Positions 1 through 64,000 of a stretch of DNA of 64,000 nucleotides are shown here, in pieces. The DNA comes from a bacterium (GTDB lineage: Bacteria; Babelota; Babeliae; Babelales; UBA12409), in NCBI GenBank assembly GCA_021823685.1, contig JAKANL010000006.1, positions 233 through 64,232 of the forward strand, given 5' to 3'. A program made the position numbers and the translations under genes. Under the pieces are notes generated by a model. The model was not told where the DNA came from, made no database searches, and worked only from the letters and a program-made list of their open reading frames with translations. Position 1 is the stretch's first letter; each line of letters opens with the position of its first letter.

Positions 1-460
1 GGTGCGCGATAAAAAGATCGGCGCAATGAGAAATGAGTTGATCACAAAGAACTGCTGGCGCATTGGTGTACCCGAGCGTATTGAGCAACTTGACCGTTGT
101 AGGCTGATCGAGGTTGGCAATGTCTTTTTTGCCTGCCATGATGTCTTGCAAAAGATCAAACGTAGCAGCGTCAGTACTTATGGGTATTTCTTGATCTAAT
201 TTTTTGATAGTGACGGGCTGTCCGTGAGCGTCGTTTATACTGGTGTCGACCAGGTGCGCCGCTTCCATGGCCAGAAAGAGGCCAGCTGCGCCGTCTGCTT
301 CGGCAAAGAATGATGTGACCTTGCGGGTTTCTGGGTTATAAGAGCCCATAATCTGCCGTATTTGATTATCAGTAGTTTTTAAATCAAGAAGCACGTGGAT
401 CTGATTGCCAAAGCACGGTAGGAAGATAAGTGACAATAAGAAAAATAACGATTTATTCAT
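1..460 (-). CDS. Partial (runs off window start) paralog of the secreted WD40 protein at 471-2300
   Basis: 1-460 aligns without indels to 1841-2300 (offset 1840), near-identical except the signal peptide; ATG at 460, frame appears open. Confidence 0.85.
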   Translation of the reverse strand, partial: MNKSLFFLLSLIFLPCFGNQIHVLLDLKTTDNQIRQIMGSYNPETRKVTSFFAEADGAAGLFLAMEAAHLVDTSINDAHGQPVTIKKLDQEIPISTDAATFDLLQDIMAGKKDIANLDQPTTVKLLNTLGYTNAPAVLCDQLISHCADLFIAH

Positions 461-470
461 AACAACTCCA

Positions 471-2300
471 TTATTTTTTAAAAATGCCTTTCATGGTTGC
501 ATAAACAGAGCCCAGAGTTCTCAAAAATAAGCCAGGAAAGGCATGGTTAGTTCGTCGATTAACCCAAACGCGTTGGTCTCTCGGTAAATTACGGTAAATC
601 GGTCGCAAGTTGATAATTTCTTGGGCAGTAAGGCGCGGATTGAGTGCAACGCGAGTTATGAGTGCAAGGCGTCTTAATTCGGTTTCACTCAAATCTAAAA
701 TAGAGTTAAATCGAGGCATCCATGCCAATTGCCAGATACATGTCTTGTGATTCTCGCATGCGGTGATGATCTGACGGCCATCAGGAGAAAAGGTTGCGCT
801 CCCGTTGGCGGTAGGGTGATGAAGTGTCTGTAAGAGGGTGCCATTGGTATCCCAGAGATACGCGTTGGAATCATAATAGCCTGTGGTAAGGATCTGGTGG
901 CCATCGGGAGAAAAGGTTGCTGATCTGATTGTGTCGGGATGTTGAAGCGTTTGTAAGATAGTGCCATTCGTGCCCCAGAGGTACGCATTGGAATCATAAA
1001 AGCCTGTGGTAAGGATTTGGTGGCCATCGGGAGAAAAGGTTGCGCTCTCGACGCGGGCCGGGTGATGAAGTGTTTGCAAGAGGGTGCCATTGGTGTCCCA
1101 GAGATACGCGTTGGAATCATAAAAGCCTGTGGTAAGGATTTGGTGGCCATCGGGAGAAAAGGTTGCGCTCCTGGTGCGGGCAGGGTGATGAAATGTTTGT
1201 AGGAGGGTGCCATTGGTATTCCAGAGATATACGTTGTGATTCTCGCATGCGATAAGGATCTGGTGGCCATCGGGAGAAAAGGTTACGCTCCAGGTGTGGG
1301 CAGGGTGATGAAGTGTTTGTAAGAGGGTGCCATTGGTATCCCAGAGATATACGTTGTGATTCTCGCATGCGATAAGGATCTGGTGGCCATCGGGAGAAAA
1401 GGTTGCGCTCCAGGTGTGGGTAGGGTGATGAAGTCTTTGTAAGAGGGTGCCATTGGTATCCCAGAGATATGCGTTGTGACCACGGACGCATCTGGTAAGG
1501 ATTTGGTGGCCATCGGGAGAAAAGGTTGCGCTCTTGACGCGGGCCGGGTGCTGAAGTGTTTGTAAGAGGGTGCCATTCGTATCCCAGAGATACGTGTTGT
1601 TATCAACGCATGCGGTAAGGATCCGGTGGCCATCGGGAGAGAAGGCTGCTGATCTGGCCGCGTCGGGATGTTTAAATGTTTGAGCGATTTGCCAGGGGCT
1701 ATGTGGGAGAACGTGAGCTTTGAAGCGATCGTGGAGATTATTGCGAGCTGCTTCAATCAAAGGGGCGTTTTGTATATAAAGTAATGGGGCGTTGGCATCA
1801 TCGCCCGCGGTAATGCAGCCAAAGGGACAGCGCTGTTCAGGGTGCGCTATAAAAAAATCGACGCAGCGCGAGACGAGTTGATCACAAAGAACTGCTGGCG
1901 CATTTGTGTAAACGAGCGTATTGAGCAACTTGACCGTTGTAGGCTGATCGAGGTTGGCAATGTCTTTTTTGCCTGCCATGATGTCTTGCAAAAGATCAAA
2001 CGTAGCAGCGTCAGTACTTATGGGTATTTCTTGATCCAATTTTTTGATAGTGACGGGCTGGCCGTGAGCGTCGTTTATACTGGTATCGACCAGGTGCGCC
2101 GCTTCCATGGCCAGAAAGAGGCCAGCTGCGCCGTCTGCTTCGGCAAAGAATGATGTGACCTTGCGGGTTTCTGGGTTATAAGAGCCCATAATCTGCCGTA
2201 TTTGATTATCAGTAGTTTTTAAATCAAGAAGCACGTGGATCTGATTGCCAACACAGGGCAAGCAGATCAGCGATAATAAGAAAAGTAATAATTTATTCAT
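471..2300 (-). CDS. Secreted WD40-repeat protein (8 repeats) with Skp1/BTB-like N-terminal region; putative effector
   Basis: Signal peptide MNKLLLFLLSLICLPCVG; 8 x HP..SATFSPDGHQIL...YLWDTNG repeats. Confidence 0.9.
   Translation of the reverse strand: MNKLLLFLLSLICLPCVGNQIHVLLDLKTTDNQIRQIMGSYNPETRKVTSFFAEADGAAGLFLAMEAAHLVDTSINDAHGQPVTIKKLDQEIPISTDAATFDLLQDIMAGKKDIANLDQPTTVKLLNTLVYTNAPAVLCDQLVSRCVDFFIAHPEQRCPFGCITAGDDANAPLLYIQNAPLIEAARNNLHDRFKAHVLPHSPWQIAQTFKHPDAARSAAFSPDGHRILTACVDNNTYLWDTNGTLLQTLQHPARVKSATFSPDGHQILTRCVRGHNAYLWDTNGTLLQRLHHPTHTWSATFSPDGHQILIACENHNVYLWDTNGTLLQTLHHPAHTWSVTFSPDGHQILIACENHNVYLWNTNGTLLQTFHHPARTRSATFSPDGHQILTTGFYDSNAYLWDTNGTLLQTLHHPARVESATFSPDGHQILTTGFYDSNAYLWGTNGTILQTLQHPDTIRSATFSPDGHQILTTGYYDSNAYLWDTNGTLLQTLHHPTANGSATFSPDGRQIITACENHKTCIWQLAWMPRFNSILDLSETELRRLALITRVALNPRLTAQEIINLRPIYRNLPRDQRVWVNRRTNHAFPGLFLRTLGSVYATMKGIFKK
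730..1670 (-). repeat. Tandem 120/123-bp DNA repeats encoding the WD40 blades
   Basis: Core ggtggccatcgggagaaaaggttgc (or variant) at 773, 896, 1019, 1142, 1262, 1382, 1505, 1625. Confidence 0.95.
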
Positions 2301-2505
2301 AATAACCCCATTTTCTCAATAAACACACAATTTTAAATATTATTTTTAAATTATTTATATTTTATCACAGATTGGAATATTCGTCAAGTCCGATTATACG
2401 ATCTTAGCCGTAAAAATCAGCGGTTTGCCAACTTCGATTTTGGAGATTTGCATTGCTTTGGTAAACTATGAGAAAGCCTTGAAAATGACGTTGAGGAAAA
2501 ACTGC

Positions 2506-3195
2506 ATGATAACCCATTTAGCCCTCATTATGGATGGCAATCGCCGCTGGGCGCGGGCTCGCGGATTGCCCGCTTTTGTGGGCCATAAGGCCGGGACAGA
2601 AGCGCTGCAAGCGATTGCGGGCTACTGCCTGAAAAAAGAAATTAAGCATTTATCGCTGTATACGTTTTCGATTGAAAATTTGAAAAGAACCGCCGAGGAA
2701 AAGGGGTATTTATTTGATCTGGTCGCGCAATTCATTCGGGCCAATCTCACACGTATTGTCCAAGAGGGTATTCGCGTGCGTTTTATCGGCGATCGGACGT
2801 TATTCCCCGATTCAATACAGGCCATATGCGATGAGCTTGCGCGGGAAACGGCCGAACTAGAACGGCTTAACGTTAATGTTCTTTTTTGCTATGGTGGCCA
2901 GCAAGAAATTATTGCTGCAACCAAAGAATGCATGCGGCGTGCGTGCGAAGGCACGCTGAGTGAAGACGAATTAACCGTCGAATCATTTGCCAAGATGCTC
3001 TGGAGCGGGTATTCTCCGGCGCCGGAGGTTGTTATTCGCACGGGCGGCGTTGCGCGTCTGAGCAATTTTTTGCTTTTTTCTTCTGCGTACAGCGAGCTTT
3101 TTTTTACAAACACCTTGTGGCCGGATTTTTCTGAACAAGAATTAGATGAAATACTCGGGCGCTACGCCCATATAAAAAGGAATTTTGGAAAATGA
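2506..3195 (+). CDS. uppS: Undecaprenyl diphosphate synthase
   Basis: HLALIMDGNRRWA, FSIEN, IRTGG..RLSNFLL, LWPDF; start chosen at ATG 2506 after GAGG. Confidence 0.95.
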   Translation: MITHLALIMDGNRRWARARGLPAFVGHKAGTEALQAIAGYCLKKEIKHLSLYTFSIENLKRTAEEKGYLFDLVAQFIRANLTRIVQEGIRVRFIGDRTLFPDSIQAICDELARETAELERLNVNVLFCYGGQQEIIAATKECMRRACEGTLSEDELTVESFAKMLWSGYSPAPEVVIRTGGVARLSNFLLFSSAYSELFFTNTLWPDFSEQELDEILGRYAHIKRNFGK

Positions 3196-4178
3196 AGCCG
3201 ATAGCCATTCTGGGCGAGGGGGCGTGGGGTACGGCGATTGCATCAGTGTTGGCACATAACGGTTACCCTGTGAGATTATGGTGTCACGATGCTTCCATTG
3301 CCACACAAATCACCCGTGATCATTGCAATGATCGTTACATGCCCATGCAACCAATACACCAATTAATTATTGCTACCCCATCATTGCAGGAGGCGGTAAC
3401 CGATGCCGCCCATATTTTTATTTCAACGCCCGTTGAATTTTTTAGGCAGATTGTTATGCAAAGTAGGCCATGGGTGCAGCCATCACAGCCGTTGGTCGTG
3501 CTCAGCAAGGGCATTGAAAATGAAACGTGCGCATTACCTGCGCAGATTATCGCTCAGGTGCTTGGAGCGTCGACGCCATGTGCCGTTGTTGCTGGGCCCA
3601 GTTTTGCCAAAGAAGTGATGACCAAGCAACTGACCGGCGTGAGCGTTGCTGCTGTTGATCAGCAGTTAGCCAAGGCGGTTGCAGGTTTGCTTGAGTGCCA
3701 TTATATTCGTCCTTTTTTGACTGACGATGTTATTGGCGTGCAATGCGGCGGTGCATTCAAAAATGTTATGGCCGTAATGATAGGTATTGCCGAGGGGGCA
3801 GGATTTTCAGATAATACCAAAGCGCTGCTCTTAACGCGCGGCTGGCGCGATGTGCTTGCACTATCGGCTGTGTTGGGTGCGCGCAGTGAAACATTATCTG
3901 GGTTGGCCGGTATTGGCGATTTATTTCTAACGCTGACGGGCCGATACAGTAAAAATTTGGATGTTGGGCATCGGCTGGGACAAGGGGTTCCCTTGCACAC
4001 CATTATTGAACAAACCGGATATATTCCCGAAGGCGTGAATACGATTAAAGCGGTCAGACAGTTTCTGGCGCGTCAAGAAATGAGTCTGCCACTTCTTGAG
4101 CATTTATTTGCAGTGGTATTTGAAGAGGCCCCGGCTGCATTTCTTGTACAAGCAATTGTACCGTCGGTGGATTACTGA
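3192..4178 (+). CDS. gpsA: NAD(P)H-dependent glycerol-3-phosphate dehydrogenase
   Basis: GEGAWGTA, SKGIE, GPSFAKE, GAFKN, GLAGIGDL. Confidence 0.95.
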   Translation: MKPIAILGEGAWGTAIASVLAHNGYPVRLWCHDASIATQITRDHCNDRYMPMQPIHQLIIATPSLQEAVTDAAHIFISTPVEFFRQIVMQSRPWVQPSQPLVVLSKGIENETCALPAQIIAQVLGASTPCAVVAGPSFAKEVMTKQLTGVSVAAVDQQLAKAVAGLLECHYIRPFLTDDVIGVQCGGAFKNVMAVMIGIAEGAGFSDNTKALLLTRGWRDVLALSAVLGARSETLSGLAGIGDLFLTLTGRYSKNLDVGHRLGQGVPLHTIIEQTGYIPEGVNTIKAVRQFLARQEMSLPLLEHLFAVVFEEAPAAFLVQAIVPSVDY

Positions 4179-4827
4179 GCTTAATAAGCGAGCCGGGAAG
4201 CGGCCGCTGTTCTACCACATGATATTGCCGTGTTGAGCTTATGGTTTCCTCTGGATATACCGTGTTGATCGGTATGTGCTGACGATTAAAAAATTCGGTA
4301 ACTTCAGTGAGCTGATGCTGCGCAACGTTGGGTAGCACGTACCAGTTGTTGGTATTTTGCGCACTATACAGATGAATGGTTTCTGGTAACTCGCTGCCGG
4401 GCGCCGGATCCTGCGCGACAATGGTTCCGGTTGGTGCGTTACTTTCAATAATACTGTGTTTGTAACTGATACCTTCTTTTTTGAGTTGGCTATCGGCATT
4501 TTCCAGGGTTTGTCCGAGCAGCGAAGGGGTCTTTTGTTTGGCGGGTGTTTTGGCGATAACGATAAGAACGGCGTGGTGCGGCCTTACGCGTAACGTGGCG
4601 TGTGGTTCCTGGCTAATAATGGTTTCAGGCGGGAGTGTTGAATCTTCTTTTTCGCCGACAACGCGCAGGCTCAACTGCTGGTCAGAAAGTAACTTTGCGC
4701 CTTGTGCCAACGGAAGCCCGACAACAGGTGGTATCGTGACCGCGTTTGGCGTAAAAATGAGGCTGGCGATAATATAACCAACCACAAAACAGGCGAACGG
4801 GACGAGCCAGAGAAACGATTTGCACAT
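4054..4827 (-). CDS. Membrane-anchored PASTA-domain protein
   Basis: N-terminal TM followed by three P.(V/L).G...Q.P.PG PASTA-like repeats. Confidence 0.8.
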   Translation of the reverse strand: MCKSFLWLVPFACFVVGYIIASLIFTPNAVTIPPVVGLPLAQGAKLLSDQQLSLRVVGEKEDSTLPPETIISQEPHATLRVRPHHAVLIVIAKTPAKQKTPSLLGQTLENADSQLKKEGISYKHSIIESNAPTGTIVAQDPAPGSELPETIHLYSAQNTNNWYVLPNVAQHQLTEVTEFFNRQHIPINTVYPEETISSTRQYHVVEQRPLPGSLIKLSNPPTVQLLVQEMQPGPLQIPLQINAQEVADSFLDAPETV

Positions 4828-4857
4828 ATTAATATATCTTTCTCTTGAATAATTTTT

Positions 4858-5217
4858 ACGGCATGCAGTAAGCCGGATTCTGTGCGCACACCTGCGTGTA
4901 CGTGGTAATCATGTATCTGAGCGGCATACCCGTGCATCAAACCGGAATGAAGAACCGTCTGCACCTATTTTGCCTTGCCCCGGGCAGGGTTTGCCCCTCG
5001 TACGCATTGCTACGTACGACCGTGCGCTCTTACCGCACATTTTCACCCTTACCGCCTTGCAGCGGCGGTTATTTTCTGTGGCACTATCCATGCATATATC
5101 TTGCGATATACACCCCATACGCGAATCTTACGATTCTGGTATGGTACCCACTTCATTAGGAGTCCGGACTTTCCTCTTGCCGCAACGAGTGCGACAAGCG
5201 ATTACCTTGCATGCCGT
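4858..5217 (-). ncRNA. rnpB: RNase P RNA
   Basis: Minus strand has GAGGAAAGTCC, GTGCCACAGAAAA, GGTAAGGGTGAAA, ACAGAATCCGGCTTA; terminal P1 helix ACGGCATGCA/TGCATGCCGT. Confidence 0.95.
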
Positions 5218-5678
5218 ATTTTTTCAAAGATTACATACATTATTAACAGTACTATTACGTTAACACAAAATTGCTTAATTGTATACAAAAAACCAAGCGA
5301 ATGTTGGCGGCATAAGAGGAGCAAATGCCAGGCCAGGAGCCAGAAACTGAAGGTGACCAGTAATGCCAAAAGGCGCGTATCAACCCACGTGCGGCTCAGT
5401 TTAGTCAGGGCTACGGCAATGAGCGTGGCAAGAATGGCTGGCTCGATTGATCCAAAGACGAGTAATGAAAGCAAACAGAGACCAAAAACTGTGGCTATGA
5501 GTAATGATCGTGGTGCGTATACATTGAGTCCGAAAATAAAAAGACACCAGGTTGTTTGCAGGGTTGGCGTTTGTTGCCAGGTAAACCACGCCAGATCGAG
5601 CATGAAGCAACCAGCTAGAACGATGATATAAAATGGAAAAACGATTAGTGGATGCGCTAAATTAAAACGCGTTGACAT
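5202..5678 (-). CDS. Hypothetical multi-pass membrane protein (MreD-like size and topology)
   Basis: 158 aa, about 5 hydrophobic segments; family not recognised. Confidence 0.6.
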   Translation of the reverse strand: MSTRFNLAHPLIVFPFYIIVLAGCFMLDLAWFTWQQTPTLQTTWCLFIFGLNVYAPRSLLIATVFGLCLLSLLVFGSIEPAILATLIAVALTKLSRTWVDTRLLALLVTFSFWLLAWHLLLLCRQHSLGFLYTIKQFCVNVIVLLIMYVIFEKIRHAR

Positions 5679-5698
5679 CAGTTACCCTTTGCTGTTTT

Positions 5699-5817
5699 CC
5701 GTCGTCGCCAAGGCTGTCCCACCCTTCGCATAAAGCTTCCGCCGTCGTCAAGACTTCCAGCCTTCGCATGAAGCTACGGCGGACAAGATGGCGGACAGGT
5801 CGGCGGGCACGGCCGGA
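5699..5817. repeat. Nested cluster of REP-like palindromic units
   Basis: Intact unit ccagccttcgcatgaagctacggcggacaag at 5757-5787 flanked by split halves of related units. Confidence 0.75.
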
Positions 5818-5940
5818 TTTCGCGCGATATGCAGGCTCGAAAGTCGATACGCGCTTCACCAGCGTACGCAAAATACGCGCGATCCGCAACGCGCGGTTAC
5901 GAGATAATCCTGTGTGAGGACCACACTGAAAAGATATAAT

Positions 5941-6465
5941 TTATTCAATACAGCAGTTAATAATTTTTTTGACCAAGTCACCAATGCGATCGAGAACGCT
6001 TTTCTTGGTATCGGTTTTATTGAGCTGTCTTTCGTCAATTTGTTTGACGGCTGAAACATCGATCATATTGAGGTTGAGCGCCCAAAAAAGTGAGTAGAGC
6101 GTATATGCCTTTGCAAATAAATCTGCGGCTTCAGTTTTTTTATTTTGCCCCATATATTTCGTTCCCACTTCAAGCAGGCGCATGGTTGCGGCCAAGAGAT
6201 GTTTTGAAATGCACCAGACTTCGCCTTCGGGGTTTTTGACCAGTTTGGCGAGCAGTTCCTTGCGCATGGTGCGCGTTTGATCGAGCAAATCATAGTATGA
6301 TGGCTTGCCCGTTTTTGCCCCGGTAAAAAAGAAATGCTCTTCAAGTGAGATCAGATTCATAACAGCAACAGATAAATCTTCATCAAGCGATAAATCGAGT
6401 GCTTGTTGCTTACAGGCTTCTAGTTTTTTAAGTAATTCCTCGGGCGTCAGTTTTTCCATGATCAT
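5941..6465 (-). CDS. Hypothetical protein
   Basis: 174-aa ORF coupled to upstream gene; LEEH, WCISKHLL, C-terminal CCIE. Confidence 0.8.
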   Translation of the reverse strand: MIMEKLTPEELLKKLEACKQQALDLSLDEDLSVAVMNLISLEEHFFFTGAKTGKPSYYDLLDQTRTMRKELLAKLVKNPEGEVWCISKHLLAATMRLLEVGTKYMGQNKKTEAADLFAKAYTLYSLFWALNLNMIDVSAVKQIDERQLNKTDTKKSVLDRIGDLVKKIINCCIE

Positions 6466-6468
6466 CCC

Positions 6469-6948
6469 CTACGGTATAAGAAGTGCAATGAGTGTGACGA
6501 TAGTAATTAAAGCGACAGGTATAATGACTTTTTGAAAGGCAAAGAGTTGTCTCCCGTTACGGTGTGTTTTTATTTCATAGTGTATCCATATGCCGGTTAA
6601 GAAAGCCCATCCGCCCAACGCCATGCCAAACCATAACCGTTTGATTCCTCCGATAAGCGCGCCCGATTGCGTATCAAGGGTCCAGAAAAGAAATGCGATA
6701 CTTGCGCCATATACCAAGCCGGTAATCCACTGAGTTGTTTTCGATTTATCTTGTAACCAGTGCCAAATCCAGAGTGTGAGTGAGGCAATGAGGCCGCCGG
6801 CCCAAATACCGGTAATTAAATCGTCGATGGCAAGCCAACGTGATAGGCCAACGCCGGCCCCGATTGTGACGGTGCACAGTGGACAAATGGCGTGTATTGA
6901 TACAATGACACTCAATGGAATAACGGTTAATAATTTCTTCAGACGCAT
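6469..6948 (-). CDS. Hypothetical membrane protein with CPLC motif
   Basis: HAICPLCT followed by 4-5 TM segments. Confidence 0.75.
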   Translation of the reverse strand: MRLKKLLTVIPLSVIVSIHAICPLCTVTIGAGVGLSRWLAIDDLITGIWAGGLIASLTLWIWHWLQDKSKTTQWITGLVYGASIAFLFWTLDTQSGALIGGIKRLWFGMALGGWAFLTGIWIHYEIKTHRNGRQLFAFQKVIIPVALITIVTLIALLIP

Positions 6949-7089
6949 GGGAAACCCCCTCCATAGACTTCAGGTACCATGATACGCGATTTTATTACAA
7001 ACATTCAATATTTTTATTACGGCTGGCGACAAAATGGCTTAGTTTCGCGCCTTTTGGACCCGGTGTGGCGAGCGTGATATACTCAGGAT

Positions 7090-8976
7090 ATGAAGTTGCG
7101 CTATTACGTGATTTTGAGTTCAGTGGTTTTTTTGGCGACCACGCTTGGCGTGGTCTCTTTTGTCTTGCATAGTTACGTGATCGATTTTTCGTCTTTGGCC
7201 TGCTACTCATCGGGGCGGGCGTCGATTGTGCTTGATGATGCGGGCAATGAGCTTATGCGCTTTGAGCTTGATCGGCGCGATCCGATTGCGCTTAACGAGA
7301 TTCCGCTGCACGTGCAACAGGCATTTATTACGTCAGAGGATCGTAACTTTTTTAACCATTGCGGTATTTCCTGGTATTCAATCATTCGCTCTATTTGTGT
7401 TAACGTGTATCGCATGCGCCGTGCGCAAGGCGCCAGTACGATTACGCAACAGCTCGTTCGCTTGTTGTATTTGGATTGTAAAAAAACGTTCGTTCGTAAA
7501 ATCAAAGAGCAGGTTTGTGCGTTATTGGTTGAACGCCAATTTTCTAAAGAACAGATTCTGCAGACCTATCTTAATCATGTCTATTTCGGGTTTGGCGTGT
7601 ATGGCATTGAAGCGGCCGCGCAGCGTTTTTGGGGCATTTCAGCCAAAGAATTAACGGTGGATCAGGGTGCAGCGCTCGCCGCAATTGTGCGCTGTCCGGC
7701 TCGCTATAATCCGCTCGTTAATCCAGAAATTACGCATCGTTTACGCGATACCATTTTATTGGGCATGACGCAGATGGGCTATATTACGCAGCAGCAATGC
7801 ACGCAGGCACGGCAAGCGCCGCTCGGTGTTAGCCAGAAAAGTGCCGCGGGTTCATTTATGCCTCACGGCAAGGAGGCTATTCGTCAGTTTGTTGAAGAGC
7901 GTGTAGGGCGGCATGCGCTGTACACCGGCGGGCTCATTATTCAGACAACGATTAATCGCTCTTTTCAGGAATTAGCCAGCAAAGAATTTACGGCGCAGTG
8001 CTATAAATTACGTCAAGAATTAAATCGTCATGTCGATGGCGCATTAATTACGATCGCCGTTGAGTCCGGCGAAATTAAGGCGCTTGTGGGTGGCTGTAAT
8101 TTTAGAGAATCGCAATTTAACCGCGCTCTTCAGGCGCGGCGTCAGATGGGATCGGTGTTTAAACCGCTTATTTATGCAGCAGCCCTGATGCAGGGACGAT
8201 CGTTTAAGGATACCGATATCGATGAGCCGGCAGAATTTATTAATGGCACGAATGTATGGCGTCCGCAAAATAGTACCGGGGAATTTGAGGGCGAAATGAC
8301 GTTGGCGCGCGCGCTTTCGCTTTCTAATAATATTATTGCGATCAAAACGTTATTGCGTACCGGTATCGACCGTGTGATTGCGCTGGCTAAAAAGTGTCAC
8401 GTAACGGCCGATTTGCCGCCATACGCCTCACTTGCCCTGGGTTGCATTGATGTGACGACCAAGCAGGTTGCCGAGGTTTTTAATATTTTTGCTCATAACG
8501 GCGTGTACGTTGAGCCATACCTGATCAGGTGGGTCAAAGATGGGTGGGGCAATAAAATATACCGCCATGAACCGTTTTCTGAGCGGGTCATGCCGGCACG
8601 TATTGCTGGCCAAGTTAATCGGGTATTGGCGTTAGGTATCAAACGCTACTGCGATCGCATGCAAGTGCATGATCTGGCGTGTGAGGCCATTGGTAAAACG
8701 GGAACAACCAATGATTCACGAACGTGTTGGTTTGTTGGTTCAACGCCACGCCTAACAACGAGTATTTATATTGGCAGCGATGATAACACCCCGTTGGGGC
8801 ATAATATTTATCCAATTTGGACGGCGTTCCCAATATGGTTGCAATTGCATCGTACGCTTGATAACGCTCGTGCGCAGTTTGTGTTCGATTCTACGCTTAA
8901 ACAAATAACCATAGACGCAAAGACCGGCTGTCCGGTATCACCAGAAAATCCTGAAGCGCTTACGATCTACGAATAA
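7090..8976 (+). CDS. Class A penicillin-binding protein (PBP1A family)
   Basis: Transglycosylase EDRNF, GASTITQQL, RKIKE; transpeptidase SVFK, SNN, KTGT. Confidence 0.93.
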   Translation: MKLRYYVILSSVVFLATTLGVVSFVLHSYVIDFSSLACYSSGRASIVLDDAGNELMRFELDRRDPIALNEIPLHVQQAFITSEDRNFFNHCGISWYSIIRSICVNVYRMRRAQGASTITQQLVRLLYLDCKKTFVRKIKEQVCALLVERQFSKEQILQTYLNHVYFGFGVYGIEAAAQRFWGISAKELTVDQGAALAAIVRCPARYNPLVNPEITHRLRDTILLGMTQMGYITQQQCTQARQAPLGVSQKSAAGSFMPHGKEAIRQFVEERVGRHALYTGGLIIQTTINRSFQELASKEFTAQCYKLRQELNRHVDGALITIAVESGEIKALVGGCNFRESQFNRALQARRQMGSVFKPLIYAAALMQGRSFKDTDIDEPAEFINGTNVWRPQNSTGEFEGEMTLARALSLSNNIIAIKTLLRTGIDRVIALAKKCHVTADLPPYASLALGCIDVTTKQVAEVFNIFAHNGVYVEPYLIRWVKDGWGNKIYRHEPFSERVMPARIAGQVNRVLALGIKRYCDRMQVHDLACEAIGKTGTTNDSRTCWFVGSTPRLTTSIYIGSDDNTPLGHNIYPIWTAFPIWLQLHRTLDNARAQFVFDSTLKQITIDAKTGCPVSPENPEALTIYE

Positions 8977-9356
8977 ACGACGCGTACGGGTTTGTTTTTG
9001 AGGTAGCCAATACCCTTGTAGGTGACGAGATCGCCTAGTTTTTGGAGACGATCTGATAACGCCTGAACGTCGAGAATTTTCCAACCATTGTTATTGATAA
9101 GCTGATTACTTATTTGTAAGCATCTCAGTTCGGCGTAACGGTGAATAATAGGCAGCTGAACACGGCTATCATTAATCGAGCGTGCATCCTCTTTTTGTCG
9201 CGATATGGCATCATTGTATGAAGTGTGACCAACGTCAGAAAGCGCCTGTGCGGCTCGCGGGATTTGATTGATGTGGCAATCGATAAGCGCGTCAGGGAGC
9301 GGGACGGCAGATGCCGCGGTATACGCAAGAAACGCAAAAATAATACCCCTTTTCAT
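8967..9356 (-). CDS. Hypothetical secreted protein
   Basis: Signal peptide MKRGIIFAFLAYTAASA, strong GGAGG SD. Confidence 0.75.
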   Translation of the reverse strand: MKRGIIFAFLAYTAASAVPLPDALIDCHINQIPRAAQALSDVGHTSYNDAISRQKEDARSINDSRVQLPIIHRYAELRCLQISNQLINNNGWKILDVQALSDRLQKLGDLVTYKGIGYLKNKPVRVVYS

Positions 9357-9411
9357 GATATCCTCCCTTTTTTTTAATCGTAGCAGCTTTTAAATCACAA
9401 TAGCAATGTTT

Positions 9412-19005: not shown

Positions 19006-19494
19006 ATGGCGATTGATGCGTGTTTTGTGAGCCTCTTTTTTTGGGAGCTCTTATCGATTTTAACCCTTACTTTTTTTGGTCTTTTTTGGTTTATCGAGCG
19101 TGTTGCTGCCCACAAGCATTACGTTATGTTAAAACTGATCAGTTTGTTGGTTCTCTTGGCAGCGGCCTTTGTTATTTGGGTAAAATTAGCCGAGCATGTT
19201 CCCGCCCAGCGGCTTGATGGCGTTGTAGATCTTATTTTGCTTGCTGCGATGGCGTGTATCACGATTCACTTTGTGCTCTTGCTTCTGCGTGCAAGCCGAG
19301 TACCCATTCCACATTTTGTGGAGCGATCGGGTATTGTGTTGGCCCTTATTGCTACCCTTATGTACGGTATTTACCTGTTCACCACGGGAACAGCTGCGCA
19401 ATTTGCCGCGCTTGATACAACGGTCAACATGCTTTTGCGTTCATTTTGGGTAATCGTTACGCTTACGCTGATTGCGCGCGTCGTAGTGCACTAA
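19006..19494 (+). CDS. Hypothetical membrane protein
   Basis: About 5 TM segments, SD AAAGGA. Confidence 0.7.
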   Translation: MAIDACFVSLFFWELLSILTLTFFGLFWFIERVAAHKHYVMLKLISLLVLLAAAFVIWVKLAEHVPAQRLDGVVDLILLAAMACITIHFVLLLLRASRVPIPHFVERSGIVLALIATLMYGIYLFTTGTAAQFAALDTTVNMLLRSFWVIVTLTLIARVVVH

Positions 19495-20197
19495 ATTGCA
19501 AAAAAAGATTACGCCAGAAGATTTTGCTGCTGCCCGGCATCGGCGGTTTACGGAGCGCGTCGTGCAGAAAATTTATGTAAGCCATTGCGTTATGGTCTGA
19601 TGTGAGCGCCTGGTTTGTCCAGTGGTGCAAGAGGTGATCGACTAAATCGATACTTTCCAATTCGGTTGGTGTGGCGCGATCGAGCGTTGCCAAAAAAGCC
19701 GCGCCGTCGGTTGCTGGTTGTTTAAAAAACGCGAGCAAATCGGTGTACGGCTGTTCGACGGTTATATCACCCGGCGCAAACGTGCGCACTATACAGCGTG
19801 AGCGAATGGTCGGAAGTACCATCGCGCCGCGCTGCGCCAGAAATAGAAAATGATATCCGGTTGGCGGTTCCTCAACAATTTTGAGGAGGCGGTTAGCGCA
19901 TGCTGGCGGCAAAGAGTCGGCTTGCTGGATAATAAAAATAAACGGCATGCCGTCGTCGGTGGCAAGGGCAATGCGTTCAAAAAGCGGTTCAAATTGTTCC
20001 AAACGATACGTTCCATCGGGAGCAAGCCACAGTAATTGGGCATGCTGTTTGTGCGCAATGGCGCGGCACGTGGCGCAGATCTGACAGCCATGGTTCGGGC
20101 ACCACAGATGCTGAATTTCTTTCGTGGCCCGTGCTTGTAGTTCGAGCGTCGGGCCAACCCATAAATGAGCCGGGGCTTGAAGAAGCGTGTTACTCAT
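19463..20197 (-). CDS. holB: DNA polymerase III delta-prime subunit
   Basis: C..GCQICATC, ANRLLKIVEEPP, LPTIRSRC; follows tmk. Confidence 0.88.
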   Translation of the reverse strand: MSNTLLQAPAHLWVGPTLELQARATKEIQHLWCPNHGCQICATCRAIAHKQHAQLLWLAPDGTYRLEQFEPLFERIALATDDGMPFIFIIQQADSLPPACANRLLKIVEEPPTGYHFLFLAQRGAMVLPTIRSRCIVRTFAPGDITVEQPYTDLLAFFKQPATDGAAFLATLDRATPTELESIDLVDHLLHHWTNQALTSDHNAMAYINFLHDALRKPPMPGSSKIFWRNLFLQFSALRRAQSA

Positions 20198-20834
20198 AGC
20201 TCGACTCATGCTCGAGAGCTTCAAGCAGCTTTTGTAAGGCCTGGTTGGCTAAGTTATCGGGTGTATCGCGGCCATCAAGCGTGATCACGTGTTTTTGATG
20301 AGCAAAGTGTGTCTCATAGCCGGCGGCTACGCGTTCCATGAAATCGCGGCATTGTTTTTCAAAGGCTGTGAGTGGTTGCTTGCGCGCCAGAAGTCGTTCA
20401 AAAGCTGTTTGCGGATCGATGCGGATAAAAAAGGTGCGAAAGGGGGTAACGCCATCGAGCGCCCACGTATTGATACGTTTAATGAGATCAATATCGAGGC
20501 CACGGGCATAGCCTTGATAAACGACTGAAGCGTCGGCCAGGCGATCTGAAATGACGAGTTTTTTATTGGCAAGGGCAGGTTTGACGATTTGGGTAATATG
20601 TTGTGCCCGATCCGCGGCGAAGAGCAAAAATTCCGCTTTTGGATCAAGCGGTGCCGGCTGCTCTTGAAGCATGGTACGAATATATGGTCCATAGCTATTA
20701 TCGCCCGGTTCTTTGGTGACGAGCGTGGGCATGAGCTGAGCGGTGAGTTCGGCTAGCTTTTTCACAAACGTTGTCTTGCCGCAACCATCGATACCTTCAA
20801 CGGTAATAAGTATGCCGCATTTGAGTTGTTTCAT
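20190..20834 (-). CDS. tmk: Thymidylate kinase
   Basis: EGIDGCGKTT, LFAADRAQH, ISDR, VYQG. Confidence 0.95.
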   Translation of the reverse strand: MKQLKCGILITVEGIDGCGKTTFVKKLAELTAQLMPTLVTKEPGDNSYGPYIRTMLQEQPAPLDPKAEFLLFAADRAQHITQIVKPALANKKLVISDRLADASVVYQGYARGLDIDLIKRINTWALDGVTPFRTFFIRIDPQTAFERLLARKQPLTAFEKQCRDFMERVAAGYETHFAHQKHVITLDGRDTPDNLANQALQKLLEALEHESSYE

Positions 20835-20935
20835 GGCTTAATTCCGGTATACTGACAATTGTTTTTCTCAAATTTCGTGTGACCGGCTTGATGGCGGGTC
20901 ATACCTTAAGTGTAACGTGTTTACAGCGGAGTGTC

Positions 20936-22042
20936 ATGGCCAACCAACGGCTGGTGCATATAACGACAAATCTGGGTATGGGCGGGGCCGAGCATTTTTT
21001 GTTTCATTTGGTCAGGCACCTTCAACCGTCTTTTGATCAAACAGTGATCAGTTTTCGTGGCGGCGTTTTTGAAGAGCGTATACGTGCGTTGGGCGTTCCG
21101 GTGTATATTATTCCCTTTAATTATTTAATCTTTTATCGCTTGTTTAAGGTTTTATTTGCTGTAAAACCTGATGTTATTCATGCGCTTTTGTGGTCGAGTA
21201 ATACGATATCGCGAGTTGTTGGGTCGTTGTTGCGCGTTCCCGTGGTATGCGCCATCCATTCACCAGTAAATAGTGACGGGTACGATAGCCGTATGCGCAC
21301 GATCATTGATCGATTAACGATGTGGCTGGCCACCCGTGTGGTTATGGTTTCGGCTCATGTGCGCGATTCAAGCGCGTTAACGCGTTGGGTCCCGGCACAG
21401 CGCATGGTGTTTATCGAAAATGGTATCGATGCGCACTATATGTGTGAACAGGTTAGTCGATTGGCTATCGGGCGCGATCGGCTTGCAATACCTTCTCATG
21501 CTCTTGTGATTGGCACGGTTGGCCGCTGCGTTGCGCTTAAAAACCAAGAGCTCGTGGTGCGTGCGATTGCTGCATTGCGGCACGATACGCGTGCGTGGTA
21601 TGCCGTTATTGTTGGCGATGGGCCTTTGCGCAAAGAGCTGAGAATTTTGGCTGTCGAGCTTGGCGTGAACGATCGCGTAATTATGGTTTCTGGTGCCGCG
21701 GCCGCCTATTATTCACTCTTCGATTTTTTTATATTGCCATCGCATATTGAGGGGCTTTCGATGGCCTTACTAGAGGCGATGAGTTTAGGCATACCCGTTC
21801 TTGCCAGTGCGCAGGCAAATCATGGGGTTATTATTGACGGCTTTAATGGATTTATCTTTGACGCGAGCAATAGCGACGAAGTTGTGCAGATCTTAAGAAA
21901 AATGGCGAATAATTCGCACTTGTGCGCTGCATGTACTCAAAAAGCGCAAGAAGATAGTGTACAACGCTTTTCTTTTGCGCGTACTGCGCAAGAATATGCC
22001 AATCTTTTTTTGCGTGTTGGTAGGCGCTGTGAATATTGTTGA
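20936..22042 (+). CDS. Glycosyltransferase family 4
   Basis: GGAE, NGID, PS..EGLSMALLEAM. Confidence 0.9.
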   Translation: MANQRLVHITTNLGMGGAEHFLFHLVRHLQPSFDQTVISFRGGVFEERIRALGVPVYIIPFNYLIFYRLFKVLFAVKPDVIHALLWSSNTISRVVGSLLRVPVVCAIHSPVNSDGYDSRMRTIIDRLTMWLATRVVMVSAHVRDSSALTRWVPAQRMVFIENGIDAHYMCEQVSRLAIGRDRLAIPSHALVIGTVGRCVALKNQELVVRAIAALRHDTRAWYAVIVGDGPLRKELRILAVELGVNDRVIMVSGAAAAYYSLFDFFILPSHIEGLSMALLEAMSLGIPVLASAQANHGVIIDGFNGFIFDASNSDEVVQILRKMANNSHLCAACTQKAQEDSVQRFSFARTAQEYANLFLRVGRRCEYC

Positions 22043-22351
22043 GTGGGGTATAATTACTTGTTTTTCCGTAGCATTCGTCCAAAAAAGCGGCGCCAACCGG
22101 TGACAACATACGCTTTTTCATGGTTTATGCGTTTTTATCCATGGCATGCGGGTGTGGCGGCAGCAAAGGGGCCCGGCGGGCGAAGGGGCTTTCTGGCCAA
22201 TAAAACTCTTTGTTACCACAAAAATTTGATTTTTTATTTGATTTTTTATAGGATTAAAATGTCTCAAAATCGATAACCTCCATTTCCCCTATCCGCGACG
22301 TAAGTCTTGGGTGGGGGTTTTTAATTAGAACACGGTAATGGAGAAACCACT

Positions 22352-23362
22352 GTGCACAAGCTCTTTGCCGTCATGCGAAACGGCCGTTTTTATCATAGTC
22401 GGTTTGAGCGCCGGCAGTATTTTTTACTTCCATCGGCGGCATTTTACCTCAGAATGCTGTGCCGGCGATTTTTCGAACCCGAACATCCCATAACGGTAAC
22501 GCATGCGCATATCCCGCATACACAGCCGGCGTGGTGCCGTCTGATGTGGTTAGGCCATGCAACTTTTTTAATCCAGCTCGGCGGTTCGGGTCGCCAGCCG
22601 GTTACGCTTCTGACCGACCCCATTTTTGGTAATGCGACGCCCTTTTTCCGGCGCACGTGTCCACCGGGCCTTGCGATATCTGAGTTGCCGCCCATAGATT
22701 ATATTCTTATTTCCCATAACCACCGCGATCATATGGATGAATCAACGCTTATGCAGCTTTTTAAGCGCAATGAACATGTTATTTGTTTGGTGCCTCACGG
22801 CGACCGCTCTTGGTTTATCCAGCGCGGTTTTTTGCAGGTTCACGAACACTATTGGTGGCAAAGTTTGAGCAGCGGTGCGCTTACCTGTACCTTTTTGCCG
22901 GCCCGGCACTGGTCGGGGCGCTGGATTGGTGATCGCAACCGCTCGTTATGGGGAAGCTGGCATATCGGCTGGGGTGGTCGTAGCCTCTATTTTGCCGGTG
23001 ACACGGCGTATTGGAAACATTTTTCGTGTATTCAGGCCCACATGCCTTCCATAGACGTGGCTCTTTTGCCCATAGGGCCATGCGAGCCTCGTGGATATAT
23101 GCAACACCACCATATGAGTGATTCGTGGGTTATACGGGCATTTTTAGAGCTTGGCGCGAAGCATTTGGTGCCCATGCATTGGGGCACGTTTCGTTTGGGA
23201 ATTGATGCGGCCCATTTGCCCCTGGAACGTTTAATTTCTGCCTGGCAACGAGCCGGCGATGCCGTGGGTGATAAGCAATTGAGTCTGATTAACCATGGCC
23301 AAGAAATCGCGTTTGCGGATAATCAGGAGCCGGCAGAAACGAGCGAAATCGTAACGTTGTAA
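22352..23362 (+). CDS. MBL-fold metallo-hydrolase (NAPE-PLD/RomA-like)
   Basis: WLGHAT, TDP, SHNHRDHMD, HWSGR, AGDT, PMHWGTF. Confidence 0.9.
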   Translation: MHKLFAVMRNGRFYHSRFERRQYFLLPSAAFYLRMLCRRFFEPEHPITVTHAHIPHTQPAWCRLMWLGHATFLIQLGGSGRQPVTLLTDPIFGNATPFFRRTCPPGLAISELPPIDYILISHNHRDHMDESTLMQLFKRNEHVICLVPHGDRSWFIQRGFLQVHEHYWWQSLSSGALTCTFLPARHWSGRWIGDRNRSLWGSWHIGWGGRSLYFAGDTAYWKHFSCIQAHMPSIDVALLPIGPCEPRGYMQHHHMSDSWVIRAFLELGAKHLVPMHWGTFRLGIDAAHLPLERLISAWQRAGDAVGDKQLSLINHGQEIAFADNQEPAETSEIVTL

Positions 23363-23430
23363 TGCAAATTATTTGTTTCAAGAGGTCGAGGGCTGCAGTC
23401 CCTCTTCCCCTTGTTTTCAGGCCGACACTG

Positions 23431-23607
23431 CTATCGTGGCCTTATGACCGGCATGCTGACTCTGACTACTGGGGCAGGTACTTGAGGTACTGGCACCTGG
23501 GGTACTGGTGCTGGTGGCCTTGTTCCCATGGATGGGTAGATGAAGCCATGGCACTCCAGGCAGATCAGGCTTGCGCCCAAAAGGGTTATGATTACTGATT
23601 TATTCAT
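23431..23607 (-). CDS. Small secreted Pro/Val-rich peptide
   Basis: SD GAAGGA; MNKSVIITLLGASLICLECHG then PPAPVPQVPVPQVPAP. Confidence 0.6.
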   Translation of the reverse strand: MNKSVIITLLGASLICLECHGFIYPSMGTRPPAPVPQVPVPQVPAPVVRVSMPVIRPR

Positions 23608-23794
23608 AAAAATATCCTTCATAAATAATTAAACTAATTCACGCTTCTACACTCTCCGGTTAGGTCTTATATCAACTATGCATAGGGTACCTCCTGATTT
23701 TTGTGGTGAGACTGATTCAAATCGCCCTAAATTCGCCCACCCGCTCGCCCTGAGTGATTGTGTTGAAAGTCAACAACTTTTTGAACAATTTAAC

Positions 23795-24742
23795 TTAGCA
23801 GTAAGTTATGCATACCTCCCTTTTTTTCAATAGAGAATTAGCGATGACAATGAGTTTATGCATGATGGCCACAATAGCGATCTTAAAGGGTTTTTTGTTT
23901 GCTATTAAACGATCATAAAATTTCTTTAGCGGCAAATGATGCTTGATCGTTGTCAATGCGCACATATAAAGAGCGTTTCTTGGAACTATTCTTCCGCCTC
24001 GGATGAATCTTTTGCCTATGAAGCTTCCGCTTTCATAGGCATAGGGGCAGAGCCCAACAAGAGCCGCTATTTTTTTATTGCTTAACTCGCCAAGTTCAGG
24101 AACAAACGATAGCAAGACTGTCGCGGAAGCCTTCCCAATTCCTGGAATCGATTCTAAATACTTTGACTTTGTATTTAAGTTCTCATCTTTCTGAATCAAA
24201 GCACCTATTTCGATATCAATAGCCTTAATCGCAAGTTTTAACGTCTTGATCAGCTTTTTTATGCTCGCAAGACACAAAGCATGAGACGGATGCTTTAACC
24301 GTGTTTTTTCCATGGCTAAAAACTTTGTTAGATCATTTTTGCGACTAACGAAAGCTCTCAATTGATCAAGATTTGCATCTCGGCTCACCGCTATGTAATC
24401 TGGAGAATTTTTAGAGGCAAATTCAGCAATTTTTTGCGCATCAATTTTATCAGATTTACTTTTGCAACCACATGCGACAATAAAGCCTTTTATTCTTCGT
24501 GGATCAACTATCCAGAGGTTATAAGAATTCTTTTTCAAAAGCTGAGCAAGGAGTTTCTCATAACCGCCAGTGGCTTCACATGCAATTTGCGCAACATCGT
24601 ATACCGCCAATTCTCTGACAAACTTTTCTATTTCAACCGCTGAGTTGGCTATTTTAAAAAATCTTCCTATCGGGTGAATATAGGCGTCTAAGTTGTTCTT
24701 TGAAATATCGACACCTATGCACACATTTGATATATTTTTCAT
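23795..24742 (-). CDS. IS110-family DEDD recombinase/transposase
   Basis: GVDISK, CEATG, KSDKID (DEDD); SIPGIG, GLCP..ESGS, GGR..RNALYM; SD GAGGT before ATG 24742. Confidence 0.95.
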   Translation of the reverse strand: MKNISNVCIGVDISKNNLDAYIHPIGRFFKIANSAVEIEKFVRELAVYDVAQIACEATGGYEKLLAQLLKKNSYNLWIVDPRRIKGFIVACGCKSKSDKIDAQKIAEFASKNSPDYIAVSRDANLDQLRAFVSRKNDLTKFLAMEKTRLKHPSHALCLASIKKLIKTLKLAIKAIDIEIGALIQKDENLNTKSKYLESIPGIGKASATVLLSFVPELGELSNKKIAALVGLCPYAYESGSFIGKRFIRGGRIVPRNALYMCALTTIKHHLPLKKFYDRLIANKKPFKIAIVAIMHKLIVIANSLLKKREVCITYC

Positions 24743-24747
24743 GAAAT

Positions 24748-24960
24748 ACCTCTGGCTTGTAGACATTCGAGATCGCACTACCCAGTACGTCTCTAGTGAT
24801 TGTTCGAGGTGTTTTTAGAAAGCTGATACTCTCAAACTCAGAAACGGTCCTATCAGACCAAGCCTGTCACGAGATCTATCAGCTTTTTTCTCTGAACAAT
24901 CGATATCCAACAACTATCCAATCTTTAGCTTAGTAACCGTTTCGTATATTTAAAAGTACC
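24748..24960 (-). ncRNA. Putative IS110 bridge RNA (ends approximate)
   Basis: Two stem-loops with internal guides matching target (GACAGGCU / CUGAG) and donor (ACAAUCACU / UACAAG). Confidence 0.85.
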
Positions 24961-25081
24961 TAGTTTCAACATACAAGCTTGTCGAAGGGCGCTCGTTGAA
25001 ACCTTTAATCGTTCGATCATGGCGACGTTTTTAATCGTTTCTTTCGTGCGTGCCATTCGTTATCCTTTCATTTTTTACAAA

Positions 25082-25111
25082 CAAAAAACCCCCGGCTTTA
25101 AGCCGGGGGTT
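25082..25111 (-). terminator. Intrinsic terminator, possibly an attenuator
   Basis: ACCCCCGGCTTAAAGCCGGGGGT followed by a T tract on the minus strand. Confidence 0.8.
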
Positions 25112-25261
25112 AGTACTTTTTTTAACGTTTTTTATGCGTTAGGTAAGCAGTACACTCCTACGGCCCTTGAGGGTAAAAAAGAAAAAAGAGCAGAAAGAAG
25201 TGTTTTGTGCGATTTTAGAATGTTTTTTTGCTTAAACAGCAACAAAAAAGTTAATTTAAAT

Positions 25262-25294
25262 AAAAGAGAAGTGGCTGCTACGCCACTTCTCTTT
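25262..25294 (-). terminator. Terminator of the cysteine synthase-family gene
   Basis: 13-bp stem aaagagaagtggc/gccacttctcttt, 16 nt after the stop codon. Confidence 0.8.
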
Positions 25295-25310
25295 GCTATT
25301 ATTGTTTCAC

Positions 25311-26282
25311 TTACAGTTGCATAACTTCTGGTTGTTTGAGCGCGACGTGGTACGGAACCGTATCTTCAACGCGTCCGTAAAACCCTTTGCTCAAGTAAGC
25401 GCGTCCGGAATCGCCAAAGATCATGACGGCAATATCGCCTTGTTTGAGTTTTGGCAGATATTGCATAACCCCAGCTGCTACGGCGCCACTGCTCAGCCCT
25501 ACGAGTAGGCCATGCTGTTTGGCCAACGGCTGTAACATGCCTAAGGATTCTTCATCGGTTACTTCCAAGAACTCATCGATGATGCTGTAATCAGTAATTG
25601 GGGTATTAAAATCGATACCAATACCTTCGACGGCATATGGTTTTGGATTACCTTTGGTTGATCGCCACGAATTTTTGGCATCGATGGCAATAACTTTAAT
25701 ATCGGGGTTTTGTGATTTTAAAAAGCGCCCAGCGCCGCTGACCGTGCCCGAGGTTCCTGCTGCAGCAAAAAAGTGTGTAATTTTACCTTCGGTTTGATTC
25801 CAAATTTCAGGTCCGAGTAATGTTTGATGCGCCAAGCGGTTGGAGAGATTGAAATATTGATTTGGCATAAACGAATTTGGTGTTTGTTTTTGGATTTGCA
25901 CGGCAACATTGTGATAGTTGCGTGGGTCATCCATGGCTGCAGGCGGACACAAGACCACCGTCGCGCCATACGCTTGAATCGTGGTCAATTTTTCTTTGCT
26001 GATTTTTTCGGTGACCGTAATGATGACTTTATAGCCCTTTGCTGCACCGATCATGGCGACGGCGATGCCCTGGTTTCCTGACGAGGCATCGATGATGGTT
26101 CCGCCAGGTTTGAGCAGGCCCTTGCGTTCGGCTTCCTCAATCATAAAGACGGCTGAGCGATCTTTGACGCTGCCGCCGGGATTGAGATACTCAAGTTTCG
26201 CACATACGCGCGCCTTGCTGTCTAATGTGAGTTCGACAATCGGCGTATTGCCAATTGCCGTGAGTACATTTTTATAGATCAT
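25311..26282 (-). CDS. PLP-dependent cysteine synthase / cystathionine beta-synthase family
   Basis: KLEYLNPGGSVKDR, SSGNQG, GTSGT, EGIG, GLSSG. Confidence 0.9.
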   Translation of the reverse strand: MIYKNVLTAIGNTPIVELTLDSKARVCAKLEYLNPGGSVKDRSAVFMIEEAERKGLLKPGGTIIDASSGNQGIAVAMIGAAKGYKVIITVTEKISKEKLTTIQAYGATVVLCPPAAMDDPRNYHNVAVQIQKQTPNSFMPNQYFNLSNRLAHQTLLGPEIWNQTEGKITHFFAAAGTSGTVSGAGRFLKSQNPDIKVIAIDAKNSWRSTKGNPKPYAVEGIGIDFNTPITDYSIIDEFLEVTDEESLGMLQPLAKQHGLLVGLSSGAVAAGVMQYLPKLKQGDIAVMIFGDSGRAYLSKGFYGRVEDTVPYHVALKQPEVMQL

Positions 26283-26354
26283 GGGATATTCCCCTGGATT
26301 TTTATTTACCTTTTTTATCATAACAGTCATAGCGGCAAAATCTAGTGGGTGCTA

Positions 26355-27497
26355 CTACGATAATGTGTGATACATGTTTATGTGTTGTTCAACCATGTAC
26401 TCGTAGGTAAATGGGGTCAATTGATCTGGGTAGTGGCTCAGCCGTGCGTAAAGCGCCGGATTTTCGATAAGATCGCCTATGCCATCGGCTATGCCGTGCC
26501 AATTTTTTTGTTCATAGAGCAGGCCGTTTACGTTGTGGATAATTACTTCAGGAATCCCGCCGGTTTTATAAGAAACGACGGGCAGCTTCAGTAAGCGGGC
26601 TTCGATAACGGCGCATGGCAGCCCTTCCCACAGTGATGTAAGCGCAAATACGTGCCAATTTTTGGTAATGGCCGCGACATCGGGCTGCCAGCCATGGAGC
26701 ACGACGGCGCGTGTCAGATTATTTTTTGAAAGCCATGCTTCTATGGCCGGCCGCAGGGCGCCGTCACCGATAAGTTCAAGTCTTGCTTGTGGATATCTCT
26801 CGTGAACTGATTTAAATGCCCGTAAAAGATCACCCATGTTTTTTTGTGGTTTGAAACAGGCTACCGTGCCGATAACAAATGGCTCTGCCGTCGGAGCACA
26901 TTTTTTTGTTGCTTGCGCCAAAAATGGTTCGCCATCGATTGCTGCATAAATGAGCGTGTGTTTGTGTGCAAATCCAGGAAATAATCGTACACCCGTTTGT
27001 GCATCGGCACGCGAAACGCAGATAAAGCGTGTTGTTATAAAACTGGTGACGAGTTCTGACAAATATACGGCAAGCCAGGCTACGCGCGATTGGTGCGGAT
27101 GGAACCCATAGCCGTGGATCGTATGAACACGGTGAGCGATACCGGCAAAAAAAGCCGCCCAGCGTCCGAGCAAGCCGGCTTTGGTGCTATGGGTATGCAC
27201 GATAAGTTTGGGGTGTTCTTTTTTGAGTTTGCGTAACACGTTAATCAGCGTGAAAAATGTCTTAAATTCGCGCAGTAAACCATACGCGCTTACTTCGCGC
27301 GTCATGCAATCGAGCAATATGGCATGCGGATTATGGTTAACCTGCTCAACAAGGGGGCCCTGATCGCCGGTGATGAGCCATGTGTGGTGGTCATGTTTTG
27401 CTAAATCATCAAAGAGGCGCAGACACACTTTTTGGGCGCCGCCTAGTTCGAGCTTGGTAATAATATAAACGATAGTTGGTGGCGTTTGCTTATCCAT
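26355..27497 (-). CDS. Glycosyltransferase family 4
   Basis: GGAQ, HTHSTKAG, HTIHG, SLWEGLP..IEA. Confidence 0.9.
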   Translation of the reverse strand: MDKQTPPTIVYIITKLELGGAQKVCLRLFDDLAKHDHHTWLITGDQGPLVEQVNHNPHAILLDCMTREVSAYGLLREFKTFFTLINVLRKLKKEHPKLIVHTHSTKAGLLGRWAAFFAGIAHRVHTIHGYGFHPHQSRVAWLAVYLSELVTSFITTRFICVSRADAQTGVRLFPGFAHKHTLIYAAIDGEPFLAQATKKCAPTAEPFVIGTVACFKPQKNMGDLLRAFKSVHERYPQARLELIGDGALRPAIEAWLSKNNLTRAVVLHGWQPDVAAITKNWHVFALTSLWEGLPCAVIEARLLKLPVVSYKTGGIPEVIIHNVNGLLYEQKNWHGIADGIGDLIENPALYARLSHYPDQLTPFTYEYMVEQHINMYHTLS

Positions 27498-27511
27498 TGT
27501 TTGGGTGCACG

Positions 27512-28477
27512 TTACGCAAAAATCATGAGCATGAGCCCGATGAGGAGTCCATAAATAGCCAGCGTATCAACGAGACCTTGGGCAAGCAGCGAGGCGCGGG
27601 TAATAGTTGCGGCGTTGGCGGGCGTTTGTTGCCCGATTTGGGTACACGCGGCAGCGGCGATTCTTCCTGAGCCAATACCGGGCATAAGGTTGGCGATGCC
27701 GATGCAGCCGGCGCTTGCCAAAATGGCAATCGTTTTAAGTGTGGTTGGATCCGTCGGCATATTCAAAAGCATGAGAAGGGAGGCAAAAAAGGCCAAAATA
27801 ATCGGTGTTTCAATAAACGACTGACTAAGTAAGGCAAACGAAAAAATGCGTTTATACGCGAGCCGATTAACGCCGACCGATTCGCATGCATTGCGCGCAA
27901 AAAGTCCTTGTCCGATGGCAGGGCCGATAGATCCAATGCCGACGCAGATTGCCGAGGCGAGTATTTTAAGTGATTCGTTGAGTGTCAGTAGCGATTCCTG
28001 CCTGAGATGAATCATGAAGACGGCTATAAAACCAAAGATGATTGGTGTCTGGATAATTGAAATGGTCACGAGCATCATGTTGGTGATTGGTTCGGCAAAA
28101 AAAGGCTGGCGGGCAATGGCGTGCATACTGGCAATGGCCGGCATACTTGAAACGATACTGATAACTAACCCGACCAGGCCGACGGCGCATACGATGCCGG
28201 CTTGTGCAATACTTATGTAGAGTGCATTTGGCGCCGAAAGACGGGTGCCAAAAAAAATGATAATAATCATGATCAAGCTGATAAGGGCTGACGTCTCGGT
28301 GAGCGCCAACGAAAGAAGAAGATTTTTTGACAGCGCGCGATGGGCTTGCGGTTGAACATATAGGCCATCGGTCGCCGCCTTGGTAATGCGTCCTTGGCCA
28401 ATGGCAACGCCGAGTCCGGTGAGTGCAAGCGTGGTTGCCAATGAGCCGTAGTGCAGATAAGAAGCTGCCGTTATCAT
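27512..28477 (-). CDS. atpE: ATP synthase F0 subunit c, four fused hairpins
   Basis: Four c-like units with Gly-rich helices, loops VQP/RQP/VNR/QQT and ion sites E/Q/E/D; directly after atpB. Confidence 0.85.
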   Translation of the reverse strand: MITAASYLHYGSLATTLALTGLGVAIGQGRITKAATDGLYVQPQAHRALSKNLLLSLALTETSALISLIMIIIIFFGTRLSAPNALYISIAQAGIVCAVGLVGLVISIVSSMPAIASMHAIARQPFFAEPITNMMLVTISIIQTPIIFGFIAVFMIHLRQESLLTLNESLKILASAICVGIGSIGPAIGQGLFARNACESVGVNRLAYKRIFSFALLSQSFIETPIILAFFASLLMLLNMPTDPTTLKTIAILASAGCIGIANLMPGIGSGRIAAAACTQIGQQTPANAATITRASLLAQGLVDTLAIYGLLIGLMLMIFA

Positions 28478-28480
28478 GGG

Positions 28481-37029: not shown

Positions 37030-39465
37030 ATGCGGATTATGGTTATGGTACGTAGGTTGGGGCGTCGGTTCACGTTATTATTTTTCTTAAGCTTGTTTGT
37101 CTGTGGCTTACGCGCTGCAACTGTTACGATCAATTACTCGCGCGATGGGTTGCGTGATATCGCGCTTCTTGGTAAATCGTGGAGGGTCTCAAAACTTATT
37201 TTTAAATCAGATGCGGCGGTGAGCCCAAGCCAATTGCGTTTGATTACCGGGTTGGATGAACACCGGATCATGGGTGCTCGCGATATTAAGAACGCCTGTT
37301 TCTATCTGGCGCAGCATGGTCGATTTAGGGATATTTGTATCAACGTAAGTGATGGCCGTTATGGTAAAGTGGTTATTGTTCAGGTGCGGGCAGAATGGCT
37401 TTTTGCGCAATTATTGCTATCAGGTGTTTGGTTTGGCAAAGACCGGATACGCAGGCACTATCTGATCAGTTCCGGAGAGTTGTTCGATTACGAAAAACAT
37501 GTGCAGTCTATCAAGCAACTATATCGTAACTATCATAAAAAGGGATATTTACACGTTCACATAGCCGACACCCTTATTCGTGATTTAAAACATAAAGCGA
37601 TGAGTGTCCGATTATACATATGCAAGGGCCAACGCTGTACGATCAAATCGATAAATATTTCTGGGAAATTGCCTGATGCGTGGCTCGAAGCCTTGCGTCT
37701 ATACGCACGGCGCAATTTGTTACATCGGGCATATCGATCGGCGCAAATAAGGCGTGTCAAAGCGCACATGCGACGATTGTTTGCACGGTGGGGATATCCC
37801 TTCGCCGTGATCAGTGCGAAGCGGGCGGTCGATCGAGGTGCCGTTATTTTGACGATTCGATCATCGGTAACCAAGTCTCAGCAACTTGCCTTGCATGGCA
37901 ATACCCACTTTACTGGCGAACAACTTATTACGTATGCCATGCGTGATGATGCCATACTTGAAGTGTTATCAGTGCCGCTCATCGTCCAGCAAATCGAAAA
38001 ATGGTACAAAGAGCATGGCTTTGCAGGTGTCAAGGTTTCGATTCGCCGTACTCAACAATGGCATATTGACATTGTTGAAGGAAATATTGGCGCGGTCGAT
38101 CATGTGGCATTGTTAGGGCCCGTGACGGATTCGGATAAAAAACTTTTCAATGACCCGCTGACCAGGCAGGCGCAACACGGCAAAAAAACACATGCGCTCT
38201 TTGGTCGAACCATCGTTACCGGTATGCCGCAGGTCGATACATTGCGTCTCCTGAGTGAAAATGCCTGTACTGAGGGCGAGCCATGGGATGCGCGGGCATT
38301 GGAAAAAACGTTTCAACGGCTCAAAGATTTGGGTGTTTTTAGTGATATTCGTATTCGGCCGGGAACGGCTAATGATGTTGACGGACGTACGCCGGTTATT
38401 ATTCATGCCGTTGCGGATGATCCTTTTGAAATACAGGCGCGTGTTGGGGGATTGATCGGTAATCGGGCGCGGAGCAGCACCTATATCATTGGGGGTACCG
38501 TACTCTGTAAAAATCCAACGGCTCATGCTGACATGGCAAAAATAGAAATCAACGCAACCAATATTTATCGCGACATTGTTGCGGGATATTATTATCCAGG
38601 CTTGGGCGGGTTTCCGCTACGCTTAAGCGCTGAAATTTTTGATAAGAAATTTGATCACTTATCATATGGCTCAAATCGATTTCCGTTATATAAAGCAAGC
38701 GAGTTTGGCGGGCGTTTCGGCCTGATACATCGCCAAGACGTGTGGAATACGGGCTGTATGTTTACGTTCTCAGGACAAAAAATTATGCACATATGTAAGA
38801 ACTATGCGCAGGCCATTTGCTTTGAACCGCGCTTGATTGGCGTGCGAGAGTTGTATGTGTTTTTAGAGCCCTACGCTAGTGCGGTTAATGTGGACGATAA
38901 GTTAGACCCTCGTTGTGGCTTTGCCAGTGCGCTCAAAACGACGGTGGCGCTTCCCTTGCGTGAGCGTGCCGTGTCATTTGTACGTGTGTTTTTTGAACAA
39001 ACTGCCTATGTTCCATGCGGTCGCCATGTTGTTATCGGATTGCGGGCTGCATACGGTAACATATTTGTAAAAAATATTCGGTGTTTATTGCCATCACAGC
39101 GTTTTTATTTGGGCGGGCCGGCGTCGGTGCGTAGTTACCAAGCCGAAGCTGTCGATCCCTCAGTATGCTATAACAGTGGGTCAGGGCAGTGTTGGGTGCC
39201 GCAGGGAAGCACGGGGATGGCGTTATTAAGCGGAGAGCTGCGATGTTCCCTGACATCTGATTTTAGCGTGGCGGCATTTCAGGATGTTGGTTTTCTAAAA
39301 AATGTACTTTGCAAAAAATGGTGCGTGGCGAGTGCGACAGGTTTTGGATTGCGCTATGCAACGCGTATTGGGCCGATACGTTTTGATATTTCATGGAAAG
39401 CGCATCAAAGCCGTGTCGACCAGTCGCCATTTGCGTGGTTTCTCACGATAGGACATGCTTTTTGA
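37030..39465 (+). CDS. Omp85 (BamA/TamA) family outer membrane protein
   Basis: POTRA-like N-terminus; RFYLGG..SVRSY, GFGLRY.T.IGPIRFD, terminal GHAF. Confidence 0.88.
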   Translation: MRIMVMVRRLGRRFTLLFFLSLFVCGLRAATVTINYSRDGLRDIALLGKSWRVSKLIFKSDAAVSPSQLRLITGLDEHRIMGARDIKNACFYLAQHGRFRDICINVSDGRYGKVVIVQVRAEWLFAQLLLSGVWFGKDRIRRHYLISSGELFDYEKHVQSIKQLYRNYHKKGYLHVHIADTLIRDLKHKAMSVRLYICKGQRCTIKSINISGKLPDAWLEALRLYARRNLLHRAYRSAQIRRVKAHMRRLFARWGYPFAVISAKRAVDRGAVILTIRSSVTKSQQLALHGNTHFTGEQLITYAMRDDAILEVLSVPLIVQQIEKWYKEHGFAGVKVSIRRTQQWHIDIVEGNIGAVDHVALLGPVTDSDKKLFNDPLTRQAQHGKKTHALFGRTIVTGMPQVDTLRLLSENACTEGEPWDARALEKTFQRLKDLGVFSDIRIRPGTANDVDGRTPVIIHAVADDPFEIQARVGGLIGNRARSSTYIIGGTVLCKNPTAHADMAKIEINATNIYRDIVAGYYYPGLGGFPLRLSAEIFDKKFDHLSYGSNRFPLYKASEFGGRFGLIHRQDVWNTGCMFTFSGQKIMHICKNYAQAICFEPRLIGVRELYVFLEPYASAVNVDDKLDPRCGFASALKTTVALPLRERAVSFVRVFFEQTAYVPCGRHVVIGLRAAYGNIFVKNIRCLLPSQRFYLGGPASVRSYQAEAVDPSVCYNSGSGQCWVPQGSTGMALLSGELRCSLTSDFSVAAFQDVGFLKNVLCKKWCVASATGFGLRYATRIGPIRFDISWKAHQSRVDQSPFAWFLTIGHAF

Positions 39466-39585
39466 TTTTTTGCCGTTGTTATGCTTATTTACGCGCTTGA
39501 AAATCATAAAGTTTTTTTTGCCTTATTCTTCAAATGCCGTATATTGAAAAATGTATTTTTCAAGTCTCCTTGCTGAAGGGTGCGA

Positions 39586-40287
39586 ATGGGACAATCGTGT
39601 TGTCAGGGGCCACATTGTTGTGATAGTAAGCAAAAGCATACGTTGTTTGACGAATTGGTTTGTCATTTTCCGTATGCCGTGTTGTCTTTGGCTGTTGGTT
39701 TTATTATTTTGAGCACTCTGACGGTATTTATCGGGTCAGCGCAACAGGCGTGTGATGCATTTTATCGTTTATTTCATACGTGTCACTTTATGCATATTGT
39801 TTTTGCTGCTGCCGGAACCGTTTTGGCTTTTTTGCGTTATTCACGCAGTTGGTGGCGAGCGTTTGTGGTTGGTCTCATTGCACCAGCCATTTTTTGCGTT
39901 CTTTCGGATATTGTGTTGCCATACATCGGGGGAAGAATGCTGGGGGTTCCCATGCGTCTTCATATTTGTTTTGTGTGTGAATATACGAGCATAAGTATTT
40001 TTTTGCTCGTTGGCATTTTAACTGGTTTTGCACTTAAGTTTCATGTAGATCAAGCTCACGGGCCATCGGTTTTTAGTGGATGGCTTCATTTTGGGCATAT
40101 TTTGTTGAGCTCATTGGCGTCCATGTTCTATCTTGTTTCGCATGGATTTTTTCAATGGGATACCGTAATGGGTGTAGTGTATATTATGTTGATAATTGCT
40201 GTCGTTGTACCGTGTACGCTGTCTGATGTCGTGGTACCGATTTTGGTAGCAAAGATGGGCAAAAAGGATGAACGCGATACGTTTTGA
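39586..40287 (+). CDS. His/Cys-rich membrane protein (possible metal transporter)
   Basis: 6-7 TM; H..HF.H, C.LSD.V.P twice (internal duplication). Confidence 0.7.
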   Translation: MGQSCCQGPHCCDSKQKHTLFDELVCHFPYAVLSLAVGFIILSTLTVFIGSAQQACDAFYRLFHTCHFMHIVFAAAGTVLAFLRYSRSWWRAFVVGLIAPAIFCVLSDIVLPYIGGRMLGVPMRLHICFVCEYTSISIFLLVGILTGFALKFHVDQAHGPSVFSGWLHFGHILLSSLASMFYLVSHGFFQWDTVMGVVYIMLIIAVVVPCTLSDVVVPILVAKMGKKDERDTF

Positions 40288-41353
40288 ACGGGTAAGTAAG
40301 CGATACGTTTCTGAAGAAGTAATTAACGATCTTGACTTGGTGATTCCACAAGGCAAGTTTTTTGCTCTGTTGGGGCCAAGTGGATGTGGCAAAACCACAA
40401 TTCTTCGTTTGATCGGTGGTTTTGAGCATCCTGATGCCGGGCATATTTTTATCGAGGAACAAGACGTGACCGATGTTCCCATTAATAAGAGGCGCGTTAA
40501 CACGGTTTTTCAGCAGTATGCATTGTTTCCGCACCTGAATGTCTTTGATAATGTTGCCTATGGGCTCGTCATTAAGGGGGTTGCGCGTGAAGAAATTAGT
40601 CAGCGCGTTGCACGTGTTTTGCATAAAGTTCACTTGGAAAAACATGCGAGCAAACGCATAGATCAACTTTCAGGTGGGCAACAGCAGCGCGTGGCATTGG
40701 CTCGTGCCATTATTAACGAACCCAAAGTTTTATTGCTTGACGAGCCATTGGCGGCTCTTGATCGATCACTTAAAGAGCGCATGCTTGTCGAGCTTATCGA
40801 GTTGCAATCAGAACTTCAAACAACCTTTGTGTATGTAACGCATGACCCATCAGAGGCTTTGGCGCTTGCTGATCAAATGGCAATCATGAATGAAGACGGT
40901 ATTGTTGAACAAGTTGGTACGCCTAAAGAAGTCTATGAGTTTCCTGAAACGTCTTTTGTTGCGCAATTCGTCGGTAAAACTAATTTGCTTCAGGGAACGC
41001 TTGCGCAAGATCAGGCGTGGACGTTGCAGGTGCCGCATGTTGGCGAGCTTCAGGTTGCCGTTGATTCAGCCAAACCGTGGGCGCAGCCGGGGTACAATGC
41101 ATTATTGAGCGTCAGGCCAGAAAAAATTGAGATTAATAAAACCGAACAAGTCGGGTTTGCAAATCATGTCGTTGGTATTGTTGACGCTCTTATTTACCAT
41201 GGAAGAGCAACCGAGTATTTGGTTAAAGTTGGCGATCGTATTTTAACCGTGTTCGAGCAAAATGAAGATCATTTTTCGCGCGATGCAATAGCCGAAGGCG
41301 ATGCGGTTCATTTGTACTGGCAAAGGGAAAATGCCGTCGTATTGGGGGTTTAG
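40268..41353 (+). CDS. potA: Spermidine/putrescine ABC ATPase
   Basis: GPSGCGKT, VNTVFQQYALFPH, LSGGQQQR, TOBE tail. Confidence 0.9.
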   Translation: MNAIRFERVSKRYVSEEVINDLDLVIPQGKFFALLGPSGCGKTTILRLIGGFEHPDAGHIFIEEQDVTDVPINKRRVNTVFQQYALFPHLNVFDNVAYGLVIKGVAREEISQRVARVLHKVHLEKHASKRIDQLSGGQQQRVALARAIINEPKVLLLDEPLAALDRSLKERMLVELIELQSELQTTFVYVTHDPSEALALADQMAIMNEDGIVEQVGTPKEVYEFPETSFVAQFVGKTNLLQGTLAQDQAWTLQVPHVGELQVAVDSAKPWAQPGYNALLSVRPEKIEINKTEQVGFANHVVGIVDALIYHGRATEYLVKVGDRILTVFEQNEDHFSRDAIAEGDAVHLYWQRENAVVLGV

Positions 41354-41354
41354 C

Positions 41355-42209
41355 ATGCGCGCACTAAAAGAGCGGTTTATTTCGCATATCAATTATTTTT
41401 TTTCAGTTCCCGCGTTGCTTTGGCAGGTGCTTTTTTTATGGTTGCCACTGCTTTTTGTGGTGATCGCTAGCATGATGACGCGCAATTCGGGACTGACCTT
41501 TTCTTTTTATACAACGTTGTTGACGGGTGCACATGCACGCGTTATTTTTCGCTCGTTGACTCTTGCACTGTTTAACGCATGTTTGTGCCTTTTGGTGGCC
41601 TATCCGGTTGCTTATTTTATTTCGTTTCGCACCGAGCGTTGGAAAAATATTTTTGTGTTTTTATTGACGCTGCCATTTTGGGTAAATTTTTTAGTGCACG
41701 TTTACGCCTGGTTCTTTATTTTGGAACGCGATGGCTTGCTTAATCGGTTTCTGCTCTCGCTCCGCATTATCAGCGAGCCGCTGCACGTGGTGAATTCGGT
41801 ATTTGCGGTTTCGCTGGTTATGTTTCAGGTATATTTACCGTTTATGATTTTGCCGCTTTACGTTATTTTTGAAAAGTTTGATTTGCGCCTCATCGAGGCA
41901 TCTCTTGATTTGGGGGCCGATCGGCGGCAGACATTTCGGAAAATTACTTTTCCTCTGACGTTGTCGGGTGCCAAACTCGGATTCTTTTTAGTTCTGGGGA
42001 TGTCGTTTGGCGAATTTATTATTCCGCAGTTGCTTAATGGGAGCAAGTCGCTTTTTGTTGGTACATTGATATCGGATTATTTCGTGGTGAGTCGCGAATT
42101 TTCAGTCGGGTCAGCCTTTACGTGCTTGAGTGCGCTTGTGTTGGGCGCTCTTATGATCGTGTGTTTATTCATATTTAAGGCACTTGAGCGTAGTGCGCGG
42201 GAGTGGTGA
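41355..42209 (+). CDS. potB: Spermidine/putrescine ABC permease
   Basis: AYPVAY, LPFW, YLPFMILPLY, IEASLDLGA. Confidence 0.9.
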   Translation: MRALKERFISHINYFFSVPALLWQVLFLWLPLLFVVIASMMTRNSGLTFSFYTTLLTGAHARVIFRSLTLALFNACLCLLVAYPVAYFISFRTERWKNIFVFLLTLPFWVNFLVHVYAWFFILERDGLLNRFLLSLRIISEPLHVVNSVFAVSLVMFQVYLPFMILPLYVIFEKFDLRLIEASLDLGADRRQTFRKITFPLTLSGAKLGFFLVLGMSFGEFIIPQLLNGSKSLFVGTLISDYFVVSREFSVGSAFTCLSALVLGALMIVCLFIFKALERSAREW

Positions 42210-42211
42210 AT

Positions 42212-42982
42212 ATGCGTGTGAATAATATACGGCTTGCATCGATCGTTGGCGCGGTTTATTTATTTCTTTATTTGCCGATTTTGGTGCTTATTGTTTTTTC
42301 ATTCAACGATGGCATTTCTTCATATGAATGGCGTGGTTTTACACTTCGTTGGTACCACGAACTTATCTTAAATAGTGAAATATGGAGTGTTTTGCGTAAT
42401 TCACTCATCGTTGCTTTTTCGGCGACCGTTTTGAGTCTGATATTGGGAACGATGGTCGTATACGGCTTGCAGCAAAAGCTTGATCGTATGGTACAGTTTT
42501 TTTATCTGCCCATTTTGGTTCCCGAAATTGTATTATCAGTTGGGTTTTTATATCTTTTTTCGTTTTTGCGTATACCCATGGGGTTACCAACGCTCATTGC
42601 GGCCCATACGTTGCTTGGGTTGGCGTTTGTTGTTCCATTGGTGCATGCGCGCTTTGCTGAAATGGACAAAAATCTTGTTGAAGCTTCGCTCGATTTGGGA
42701 GCGTCTCAATGGCAGACGTTTGCTAAAGTAGTTGTTCCATTTTTGGCCCCCGCATTATTTTCAGCTGGATTACTTGCATGGATTATTTCATTTGACGATT
42801 TTCTTATTTCTTTTTTCTGCGCAGGAAGTTCGTCGCAAACATTACCCCTGTATTTATATGCAAAAATTCGTGTGGGAATGTCGCCACTAATCAATGTTCT
42901 TTCGGCGGTTACGTTGTTTTCTAGCTGCGGTCTTGTAGTGATTTATTCTTACATGCGGTCAAAAACGGAAGATTTGATATGA
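42212..42982 (+). CDS. potC: Spermidine/putrescine ABC permease
   Basis: FLYLPI..FSFN, GFTLRWY, EASLDLGA, SFDDF. Confidence 0.9.
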   Translation: MRVNNIRLASIVGAVYLFLYLPILVLIVFSFNDGISSYEWRGFTLRWYHELILNSEIWSVLRNSLIVAFSATVLSLILGTMVVYGLQQKLDRMVQFFYLPILVPEIVLSVGFLYLFSFLRIPMGLPTLIAAHTLLGLAFVVPLVHARFAEMDKNLVEASLDLGASQWQTFAKVVVPFLAPALFSAGLLAWIISFDDFLISFFCAGSSSQTLPLYLYAKIRVGMSPLINVLSAVTLFSSCGLVVIYSYMRSKTEDLI

Positions 42983-44058
42983 ATGGTCGCGTTGCCAATA
43001 TTGCCATATACGTAGGAATTCCGCTGGTATGGGCGGGATTAATTATTGCATTTTTATATAGTTCATACGTGACGCAATTTTACCGAGAAAAAGAAAAAGC
43101 GATAAGTGTTTTTATGTGGTCTGACGTTATTCCACAGCGTTTAATTGCGCAGTTTGAGCAGGAAACCGGTATTAAAGTCCATCTTAATTATTATGAGGGT
43201 AATGATGAGATGATGACCAAGCTCGAATTCAGCCAGGGCGCCGGGTATGATATTATTATGCCGAGTCACTACATGTTACGGCAGTTGGTGAGAGATGGGC
43301 ATCTCAAACGGATTGATAAAAAGCGTTTACCGTTCATCTCTTTTCTTGATAAACGTTCTTTTAATTGTTTTGTCGATCCAGACAGTGATTATGCGGTTCC
43401 ATTTCTGTGGGATGTTTATGGGCTGGGAATTGATTCGACGTTTTTTCAGGGTAAAGCATTCGAGCCAAGTTGGGAATTGCTCTATAAGCCTCGTTATGCT
43501 TATCGCGTTGCTATGACTGATGAACCGCGTGAAATTATTGCCGTCGCCGCGCAATATCTTTTTGGTCGCGTCTGCACGTTGGATAGCGATCAACAACGAT
43601 TGGTTAAGCAGCTGCTTATTGACCAGAAAAAGTATGTTGAAGCGTATACTGATCTTACGTTAGATTTGCTTTTAACTTCTAAAACGTGTCCGGTTGTTTT
43701 TGGACCAAGTGCTTCAATTTATCGTGCACGAAAACGAGCACCATGGGTGCGCTTTGTGCTGCCGCGTGAAGGAACGGTAAGCGTTATGGAAAGCTTTGCT
43801 ATTTCGGCACACAGCTCAAAAGATGATTATGTGTACGCTTTTCTTAATTTTATGTATCAACGAGAAGCGCAAAAAGCGATCTTCGATGATTTTGGTTATC
43901 TGCCATGCGATACGCGTGTGTTGCCACATTTGGACTTGTCTCATTTGGGTGGGGCAGAGGCGTTGAATAGTGTGTACGTGCGCAATATCCACCTTATTGC
44001 ACCACTGATGCCGCGCAAACAACTTGTGCAGTTATGGTTGTCGATTAAGGCGTATTAA
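42979..44058 (+). CDS. potD: Spermidine/putrescine-binding protein
   Basis: WSD, FEQETGIKV, YDIIMPS, PREG. Confidence 0.88.
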   Translation: MNGRVANIAIYVGIPLVWAGLIIAFLYSSYVTQFYREKEKAISVFMWSDVIPQRLIAQFEQETGIKVHLNYYEGNDEMMTKLEFSQGAGYDIIMPSHYMLRQLVRDGHLKRIDKKRLPFISFLDKRSFNCFVDPDSDYAVPFLWDVYGLGIDSTFFQGKAFEPSWELLYKPRYAYRVAMTDEPREIIAVAAQYLFGRVCTLDSDQQRLVKQLLIDQKKYVEAYTDLTLDLLLTSKTCPVVFGPSASIYRARKRAPWVRFVLPREGTVSVMESFAISAHSSKDDYVYAFLNFMYQREAQKAIFDDFGYLPCDTRVLPHLDLSHLGGAEALNSVYVRNIHLIAPLMPRKQLVQLWLSIKAY

Positions 44059-44937
44059 TTTAAGTTCTTCGGCATAAAAAATAACAAGTCCGGCAAAGGT
44101 TATTGCACTGGCCAATAGAAAACTTGCATATAACTTTTCGTTGAGAAACAGCCAGCCGAAAAGATAGACAAAGAGCGGAGTGGAAAAACCTGCCAGTGAG
44201 ACAAACGTTGCCGAGTGATGTTTAAGTAAGTAGCTGTACAGCGAATAACCAATAACATTGCCTACGATGGTGGTGTGTATAAATAATAAAACCATGCCCA
44301 GTGTCCAGGAGACCTCGAAAGCCGCTGGAGATACCATAACCGTTAATCCGAGTGCGTAAACGCCTGCCAGCAGCATACAAAGCCCATTAATTTCTTTTAT
44401 GCTAAACAAATGCGACTTAAGTACTTGCTGTACTTTTATCCATCCAAACCGGCTGATGCATACCGACGCCAATGCTGCCCCTTCCGCGCATGAGAGCCGC
44501 CCCAAAAGCGAGCACGTTGCATCGCTGTGCGTAACGATGAGCACGATATTGCCGGCAATGCCCAGTAAAATGCCAAGCCACTTATACGGTGTCATTCGGT
44601 CATTTAAGAGAAAATATGCGTAAATGGCCGTTAGGAATGGATCGAGACTTCCAATAAAAGCGACCGTTGATGAATCCGTGTGTTTAAGCGCGTATGCTTT
44701 TAAGATAGCCGGTAAAAACGTGGCAAAAGACGCGAGAATGATTAAATAGGGCCAATGAGCTAAGATGCGCCGCACAAAATCGGTTTTTTTTGCCCAAAAA
44801 GCCATGGCGAGCAAAATAATGCTTGCGGCAAGCATGCGAATGCCCACAAGAAAATTGGAATCAAGCGTTTGCAGCAGCGCTTTATTTGCGGTTATGCCAC
44901 TGGCAAGAAACATGAACGGAAATATATAGTCAAACAT
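44032..44937 (-). CDS. DMT/EamA family transporter
   Basis: About 10 TM with two EamA halves (P.F...LNE). Confidence 0.85.
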   Translation of the reverse strand: MFDYIFPFMFLASGITANKALLQTLDSNFLVGIRMLAASIILLAMAFWAKKTDFVRRILAHWPYLIILASFATFLPAILKAYALKHTDSSTVAFIGSLDPFLTAIYAYFLLNDRMTPYKWLGILLGIAGNIVLIVTHSDATCSLLGRLSCAEGAALASVCISRFGWIKVQQVLKSHLFSIKEINGLCMLLAGVYALGLTVMVSPAAFEVSWTLGMVLLFIHTTIVGNVIGYSLYSYLLKHHSATFVSLAGFSTPLFVYLFGWLFLNEKLYASFLLASAITFAGLVIFYAEELKLIRLNRQP

Positions 44938-45036
44938 ATGTTTTTTCGGTGATTTTTTTGAAATATCCTATTTAATTTAGCAGATTTTTACGGTATTCTG
45001 AAATTTATACGAGATGTGCTTTTTGCTGGGGTACCT

Positions 45037-46941
45037 ATGAAAAAAAATGAACACGCTTTTTATGTTACCACGCCGATTTATTACGGAAGTGGGCATCCGC
45101 ATTTAGGGTCGCTTTATTCAACGTTACTTGCTGATGTTGTTGCGCGTTGGCGTGTGCTTAATGGCGATGAAGTCTTCTTTTTGACCGGGACTGACGAGCA
45201 TGGGCAAAAAATTGCCGAAACCGCACAAAAGCTTGGTAAAACACCGCAGCAATTAGTTGACGAATTTGCCGATTCATATAAACGCATGTGGCATTCGTAC
45301 GATATCGTGTATAACAAATTTATTCGTACCACAGATGATGAGCACAAAAAAGCCGTTATTGCGCTTACACGCTTGCTCATGAAAAAGGGCGACATTTATA
45401 AAGGTGAATACAGCGGTTGGTATTGCACGCCGTGTGAAACGTTTGTGCCCAGCCAAGCACAAAAAGAGCAAGCAGGTCCGGTGTGCCCATCGTGTGGGCG
45501 CGCAACCGTTTATGTTTCAGAGCCCTGTTATTTCTTCAAGTTATCAGCGTATCAAGATCGATTGTTGCAATTTTTCCGCCAGCATCCCGATTTTGTGTAT
45601 CCCAAAGAACGATTAAACGAAGTGATTTCTTTTGTTGAATCCGGGCTCAAAGACTTGAGTATTTCACGCTCCACGGTCAAATGGGGAATTCCATTTCCCG
45701 ATGACCCTGAACACGTTATTTATGTGTGGCTTGATGCTTTAACGAATTATATTGCTGCCGTCGGTTATGGTGATGCGCGGCGCACTGACGAGTTTGAAAA
45801 GTGGTGGCCAGCCGATGTGCATGTCATGGCAAAAGACATTGTGCGTTTTCATAGTGTGTATTGGATTGCCTTTTTAATGGCGGCCGAGTTGCCGTTGCCT
45901 AAGCATTTGTTAGTTCATGGCTGGATTACTGTTGATGGCCAAAAAATGTCAAAATCACGCGGTAATGTGGTCGATCCGAAGACCCTTCGTGATTTGTATG
46001 GCGTTGATGGCGTGCGCTATTATTTGGCCACGCGTCTGGCGGTTACCCAAGATGCGGCTTTTAGTATTGCTGATTTGGAGCATGTTATTTCGCAAGATTT
46101 GGCCAACGAACTGGGCAACCTACTTAATCGTATGCTCGTCTTAGCGGAAAAATATGACATGCGGCACATTACCACCTTTAAAGACCTTGCGCCCGAATCG
46201 CAGGAATTGCACCGAGCGTGTGGACTGATGGTTGAAAGTGCCGATGCATATTTACGTACGTACCAATTCCATTTGGCATATGCTCAGGTTAAGCGTTTCA
46301 TTGCACAGGTTAATGCCTACGTTCATGCGCGCGAGCCGTGGGTTCAGGCAACAATCGATCGCGATGCATTTGCGCAAACACTGAGCATGGTGTGCCACAG
46401 TTTGTACGCCGTTGCGCACATGTTGTGGCCGGTAATGCCGAAAAGTATGGAAACGTTGATCGCCGCTTTGGGCAAACAGCTCTTGAAAAACGCTCAGTTA
46501 CAGGATGTCCTTTGCGTTTGGGATCAGGCGTTTGACTGTGCGCCTATTGCGCCGCTCTTCAAAAAAGTCGAAGGGACATTTGACGCCATGCTGAAAAAAG
46601 AAGAACCAACCGTTGATCTGATTGATATTGCTGATTTTGCCAAAGTACATTTGGCTGTGGGCACGATTTTGCAGGCTGAAGCGGTTGCCGGGTCAGATAA
46701 ATTACTTAAAATGCAGGTTGATTGTGGGCAATATGGCGCGCGTACCATTTTGGCCGGCATCAAACCGTATTTTGAACCTGAGGTACTTGTTGGCAAACAG
46801 GGTATTTTTGTCGTTAACCTTAAACCGCGCAAGCTCATGGGAATCGAATCCCAGGGCATGACGCTGACTGCTGGCGATGGCAAAGAATTCGCCCTTCTTG
46901 CGCCATCAGTGTGTGTGGCGAATGGAACACGAATAAAATAG
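45037..46941 (+). CDS. metG: Methionine--tRNA ligase with C-terminal tRNA-binding domain
   Basis: TTPIYY..HLG, TGTDEHG, KDIVRFH, KMSKS, NLKPRKLMGIESQGM. Confidence 0.95.
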   Translation: MKKNEHAFYVTTPIYYGSGHPHLGSLYSTLLADVVARWRVLNGDEVFFLTGTDEHGQKIAETAQKLGKTPQQLVDEFADSYKRMWHSYDIVYNKFIRTTDDEHKKAVIALTRLLMKKGDIYKGEYSGWYCTPCETFVPSQAQKEQAGPVCPSCGRATVYVSEPCYFFKLSAYQDRLLQFFRQHPDFVYPKERLNEVISFVESGLKDLSISRSTVKWGIPFPDDPEHVIYVWLDALTNYIAAVGYGDARRTDEFEKWWPADVHVMAKDIVRFHSVYWIAFLMAAELPLPKHLLVHGWITVDGQKMSKSRGNVVDPKTLRDLYGVDGVRYYLATRLAVTQDAAFSIADLEHVISQDLANELGNLLNRMLVLAEKYDMRHITTFKDLAPESQELHRACGLMVESADAYLRTYQFHLAYAQVKRFIAQVNAYVHAREPWVQATIDRDAFAQTLSMVCHSLYAVAHMLWPVMPKSMETLIAALGKQLLKNAQLQDVLCVWDQAFDCAPIAPLFKKVEGTFDAMLKKEEPTVDLIDIADFAKVHLAVGTILQAEAVAGSDKLLKMQVDCGQYGARTILAGIKPYFEPEVLVGKQGIFVVNLKPRKLMGIESQGMTLTAGDGKEFALLAPSVCVANGTRIK

Positions 46942-46962
46942 GTATTATTTGGGGATGACATC

Positions 46963-47595
46963 ATGAAAAAATATACGTTGTTTATTGTTGTTGGCATGTT
47001 TGCACCGTTGTACGGTATGCAATCGCAGGTTACTTCTTGCGGGACGTACAATCCCGGGCGCGATGTAGGCGACTTTTTGGTACAAAATATTGCCAACTAC
47101 GAATGCATTGCGTGGGCATTGCTAAGGGGAGCCAAGGTTAATGTGGGCCCTGGCGATCGGCTGCTTGAAAAGGCGGTGCATCAAGAAAACTTTCTCTCGG
47201 TTATCGCCCTGCTTTTGGGCGGTGCCAATCCGGATATTCTTGAGTGCAAAGCCGGCGGGCACGGTGGGTATACGCTGCGCGAAGTGAGTTATGCTTTGAG
47301 ACCCCATTCTTCCGACGCTGATTTGATTTGGCAGGTACTTCGGAATTTTGTGCGGCCCGGTGATTTGTATCGTACGATTGAGGAGTACAAAAAATTGGGT
47401 GTCCAAGAAATTAAAGCAACGTTAATTGTAATGAAGACGCAGCGTGTCATTTCAGTGTTTGAGCGACTGAAAAATGACGGCGACTTCTTCTTTCTTGAAA
47501 ATCGCACCTATTACTTTATACCGCGACAATCGGAGAACCCGTGGACTACGGGAATACTTGAGTGTGAACCATTCAGATGCGCGATGGCCGAATAA
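46963..47595 (+). CDS. Secreted ankyrin-like protein
   Basis: Signal peptide; WALLRGAKVN, VIALLLGGANPD. Confidence 0.75.
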   Translation: MKKYTLFIVVGMFAPLYGMQSQVTSCGTYNPGRDVGDFLVQNIANYECIAWALLRGAKVNVGPGDRLLEKAVHQENFLSVIALLLGGANPDILECKAGGHGGYTLREVSYALRPHSSDADLIWQVLRNFVRPGDLYRTIEEYKKLGVQEIKATLIVMKTQRVISVFERLKNDGDFFFLENRTYYFIPRQSENPWTTGILECEPFRCAMAE

Positions 47596-47611
47596 AACCG
47601 GGATTTTGTCT

Positions 47612-48280
47612 ATGAACAAAGATACATTGTTGATTATTTTTTGCGCTTTTGCGTCGCTGCGCGCGATGGAACCGGAGGCTCCCCTCGGGTTTTTGTTAGC
47701 GCGTTATCGTGCGCGGGCGGTCAATGCCTATTTAGAAGAGCACATTTGTGATCATGAAATTGTGATTAGGGCGTTGCTGTGCGGGGCCGATGTTAACGCT
47801 CGTTCTTCCATGGGGTATCATATGATTAATCAGGCCATTTATTCTCGCAGTTTGTCCGGAGTTATTGCGCTTCTTTATGGTGGGGCGGATATCGAAAAGG
47901 CGGATTTTTCGCCGTTAGTTACCGTGGTAAACGGCGTGATGTGCCATCGGACTTTTTTGCCGCTGGATTGGGCTACATGGCTCAGGAAGAGTGGTTCGAC
48001 TTCGCGTATCATTTGGCATTTGATGAGAACATATCAGAAACCACAAGATCTGAATCGTACCAAAAAAGATTATGAGCTCTTGGGTGTTTCCGATGAAGAT
48101 GCGGTGCTTCTCGTGGAGACGACGCAAAAAGTCGTGGTCGATTTTAAACGCTTAAAACGTGAGCATGCCGACGATATTTCTGCGGCCTCCTTCGGCGAAC
48201 TTGCGAGCGCTATTGTTTCTGCCCAGGAGGGAAGGGCGGTTTTGAGTGGGGTATCCGGTGCGGTTACGCCTGAAAGGTGA
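47612..48280 (+). CDS. Secreted ankyrin-like protein
   Basis: Signal ..LRA-ME; ALLCGADVN, VIALLYGGADIE. Confidence 0.75.
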   Translation: MNKDTLLIIFCAFASLRAMEPEAPLGFLLARYRARAVNAYLEEHICDHEIVIRALLCGADVNARSSMGYHMINQAIYSRSLSGVIALLYGGADIEKADFSPLVTVVNGVMCHRTFLPLDWATWLRKSGSTSRIIWHLMRTYQKPQDLNRTKKDYELLGVSDEDAVLLVETTQKVVVDFKRLKREHADDISAASFGELASAIVSAQEGRAVLSGVSGAVTPER

Positions 48281-48284
48281 TGCG

Positions 48285-48557
48285 GTGAAAAAAACGTTTG
48301 GATTAATGTGCTTGCTGATGGTTGGCAATGACCTGTGGGGAATGGGTCGGTGGGTTTCTCTGTGTGGGGCAAAAGGATTCGAAGGCCAGCCGTGGCTCCA
48401 TGTGAACTGCCGTTGTTATGATGAACGCTGCGAACGCATGTGGAAAGCGTTACTTGATAATCACGAGATGGGGGCCATTGTGGCTTTTGTGTTGGTCCAT
48501 GGTGCCGGCACGTGCGATGATCGCCGTCGGCCGTCGGGGCAACCAGTTAAAAAGTAA
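48285..48557 (+). CDS. Truncated paralog of the ankyrin-like pair, possible pseudogene
   Basis: GTG start, signal peptide, IVAFVLVHGA then early stop. Confidence 0.45.
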   Translation: MKKTFGLMCLLMVGNDLWGMGRWVSLCGAKGFEGQPWLHVNCRCYDERCERMWKALLDNHEMGAIVAFVLVHGAGTCDDRRRPSGQPVKK

Positions 48558-48609
48558 CGCGTTTTATTATACGCTCAGCATCGAAACGGTTTGTTGAGAA
48601 AGGCGGCAT

Positions 48610-50019
48610 ATGCGGCGCATTTTTGTAGTTGGTAAGAAACGCGCGCTTTTGCGCACGATAATTGACGGTCACCCACACTTGGCAACCATTGTTCAGGCCA
48701 TTCATGATGCTGGTGGGCGCGCGCTCCTTGTCGGCGGTGCCGTACGTGACCTATACCTTGGACGTGCGTTTAAGGATCTTGATATTGAGGTTTATGGGTT
48801 ATCGTTATCTGCTTTGGAAAAAGTACTTAAGCGTTTTGGTCCGGTTTCGCAGGTTGGTAAATCGTTTGGTGTTTTGCGCTTGCATACGCTTGATATTGAT
48901 TGGGCATTGCCGCGCCGTGATAGCCGGGGGCGTAAACCTGCCGTTAAAATTGATCCCAATATGCCATACAAAGATGCGTTTGCACGGCGTGATTTAACGA
49001 TTAATGCGATGGGTCTCGACCTCGTTACTTATGAGCTTATTGATCCATTTAATGGGTTGCGCGACTTAAAAGAGAAAAAATTAAGAACACCCGATAGCAA
49101 TCGTTTTATCGAAGATCCATTACGGTTTTACCGTGTTGTGCAATGTGTTGGGCGGTTTGAAATGAAGCCCGATCGTGTACTTGAGCAATTATGTAAGACG
49201 ATGAGTTTGCGCGGTGTTTCCCGCGAACGGGTTGAAATGGAATATGCCAAATTGCTGCTACAATCTGCTCGGCCATCGTTGGGTATTGAGTGGTTGCGGC
49301 GTATCGGGCGGCTTGAAGAACTTTTGCCTGAATTGGCTGCTCTGCGCCATGTGGCGCAGGACTCCATATGGCACCCGGAAGGTGATGCCTATATCCACAC
49401 GCTTCAGGTGCTTGATGCAGCCGCAGGTATGCATTACCACTCAAGCAAAGAAAAATTGATAGCGATGTGGACTGCTCTTGGGCATGATCTGGGCAAGGCA
49501 ACATGTAGCCAAAAAAAACCGGACGGGCGCATTTCGGCGCATGGTCACGAAATGGCCAGTGTTCCTTTGGTTAAAAAACTATTAAAACGTATTACGCGTG
49601 ATCGAGAGTTGCTGCTGGGTGTTTGTACGATTGTCCGGTATCACATGTGTCCCGGGCAATTTATTGCGCATAAAGCAAAACCTGCTGCGTATAAACGATT
49701 GGCGGCAAAACTGGCCGCGCCGGTGACGCTCGAGCTTTTGGGAACGTTTGCGTGTGCCGATAAGCGTGGCCGCAATCCGAAAGGTTCCGCGCCACTTGCA
49801 CGCGGTGCGGCTATGGAACGCGCTTTTTTGCGCAAAGCCAAAGAGCTTAACGTGCTGCGCTCAGTTGAAAAACCGATCTTGCTTGGGCGAGATTTGCTTG
49901 ATGTTATGCCGCCGGGTCCGGAAATGGGACGTGTGCTCAAGAAAGCATACGCGTTACAGCTTGAGCGTGGAATTACCGACAAAAATACCTTGAAACAAAT
50001 GGTTTTGAAAAAGCTTTAA
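48610..50019 (+). CDS. cca: CCA tRNA nucleotidyltransferase with HD domain
   Basis: VGGAVRD, DLDIE, RRDLTINAM, EDPLR, HPEGD, HDLGK. Confidence 0.9.
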   Translation: MRRIFVVGKKRALLRTIIDGHPHLATIVQAIHDAGGRALLVGGAVRDLYLGRAFKDLDIEVYGLSLSALEKVLKRFGPVSQVGKSFGVLRLHTLDIDWALPRRDSRGRKPAVKIDPNMPYKDAFARRDLTINAMGLDLVTYELIDPFNGLRDLKEKKLRTPDSNRFIEDPLRFYRVVQCVGRFEMKPDRVLEQLCKTMSLRGVSRERVEMEYAKLLLQSARPSLGIEWLRRIGRLEELLPELAALRHVAQDSIWHPEGDAYIHTLQVLDAAAGMHYHSSKEKLIAMWTALGHDLGKATCSQKKPDGRISAHGHEMASVPLVKKLLKRITRDRELLLGVCTIVRYHMCPGQFIAHKAKPAAYKRLAAKLAAPVTLELLGTFACADKRGRNPKGSAPLARGAAMERAFLRKAKELNVLRSVEKPILLGRDLLDVMPPGPEMGRVLKKAYALQLERGITDKNTLKQMVLKKL

Positions 50020-50026
50020 CCCCTAC

Positions 50027-50086
50027 CCGCTCACCCTGCTTGCCCGCCGTAGCTCAAAAAGCGAAGGCCGGGAGTTTATCGAAGGG
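50027..50086. repeat. REP-like repeat interrupted by a second repeat family
   Basis: ccgctcaccctg-[cttgcccgccgtagctcaaaaagcgaaggccggg]-agtttatcgaaggg between convergent cca and topA. Confidence 0.8.
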
Positions 50087-50111
50087 TGTATCCCGCGCCT
50101 GCCGAGAGTGC

Positions 50112-52343
50112 TTATTGTTTGTAGCCACATTCTTTTGAAAAACACATGAGTGCGACCGAGCCGTCTTTGGCGACTTTTTTAACTAAGAACGGTAGTTTGC
50201 ATTTTGGGCATGGCGTTTCTTCAATATCCCCGAATACGGCAAAACGGCATTTGGGATAATTGGTGCATCCCCAGAATTTACCACCGCGCCAGCTTTTTTG
50301 GACAACATCGCCTTCTTTGCACAACGGGCACTTAAAAGAAGCTTTAGTTTGTTGGATATATTTGCACTCCGGATAACCCGAGCATGAAATGAACCTGCCA
50401 AACCGTCCCATACGTTCTTGCAGTGGCTTGCCGCATTGTGGGCAAACGGCATCTAATTTCTTGGGTGGCTCAGCTGCCGTGAGTGTGATCGTTCCATCCT
50501 CTGCGCGCGTGAAATTGCTCGTAAATTTGCATTTAGGGAAACCGGGGCAACCAATAAATTCGCCGGCTTTGCCCTTGCGGATGACTAGATTATGTTCTTT
50601 ACACTGCGGGCAGTGAATTTCGGTGGCAATCACTGGTTTTGCACTTGATGATTCTTTAAATACCGTGAGATCTTTATTAAATTTGTTATAAAACTCGTTC
50701 AGTAATGTATCGCGTTCAAGATTGCCCTCGGCAATTTTATCCAGGTCTTCTTCCATATGCGCGGTAAATTTGATGTTCATGATTTGCGGTAAATTTTTGA
50801 CCAACATGGTGGTAACCGTTTTGCCTAAATCGCTGGGCACGAACCGCTTTTTTTCATCAAGTGCCGTATAAGCTCTTTTACGAATCGTCTGTAAAATACT
50901 GGCATAGGTACTTGGACGGCCAATACCTTCTTTCTCAAGTTCTTTAACAAGCGAACCTTCCGTGTAACGCGCTGGCGGTTGGGTAAAATGTTGTTTGGGC
51001 TCGGTTTTGGTAAGCTTGACCGGATTTTTTTCTTTGAGCGTGCTGGGCAGCTTAACTTTTTTTTCTTCTTCATCGTCTTCGGGACGGTAGACCACCAAAA
51101 AACCATCGAAGATAAGTGTTGAACCTGTGACTTTGAACGTGTAACCATCACTTTTAATGGTTACTTGTCGCTGAGCATATTCAGCTGGATTCATTTGGCA
51201 GGCAACAAATCGTTGCCAAATTAACGTATACAAACGTGCTTCGTCAGATTCTAAAAATCCTTTGACACGATCGGGCGTGTAGGCAACATCGATTGGTCGT
51301 ATGGCTTCGTGGGCGTCTTGTGCCTGCGCGCTCTTGGCATACAGTTGTGCTTTTGCTGGAACATACTTTGCACCGAAGTTATCCGTGATGTGAGTGCGCA
51401 CGTGTGAGAGCGCCGTTTGCGCGATACGCAACGAGTCGGTACGCATATAGGTAATCAAGGCTACTTGGTTACCTTCAATGGAAACGCCTTCATATAATTT
51501 TTGTGCGACTTGCATGGTTTTTTGTACTGAAAAACCCAGACGATTATAGGCGGCCTGTTGAAGCGTACTGGTCATGAAAGGCGGTAACGGATTCCTTTTG
51601 CGCGTTTTATCCTGAATGCTATCAATGACAAACGATTGTTTGCCCAGATCGGTTACGACCGTTTGTGCTTGTTCTTTGGATCCTATTTCTGCTTTTTTTG
51701 TGCCGATGTGAGTAAGCTCGGCAACGATAGTGTCTTTATCATGTGCAAAGTGGCCATCGATGGTCCAAAATTCGCGCGGTTTAAACGCCACAATTTCTTC
51801 TTCACGCTCAACGATGAGGCGCAACGCAACGGATTGGACTCGGCCGGCGGAGAGGCCTTTTTGGATCTTGCGCCACAAAACGGGCGAGACTTCATAACCG
51901 ACCCAGCGGTCAAGAACGCGGCGAGCCTGTTGGGCAGCGACTTTCTTAAGATCGACGTTGCTGGGGTGCTCGAGTGCTTCTTTGATTGCCGTTTGGGTAA
52001 TTTCGTTAAAGGCTATGCGATGAATTTTTGCTTTGTTTTTAACCGCTTTTTCAATTTCTTGGCCAATGTGCCAAGCAATGATTTCTCCCTCGCGGTCAGG
52101 GTCTGGAGCCAGGTAAATTTCGTCGCAGGTGCGGGCCTGTTTGACGATATCGGTTATAACTTTTTTTTTGCCCTCGAGCGGCGTATATTCCAGCGCAATT
52201 GGGTCTCCTAGGGTGACGCCCAGGGAACGCTGCGGTAGATCTTTGACGTGCCCAAGGGTGGACATGATCTGAAAATCTTTGCCCAAAAACTTTGATATTG
52301 TTTTTATCTTGGCGGGGGATTCGACGATTAATAATTTTTTCAT
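50112..52343 (-). CDS. topA: DNA topoisomerase I
   Basis: IVESPAK, DPDREGE, SAGRVQS, ITYMRTDS, C-terminal Zn ribbons. Confidence 0.97.
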   Translation of the reverse strand: MKKLLIVESPAKIKTISKFLGKDFQIMSTLGHVKDLPQRSLGVTLGDPIALEYTPLEGKKKVITDIVKQARTCDEIYLAPDPDREGEIIAWHIGQEIEKAVKNKAKIHRIAFNEITQTAIKEALEHPSNVDLKKVAAQQARRVLDRWVGYEVSPVLWRKIQKGLSAGRVQSVALRLIVEREEEIVAFKPREFWTIDGHFAHDKDTIVAELTHIGTKKAEIGSKEQAQTVVTDLGKQSFVIDSIQDKTRKRNPLPPFMTSTLQQAAYNRLGFSVQKTMQVAQKLYEGVSIEGNQVALITYMRTDSLRIAQTALSHVRTHITDNFGAKYVPAKAQLYAKSAQAQDAHEAIRPIDVAYTPDRVKGFLESDEARLYTLIWQRFVACQMNPAEYAQRQVTIKSDGYTFKVTGSTLIFDGFLVVYRPEDDEEEKKVKLPSTLKEKNPVKLTKTEPKQHFTQPPARYTEGSLVKELEKEGIGRPSTYASILQTIRKRAYTALDEKKRFVPSDLGKTVTTMLVKNLPQIMNIKFTAHMEEDLDKIAEGNLERDTLLNEFYNKFNKDLTVFKESSSAKPVIATEIHCPQCKEHNLVIRKGKAGEFIGCPGFPKCKFTSNFTRAEDGTITLTAAEPPKKLDAVCPQCGKPLQERMGRFGRFISCSGYPECKYIQQTKASFKCPLCKEGDVVQKSWRGGKFWGCTNYPKCRFAVFGDIEETPCPKCKLPFLVKKVAKDGSVALMCFSKECGYKQ

Positions 52344-52534
52344 GCGCTGTATACCCATATAATATGCTTTTATCAATATAAGATCTTTTTTCAGGCTGTC
52401 AAGCAAAATTACCAAATTTGCCAAATAGAAAGAATCTTTTTGGAAAAAATTTACGAGTGAGATTTTTTATGGTAAGATAATAGATAAGAATAGATTGATG
52501 TTGGCGAGAGTTTTTAAGGGATCGGGTAGGGCCC

Positions 52535-52825
52535 ATGGCGAAAAATTTTTGCATTGGATTGAGTTTAATTGGCGTGGTTCTTTTGCAGGCGTGTGGCGGC
52601 AAGCATGTGCCTTCTGCCGTTTCTTTGTCTATGCCAAGTGCTGGTGATTACAAGAGATATGGGGAAACCGGCGAAAATAAATTTCGCCAGCGCAAAGATT
52701 TTGAAGATAGTATGCACGAAGAAAAACAAAGGCAGGCGGCCCAATTTTCCGGAAGCCAAGAAGTGCCGCAGGATCCTGTTAAATATGCTCGATACACTTT
52801 TGAGCAAGTCTATCCAAGAAAATAA
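52535..52825 (+). CDS. Hypothetical lipoprotein
   Basis: Lipobox LQA-C. Confidence 0.7.
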   Translation: MAKNFCIGLSLIGVVLLQACGGKHVPSAVSLSMPSAGDYKRYGETGENKFRQRKDFEDSMHEEKQRQAAQFSGSQEVPQDPVKYARYTFEQVYPRK

Positions 52826-52852
52826 TGAGTCTGGTGAAAAGAAGGGACGTTT

Positions 52853-53563
52853 ATGATTAATAACATACGTGTTGGTTTAGGTATCTGTTTGGCCGTCTTT
52901 CTGACCGGGTGCGGGCGCTATCAGGTCAAATTGTTGCGTCCTCTGTGTAAGGCGACGGCGCAATATAAAGGTAAAAAAGATGGCGTTAGCGTCTATGTTG
53001 GCAAATTAGAGCGCAAAGCGGCGCGCGATTATTTTAATGGCGCCGAGTTGCCATTTAAAAAGACGATGCCGCTTATCCTAACGGTTAAAAACGAATCGCC
53101 GTATTCGATTTTGATTTCTCGTCGCCATATCTCGTTACCATTGCTTAATGAGCAAGAGCTTATTGCTTTAATGGAACGCTCAGTCGCTGCTCCGCTTTTA
53201 GCGGGTATGGGTACCGCATTGGTGTTGGATGCCACAACAAGTCACCGTCGTCATGGGGGCGGGTTGTTTGGCTCATTGGCCAGTGGGGCCGCTGTTGTTG
53301 CGGGAGCTGCAGGGTCGGTAAGTGCAAGTTCGAGCAACGAAACGTTTGCCGTTGATCTGCGGAGTAAAATGCTCCATGAAGAAACGCTATGGCCTGGTGA
53401 AGAGATAACCAAGATTGTTTTTGCATCACGTGAGTTATTCCGTATGCCATTTACGATTCGCATTTGTCAGATGGTAGAAAATGCCAATGGTAAGGTTGTT
53501 TCCAAGCGCGTTATACCGTTTAAGGTAAATTTCTTCAGCGATGAGTTTGACGGCGAGCTGTAA
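52853..53563 (+). CDS. Hypothetical lipoprotein with Gly-rich hairpin
   Basis: Lipobox LTG-C; paralog of 54568-55308. Confidence 0.75.
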   Translation: MINNIRVGLGICLAVFLTGCGRYQVKLLRPLCKATAQYKGKKDGVSVYVGKLERKAARDYFNGAELPFKKTMPLILTVKNESPYSILISRRHISLPLLNEQELIALMERSVAAPLLAGMGTALVLDATTSHRRHGGGLFGSLASGAAVVAGAAGSVSASSSNETFAVDLRSKMLHEETLWPGEEITKIVFASRELFRMPFTIRICQMVENANGKVVSKRVIPFKVNFFSDEFDGEL

Positions 53564-53571
53564 TACCGTTT

Positions 53572-54399
53572 CTACCATGTTGCTTTAATTTTTACGCGTA
53601 CTGCTGGCGGCATATCCGGGTATTTTTCATCCAGGATTTTCTGCTGGTCGGCATCGATTACCAGTTTATTGAGTTGCGCAGGAATAACTTCGAGCGCTCG
53701 CACTGGATCAATGGCGCTATTCTTAATATTGACCGTCGATAGGTGCCGCAGATTCTTTAAGCATAGTGGCAGCTTGGAGAGCGTGCGATTGTTGGCTACG
53801 TGCAGTTCTTCAAGATTTTTTAGATCGCATATTGCTGTGGGAAGTTCTTTTAACGCATTATTAGACGCGTTGAGAACCGTGAGGTCTGATGCTTGGGTAA
53901 GTGCGTCGGGAAGAGCAGTTAGGCCGCTATTTGCGGTCAAGGTGAGCATGGTTATGCCGGGAACGAGTATGCTATCGAGAACGCGGTCGATTGGTGTCGA
54001 GGCAATCGTAATCGTACAGGCTTGGTCGACGGAGCATTTATTATCTTTAATATCTTTCAATATACGGCGCCAGCCGGTGAAGTCTTTGCCGATGTATTCA
54101 AGCTTAATCGGCGCTGGCGGTGTAAATGGTATCTTTGCGTACTCGTAAAGTGCGCGGGTGTTGGCGCGGGCGCGGCAAATGGGGCATGTTATGGTGTGAA
54201 GTGCTGATTTATGATGATCGATAAGTTGTTTGGCGCAATCCGGGCAGATATCATGCGTGCAGCCGAAAAACTTTTTTCCTAAATGATCTGAAAGATTGCG
54301 CTCTTCATAGCAAATGGGGCACGTGCCCATCTCTGGATTTCGTTGACTGCTCGATATCGTTGACCAACCTAAAACGAATAATATGATCAAGCGTTTCAT
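53572..54399 (-). CDS. Secreted RING-finger (C3HC4) plus LRR protein; putative E3 ligase effector
   Basis: Signal peptide; C-x2-C-x16-C-x-H-x2-C-x2-C-x16-C-x2-C-R; LTVLNASNNALKELP-type LRRs. Confidence 0.88.
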   Translation of the reverse strand: MKRLIILFVLGWSTISSSQRNPEMGTCPICYEERNLSDHLGKKFFGCTHDICPDCAKQLIDHHKSALHTITCPICRARANTRALYEYAKIPFTPPAPIKLEYIGKDFTGWRRILKDIKDNKCSVDQACTITIASTPIDRVLDSILVPGITMLTLTANSGLTALPDALTQASDLTVLNASNNALKELPTAICDLKNLEELHVANNRTLSKLPLCLKNLRHLSTVNIKNSAIDPVRALEVIPAQLNKLVIDADQQKILDEKYPDMPPAVRVKIKATW

Positions 54400-54567
54400 G
54401 TGTTTTCCCCATACCCAATAAAAACACTCTATATATTCCAATTTTAAATAATTTTTAAATAAATGATCAAGGGTTTTAGGCTCCAAATGCTATAAAGTTG
54501 CCAATCTGCTTTTTATTGTTATGCTTAAGTATACGTGGAAGTTGTACAAGGGATAGGGGTTTTTATC

Positions 54568-55308
54568 ATGTTTAATTGGCGGCTTTTTTCTGTTTTTTCG
54601 TTAGGGTTATTGCTTGCCGGATGCGGCGGGCGCTATCAGGTTCGCCCACTAAAACCGGTCAAGCGTGAGCGTGCGCATTTCGTGCAGACAAAAGCGGGCG
54701 TTGAAGTTTGCATTCGGCAGCTTAAAAAGCACGAAATTGGCGAGATTTTTAATGGCCAAACGATTCCGGAAGCTTTAAAGATTTCCGCGTATGCCATAAC
54801 CGTCGATAATACGACGAACGAAACGATCTTTTTGAGTACGCGCCAGCTTAGTTTGAGGCAGCTCTCTGCTCATGAAGTGTTTGCGCTCCTGCGTTATGAT
54901 CATAGCTCAACGACGCTTAAGCGGGCTTTGATTGCGGGGGTTGTTGCAGGTGGCGTTGCAACCGTTCTTTTTACCTCCATGGGTGTCTTGGCGATCGTTG
55001 CTTCAAGCGGCTCGGCATGCGGGTCTCTATTGGCGGCCGAAAATTTGCTGCCGATCGCAGGAGTCTTTGCAGGAGCAACGGCGTTTTACGCCGCCGTCAC
55101 GGGGATTCCACTGGGGATTTCACGAGGGGTGTTTAATGATGATTTGCGTAGCGATATACGGAAAAAAAATCTAACAGATTTAACGATTGCGCCGCATAGC
55201 CAAGAAACGCGTTTGTTCTTTGCGCGTGCCGGCCAGCCGTCTTTTACGTTGGCCATACAGGGCAGCGATAAACATCACATACTCTTTAATATTGGTTTGA
55301 ATCGATAA
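54568..55308 (+). CDS. Hypothetical lipoprotein
   Basis: Lipobox LAG-C; shares GRYQV..L.P, FNG, T.DN, DLRS with 52853. Confidence 0.75.
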   Translation: MFNWRLFSVFSLGLLLAGCGGRYQVRPLKPVKRERAHFVQTKAGVEVCIRQLKKHEIGEIFNGQTIPEALKISAYAITVDNTTNETIFLSTRQLSLRQLSAHEVFALLRYDHSSTTLKRALIAGVVAGGVATVLFTSMGVLAIVASSGSACGSLLAAENLLPIAGVFAGATAFYAAVTGIPLGISRGVFNDDLRSDIRKKNLTDLTIAPHSQETRLFFARAGQPSFTLAIQGSDKHHILFNIGLNR

Positions 55309-55332
55309 AATCCTTTTGCGATCCTTTCAAAC

Positions 55333-55364
55333 AAAAAAGGTCGGCTCGAAAGCCGACCTTTTTT
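55333..55364. terminator. Bidirectional intrinsic terminator
   Basis: aaaaaaggtcggct-cgaa-agccgacctttttt between convergent genes. Confidence 0.88.
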
Positions 55365-55389
55365 ATTACTTTGGTTAAAGGAGTGGGGA

Positions 55390-55743
55390 TTAGTATCCGC
55401 CGCTGCGAGGACCGCTGCGACGAGGACCACCAAAACCACCACGGCTGCCACCACGAGGGCCGCCGAAACCACCTTCGCGACGAGGGCCGTTGTTGAATTG
55501 GCGAGGAGGACGGGCTTCGTTAACGCGAATTTGGCTGCCTTCAAAATTGATATCGTTCAATGCATGGATTGCATTGGTTGCTTCGTCATTATTTGGCATG
55601 TCGACAAATGCAAAACCGCGAGGTTGGCCAGTGAACTTGTCAACCATAATGCGGACTGATTCTACGGCGCCATGTGATGCAAATAACTCACGAACTGCAT
55701 CTTCTGTTGCTGAGTGAGGTAAACTTCCTACGTATATTTTCAT
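55390..55743 (-). CDS. RRM RNA-binding protein with Gly/Arg-rich tail
   Basis: KIYVGSL (RNP2), RGFAFVDM (RNP1), RVNEAR. Confidence 0.95.
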   Translation of the reverse strand: MKIYVGSLPHSATEDAVRELFASHGAVESVRIMVDKFTGQPRGFAFVDMPNNDEATNAIHALNDINFEGSQIRVNEARPPRQFNNGPRREGGFGGPRGGSRGGFGGPRRSGPRSGGY

Positions 55744-56099
55744 TATTTATAAAACTCAAATTAAAAAACATTAAACTAATAGACAAAAATGGGTAAAATA
55801 CGCGCTCTACGCGTGACGACTAGACGACGATAACAACCCTTTCAAAAGAACAGAACTGACACACGAATCTTTGAACTGAATTATGATGGTCAATTGGATC
55901 TATAAAGAACAACGTATTAACACTCTTTTCCATATTCATTGAATCTACTTACAGATTAGCACTTTTATATCGATAACACAAGCCTTTTAGCACCATTTTG
56001 GGCACAAACGGCTATGGGGTGCTATGGAAGTGGAGAACATTCCAGTTTTTGTGTATTATAATGAGCAAATCCGTTGCTGTTTAGAGAAGGAAAGATGCT

Positions 56100-57095
56100 G
56101 TGGATGCTTGCGCACTGCGTATGGCCAGTTACCCATTGTTTGCAATTGCATCGGGATTATTGCTGCTCGGCCTGATCTACCGCTGGTTATGGCACCGTCC
56201 AACGGTCTACCGTTATTCGCTGGCGCACTATGTGGCGGCGCGCGTTCGCCGCTTTTCAGCATATTCGGCATATCTGCTTTTTCTACTTCGCTTGATTGGG
56301 CTTGGGCTTTTGGCATTTGTGGTTGGTCGTCCTCAGCTGCCCGATCGGCGGACACATATTAATGTTGAGGGTATCGATATTATTTTGGTAATGGATGTTT
56401 CGGGAAGTATGACGTGTTTTGATGATATGGCCGATCGGCGAAGCCGCATCTGCGTGGCCAAACAAGAGGCAATTCGTTTTATTGAACAGCGTGAGCATGA
56501 TGCCGTTGGCGTTGTGGTTTTTGGCAATGGGGCGTTTTCAGCATGTCCACTGACGCATGATAAAGCTGCATTGCGCGAAATTGTACAGTCATTGGATGTC
56601 GGGACGATGGTTGATGAGCGCTGTACGCTTCTTTCATGTGGCATGCTCGCCGCGCTTAATCGGCTCAAGGATACGCAAAGTACGAGTAAAGTTATGATTT
56701 TACTCACCGACGGTCAGCCAAGCTTGCAGGATGTGTGTGTTCAGGTGCCCATTTCGATTGCACGGCGGATGGGAGTAAAAATATACACGATTGGCATCGG
56801 TAATCAGCAGGGCGGCTTTTCTGACGTTGGGGGGGCATTGATGCGCGCTGGTGTTGAGCTTAATGAGCCGCTTCTCAAGCTCATTGCCCAGCAAACGGGG
56901 GGCGCGTATTATCGGGCGTATACGGCTGGCGATGTACGGCGTATTTATGCGCTTATTGATCAATTGGAAAAACGGCAAATGCCCATCAATTGGTATGCGC
57001 GTTATTACGATATTTTTGAGCCCATCATATGGATCGTGCTTGTGGTACTTTTGTTTGAATATGGGTTGGCGACATTTGTGTGGAGGGGGCTATGA
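56100..57095 (+). CDS. batA: BatA-like VWA protein
   Basis: GRPQ, EGIDIILVMDVSGSM, CPLTHD, LLTDG, IYTIGIG; start uncertain. Confidence 0.85.
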   Translation: MDACALRMASYPLFAIASGLLLLGLIYRWLWHRPTVYRYSLAHYVAARVRRFSAYSAYLLFLLRLIGLGLLAFVVGRPQLPDRRTHINVEGIDIILVMDVSGSMTCFDDMADRRSRICVAKQEAIRFIEQREHDAVGVVVFGNGAFSACPLTHDKAALREIVQSLDVGTMVDERCTLLSCGMLAALNRLKDTQSTSKVMILLTDGQPSLQDVCVQVPISIARRMGVKIYTIGIGNQQGGFSDVGGALMRAGVELNEPLLKLIAQQTGGAYYRAYTAGDVRRIYALIDQLEKRQMPINWYARYYDIFEPIIWIVLVVLLFEYGLATFVWRGL

Positions 57096-58084
57096 ACGGT
57101 GGCATGGTATGGGGGGCAGCCTCACGCGTTGGGCTTATAGGTGCAGTTGGGGCAATCATGCTTACGCTTGTGTGGTATCATTATTTCAAACGGATCCAGC
57201 GCGGGCGTGTATTAGACCGCACGGGTACGTTACTCAGGTATTTCAGCTCTCAACGATTGGTTATTAAAGCAGTTTTAGCCGGTATGGCGATTATTAGCCT
57301 CTGTGTGGCGCTTATGCACCCCCGTTGGGGATTGGTTGAGGAGGCCGTCGTGCAACGGGGACACGATGTGTACGTTGCTTTTGATGTTTCGCGGAGTATG
57401 CTTACGCGTGACGTGAGCCCTGATCGATTAAGCGTGGCCAAACACGCAATAAAAGCGGTTGTTAATCAGCTTCAAGCCGATCGTTTTGGGCTTATGCTCT
57501 TTAGTCAACGGGCTCGGGTGGCTTGTCCGCTTACCCATGATAAAGAGCTCTTTTCTCTTTTTATTGATCAATTGGATGGGCAGATGATCGGTGATGGTTC
57601 AACGTGCCTTGATACGCCGATTCGGTTGACCATTGAACAGTGCAAGAGAACGCCGGAATGCAAGCAGCGGTTACTCGTTTTAGTTACCGATGGCGAAGAT
57701 TTTTCGGGCACACTTCAGGCCATTGGCGCCCAAGCTGCGCAGGAGCATATCAAAATTCTCGTTATTGGCGTGGGAACGTCTCAGGGTGCGCCAGTCCCGC
57801 TTTATGATGGCCAAGGCAAGCAACAGGGGTTTATTAAAGATGCGCAGGGCCGTGTGGTGATTTCGCGGCTCAATAAAACCGCGCTTCAATCGTTGGTTGG
57901 GCAATCCGATGGTCGGTATGTCTTTATTGACCGGTCGGATGGGTGCGTCAAAGAGATAGTGTGGGCCATTGAGCGGTGCCAAAAAGAACAGCGCGACACC
58001 CAGATGATGGGGCATTTGCAGGAACAATATGCGTGGTTTGTTCTGGTTGCTTTTTGTTGCTTGTTATTGGAGTGGCTGCTATGA
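57092..58084 (+). CDS. batB: BatB-like VWA protein
   Basis: PRWG, DVSRSM..D..PDRL, TDGED, GVGT..G. Confidence 0.85.
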   Translation: MNGGMVWGAASRVGLIGAVGAIMLTLVWYHYFKRIQRGRVLDRTGTLLRYFSSQRLVIKAVLAGMAIISLCVALMHPRWGLVEEAVVQRGHDVYVAFDVSRSMLTRDVSPDRLSVAKHAIKAVVNQLQADRFGLMLFSQRARVACPLTHDKELFSLFIDQLDGQMIGDGSTCLDTPIRLTIEQCKRTPECKQRLLVLVTDGEDFSGTLQAIGAQAAQEHIKILVIGVGTSQGAPVPLYDGQGKQQGFIKDAQGRVVISRLNKTALQSLVGQSDGRYVFIDRSDGCVKEIVWAIERCQKEQRDTQMMGHLQEQYAWFVLVAFCCLLLEWLL

Positions 58085-58986
58085 AAAAGTTTTTTTACGT
58101 TATGCTCGGCGTATGGTTGCCACACGTTTATGCGGTTGGTTTATTAGAACACATTAATAAGGTGCGCGCACTTCATGCATATAAAAAGGGCGATTACGCT
58201 GCTGCGCAAGAACGATATGAAACACTCTTAATTGACGAACCTCGCGACGAACAAGTGTTATTGGGTTTGGGCAACACCTGTTATGCCCAACAAAACTACG
58301 CACAAGCGGCAGATTATTATCGATTGATTATGCAGCATGAGGTTGATTTGGCCAAAGAGTCGGCGCTCTTTAACCTGGGTTGTGCGCAGGTGCGTTTAGA
58401 ACAGCTCAAAGAAGCGTTGGCCTCTTTTGAAGAGGTGGTGCGTATGAATGCGACCAACCAGCGCGCCCAAAAAAATTGTGAGATTTTGAGAAAAATGTTG
58501 CAACAACAGAAAAGTGGAAAAAACGATAATAAAAAATCGTCAAAAGAACCATCCAAACAATCCGACAAAGAAAATCAAAGCGGCAGCGATCAGAATAATG
58601 GTCAGCAGGGTAAGCAGCAGGATCGGGATGGAAAGAACGCACAGGCCGACCAGAATAAACGGCAGCGCGATAAGGCTGATCAGCAAAAACAGTCCCACGA
58701 AAAGGGCCTTAATGATACGCAAAATAACTGTGGTGGTCAGCAGCAAGACCGTGCATCCAGTGATAATGAGCATGAACAACGAAAAATTGCACATCAACAA
58801 GCTCCGGCTAACGGATTATCAGATGCAAAACAATATACCGCAAAAAAACAGGATCGGCCATTAGACCGGTCTATGCAGGCGATTTTACAACAAGCTGGTG
58901 CGATGGAAAAGGAGAGTCAGCGGATGTACCTGCAAGCATTGGCGGGGCAAAAGAAAACCGAGGGTAGCAATGTGCATACCTGGTAA
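58081..58986 (+). CDS. BatC-like TPR protein
   Basis: LGN..Y and FNLG TPR units, Q/K/D-rich linker, terminal W. Confidence 0.8.
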   Translation: MKKFFYVMLGVWLPHVYAVGLLEHINKVRALHAYKKGDYAAAQERYETLLIDEPRDEQVLLGLGNTCYAQQNYAQAADYYRLIMQHEVDLAKESALFNLGCAQVRLEQLKEALASFEEVVRMNATNQRAQKNCEILRKMLQQQKSGKNDNKKSSKEPSKQSDKENQSGSDQNNGQQGKQQDRDGKNAQADQNKRQRDKADQQKQSHEKGLNDTQNNCGGQQQDRASSDNEHEQRKIAHQQAPANGLSDAKQYTAKKQDRPLDRSMQAILQQAGAMEKESQRMYLQALAGQKKTEGSNVHTW

Positions 58987-60589
58987 ATATGTATTTTTAT
59001 GCTGCAGCATTTTTTTAAATATGTGCGGCAATGATTTGTCACTGCGGTTGGTCGATACTGATGGTAACACGATCAACCACGTGACGCAGGGTGTTCCCTT
59101 TGTGCTGAGTGTTGTGGCTCGTGGGCAGGCCGGCACGTTGGGCGAGCCGGTCATAGACCATGTTGATCAGTTATCGATTTTTCAGCGGCGGCCAGTAGTG
59201 GCGAGCATGAGTTTTGTTAACGGTGTTCAATCCGTAAGCAAAAAGTATAGTTTTGTGGCGCGTATTGATCATTGCGGTTCATATGCTCTTGGTCCGGCAC
59301 GAATCGTGGAGGGTAACCGCCTTATCCGCTCAAATGCCTTGGCTTTTGATGTTGTTAAAGATTCGTTGGAACAAAAAGAATCAACGCTTTTATTGCTTGT
59401 GCAGCCGAATAAGAAGATCATTTATGTCGGCGAACAGCTTTTGCTCGATGTGCGTATTTGTTGGTCAGATCGGGTTAGGCAGGCTGCGCTCGAGCAATGC
59501 GTATTGCCGCAGGCGGCCGTTTATGTCTTGGGGCAACCTGAACAGGAGCGTTATGAGTATCAGAAAAAAATCTGGCAGTGTCTGCATTATGTTTTAGTGA
59601 TATACCCCAAAAAATCTGGCGAATTATTGATCCCACGCCTGACGGCACAGTGCCAGGTTGAGCGTGAAGAGCAATCATTTCTTGCACATTTTTTTGGTCC
59701 TTCGCTTGAACGAACGTTTGTACACAGCGTACCGATAGCGATTAACGTGCGTTCATTGCCTGGCCCAACAATTACTGTTGATGGTGTTGGCTCTTTTCAG
59801 AACTTTCTGATGATGGCTGACCATGCGGTTATTGGGCAATCTGAAGCGGTGACGGTAACGCTGGGTATTACCGGAGATGGCGATACGGGTAACCTCTTAA
59901 CGGGTTTGCGCGGCATTGGTGATGACGTTCGTTTGTATGAATCAGCAACACAGGTGCAGTGCGATCCCGGTAGGCGTGGTTTTTTTACCAAAAAGCGCGA
60001 GTGGGTTGTGCAGGCGCTACGCGCGGGCATTATAACGATTCCGGCGCAAACGTTTACGTATTTTGATCCGCAATGCGTGCGTTACAATATCTTGCGTACT
60101 GCGCCAATTACCGTAGCCGTGCGTGCCGATGTGGCACTTGTGAAACGTGAAATACGGTTGGGCAAAAGCTGGCCACTGCCGCAAGAAATTCCCATGAATT
60201 GGTTTATGTTGATGCTTTTATTGGGCGTTGCGGGGCTCTTTGTTGGATATGTATGGCAATTGTGGAGGCTTATGCCGGCACATTTTGGGTACCGGGCGTT
60301 GAAGCGTATGGTTGAGCATGGCGTTAAAAAGCACGATTACATTACCGTTTATGATGCATGGCTCTTGTTTTTTGCCGACCATGATCATATTACCATTGAG
60401 CAAATGTCTTTGAAAAAAATGGTAGATTTTGGTGAAAAAATGTTTAATAATAAACAACTAATTGACCAATGGAAACGTTATGCAATGCGGCTAGAATCTG
60501 CCGCTTTTGATCGAGAGCATGCAACGATGTACGAAGTGCTTGGTGATGAATCCATGTTATGGCTGCGCAAGGTGAAAAAATGTTTGTAA
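58970..60589 (+). CDS. BatD-like protein
   Basis: S..NG..S, YVGEQ, VGSF, FTYFDP; operon position. Confidence 0.8.
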   Translation: MCIPGKYVFLCCSIFLNMCGNDLSLRLVDTDGNTINHVTQGVPFVLSVVARGQAGTLGEPVIDHVDQLSIFQRRPVVASMSFVNGVQSVSKKYSFVARIDHCGSYALGPARIVEGNRLIRSNALAFDVVKDSLEQKESTLLLLVQPNKKIIYVGEQLLLDVRICWSDRVRQAALEQCVLPQAAVYVLGQPEQERYEYQKKIWQCLHYVLVIYPKKSGELLIPRLTAQCQVEREEQSFLAHFFGPSLERTFVHSVPIAINVRSLPGPTITVDGVGSFQNFLMMADHAVIGQSEAVTVTLGITGDGDTGNLLTGLRGIGDDVRLYESATQVQCDPGRRGFFTKKREWVVQALRAGIITIPAQTFTYFDPQCVRYNILRTAPITVAVRADVALVKREIRLGKSWPLPQEIPMNWFMLMLLLGVAGLFVGYVWQLWRLMPAHFGYRALKRMVEHGVKKHDYITVYDAWLLFFADHDHITIEQMSLKKMVDFGEKMFNNKQLIDQWKRYAMRLESAAFDREHATMYEVLGDESMLWLRKVKKCL

Positions 60590-60957
60590 ATATAATTAAT
60601 GTGTACACTATGGTGCGTGCTCTGCCCTTTTTCACCGTGCAGTTGCTGACGCTGGTGTGTACGTACCTAGCTGTGGTTGTGTTGATTTTTGCACAAAAAA
60701 ACAGACAAATATTCGTTGGTGTACTTATTGTTTGCAGTTGTGTATTGACGACGTTGGTTGCCTGCCGCTATGCTGCTGATACGGCTTGTTGGTTTACGTG
60801 TGGTAAATCGGCGCCTTTATATATTGGGCCGGGTAAACAATATCGGGCGAACGGTTGCGTGGATCAAAATGATGCGGTTTGTGTACAAAAAAGGTGTGAC
60901 GATTGGATATGCGTGCGCGGTGAAAAATCTCAAGGGTGGCTACTATTAAGATCGTAA
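60580..60957 (+). CDS. BatE-like TM plus SH3b protein
   Basis: 2 TM then LYIGPG..Y, W..V...GW. Confidence 0.65.
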   Translation: MFVNIINVYTMVRALPFFTVQLLTLVCTYLAVVVLIFAQKNRQIFVGVLIVCSCVLTTLVACRYAADTACWFTCGKSAPLYIGPGKQYRANGCVDQNDAVCVQKRCDDWICVRGEKSQGWLLLRS

Positions 60958-61733
60958 ATTTTAAATTGGTATGGATTTTTTTATGTTTACTTTCTGCTGG
61001 AATGTTAGCATTATTGGCTGATCAATACGCATATTTCAAGGAGCAAGCAGATACGTTGCAGGAGATGCAACAGCGATATCAAGAGCGGGTACAATCGCTT
61101 GAACGGACGGCTGCCCAGCAAGCGGCGCTTCAGGAAATAACAGGAAAAGCACCAGCGAAGAAAATAGAAAAAAAACAGGCGCGCAAAAAAAAGAAACAAC
61201 TCAGAACGCGTAAAATGCGGCGTATGCGGGGGCGGCGTTGCGCGCAGCAGGTTATTGGTCAACATATCGCCTGCGGTGAACGAGCCGAACAGCGTACACC
61301 GCCGCATACGTGTCCGCAGCAAGATGGGCGATTGCGGTTGGCTTGGCCAGTGGCTAAAGGGCATTTTTGGATAAGTTCTCACTTTGGTCAACGCCGCATT
61401 GGCAATGCGCCAAACTTTCATTCGGGCTTGGATATGGCTGCGGTAAAGGGGACCCCGGTAAAGGCTGCTGACGATGGCGTTGCTTTGGAGGCTACGGCGA
61501 GCAATGGCTATGGAAATACTATTTTGTTACAGCATGCGCATGGTGTGAAAACACGCTACGCCCACATGCACCGTCTGAGAATTAAGCCCGGGCAATCGGT
61601 TAAACGTGGCAAAATTATTGGCACGGTTGGCAATACGGGCAATGTGCGTGCCAATGGCAACGACGGGTCACATTTGCATTTTGAAGTAATTATTAACGGC
61701 CAACCAAGAAATCCATTAGCTTATCTTGGGTAA
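60936..61733 (+). CDS. M23 family peptidase
   Basis: HSGLD, GYGN, TRYAH, HLHFEV; TM plus coiled coil. Confidence 0.92.
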   Translation: MATIKIVNFKLVWIFLCLLSAGMLALLADQYAYFKEQADTLQEMQQRYQERVQSLERTAAQQAALQEITGKAPAKKIEKKQARKKKKQLRTRKMRRMRGRRCAQQVIGQHIACGERAEQRTPPHTCPQQDGRLRLAWPVAKGHFWISSHFGQRRIGNAPNFHSGLDMAAVKGTPVKAADDGVALEATASNGYGNTILLQHAHGVKTRYAHMHRLRIKPGQSVKRGKIIGTVGNTGNVRANGNDGSHLHFEVIINGQPRNPLAYLG

Positions 61734-62033
61734 TCAATTATTCATTACACATGCAGCCAATTGTTGTTGAAGTTTGGCAATTTGTTGGTTGGTTTGACTG
61801 AGCGTTGTACGATATTGGGAGGCCAAGTTTGCAGTCGCCGTATTTTGTCGGCTGATGGTATCGAGCAATTCAGTCGTTATATCTTCTACATCTTTTTGTT
61901 TAGCAGGCAATACAGTCTGGATATACGCAATCAGTTGGCCGTAGTAGCAGCTATCTTGCCAGCCAATTGGTGAAGTAATGTTGACACGCGTGATTGCCAC
62001 GAGTGCGACGTAATAGATAATTTTTTTCATCAT
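61734..62033 (-). CDS. Small secreted coiled-coil protein
   Basis: Signal peptide, heptad-rich, 2 Cys. Confidence 0.65.
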   Translation of the reverse strand: MMKKIIYYVALVAITRVNITSPIGWQDSCYYGQLIAYIQTVLPAKQKDVEDITTELLDTISRQNTATANLASQYRTTLSQTNQQIAKLQQQLAACVMNN

Positions 62034-62042
62034 CGGGTTCCC

Positions 62043-62840
62043 CTATGTATTTTGGCATTGGGTTACTGCTTGTTGAAGTGCCGTAACAACCAATGAACTT
62101 TTGTTAACAACGTTTTTTAATCGCGCTTCAAGACCGGCCACGGTGAGGTTTGCGCTGATCGCTTCATCGTTATAATCATCAAGTTTTTCTCGCAATTGTT
62201 TGAGCGTTGCCATGATAGTTGTTATTTGTCCGCTGCAGCGCGCGTAGCTTGTTGCTGCTTGTGCTGGATCTTGCGTAAATGTTTTGGCAAACCAGGTTGA
62301 CTGTGTGGTGCATTGTTGTTGGCAGTCCCCGACGCAGCTTGAATCGCTTGTCTCCCCGCACATATTTTCGCATGCATTTTGGCAACTATTCTGACACGAT
62401 TGATTGTTCCAGTTGAGTGGTTCGGTTGTTGGGATGCCTGAGCAACAGTTGGCGCACTGGTAGACATAAGGGTAGGTTATTTTTTTTGCTGTTGCGCTTC
62501 CGAGAGGTTCGCCTGGCTTTGGTGATACCGCGGGACGACAACGATTAATGCACCCCCAGTAGTAACTATCATTGTGACGAATATCGAGAAAGGTTGAGCA
62601 GGCGATGCATGTTTTGGCCAATTCCTGATAGCTTATTTTTCCTGTGGCGCCCTCTCTGCCGCCCTCAAGCACAAAATTTGGATCATTTCGATCAACACAG
62701 GCAATGCATTGATCATTGGCATTGCCGGTCAGGCCTGCTTGGTTGTGGCACATTTCGTTGGCAAACCATGATACCGCATGTGCGTGATAAAAAATTCCCC
62801 CAAAAAGTAGCGACGCAGCGGCGAAGATTGTTTTATTCAT
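62043..62840 (-). CDS. Secreted Cys-rich protein with coiled-coil tail
   Basis: Signal ..HAHA; 19 Cys in CxxC/CxxxC arrays. Confidence 0.75.
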   Translation of the reverse strand: MNKTIFAAASLLFGGIFYHAHAVSWFANEMCHNQAGLTGNANDQCIACVDRNDPNFVLEGGREGATGKISYQELAKTCIACSTFLDIRHNDSYYWGCINRCRPAVSPKPGEPLGSATAKKITYPYVYQCANCCSGIPTTEPLNWNNQSCQNSCQNACENMCGETSDSSCVGDCQQQCTTQSTWFAKTFTQDPAQAATSYARCSGQITTIMATLKQLREKLDDYNDEAISANLTVAGLEARLKNVVNKSSLVVTALQQAVTQCQNT

Positions 62841-63023
62841 AAAATCCCTTTTTTTAATTTCTAATATATAATTTAACACCCCCGAAGCTCTTTTGGCAAT
62901 AGATGACATGTGTTGCTCAATGTAATGAAATTTGACACATCCGATTGAGTTGGGTGATACTTTGAAAATCGCGCGTATACGCGATCAATGGTAATTAGGC
63001 AACCAAGAAACTGAGGAGATGCA

Positions 63024-64000
63024 GTGGAATTCGGAACAAAAGTTCTTCATGCAGTTAATAAAGTGTGCCCTAAAACGGGGGCCCTCACTAATCCCATTTA
63101 CCAAACAACAACGTATGTACAAGACGGGCCTGGCGAACACAAAGGCTATGAATATTCGCGTACCGGGAATCCGACGCGCGATGTTTTAGAGCAAACTCTT
63201 GCGGCGTTGGAATCTGCCAACCACGGGTTGGCGTTTGCGTCGGGGTTGGCGGCTATTGATACCGTTATGAATCTTCTGGGGGCTGGCGACCACGTTATTT
63301 GCAGCGATGATGTGTATGCCGGAACGTTTCGTCTCTTTGAACGCGTAAAAGCAAAAAATAATATTTCTTTTTCATGGGTTGACATGACGTGTCCCGGCGC
63401 CATTGAAGCCGCGTTGCGCGAAAATACCAAAATGATCTGGTGCGAATCGCCAACTAACCCGCTTTTAAAATTGGTCGATATCCAGGCGTTGGCCACGATT
63501 GCGCGCAGTAATAATTGTTTATTGGTGGTTGATAATACGTTTATGACGCCGTATTTCCAAAAACCATTGTTATTGGGTGCCGATATCGTCGTGCATAGTG
63601 TAACCAAATATCTAAATGGGCACAGTGATGTTATTGGCGGTGCGCTTCTCACCAACGATACAGATCTATATAAACAGCTCAAATTTTTACAAAATGCCAT
63701 CGGCGCTGTGCCGGGTGCCTTTGATTGTTGGTTAGTCACGCGTGGATTAAAAACGTTGCATGTGCGCATGCAGCAGCATGAATACAATGCAAAAAAAATT
63801 GCGCACTATTTAGAGCGGCATCCCCTGATCAAGCGCGTTATTTATCCGGGGCTTGAAAGCCATCCGCAACACGCGTTGGCAAAAAAGCAAATGACGGGCT
63901 TTGGCGGCATGATGACGTTTGACGTTGATACCGATCTTGATGGCATTAAGCTTTTTTTGAAAAACTTGCACTATTTTTCGTTAGCAGAAAGTTTAGGGTG
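63024..64000 (+). CDS. Cystathionine gamma-lyase/synthase (Cys/Met PLP family), partial at window end
   Basis: SD GAGGAG plus GTG; PIYQTTTY, YSRTGNPTR, FASGLAA, ESPTNP, DNTF, HSVTKYLNGHSD. Confidence 0.92.
   Translation, partial: MEFGTKVLHAVNKVCPKTGALTNPIYQTTTYVQDGPGEHKGYEYSRTGNPTRDVLEQTLAALESANHGLAFASGLAAIDTVMNLLGAGDHVICSDDVYAGTFRLFERVKAKNNISFSWVDMTCPGAIEAALRENTKMIWCESPTNPLLKLVDIQALATIARSNNCLLVVDNTFMTPYFQKPLLLGADIVVHSVTKYLNGHSDVIGGALLTNDTDLYKQLKFLQNAIGAVPGAFDCWLVTRGLKTLHVRMQQHEYNAKKIAHYLERHPLIKRVIYPGLESHPQHALAKKQMTGFGGMMTFDVDTDLDGIKLFLKNLHYFSLAESLG

What the first reader, a model, noticed from the sequence alone, without database searches (positions are those of the whole stretch)
23741..24990. 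IS110 element with a readable bridge RNA programmed against a host REP-like repeat
Seen (minus strand): the empty target reconstructs as CGACAAG-CT-CAGGG and the circle-junction donor as ACAATCA-CT-TGTATG. The 235-bp non-coding end upstream of the DEDD recombinase holds two stem-loops. Loop 1 (closed by AAGCTGATA/TATCAGCTT, inner GGTC/GACC hairpin) carries TGACAGGCT (24861-24869; 7/9 match to left target plus core, the A-to-G change allows wobble) and TTCTGAG (24837-24843; CTGAG exactly complementary to core plus right target). Loop 2 (closed by ACCTC/GAGGT) carries ACAATCACT (24795-24803; exact 9/9 left donor plus core) and TACAAG (24756-24761; exact complement of core plus right donor). Established: this is the architecture of the IS621 bridge RNA, which also uses a CT core and targets REP sequences. 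Inference: an intact, compact (315 aa) RNA-guided recombinase with its own target/donor pair from a little-studied lineage.
Basis: partly seen in the sequence, partly recalled or inferred. Interest (0 to 1): 0.88.

Follow-up and report, generated by a model that had tools for sequence, protein, structure and literature searches.

The report
Bridge-RNA insertion sequence in a Dependentiae genome
This is an intact IS110-type jumping gene whose own small RNA carries readable address labels for a short hairpin repeat scattered through its host genome; the reading is correct, but it is one more example of a mechanism described in 2024, not a new one.

Summary
On the minus strand, a 1,225-bp element (CT core 24977-24976 to CT core 23754-23753) encodes a 315-aa DEDD/Ser recombinase. 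NCBIfam already names this family "IS110 family RNA-guided transposase". A 235-nt upstream non-coding end holds the RNA. An unconstrained consensus fold of 13 relatives puts all four proposed guides in two internal loops, target loop first and donor loop second. Across 17 insertion events from 13 guide families, guides match their own flanks far better than other families' flanks (148 matches against 74 +/- 10.7 on permutation; 0 of 20,000). The donor guide follows a change in the right end. A "handshake" base complements left-target position 7 in 16 of 16 events. A TTGACT-17-TATGTT promoter forms only across the circle junction. The target is a roughly 24-copy, mostly extragenic hairpin repeat. 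Of 84,863 CT sites in the 0.92-Mb genome, the only 7 without a true mismatch are free copies of that repeat, and each needs 2-3 wobble pairs. The host is a Dependentiae/Babeliales MAG and the element is single copy. RNA expression and mobility are untested. It is a new member of a known kind, of modest interest.

The parts
25087..25111 (-). Intrinsic-terminator-like hairpin upstream of the insertion site. It would insulate the element from read-through from the upstream gene.
   Evidence: 11-bp stem with 8 G-C pairs, followed by a T run.
24978..24990 (-). Left flank, the 5' half of the interrupted REP-like hairpin (GCCCT-TCGACAAG). The left target (LT) CGACAAG is at 24984-24978.
   Evidence: Joining the two flanks restores the repeat consensus. 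The same 24-mer stands uninterrupted in related genome G017.
24976..24977 (-). Left copy of the CT core dinucleotide.
   Evidence: Copies of relatives within one genome diverge exactly at this point.
24743..24977 (-). Left non-coding end (LE, 235 nt), which encodes the bridge RNA.
24968..24973 (-). -10 hexamer TATGTT of the promoter that forms only across the circle junction.
   Evidence: TTGACT, 17-nt spacer, TATGTT in 12 of 14 element families.
24964..24971 (-). Left subterminal inverted repeat TGTTGAAA.
   Evidence: 8 of 8 complementary to the right-end copy, and 7-8 of 8 in all 14 families.
24820..24885 (-). Target-binding stem-loop (66 nt): outer stem, internal loop and inner hairpin.
24861..24869 (-). 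Left target guide UGACAGGCU, on the 5' side of internal loop 1. It has the sense of the LT+core top strand.
   Evidence: 5 Watson-Crick + 2 wobble of 7 non-core positions; unpaired in the consensus fold.
24837..24844 (-). Right target guide UUUCUGAG, on the 3' side of internal loop 1, complementary to core+RT. The next base, U24836, can pair with A7 of the left donor (target-loop handshake position).
24748..24810 (-). Donor-binding stem-loop, closed by ACCUC/GAGGU.
24795..24803 (-). Left donor guide ACAAUCACU, matching 9 of 9 the last 7 nt of the right end plus the core.
   Evidence: It changes to ACAAUUACU together with the right end in L007/L008 and L009.
24754..24761 (-). Right donor guide UACAAG (24761-24756, complement of CT+TGTA), followed by the donor-loop handshake bases CC (24755-24754).
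   Evidence: The first handshake base complements LT position 7 in 16 of 16 events.
24749..24752 (-). Shine-Dalgarno GAGG. It lies in the 3' strand of the donor-loop closing stem, 6 nt before the ATG.
   Evidence: GAGGTA is invariant in the 13 relatives.
23795..24742 (-). Recombinase gene, 315 aa. Catalytic residues are D12, E56, D98, D101 in the RuvC-like domain and S238-G239 in the Tnp domain.
23753..23794 (-). Right non-coding end (RE, 42 nt with the core). It holds the -35 hexamer TTGACT (23773-23768), the right subterminal inverted repeat TTTCAACA (23768-23761), the left donor ACAATCA (23761-23755) and core CT (23754-23753).
23741..23752 (-). Right flank, the 3' half of the REP-like hairpin (CAGGGCGAGCGG). 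The right target (RT) CAGGG is at 23752-23748.

Best explanation
This is an intact, single-copy insertion sequence of the IS110 group, sitting in the loop-stem junction of a REP-like hairpin repeat of a Dependentiae/Babeliales genome.

Proposed mechanism (inferred by analogy with IS621):
- The element excises as a circle whose RE-LE junction creates a sigma-70-type promoter (TTGACT, 17 nt, TATGTT).
- That promoter transcribes the left end into a bridge RNA of roughly 150-215 nt, followed by the recombinase mRNA.
- The RNA folds into two stem-loops, each with an internal loop.
- Loop 2 (donor-binding) carries ACAAUCACU and UACAAG, which read the element's own joined ends (ACAATCA-CT-TGTA).
- A tetramer of the DEDD/Ser recombinase brings the two DNAs together and exchanges strands at the CT core.
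- One handshake base after each 3' guide pairs with position 7 of the other DNA.

The target guides address the repeat family CAYYCT-TCGAYARRCTC-AGRRTG. Every available copy needs two or three rG.dT or rU.dG wobbles.

Shown here: the anatomy, the conserved fold, guide-target, guide-donor and handshake covariation, the catalytic residues, and the repeat as the best genomic address. Inferred: transcription, RNA dependence and present-day mobility.
For: Protein:
- Pfam PF01548 (E 6e-17) and PF02371 (E 5.1e-15) both match.
- NCBIfam NF033542 'IS110 family RNA-guided transposase' scores 180.1 bits against a cut-off of 140.
- The only PDB relatives are the ISCro4 (E 4.7e-33) and IS621 (E 4.3e-32) transposases.
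- D12, E56, D98, D101 and S238-G239 align with IS621 D11, E60, D102, D105 and S241-G242 (paper passages). All are invariant in 45 relatives.

Boundaries:
- In four relatives' genomes that hold two to four copies, the copies diverge exactly at CT|TGTATG and ACAATYA-CT|.
- Joining the window's flanks restores the repeat consensus. The same 24-mer stands uninterrupted in related genome G017.

RNA fold:
- RNAalifold on 13 relatives leaves the four guides in internal loops.
- 96.6% of cells are paired and 9 of 36 pairs are compensatory. 0 of 500 shuffles reach the observed value for four of the five measures (the fifth: 116 of 500), and slid controls give 28-40% paired.
- A covariance model built from these 13 finds full-length matches on the ORF strand at E <= 0.01 in 43 of 96 more distant loci. 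On the alignment of all 58 matches at E <= 1, 33 of 34 pairs are compensatory and 90.6% of cells are paired, against 65.4% in shuffles.

Guides:
- Across 17 distinct insertion events from 13 guide families, own LTG-LT matches average 4.25 of 7 against 2.19 for cross pairs. Own RTG-RT matches average 4.71 of 6 against 1.94.
- The total is 148 matches against a permutation mean of 74 +/- 10.7 (maximum 134), with 0 of 20,000 permutations reaching it.
- The left donor guide changes from ACAAUCA to ACAAUUA together with the right end in 2 families.
- The handshake base complements LT position 7 in 16 of 16 events, through three different base states.

Promoter:
- The junction promoter is present in 12 of 14 families.
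- No consensus promoter lies upstream of the RNA in the integrated state, and a terminator lies just outside the element.

Target:
- Of 84,863 CT sites in the genome, 7 have no non-wobble mismatch over 12 guide positions. All 7 are free copies of the repeat.
- 18 of 24 repeat copies lie outside ORFs of 150 aa or more, although 84% of the genome lies under such ORFs.

Dimensions resemble IS621: target loop 66 nt against 65, donor loop 63 nt against 68 (section read).
Against: - No RNA data were available: no RNA run was listed.
- No empty site or circle junction appears in the four DNA runs laid, where the site is occupied wherever contigs cover a junction.
- The element is single copy although 7 equal or better free targets exist. 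This fits recent arrival or low activity.
- The occupied site matches the guides less well (8 Watson-Crick + 4 wobble of 12) than the four best free sites (10 + 2).
- No site in the genome is a perfect Watson-Crick match.
- Several relatives sit at sites with poor left-target matches: L003 1 of 7, L013 1 of 7, and L010, L011, L083 and L084 3 of 7.
- The single-sequence minimum-energy fold pairs part of the two target guides with each other.
- No Rfam 15 family matches the left end even at E <= 10. I did not establish whether Rfam 15 holds a bridge-RNA model.
Confidence: 0.88

Rival explanations
1. The element has bridge-RNA anatomy but is now an immobile relic, or a recently arrived dead end. 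On this view it keeps readable guides but no longer transposes in this host.
For: - It is single copy in a 94%-complete genome, even though 7 free repeat copies have no true mismatch.
- The same occupied site is seen in contigs of three runs of one study, with no empty-site or circle joint. Contigs drop rare variants.
- Among 40 other genomes of the same order, a close relative of this IS was found in only 1 and a distant one (41% identity) in 1 more.
Against: - The ORF is full length compared with relatives of 313-315 aa.
- All catalytic residues are intact.
- Both ends, the 8 of 8 subterminal repeat and the junction promoter hexamers are intact.
- The donor guides match the ends 9 of 9 and 6 of 6, which decay would erode.
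Confidence: 0.25
2. The structured left end is mainly a translational leader for the recombinase, of the kind reported for the ISPpu9 5'-UTR, and target choice is made by the protein.
For: - The Shine-Dalgarno GAGG forms the 3' strand of the donor-loop closing stem.
- An abstract in the listing (PMC8450116) reports regulation of an IS110-family transposase by the secondary structure of its mRNA 5'-UTR.
Against: - A leader-only role does not explain why the two loop-1 segments vary between families while the stems stay fixed, nor why they track the flanking DNA (0 of 20,000 permutations).
- It does not explain why loop 2 copies the element's own ends.
- It does not explain why the handshake base tracks LT position 7 in 16 of 16 events.
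- The two roles are not exclusive.
Confidence: 0.03
3. It belongs to the IS1111 group and uses a seekRNA with the arrangement typical of that group.
For: An 8-bp perfect subterminal inverted repeat flanks the donor. Such repeats are the mark of IS1111-type elements: 7-17 bp in PMC11208160 and 11-13 bp in PMC11187229.
Against: - The long non-coding end and the RNA lie upstream of the gene (235 nt against 42 nt), as in the IS110 type.
- The order of the guide segments (top-strand-sense guide on the 5' side, complement on the 3' side, target loop first) is that of IS621.
- The closest solved relatives are IS621 and ISCro4.
- No tree including IS1111-type proteins was built.
Confidence: 0.03
4. 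The matches between loop segments and flanks are chance, or a by-product of palindromic flanking DNA.
For: - The target is part of a hairpin, so some self-complementarity between the two target guides is expected. It is seen in the single-sequence fold.
Against: - The permutation test gives 148 against 74 +/- 10.7.
- Families with unrelated targets, such as CTTTTTAG, CTTCGCGA and CTATGGCG, carry exactly matching 8-nt guides.
- ACAATCACT is over-represented in the window.
Confidence: 0.01

Closest known systems
IS621 (Escherichia coli), the founding bridge-RNA element (PMC11208160, PMC11208158; passages and sections 7 and 11 read)
   Same: - Same domain order, with DEDD and Ser-Gly catalytic residues aligned.
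- RNA in the left end; target loop first, then donor loop.
[quoted passage not shown]
- CT core.
- Handshake base for position 7.
- Sigma-70 promoter rebuilt at the RE-LE junction.
- REP-type targets.
- Natural wobble at the LTG-LT interface, as stated for IS621 in bioRxiv 10.64898/2026.03.19.712850.
- Loop modules of nearly the same size (66/63 nt against 65/68 nt).
   Different: - The protein match is distant (phmmer E 4.3e-32; I did not compute an identity). It is 315 aa against 326.
- An 8-bp subterminal inverted repeat, against the 2-3 bp described for the IS110 group.
- The right target guide reads 5-6 nt beyond the core, against 2 in the natural 4-nt IS621 guide.
- The target is a different repeat, and the core lies at the 3' edge of the hairpin loop.
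- The host is a Dependentiae bacterium.
- No experimental data exist for this element.
ISCro4 (PDB 9t56, best PDB match)
   Same: Same family and fold by sequence (E 4.7e-33 over residues 9-307).
   Different: I compared the protein only. I did not see its RNA or its target.
ISPpu10 (Pseudomonas putida; bioRxiv 10.64898/2026.03.19.712850, passages read)
   Same: - IS110 element with a bridge RNA that inserts into one REP-type intergenic repeat able to form a stem-loop.
- Junction promoter with -35 in the RE and -10 in the LE.
- U.G wobble tolerated at the LTG-LT interface.
   Different: - In ISPpu10 the stem-loop lies 5' of the site and involves the left target.
- Here the left target lies in the hairpin loop and the right target is the 3' arm of the stem.
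- Whether the hairpin matters for this element is untested.
IS1111-group elements with seekRNA (ISEc11 and others; PMC11187229, passages read)
   Same: DEDD transposase, circular intermediate with a junction promoter, RNA-guided target choice, subterminal inverted repeats.
   Different: - There the non-coding region and RNA lie downstream of the gene.
- The order of the two target-matching segments is reversed.
- The repeats are usually 11-13 bp.

Membership tests
IS110 family, IS110 group (bridge recombinase plus bridge RNA) | RuvC-like DEDD domain followed by a Tnp domain with a catalytic Ser | tested here: met
   - PF01548 and PF02371 both match.
- D12/E56/D98/D101/S238-G239 align with IS621 D11/E60/D102/D105/S241-G242.
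- These residues are invariant in 45 relatives.
IS110 family, IS110 group (bridge recombinase plus bridge RNA) | Curated family model passed | tested here: met
   NCBIfam NF033542 'IS110 family RNA-guided transposase' scores 180.1 bits against a cut-off of 140.
IS110 family, IS110 group (bridge recombinase plus bridge RNA) | Long non-coding left end upstream of the gene and a short right end | tested here: met
   The LE is 235 nt and the RE is 42 nt. The same layout is seen in 19 related loci.
IS110 family, IS110 group (bridge recombinase plus bridge RNA) | Left-end RNA with two stem-loops, each holding an internal loop; target loop first, donor loop second | tested here: met
   - The RNAalifold consensus gives this architecture.
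- 9 of 36 pairs are compensatory, with 0 of 500 shuffles reaching four of five measures.
- In the alignment of the wider family's 58 matches, 33 of 34 pairs are compensatory.
IS110 family, IS110 group (bridge recombinase plus bridge RNA) | Loop-1 segments pair with opposite strands of the left and right target and covary with them | tested here: met
   Total of 148 matches against 74 +/- 10.7, with 0 of 20,000 permutations reaching it, over 17 events in 13 families. In this element, 8 Watson-Crick + 4 wobble of 12 non-core positions.
IS110 family, IS110 group (bridge recombinase plus bridge RNA) | Loop-2 segments pair with the joined element ends (donor) | tested here: met
   The matches are 9 of 9 and 6 of 6. 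The guide and the right end change together in 2 families. Otherwise the donor is nearly invariant, so covariation evidence is thin.
IS110 family, IS110 group (bridge recombinase plus bridge RNA) | Shared core dinucleotide at both ends and in all four guides | tested here: met
   CT is present at both junctions. The left guides end in CU and the right guides end in AG.
IS110 family, IS110 group (bridge recombinase plus bridge RNA) | Handshake guide complementary to position 7 of the non-cognate DNA | tested here: met
   - The donor-loop handshake base complements LT position 7 in 16 of 16 events, as C, G or U.
- The target-loop base U can pair with donor A7, but this pair is invariant.
- Position 6 does not covary.
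IS110 family, IS110 group (bridge recombinase plus bridge RNA) | Sigma-70 promoter rebuilt across the RE-LE junction of the circle | tested here: met
   TTGACT, 17 nt, TATGTT is present in 12 of 14 families. This is sequence evidence only; transcription was not tested.
IS110 family, IS110 group (bridge recombinase plus bridge RNA) | RNA is expressed, binds the recombinase and is required for recombination | not testable with these tools
   No RNA run was listed.
IS110 family, IS110 group (bridge recombinase plus bridge RNA) | Subterminal inverted repeat short (2-3 bp) or absent | tested here: not met
   The repeat is 8 of 8 bp, TTTCAACA/TGTTGAAA, and 7-8 of 8 in 14 families. This is a descriptive trait with known exceptions, not part of the mechanism.
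IS1111 group (seekRNA type) | Long non-coding region and guide RNA downstream of the transposase gene | tested here: not met
   The RNA lies upstream, and the downstream end is 42 nt.
IS1111 group (seekRNA type) | Subterminal inverted repeats of 7-17 bp | tested here: met
   The repeat is 8 bp.
REP (repetitive extragenic palindromic) elements | Short, multi-copy, extragenic imperfect palindrome with a structurally conserved stem | tested here: met
   - There are 24 copies, and stem positions 3-4 change in compensating pairs: CACC/GGTG, CATT/AATG, CATC/GATG, CACA/TGTG, CACG/CGTG.
- 18 of 24 copies lie outside ORFs of 150 aa or more.
- Copies are often clustered 100-180 bp apart.
REP (repetitive extragenic palindromic) elements | Associated RAYT (Y1 transposase) in the genome | tested here: not met
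   PF01797 gives no match in G000, which is 94% complete; the control rings in 6 of 14 genomes. For this reason I call the repeat 'REP-like'.

The most novel reading that the evidence does not exclude
The target guides may be tuned for wobble. The guide carries G or U at the three purine positions where copies of the host repeat differ (LT position 6 and RT positions 4-5), and U opposite a constant C at LT position 1. One bridge RNA would then address many alleles of a polymorphic repeat (YGACARR-CT-CAGRR) that no Watson-Crick-only guide could cover.

A relative with 72% protein identity from another metagenome (L082) carries the same left guide and sits in the same repeat with the same wobbles. 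The family also combines an IS110-type upstream bridge RNA with an IS1111-type 8-bp subterminal repeat, which could mark an intermediate between the two groups.
Probability: 0.25. Interest if true: 0.5.

Novelty: new member of a known kind. Interest (0 to 1): 0.3.

Why it matters
The case gives a fully resolved natural set from a phylum (Dependentiae/TM6) for which my literature search found no paper mentioning IS110. The set comprises the recombinase, bridge RNA, donor, target and junction promoter.

It also comes with 14 naturally reprogrammed relatives. These share one donor and scaffold but carry different target guides. Such a series is useful for choosing orthologues and for learning which guide positions tolerate wobble or mismatch in nature.

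It shows that the bridge-RNA rules worked out on IS621 can be read directly from raw sequence in a distant lineage. This covers strand asymmetry of the guides, the core in all four guides and the handshake at position 7.

It does not change what is known about the mechanism.

Tried and rejected
1. Rfam. An Rfam 15 scan of 23000-25800 at E <= 10 gave 22 weak matches, none in the left end 24743-24977. The best, Phe_leader at 36.5 bits against a 55-bit cut-off, is only the terminator hairpin at 25081-25216. I did not establish whether Rfam 15 holds a bridge-RNA family.

2. Public reads. No RNA holder was listed. Contigs of four DNA runs of one study were laid. Contigs span both junctions in X1 and X2 and the left junction in X3; in X3 the right junction and in X4 both junctions fall short of the 31-letter rule. 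No joint for an empty site or a circle was seen. One run may be the source of this DNA. This is no evidence on mobility.

3. Long-range 'anti-guide' helix. GAUUGUUC, just 5' of the target loop, is complementary to GAACAAUC of the donor guide. In the 13 close relatives, 96.2% of cells pair, but only 2 cells are compensatory and 37 of 500 shuffles do as well. In 50 more distant loci the best upstream complement is no better than in mismatched controls (5.74 against 5.57 of 8). I rejected it as a family feature. The conserved 8-mer in the close clade remains unexplained.

4. Wobble enrichment. 24 of 66 guide-target mismatches are wobble-compatible (36%), against 21% in cross pairs. This is suggestive only, because the events are related.

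5. Handshake position 6 shows no covariation.

6. Locus searches. The single-protein locus search in genome contigs found nothing. The search with alignment A1 worked.

7. RAYT. A search for a RAYT in the genome found none.

8. Not run. I did not predict a structure or a complex, because the sequence-level match to solved IS621 and ISCro4 already answers the fold question. I built no tree against IS1111-type proteins. I made no direct comparison with the IS621 RNA sequence, because I had no IS621 locus from a tool.

9. Supplements. Supplementary files of the papers were not opened. The covariance models and orthologue tables of PMC11208160 and bioRxiv 10.64898/2026.10.21.760802 may already list this clade.

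I sent it again with that field filled and nothing else changed.
Full report
**What is there**

The minus strand of the window reads ...GCCCTTCGACAAG-CT-TGTATGTTGAAA... at 24990-24964 and ...TTGACTTTCAACACAATCA-CT-CAGGGCGAGCGG at 23773-23741. Between the two CT dinucleotides lie three parts:
- a 235-nt non-coding left end (24977-24743);
- an ORF of 315 aa from ATG 24742 to the stop at 23795 (one search lists it from an upstream GTG as 327 aa; the ATG follows a GAGG Shine-Dalgarno and gives the length of the relatives);
- a 42-nt right end.

**The protein**

- It has DEDD_Tnp_IS110 (PF01548, E 6e-17) and Transposase_20 (PF02371, E 5.1e-15).
- It passes the NCBIfam equivalog NF033542, 'IS110 family RNA-guided transposase', at 180.1 bits against a cut-off of 140.
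- Its only relatives among solved structures are the ISCro4 (E 4.7e-33) and IS621 (E 4.3e-32) transposases.
- In the IS621 alignment, D12, E56, D98, D101 and S238-G239 fall on the residues that the structure paper names as catalytic: D11, E60, D102, D105, S241 and the conserved G242 (PMC11208158, passages). The PDB chain carries two extra N-terminal residues.
- All six residues are invariant in an alignment of 45 relatives.

**Host and copy number**

- The assembly is 0.92 Mb in 19 contigs, 45.7% G+C and 94% complete.
- Among the 120 listed relatives of its methionyl-tRNA synthetase, the hits with an informative organism name are Candidatus Babeliales, candidate division TM6 or Candidatus Dependentiae. 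The best identity is 66%.
- The element is single copy by DNA, by Pfam family and by RNA model.
- Among 40 other genomes of the same order, only two hold a relative at E <= 1e-40. One has four copies at 65-68% identity and the other a single match at 41%.

**Boundaries**

The window's copy is unique, so I took the ends from relatives. Locus searches with an alignment of 45 proteins returned 80 genome loci and 80 metagenome loci. Nineteen of them encode proteins 58-73% identical.

In four genomes that hold two to four copies, the copies are identical inside and diverge exactly at CT|TGTATG on the left and ACAATYA-CT| on the right.

Removing the window's element and one CT restores CTTCGACAAGCTCAGGGCGAGCGG. 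That 24-mer fits a repeat family of the same genome. It also stands uninterrupted in a related genome, G017.

**The RNA**

*Single-sequence folds.* The 146 nt upstream of the ATG fold into two stem-loops (-45.5 kcal/mol, z -3.13). In that fold, four bases of the two target guides pair with each other.

*Consensus fold.* The 13 distinct left ends of the close clade align without difficulty. An unconstrained RNAalifold consensus gives:
- an outer stem, a 9-nt 5' loop segment, a small hairpin and a 10-nt 3' loop segment;
- a short linker;
- a second stem, a 5' loop segment, a hairpin and a 3' loop segment.

The four strings proposed as guides are the unpaired loop segments, apart from two invariant pairs that the fold draws inside the donor loop. 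They are also the most variable columns of an otherwise 78%-identical alignment.

*Pair counts in the close clade.* Pair counts give 96.6% of cells paired and 9 of 36 pairs with compensatory change. No shuffle of 500 reaches four of the five measures (the fifth: 116 of 500), and slid controls give 28-40% paired.

*Wider family.* I built a covariance model from these 13 sequences and ran it on 96 more distant loci (31-65% protein identity, many phyla).
- It gave full-length matches on the ORF strand at E <= 0.01 in 43 of the 96.
- On the alignment of all 58 matches at E <= 1, 33 of 34 pairs show compensatory change and 90.6% of cells pair, against 65.4% in shuffles. That alignment is fitted to the model and leans towards it.

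*Size.* The modules are 66 nt and 63 nt, close to those given for IS621 (nucleotides 34-98 and 110-177; PMC11208158 section 7).

**Guides against DNA**

The published rule (PMC11208160, passages) is as follows. [quoted passage not shown] *This element.*
- The donor loop carries ACAAUCACU, matching the right end plus core 9 of 9.
- It also carries UACAAG, the exact complement of CT+TGTA.
- The target loop carries UGACAGGCU against CGACAAG-CT: 5 identities and 2 wobble-compatible differences in the 7 non-core positions.
- It also carries UUUCUGAG against CT-CAGGGC: 3 identities and 2 wobbles in 6.

*Across relatives.* The test covered 17 distinct insertion events from 13 guide families.

| Comparison | Own pairs | Cross-family pairs |
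|---|---|---|
| Left target guide vs LT (of 7) | 4.25 | 2.19 |
| Right target guide vs RT (of 6) | 4.71 | 1.94 |

The total is 148 matches against 74 +/- 10.7 when families are permuted (maximum 134). None of 20,000 permutations reaches it.

Some families match perfectly:
- L008: GCCAACCCU on GCCAACC-CT, and CUAAAAAG on CT-TTTTAG.
- L009: UCGCGAAG on CT-TCGCGA.
- L167: the left guide matches 9 of 9 (read by eye).

*Donor.* The donor is nearly invariant. Where the right end reads ACAATTA instead of ACAATCA (two families), the donor guide has changed with it.

*Handshake.* The base that follows the AG of the right donor guide complements position 7 of the left target in 16 of 16 events, as C, G or U. 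This is the handshake covariation described for IS110 orthologues (PMC11208158 section 11). Position 6 does not covary.

*Results against a simple picture.* Several relatives sit at sites with a good right match but a poor left match: L003 and L013 at 1 of 7, and L010, L011, L083 and L084 at 3 of 7. A 2026 preprint reports off-target insertions of IS621 that match only half of the bridge RNA (10.64898/2026.08.31.748434, abstract only). I did not check whether its halves correspond to left and right target.

**Expression signals**

- Across the joined ends, TTGACT (right end), a 17-nt spacer and TATGTT (left end) form a promoter. Twelve of 14 element families have exactly this. One has a 16-nt spacer and one has TTGCTT.
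- In the integrated state, no consensus promoter lies upstream of the RNA on its strand. A strong terminator lies just outside the left junction.
- This matches the junction promoter described for IS621 and ISPpu10.
- The Shine-Dalgarno GAGG is the 3' strand of the donor-loop closing stem. Its possible effect on translation is an inference.

**The target**

The genome holds 24 copies of CAYYCT-TCGAYARRCTC-AGRRTG-AGCGG. The two variable stem positions change in compensating pairs: CACC/GGTG, CATT/AATG, CATC/GATG, CACA/TGTG and CACG/CGTG. This is the signature of a conserved hairpin.
- Eighteen of the 24 lie outside any ORF of 150 aa or more, while 84% of the genome lies under such ORFs. Many stand 100-180 bp apart.
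- The left target is in the loop, the CT core is at its 3' edge, and the right target is the 3' arm.

I scored all 84,863 CT sites of the genome against the 12 non-core guide positions.
- Seven sites have no true mismatch, and all seven are free copies of this repeat.
- The nine best-ranked sites are all repeat copies.
- No site has fewer than two Watson-Crick mismatches.
- The occupied site (8 Watson-Crick + 4 wobble) is a poorer match than the four best free sites (10 + 2).

Other observations on the repeat:
- L082 (72% protein identity, from a different metagenome) carries the same left guide and sits in the same repeat.
- The repeat occurs in 12 of 41 genomes of the order, counting this one, with up to 102 copies. 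The reversed-pattern control finds none.
- It occurs far more widely than the IS (3 of 41).
- No RAYT gene was found, so I call it REP-like.

**Comparison with what is known**

All mechanistic marks of an IS621-type bridge system that sequence can show are met: domains and catalytic residues, left-end RNA, two internal loops in the right order, strand-asymmetric guides that include the core, covariation with target and donor, handshake, and junction promoter.

One descriptive trait differs. The donor is flanked by an 8-bp perfect subterminal inverted repeat (TTTCAACA/TGTTGAAA; 7-8 of 8 in all 14 families).
- The IS110 group is described with 2-3 bp or 'not present or short and imperfect'.
- IS1111-type elements have 7-17 bp or 11-13 bp, and their RNA lies downstream.
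- Exceptions are on record.

Natural wobble at the LTG-LT interface and REP stem-loop targets are also already described.

**Novelty**

- Large surveys have predicted bridge RNAs in thousands of IS110 elements. A later one clustered 181,180 recombinase-adjacent sequences.
- NCBI's own model names the protein as RNA-guided.
- A full-text search for Dependentiae with IS110 found no paper. A broader search for Dependentiae, insertion sequence, transposase and palindromic found none among the 10 papers listed that mentions Dependentiae. Supplementary tables were not available to me.

This is a correct and unusually complete reading of a new member of a known kind.

**Verdict**

- Observation: confirmed.
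- Interpretation: supported.
- Confidence that this is a bridge-RNA-guided IS110-group element addressed to the host repeat: 0.88.
- Present-day activity is open.
- Interest: 0.3.

Noticed in passing
G000 genome-wide (e.g. C10:14930-15214, C13:77125-77318); G029: The REP-like hairpin repeat has a patchy spread. It occurs in 12 of 41 genomes of the order, from 1 to 102 copies. In G029 the copies mostly stand as inverted pairs about 81 bp apart, which looks like a BIME or a small non-autonomous mobile unit. No RAYT was found in G000.
   Followed up: partly
L011:1255-1290: In this relative the first 18 nt of the left end (CT plus the following 16 nt) are present twice in tandem at the left junction. 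Its guides match the flanks only partly (3 of 7 and 3 of 6).
   Followed up: no
L003:1246-1276 and 2489-2520: One of four identical copies in a Babeliales MAG sits outside the usual repeat. Its left flank matches the left guide at 1 of 7 positions, while its right flank matches at 4 of 6 plus 2 wobbles. It may be a natural example of insertion guided by half of the target loop.
   Followed up: partly
window 24893-24900 (minus strand) against 24798-24805: A conserved GATTGTTC just 5' of the target loop is the exact complement of GAACAATC, which overlaps the left donor guide. In the 13 close relatives 96.2% of cells pair, and two sequences change both sides. The wider family does not share it. 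Its role is unexplained.
   Followed up: yes
window 24748-24752: The ribosome-binding GAGG of the recombinase gene is the 3' strand of the donor-loop closing stem, and it is invariant in the 13 relatives. Folding of the bridge RNA and translation of the mRNA might therefore compete.
   Followed up: no
window 23761-23768 and 24964-24971: An 8-bp perfect subterminal inverted repeat flanks the donor in an element with an upstream bridge RNA. Compared with most relatives (TTTTAACA/TGTTAAAA), the window copy has changed both sides (C and G).
   Followed up: partly
L121, L137, L134 and about 40 other loci: The covariance model built from the Dependentiae RNAs recognises full-length RNAs upstream of IS110 genes at 31-43% protein identity in Verrucomicrobiota, Planctomycetota, Acidobacteriota and other phyla. 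Many share the left guide UUCAACCCU and a donor-loop segment GAACCGUUGCC, which does not end in CU.
   Followed up: partly
window 25081-25216: Sub-threshold Rfam matches (Phe_leader at 36.5 bits against 55, Hrs12 at 33.7 against 70) fall on the terminator hairpin and its T-rich leader, between the upstream gene and the insertion site. They are probably only terminator likeness.
   Followed up: no
window 25056-24978 (minus strand): By eye, a short ATG-started frame preceded by AAAGGA runs into the repeat and across the left junction into the element. It is probably not a gene.
   Followed up: no
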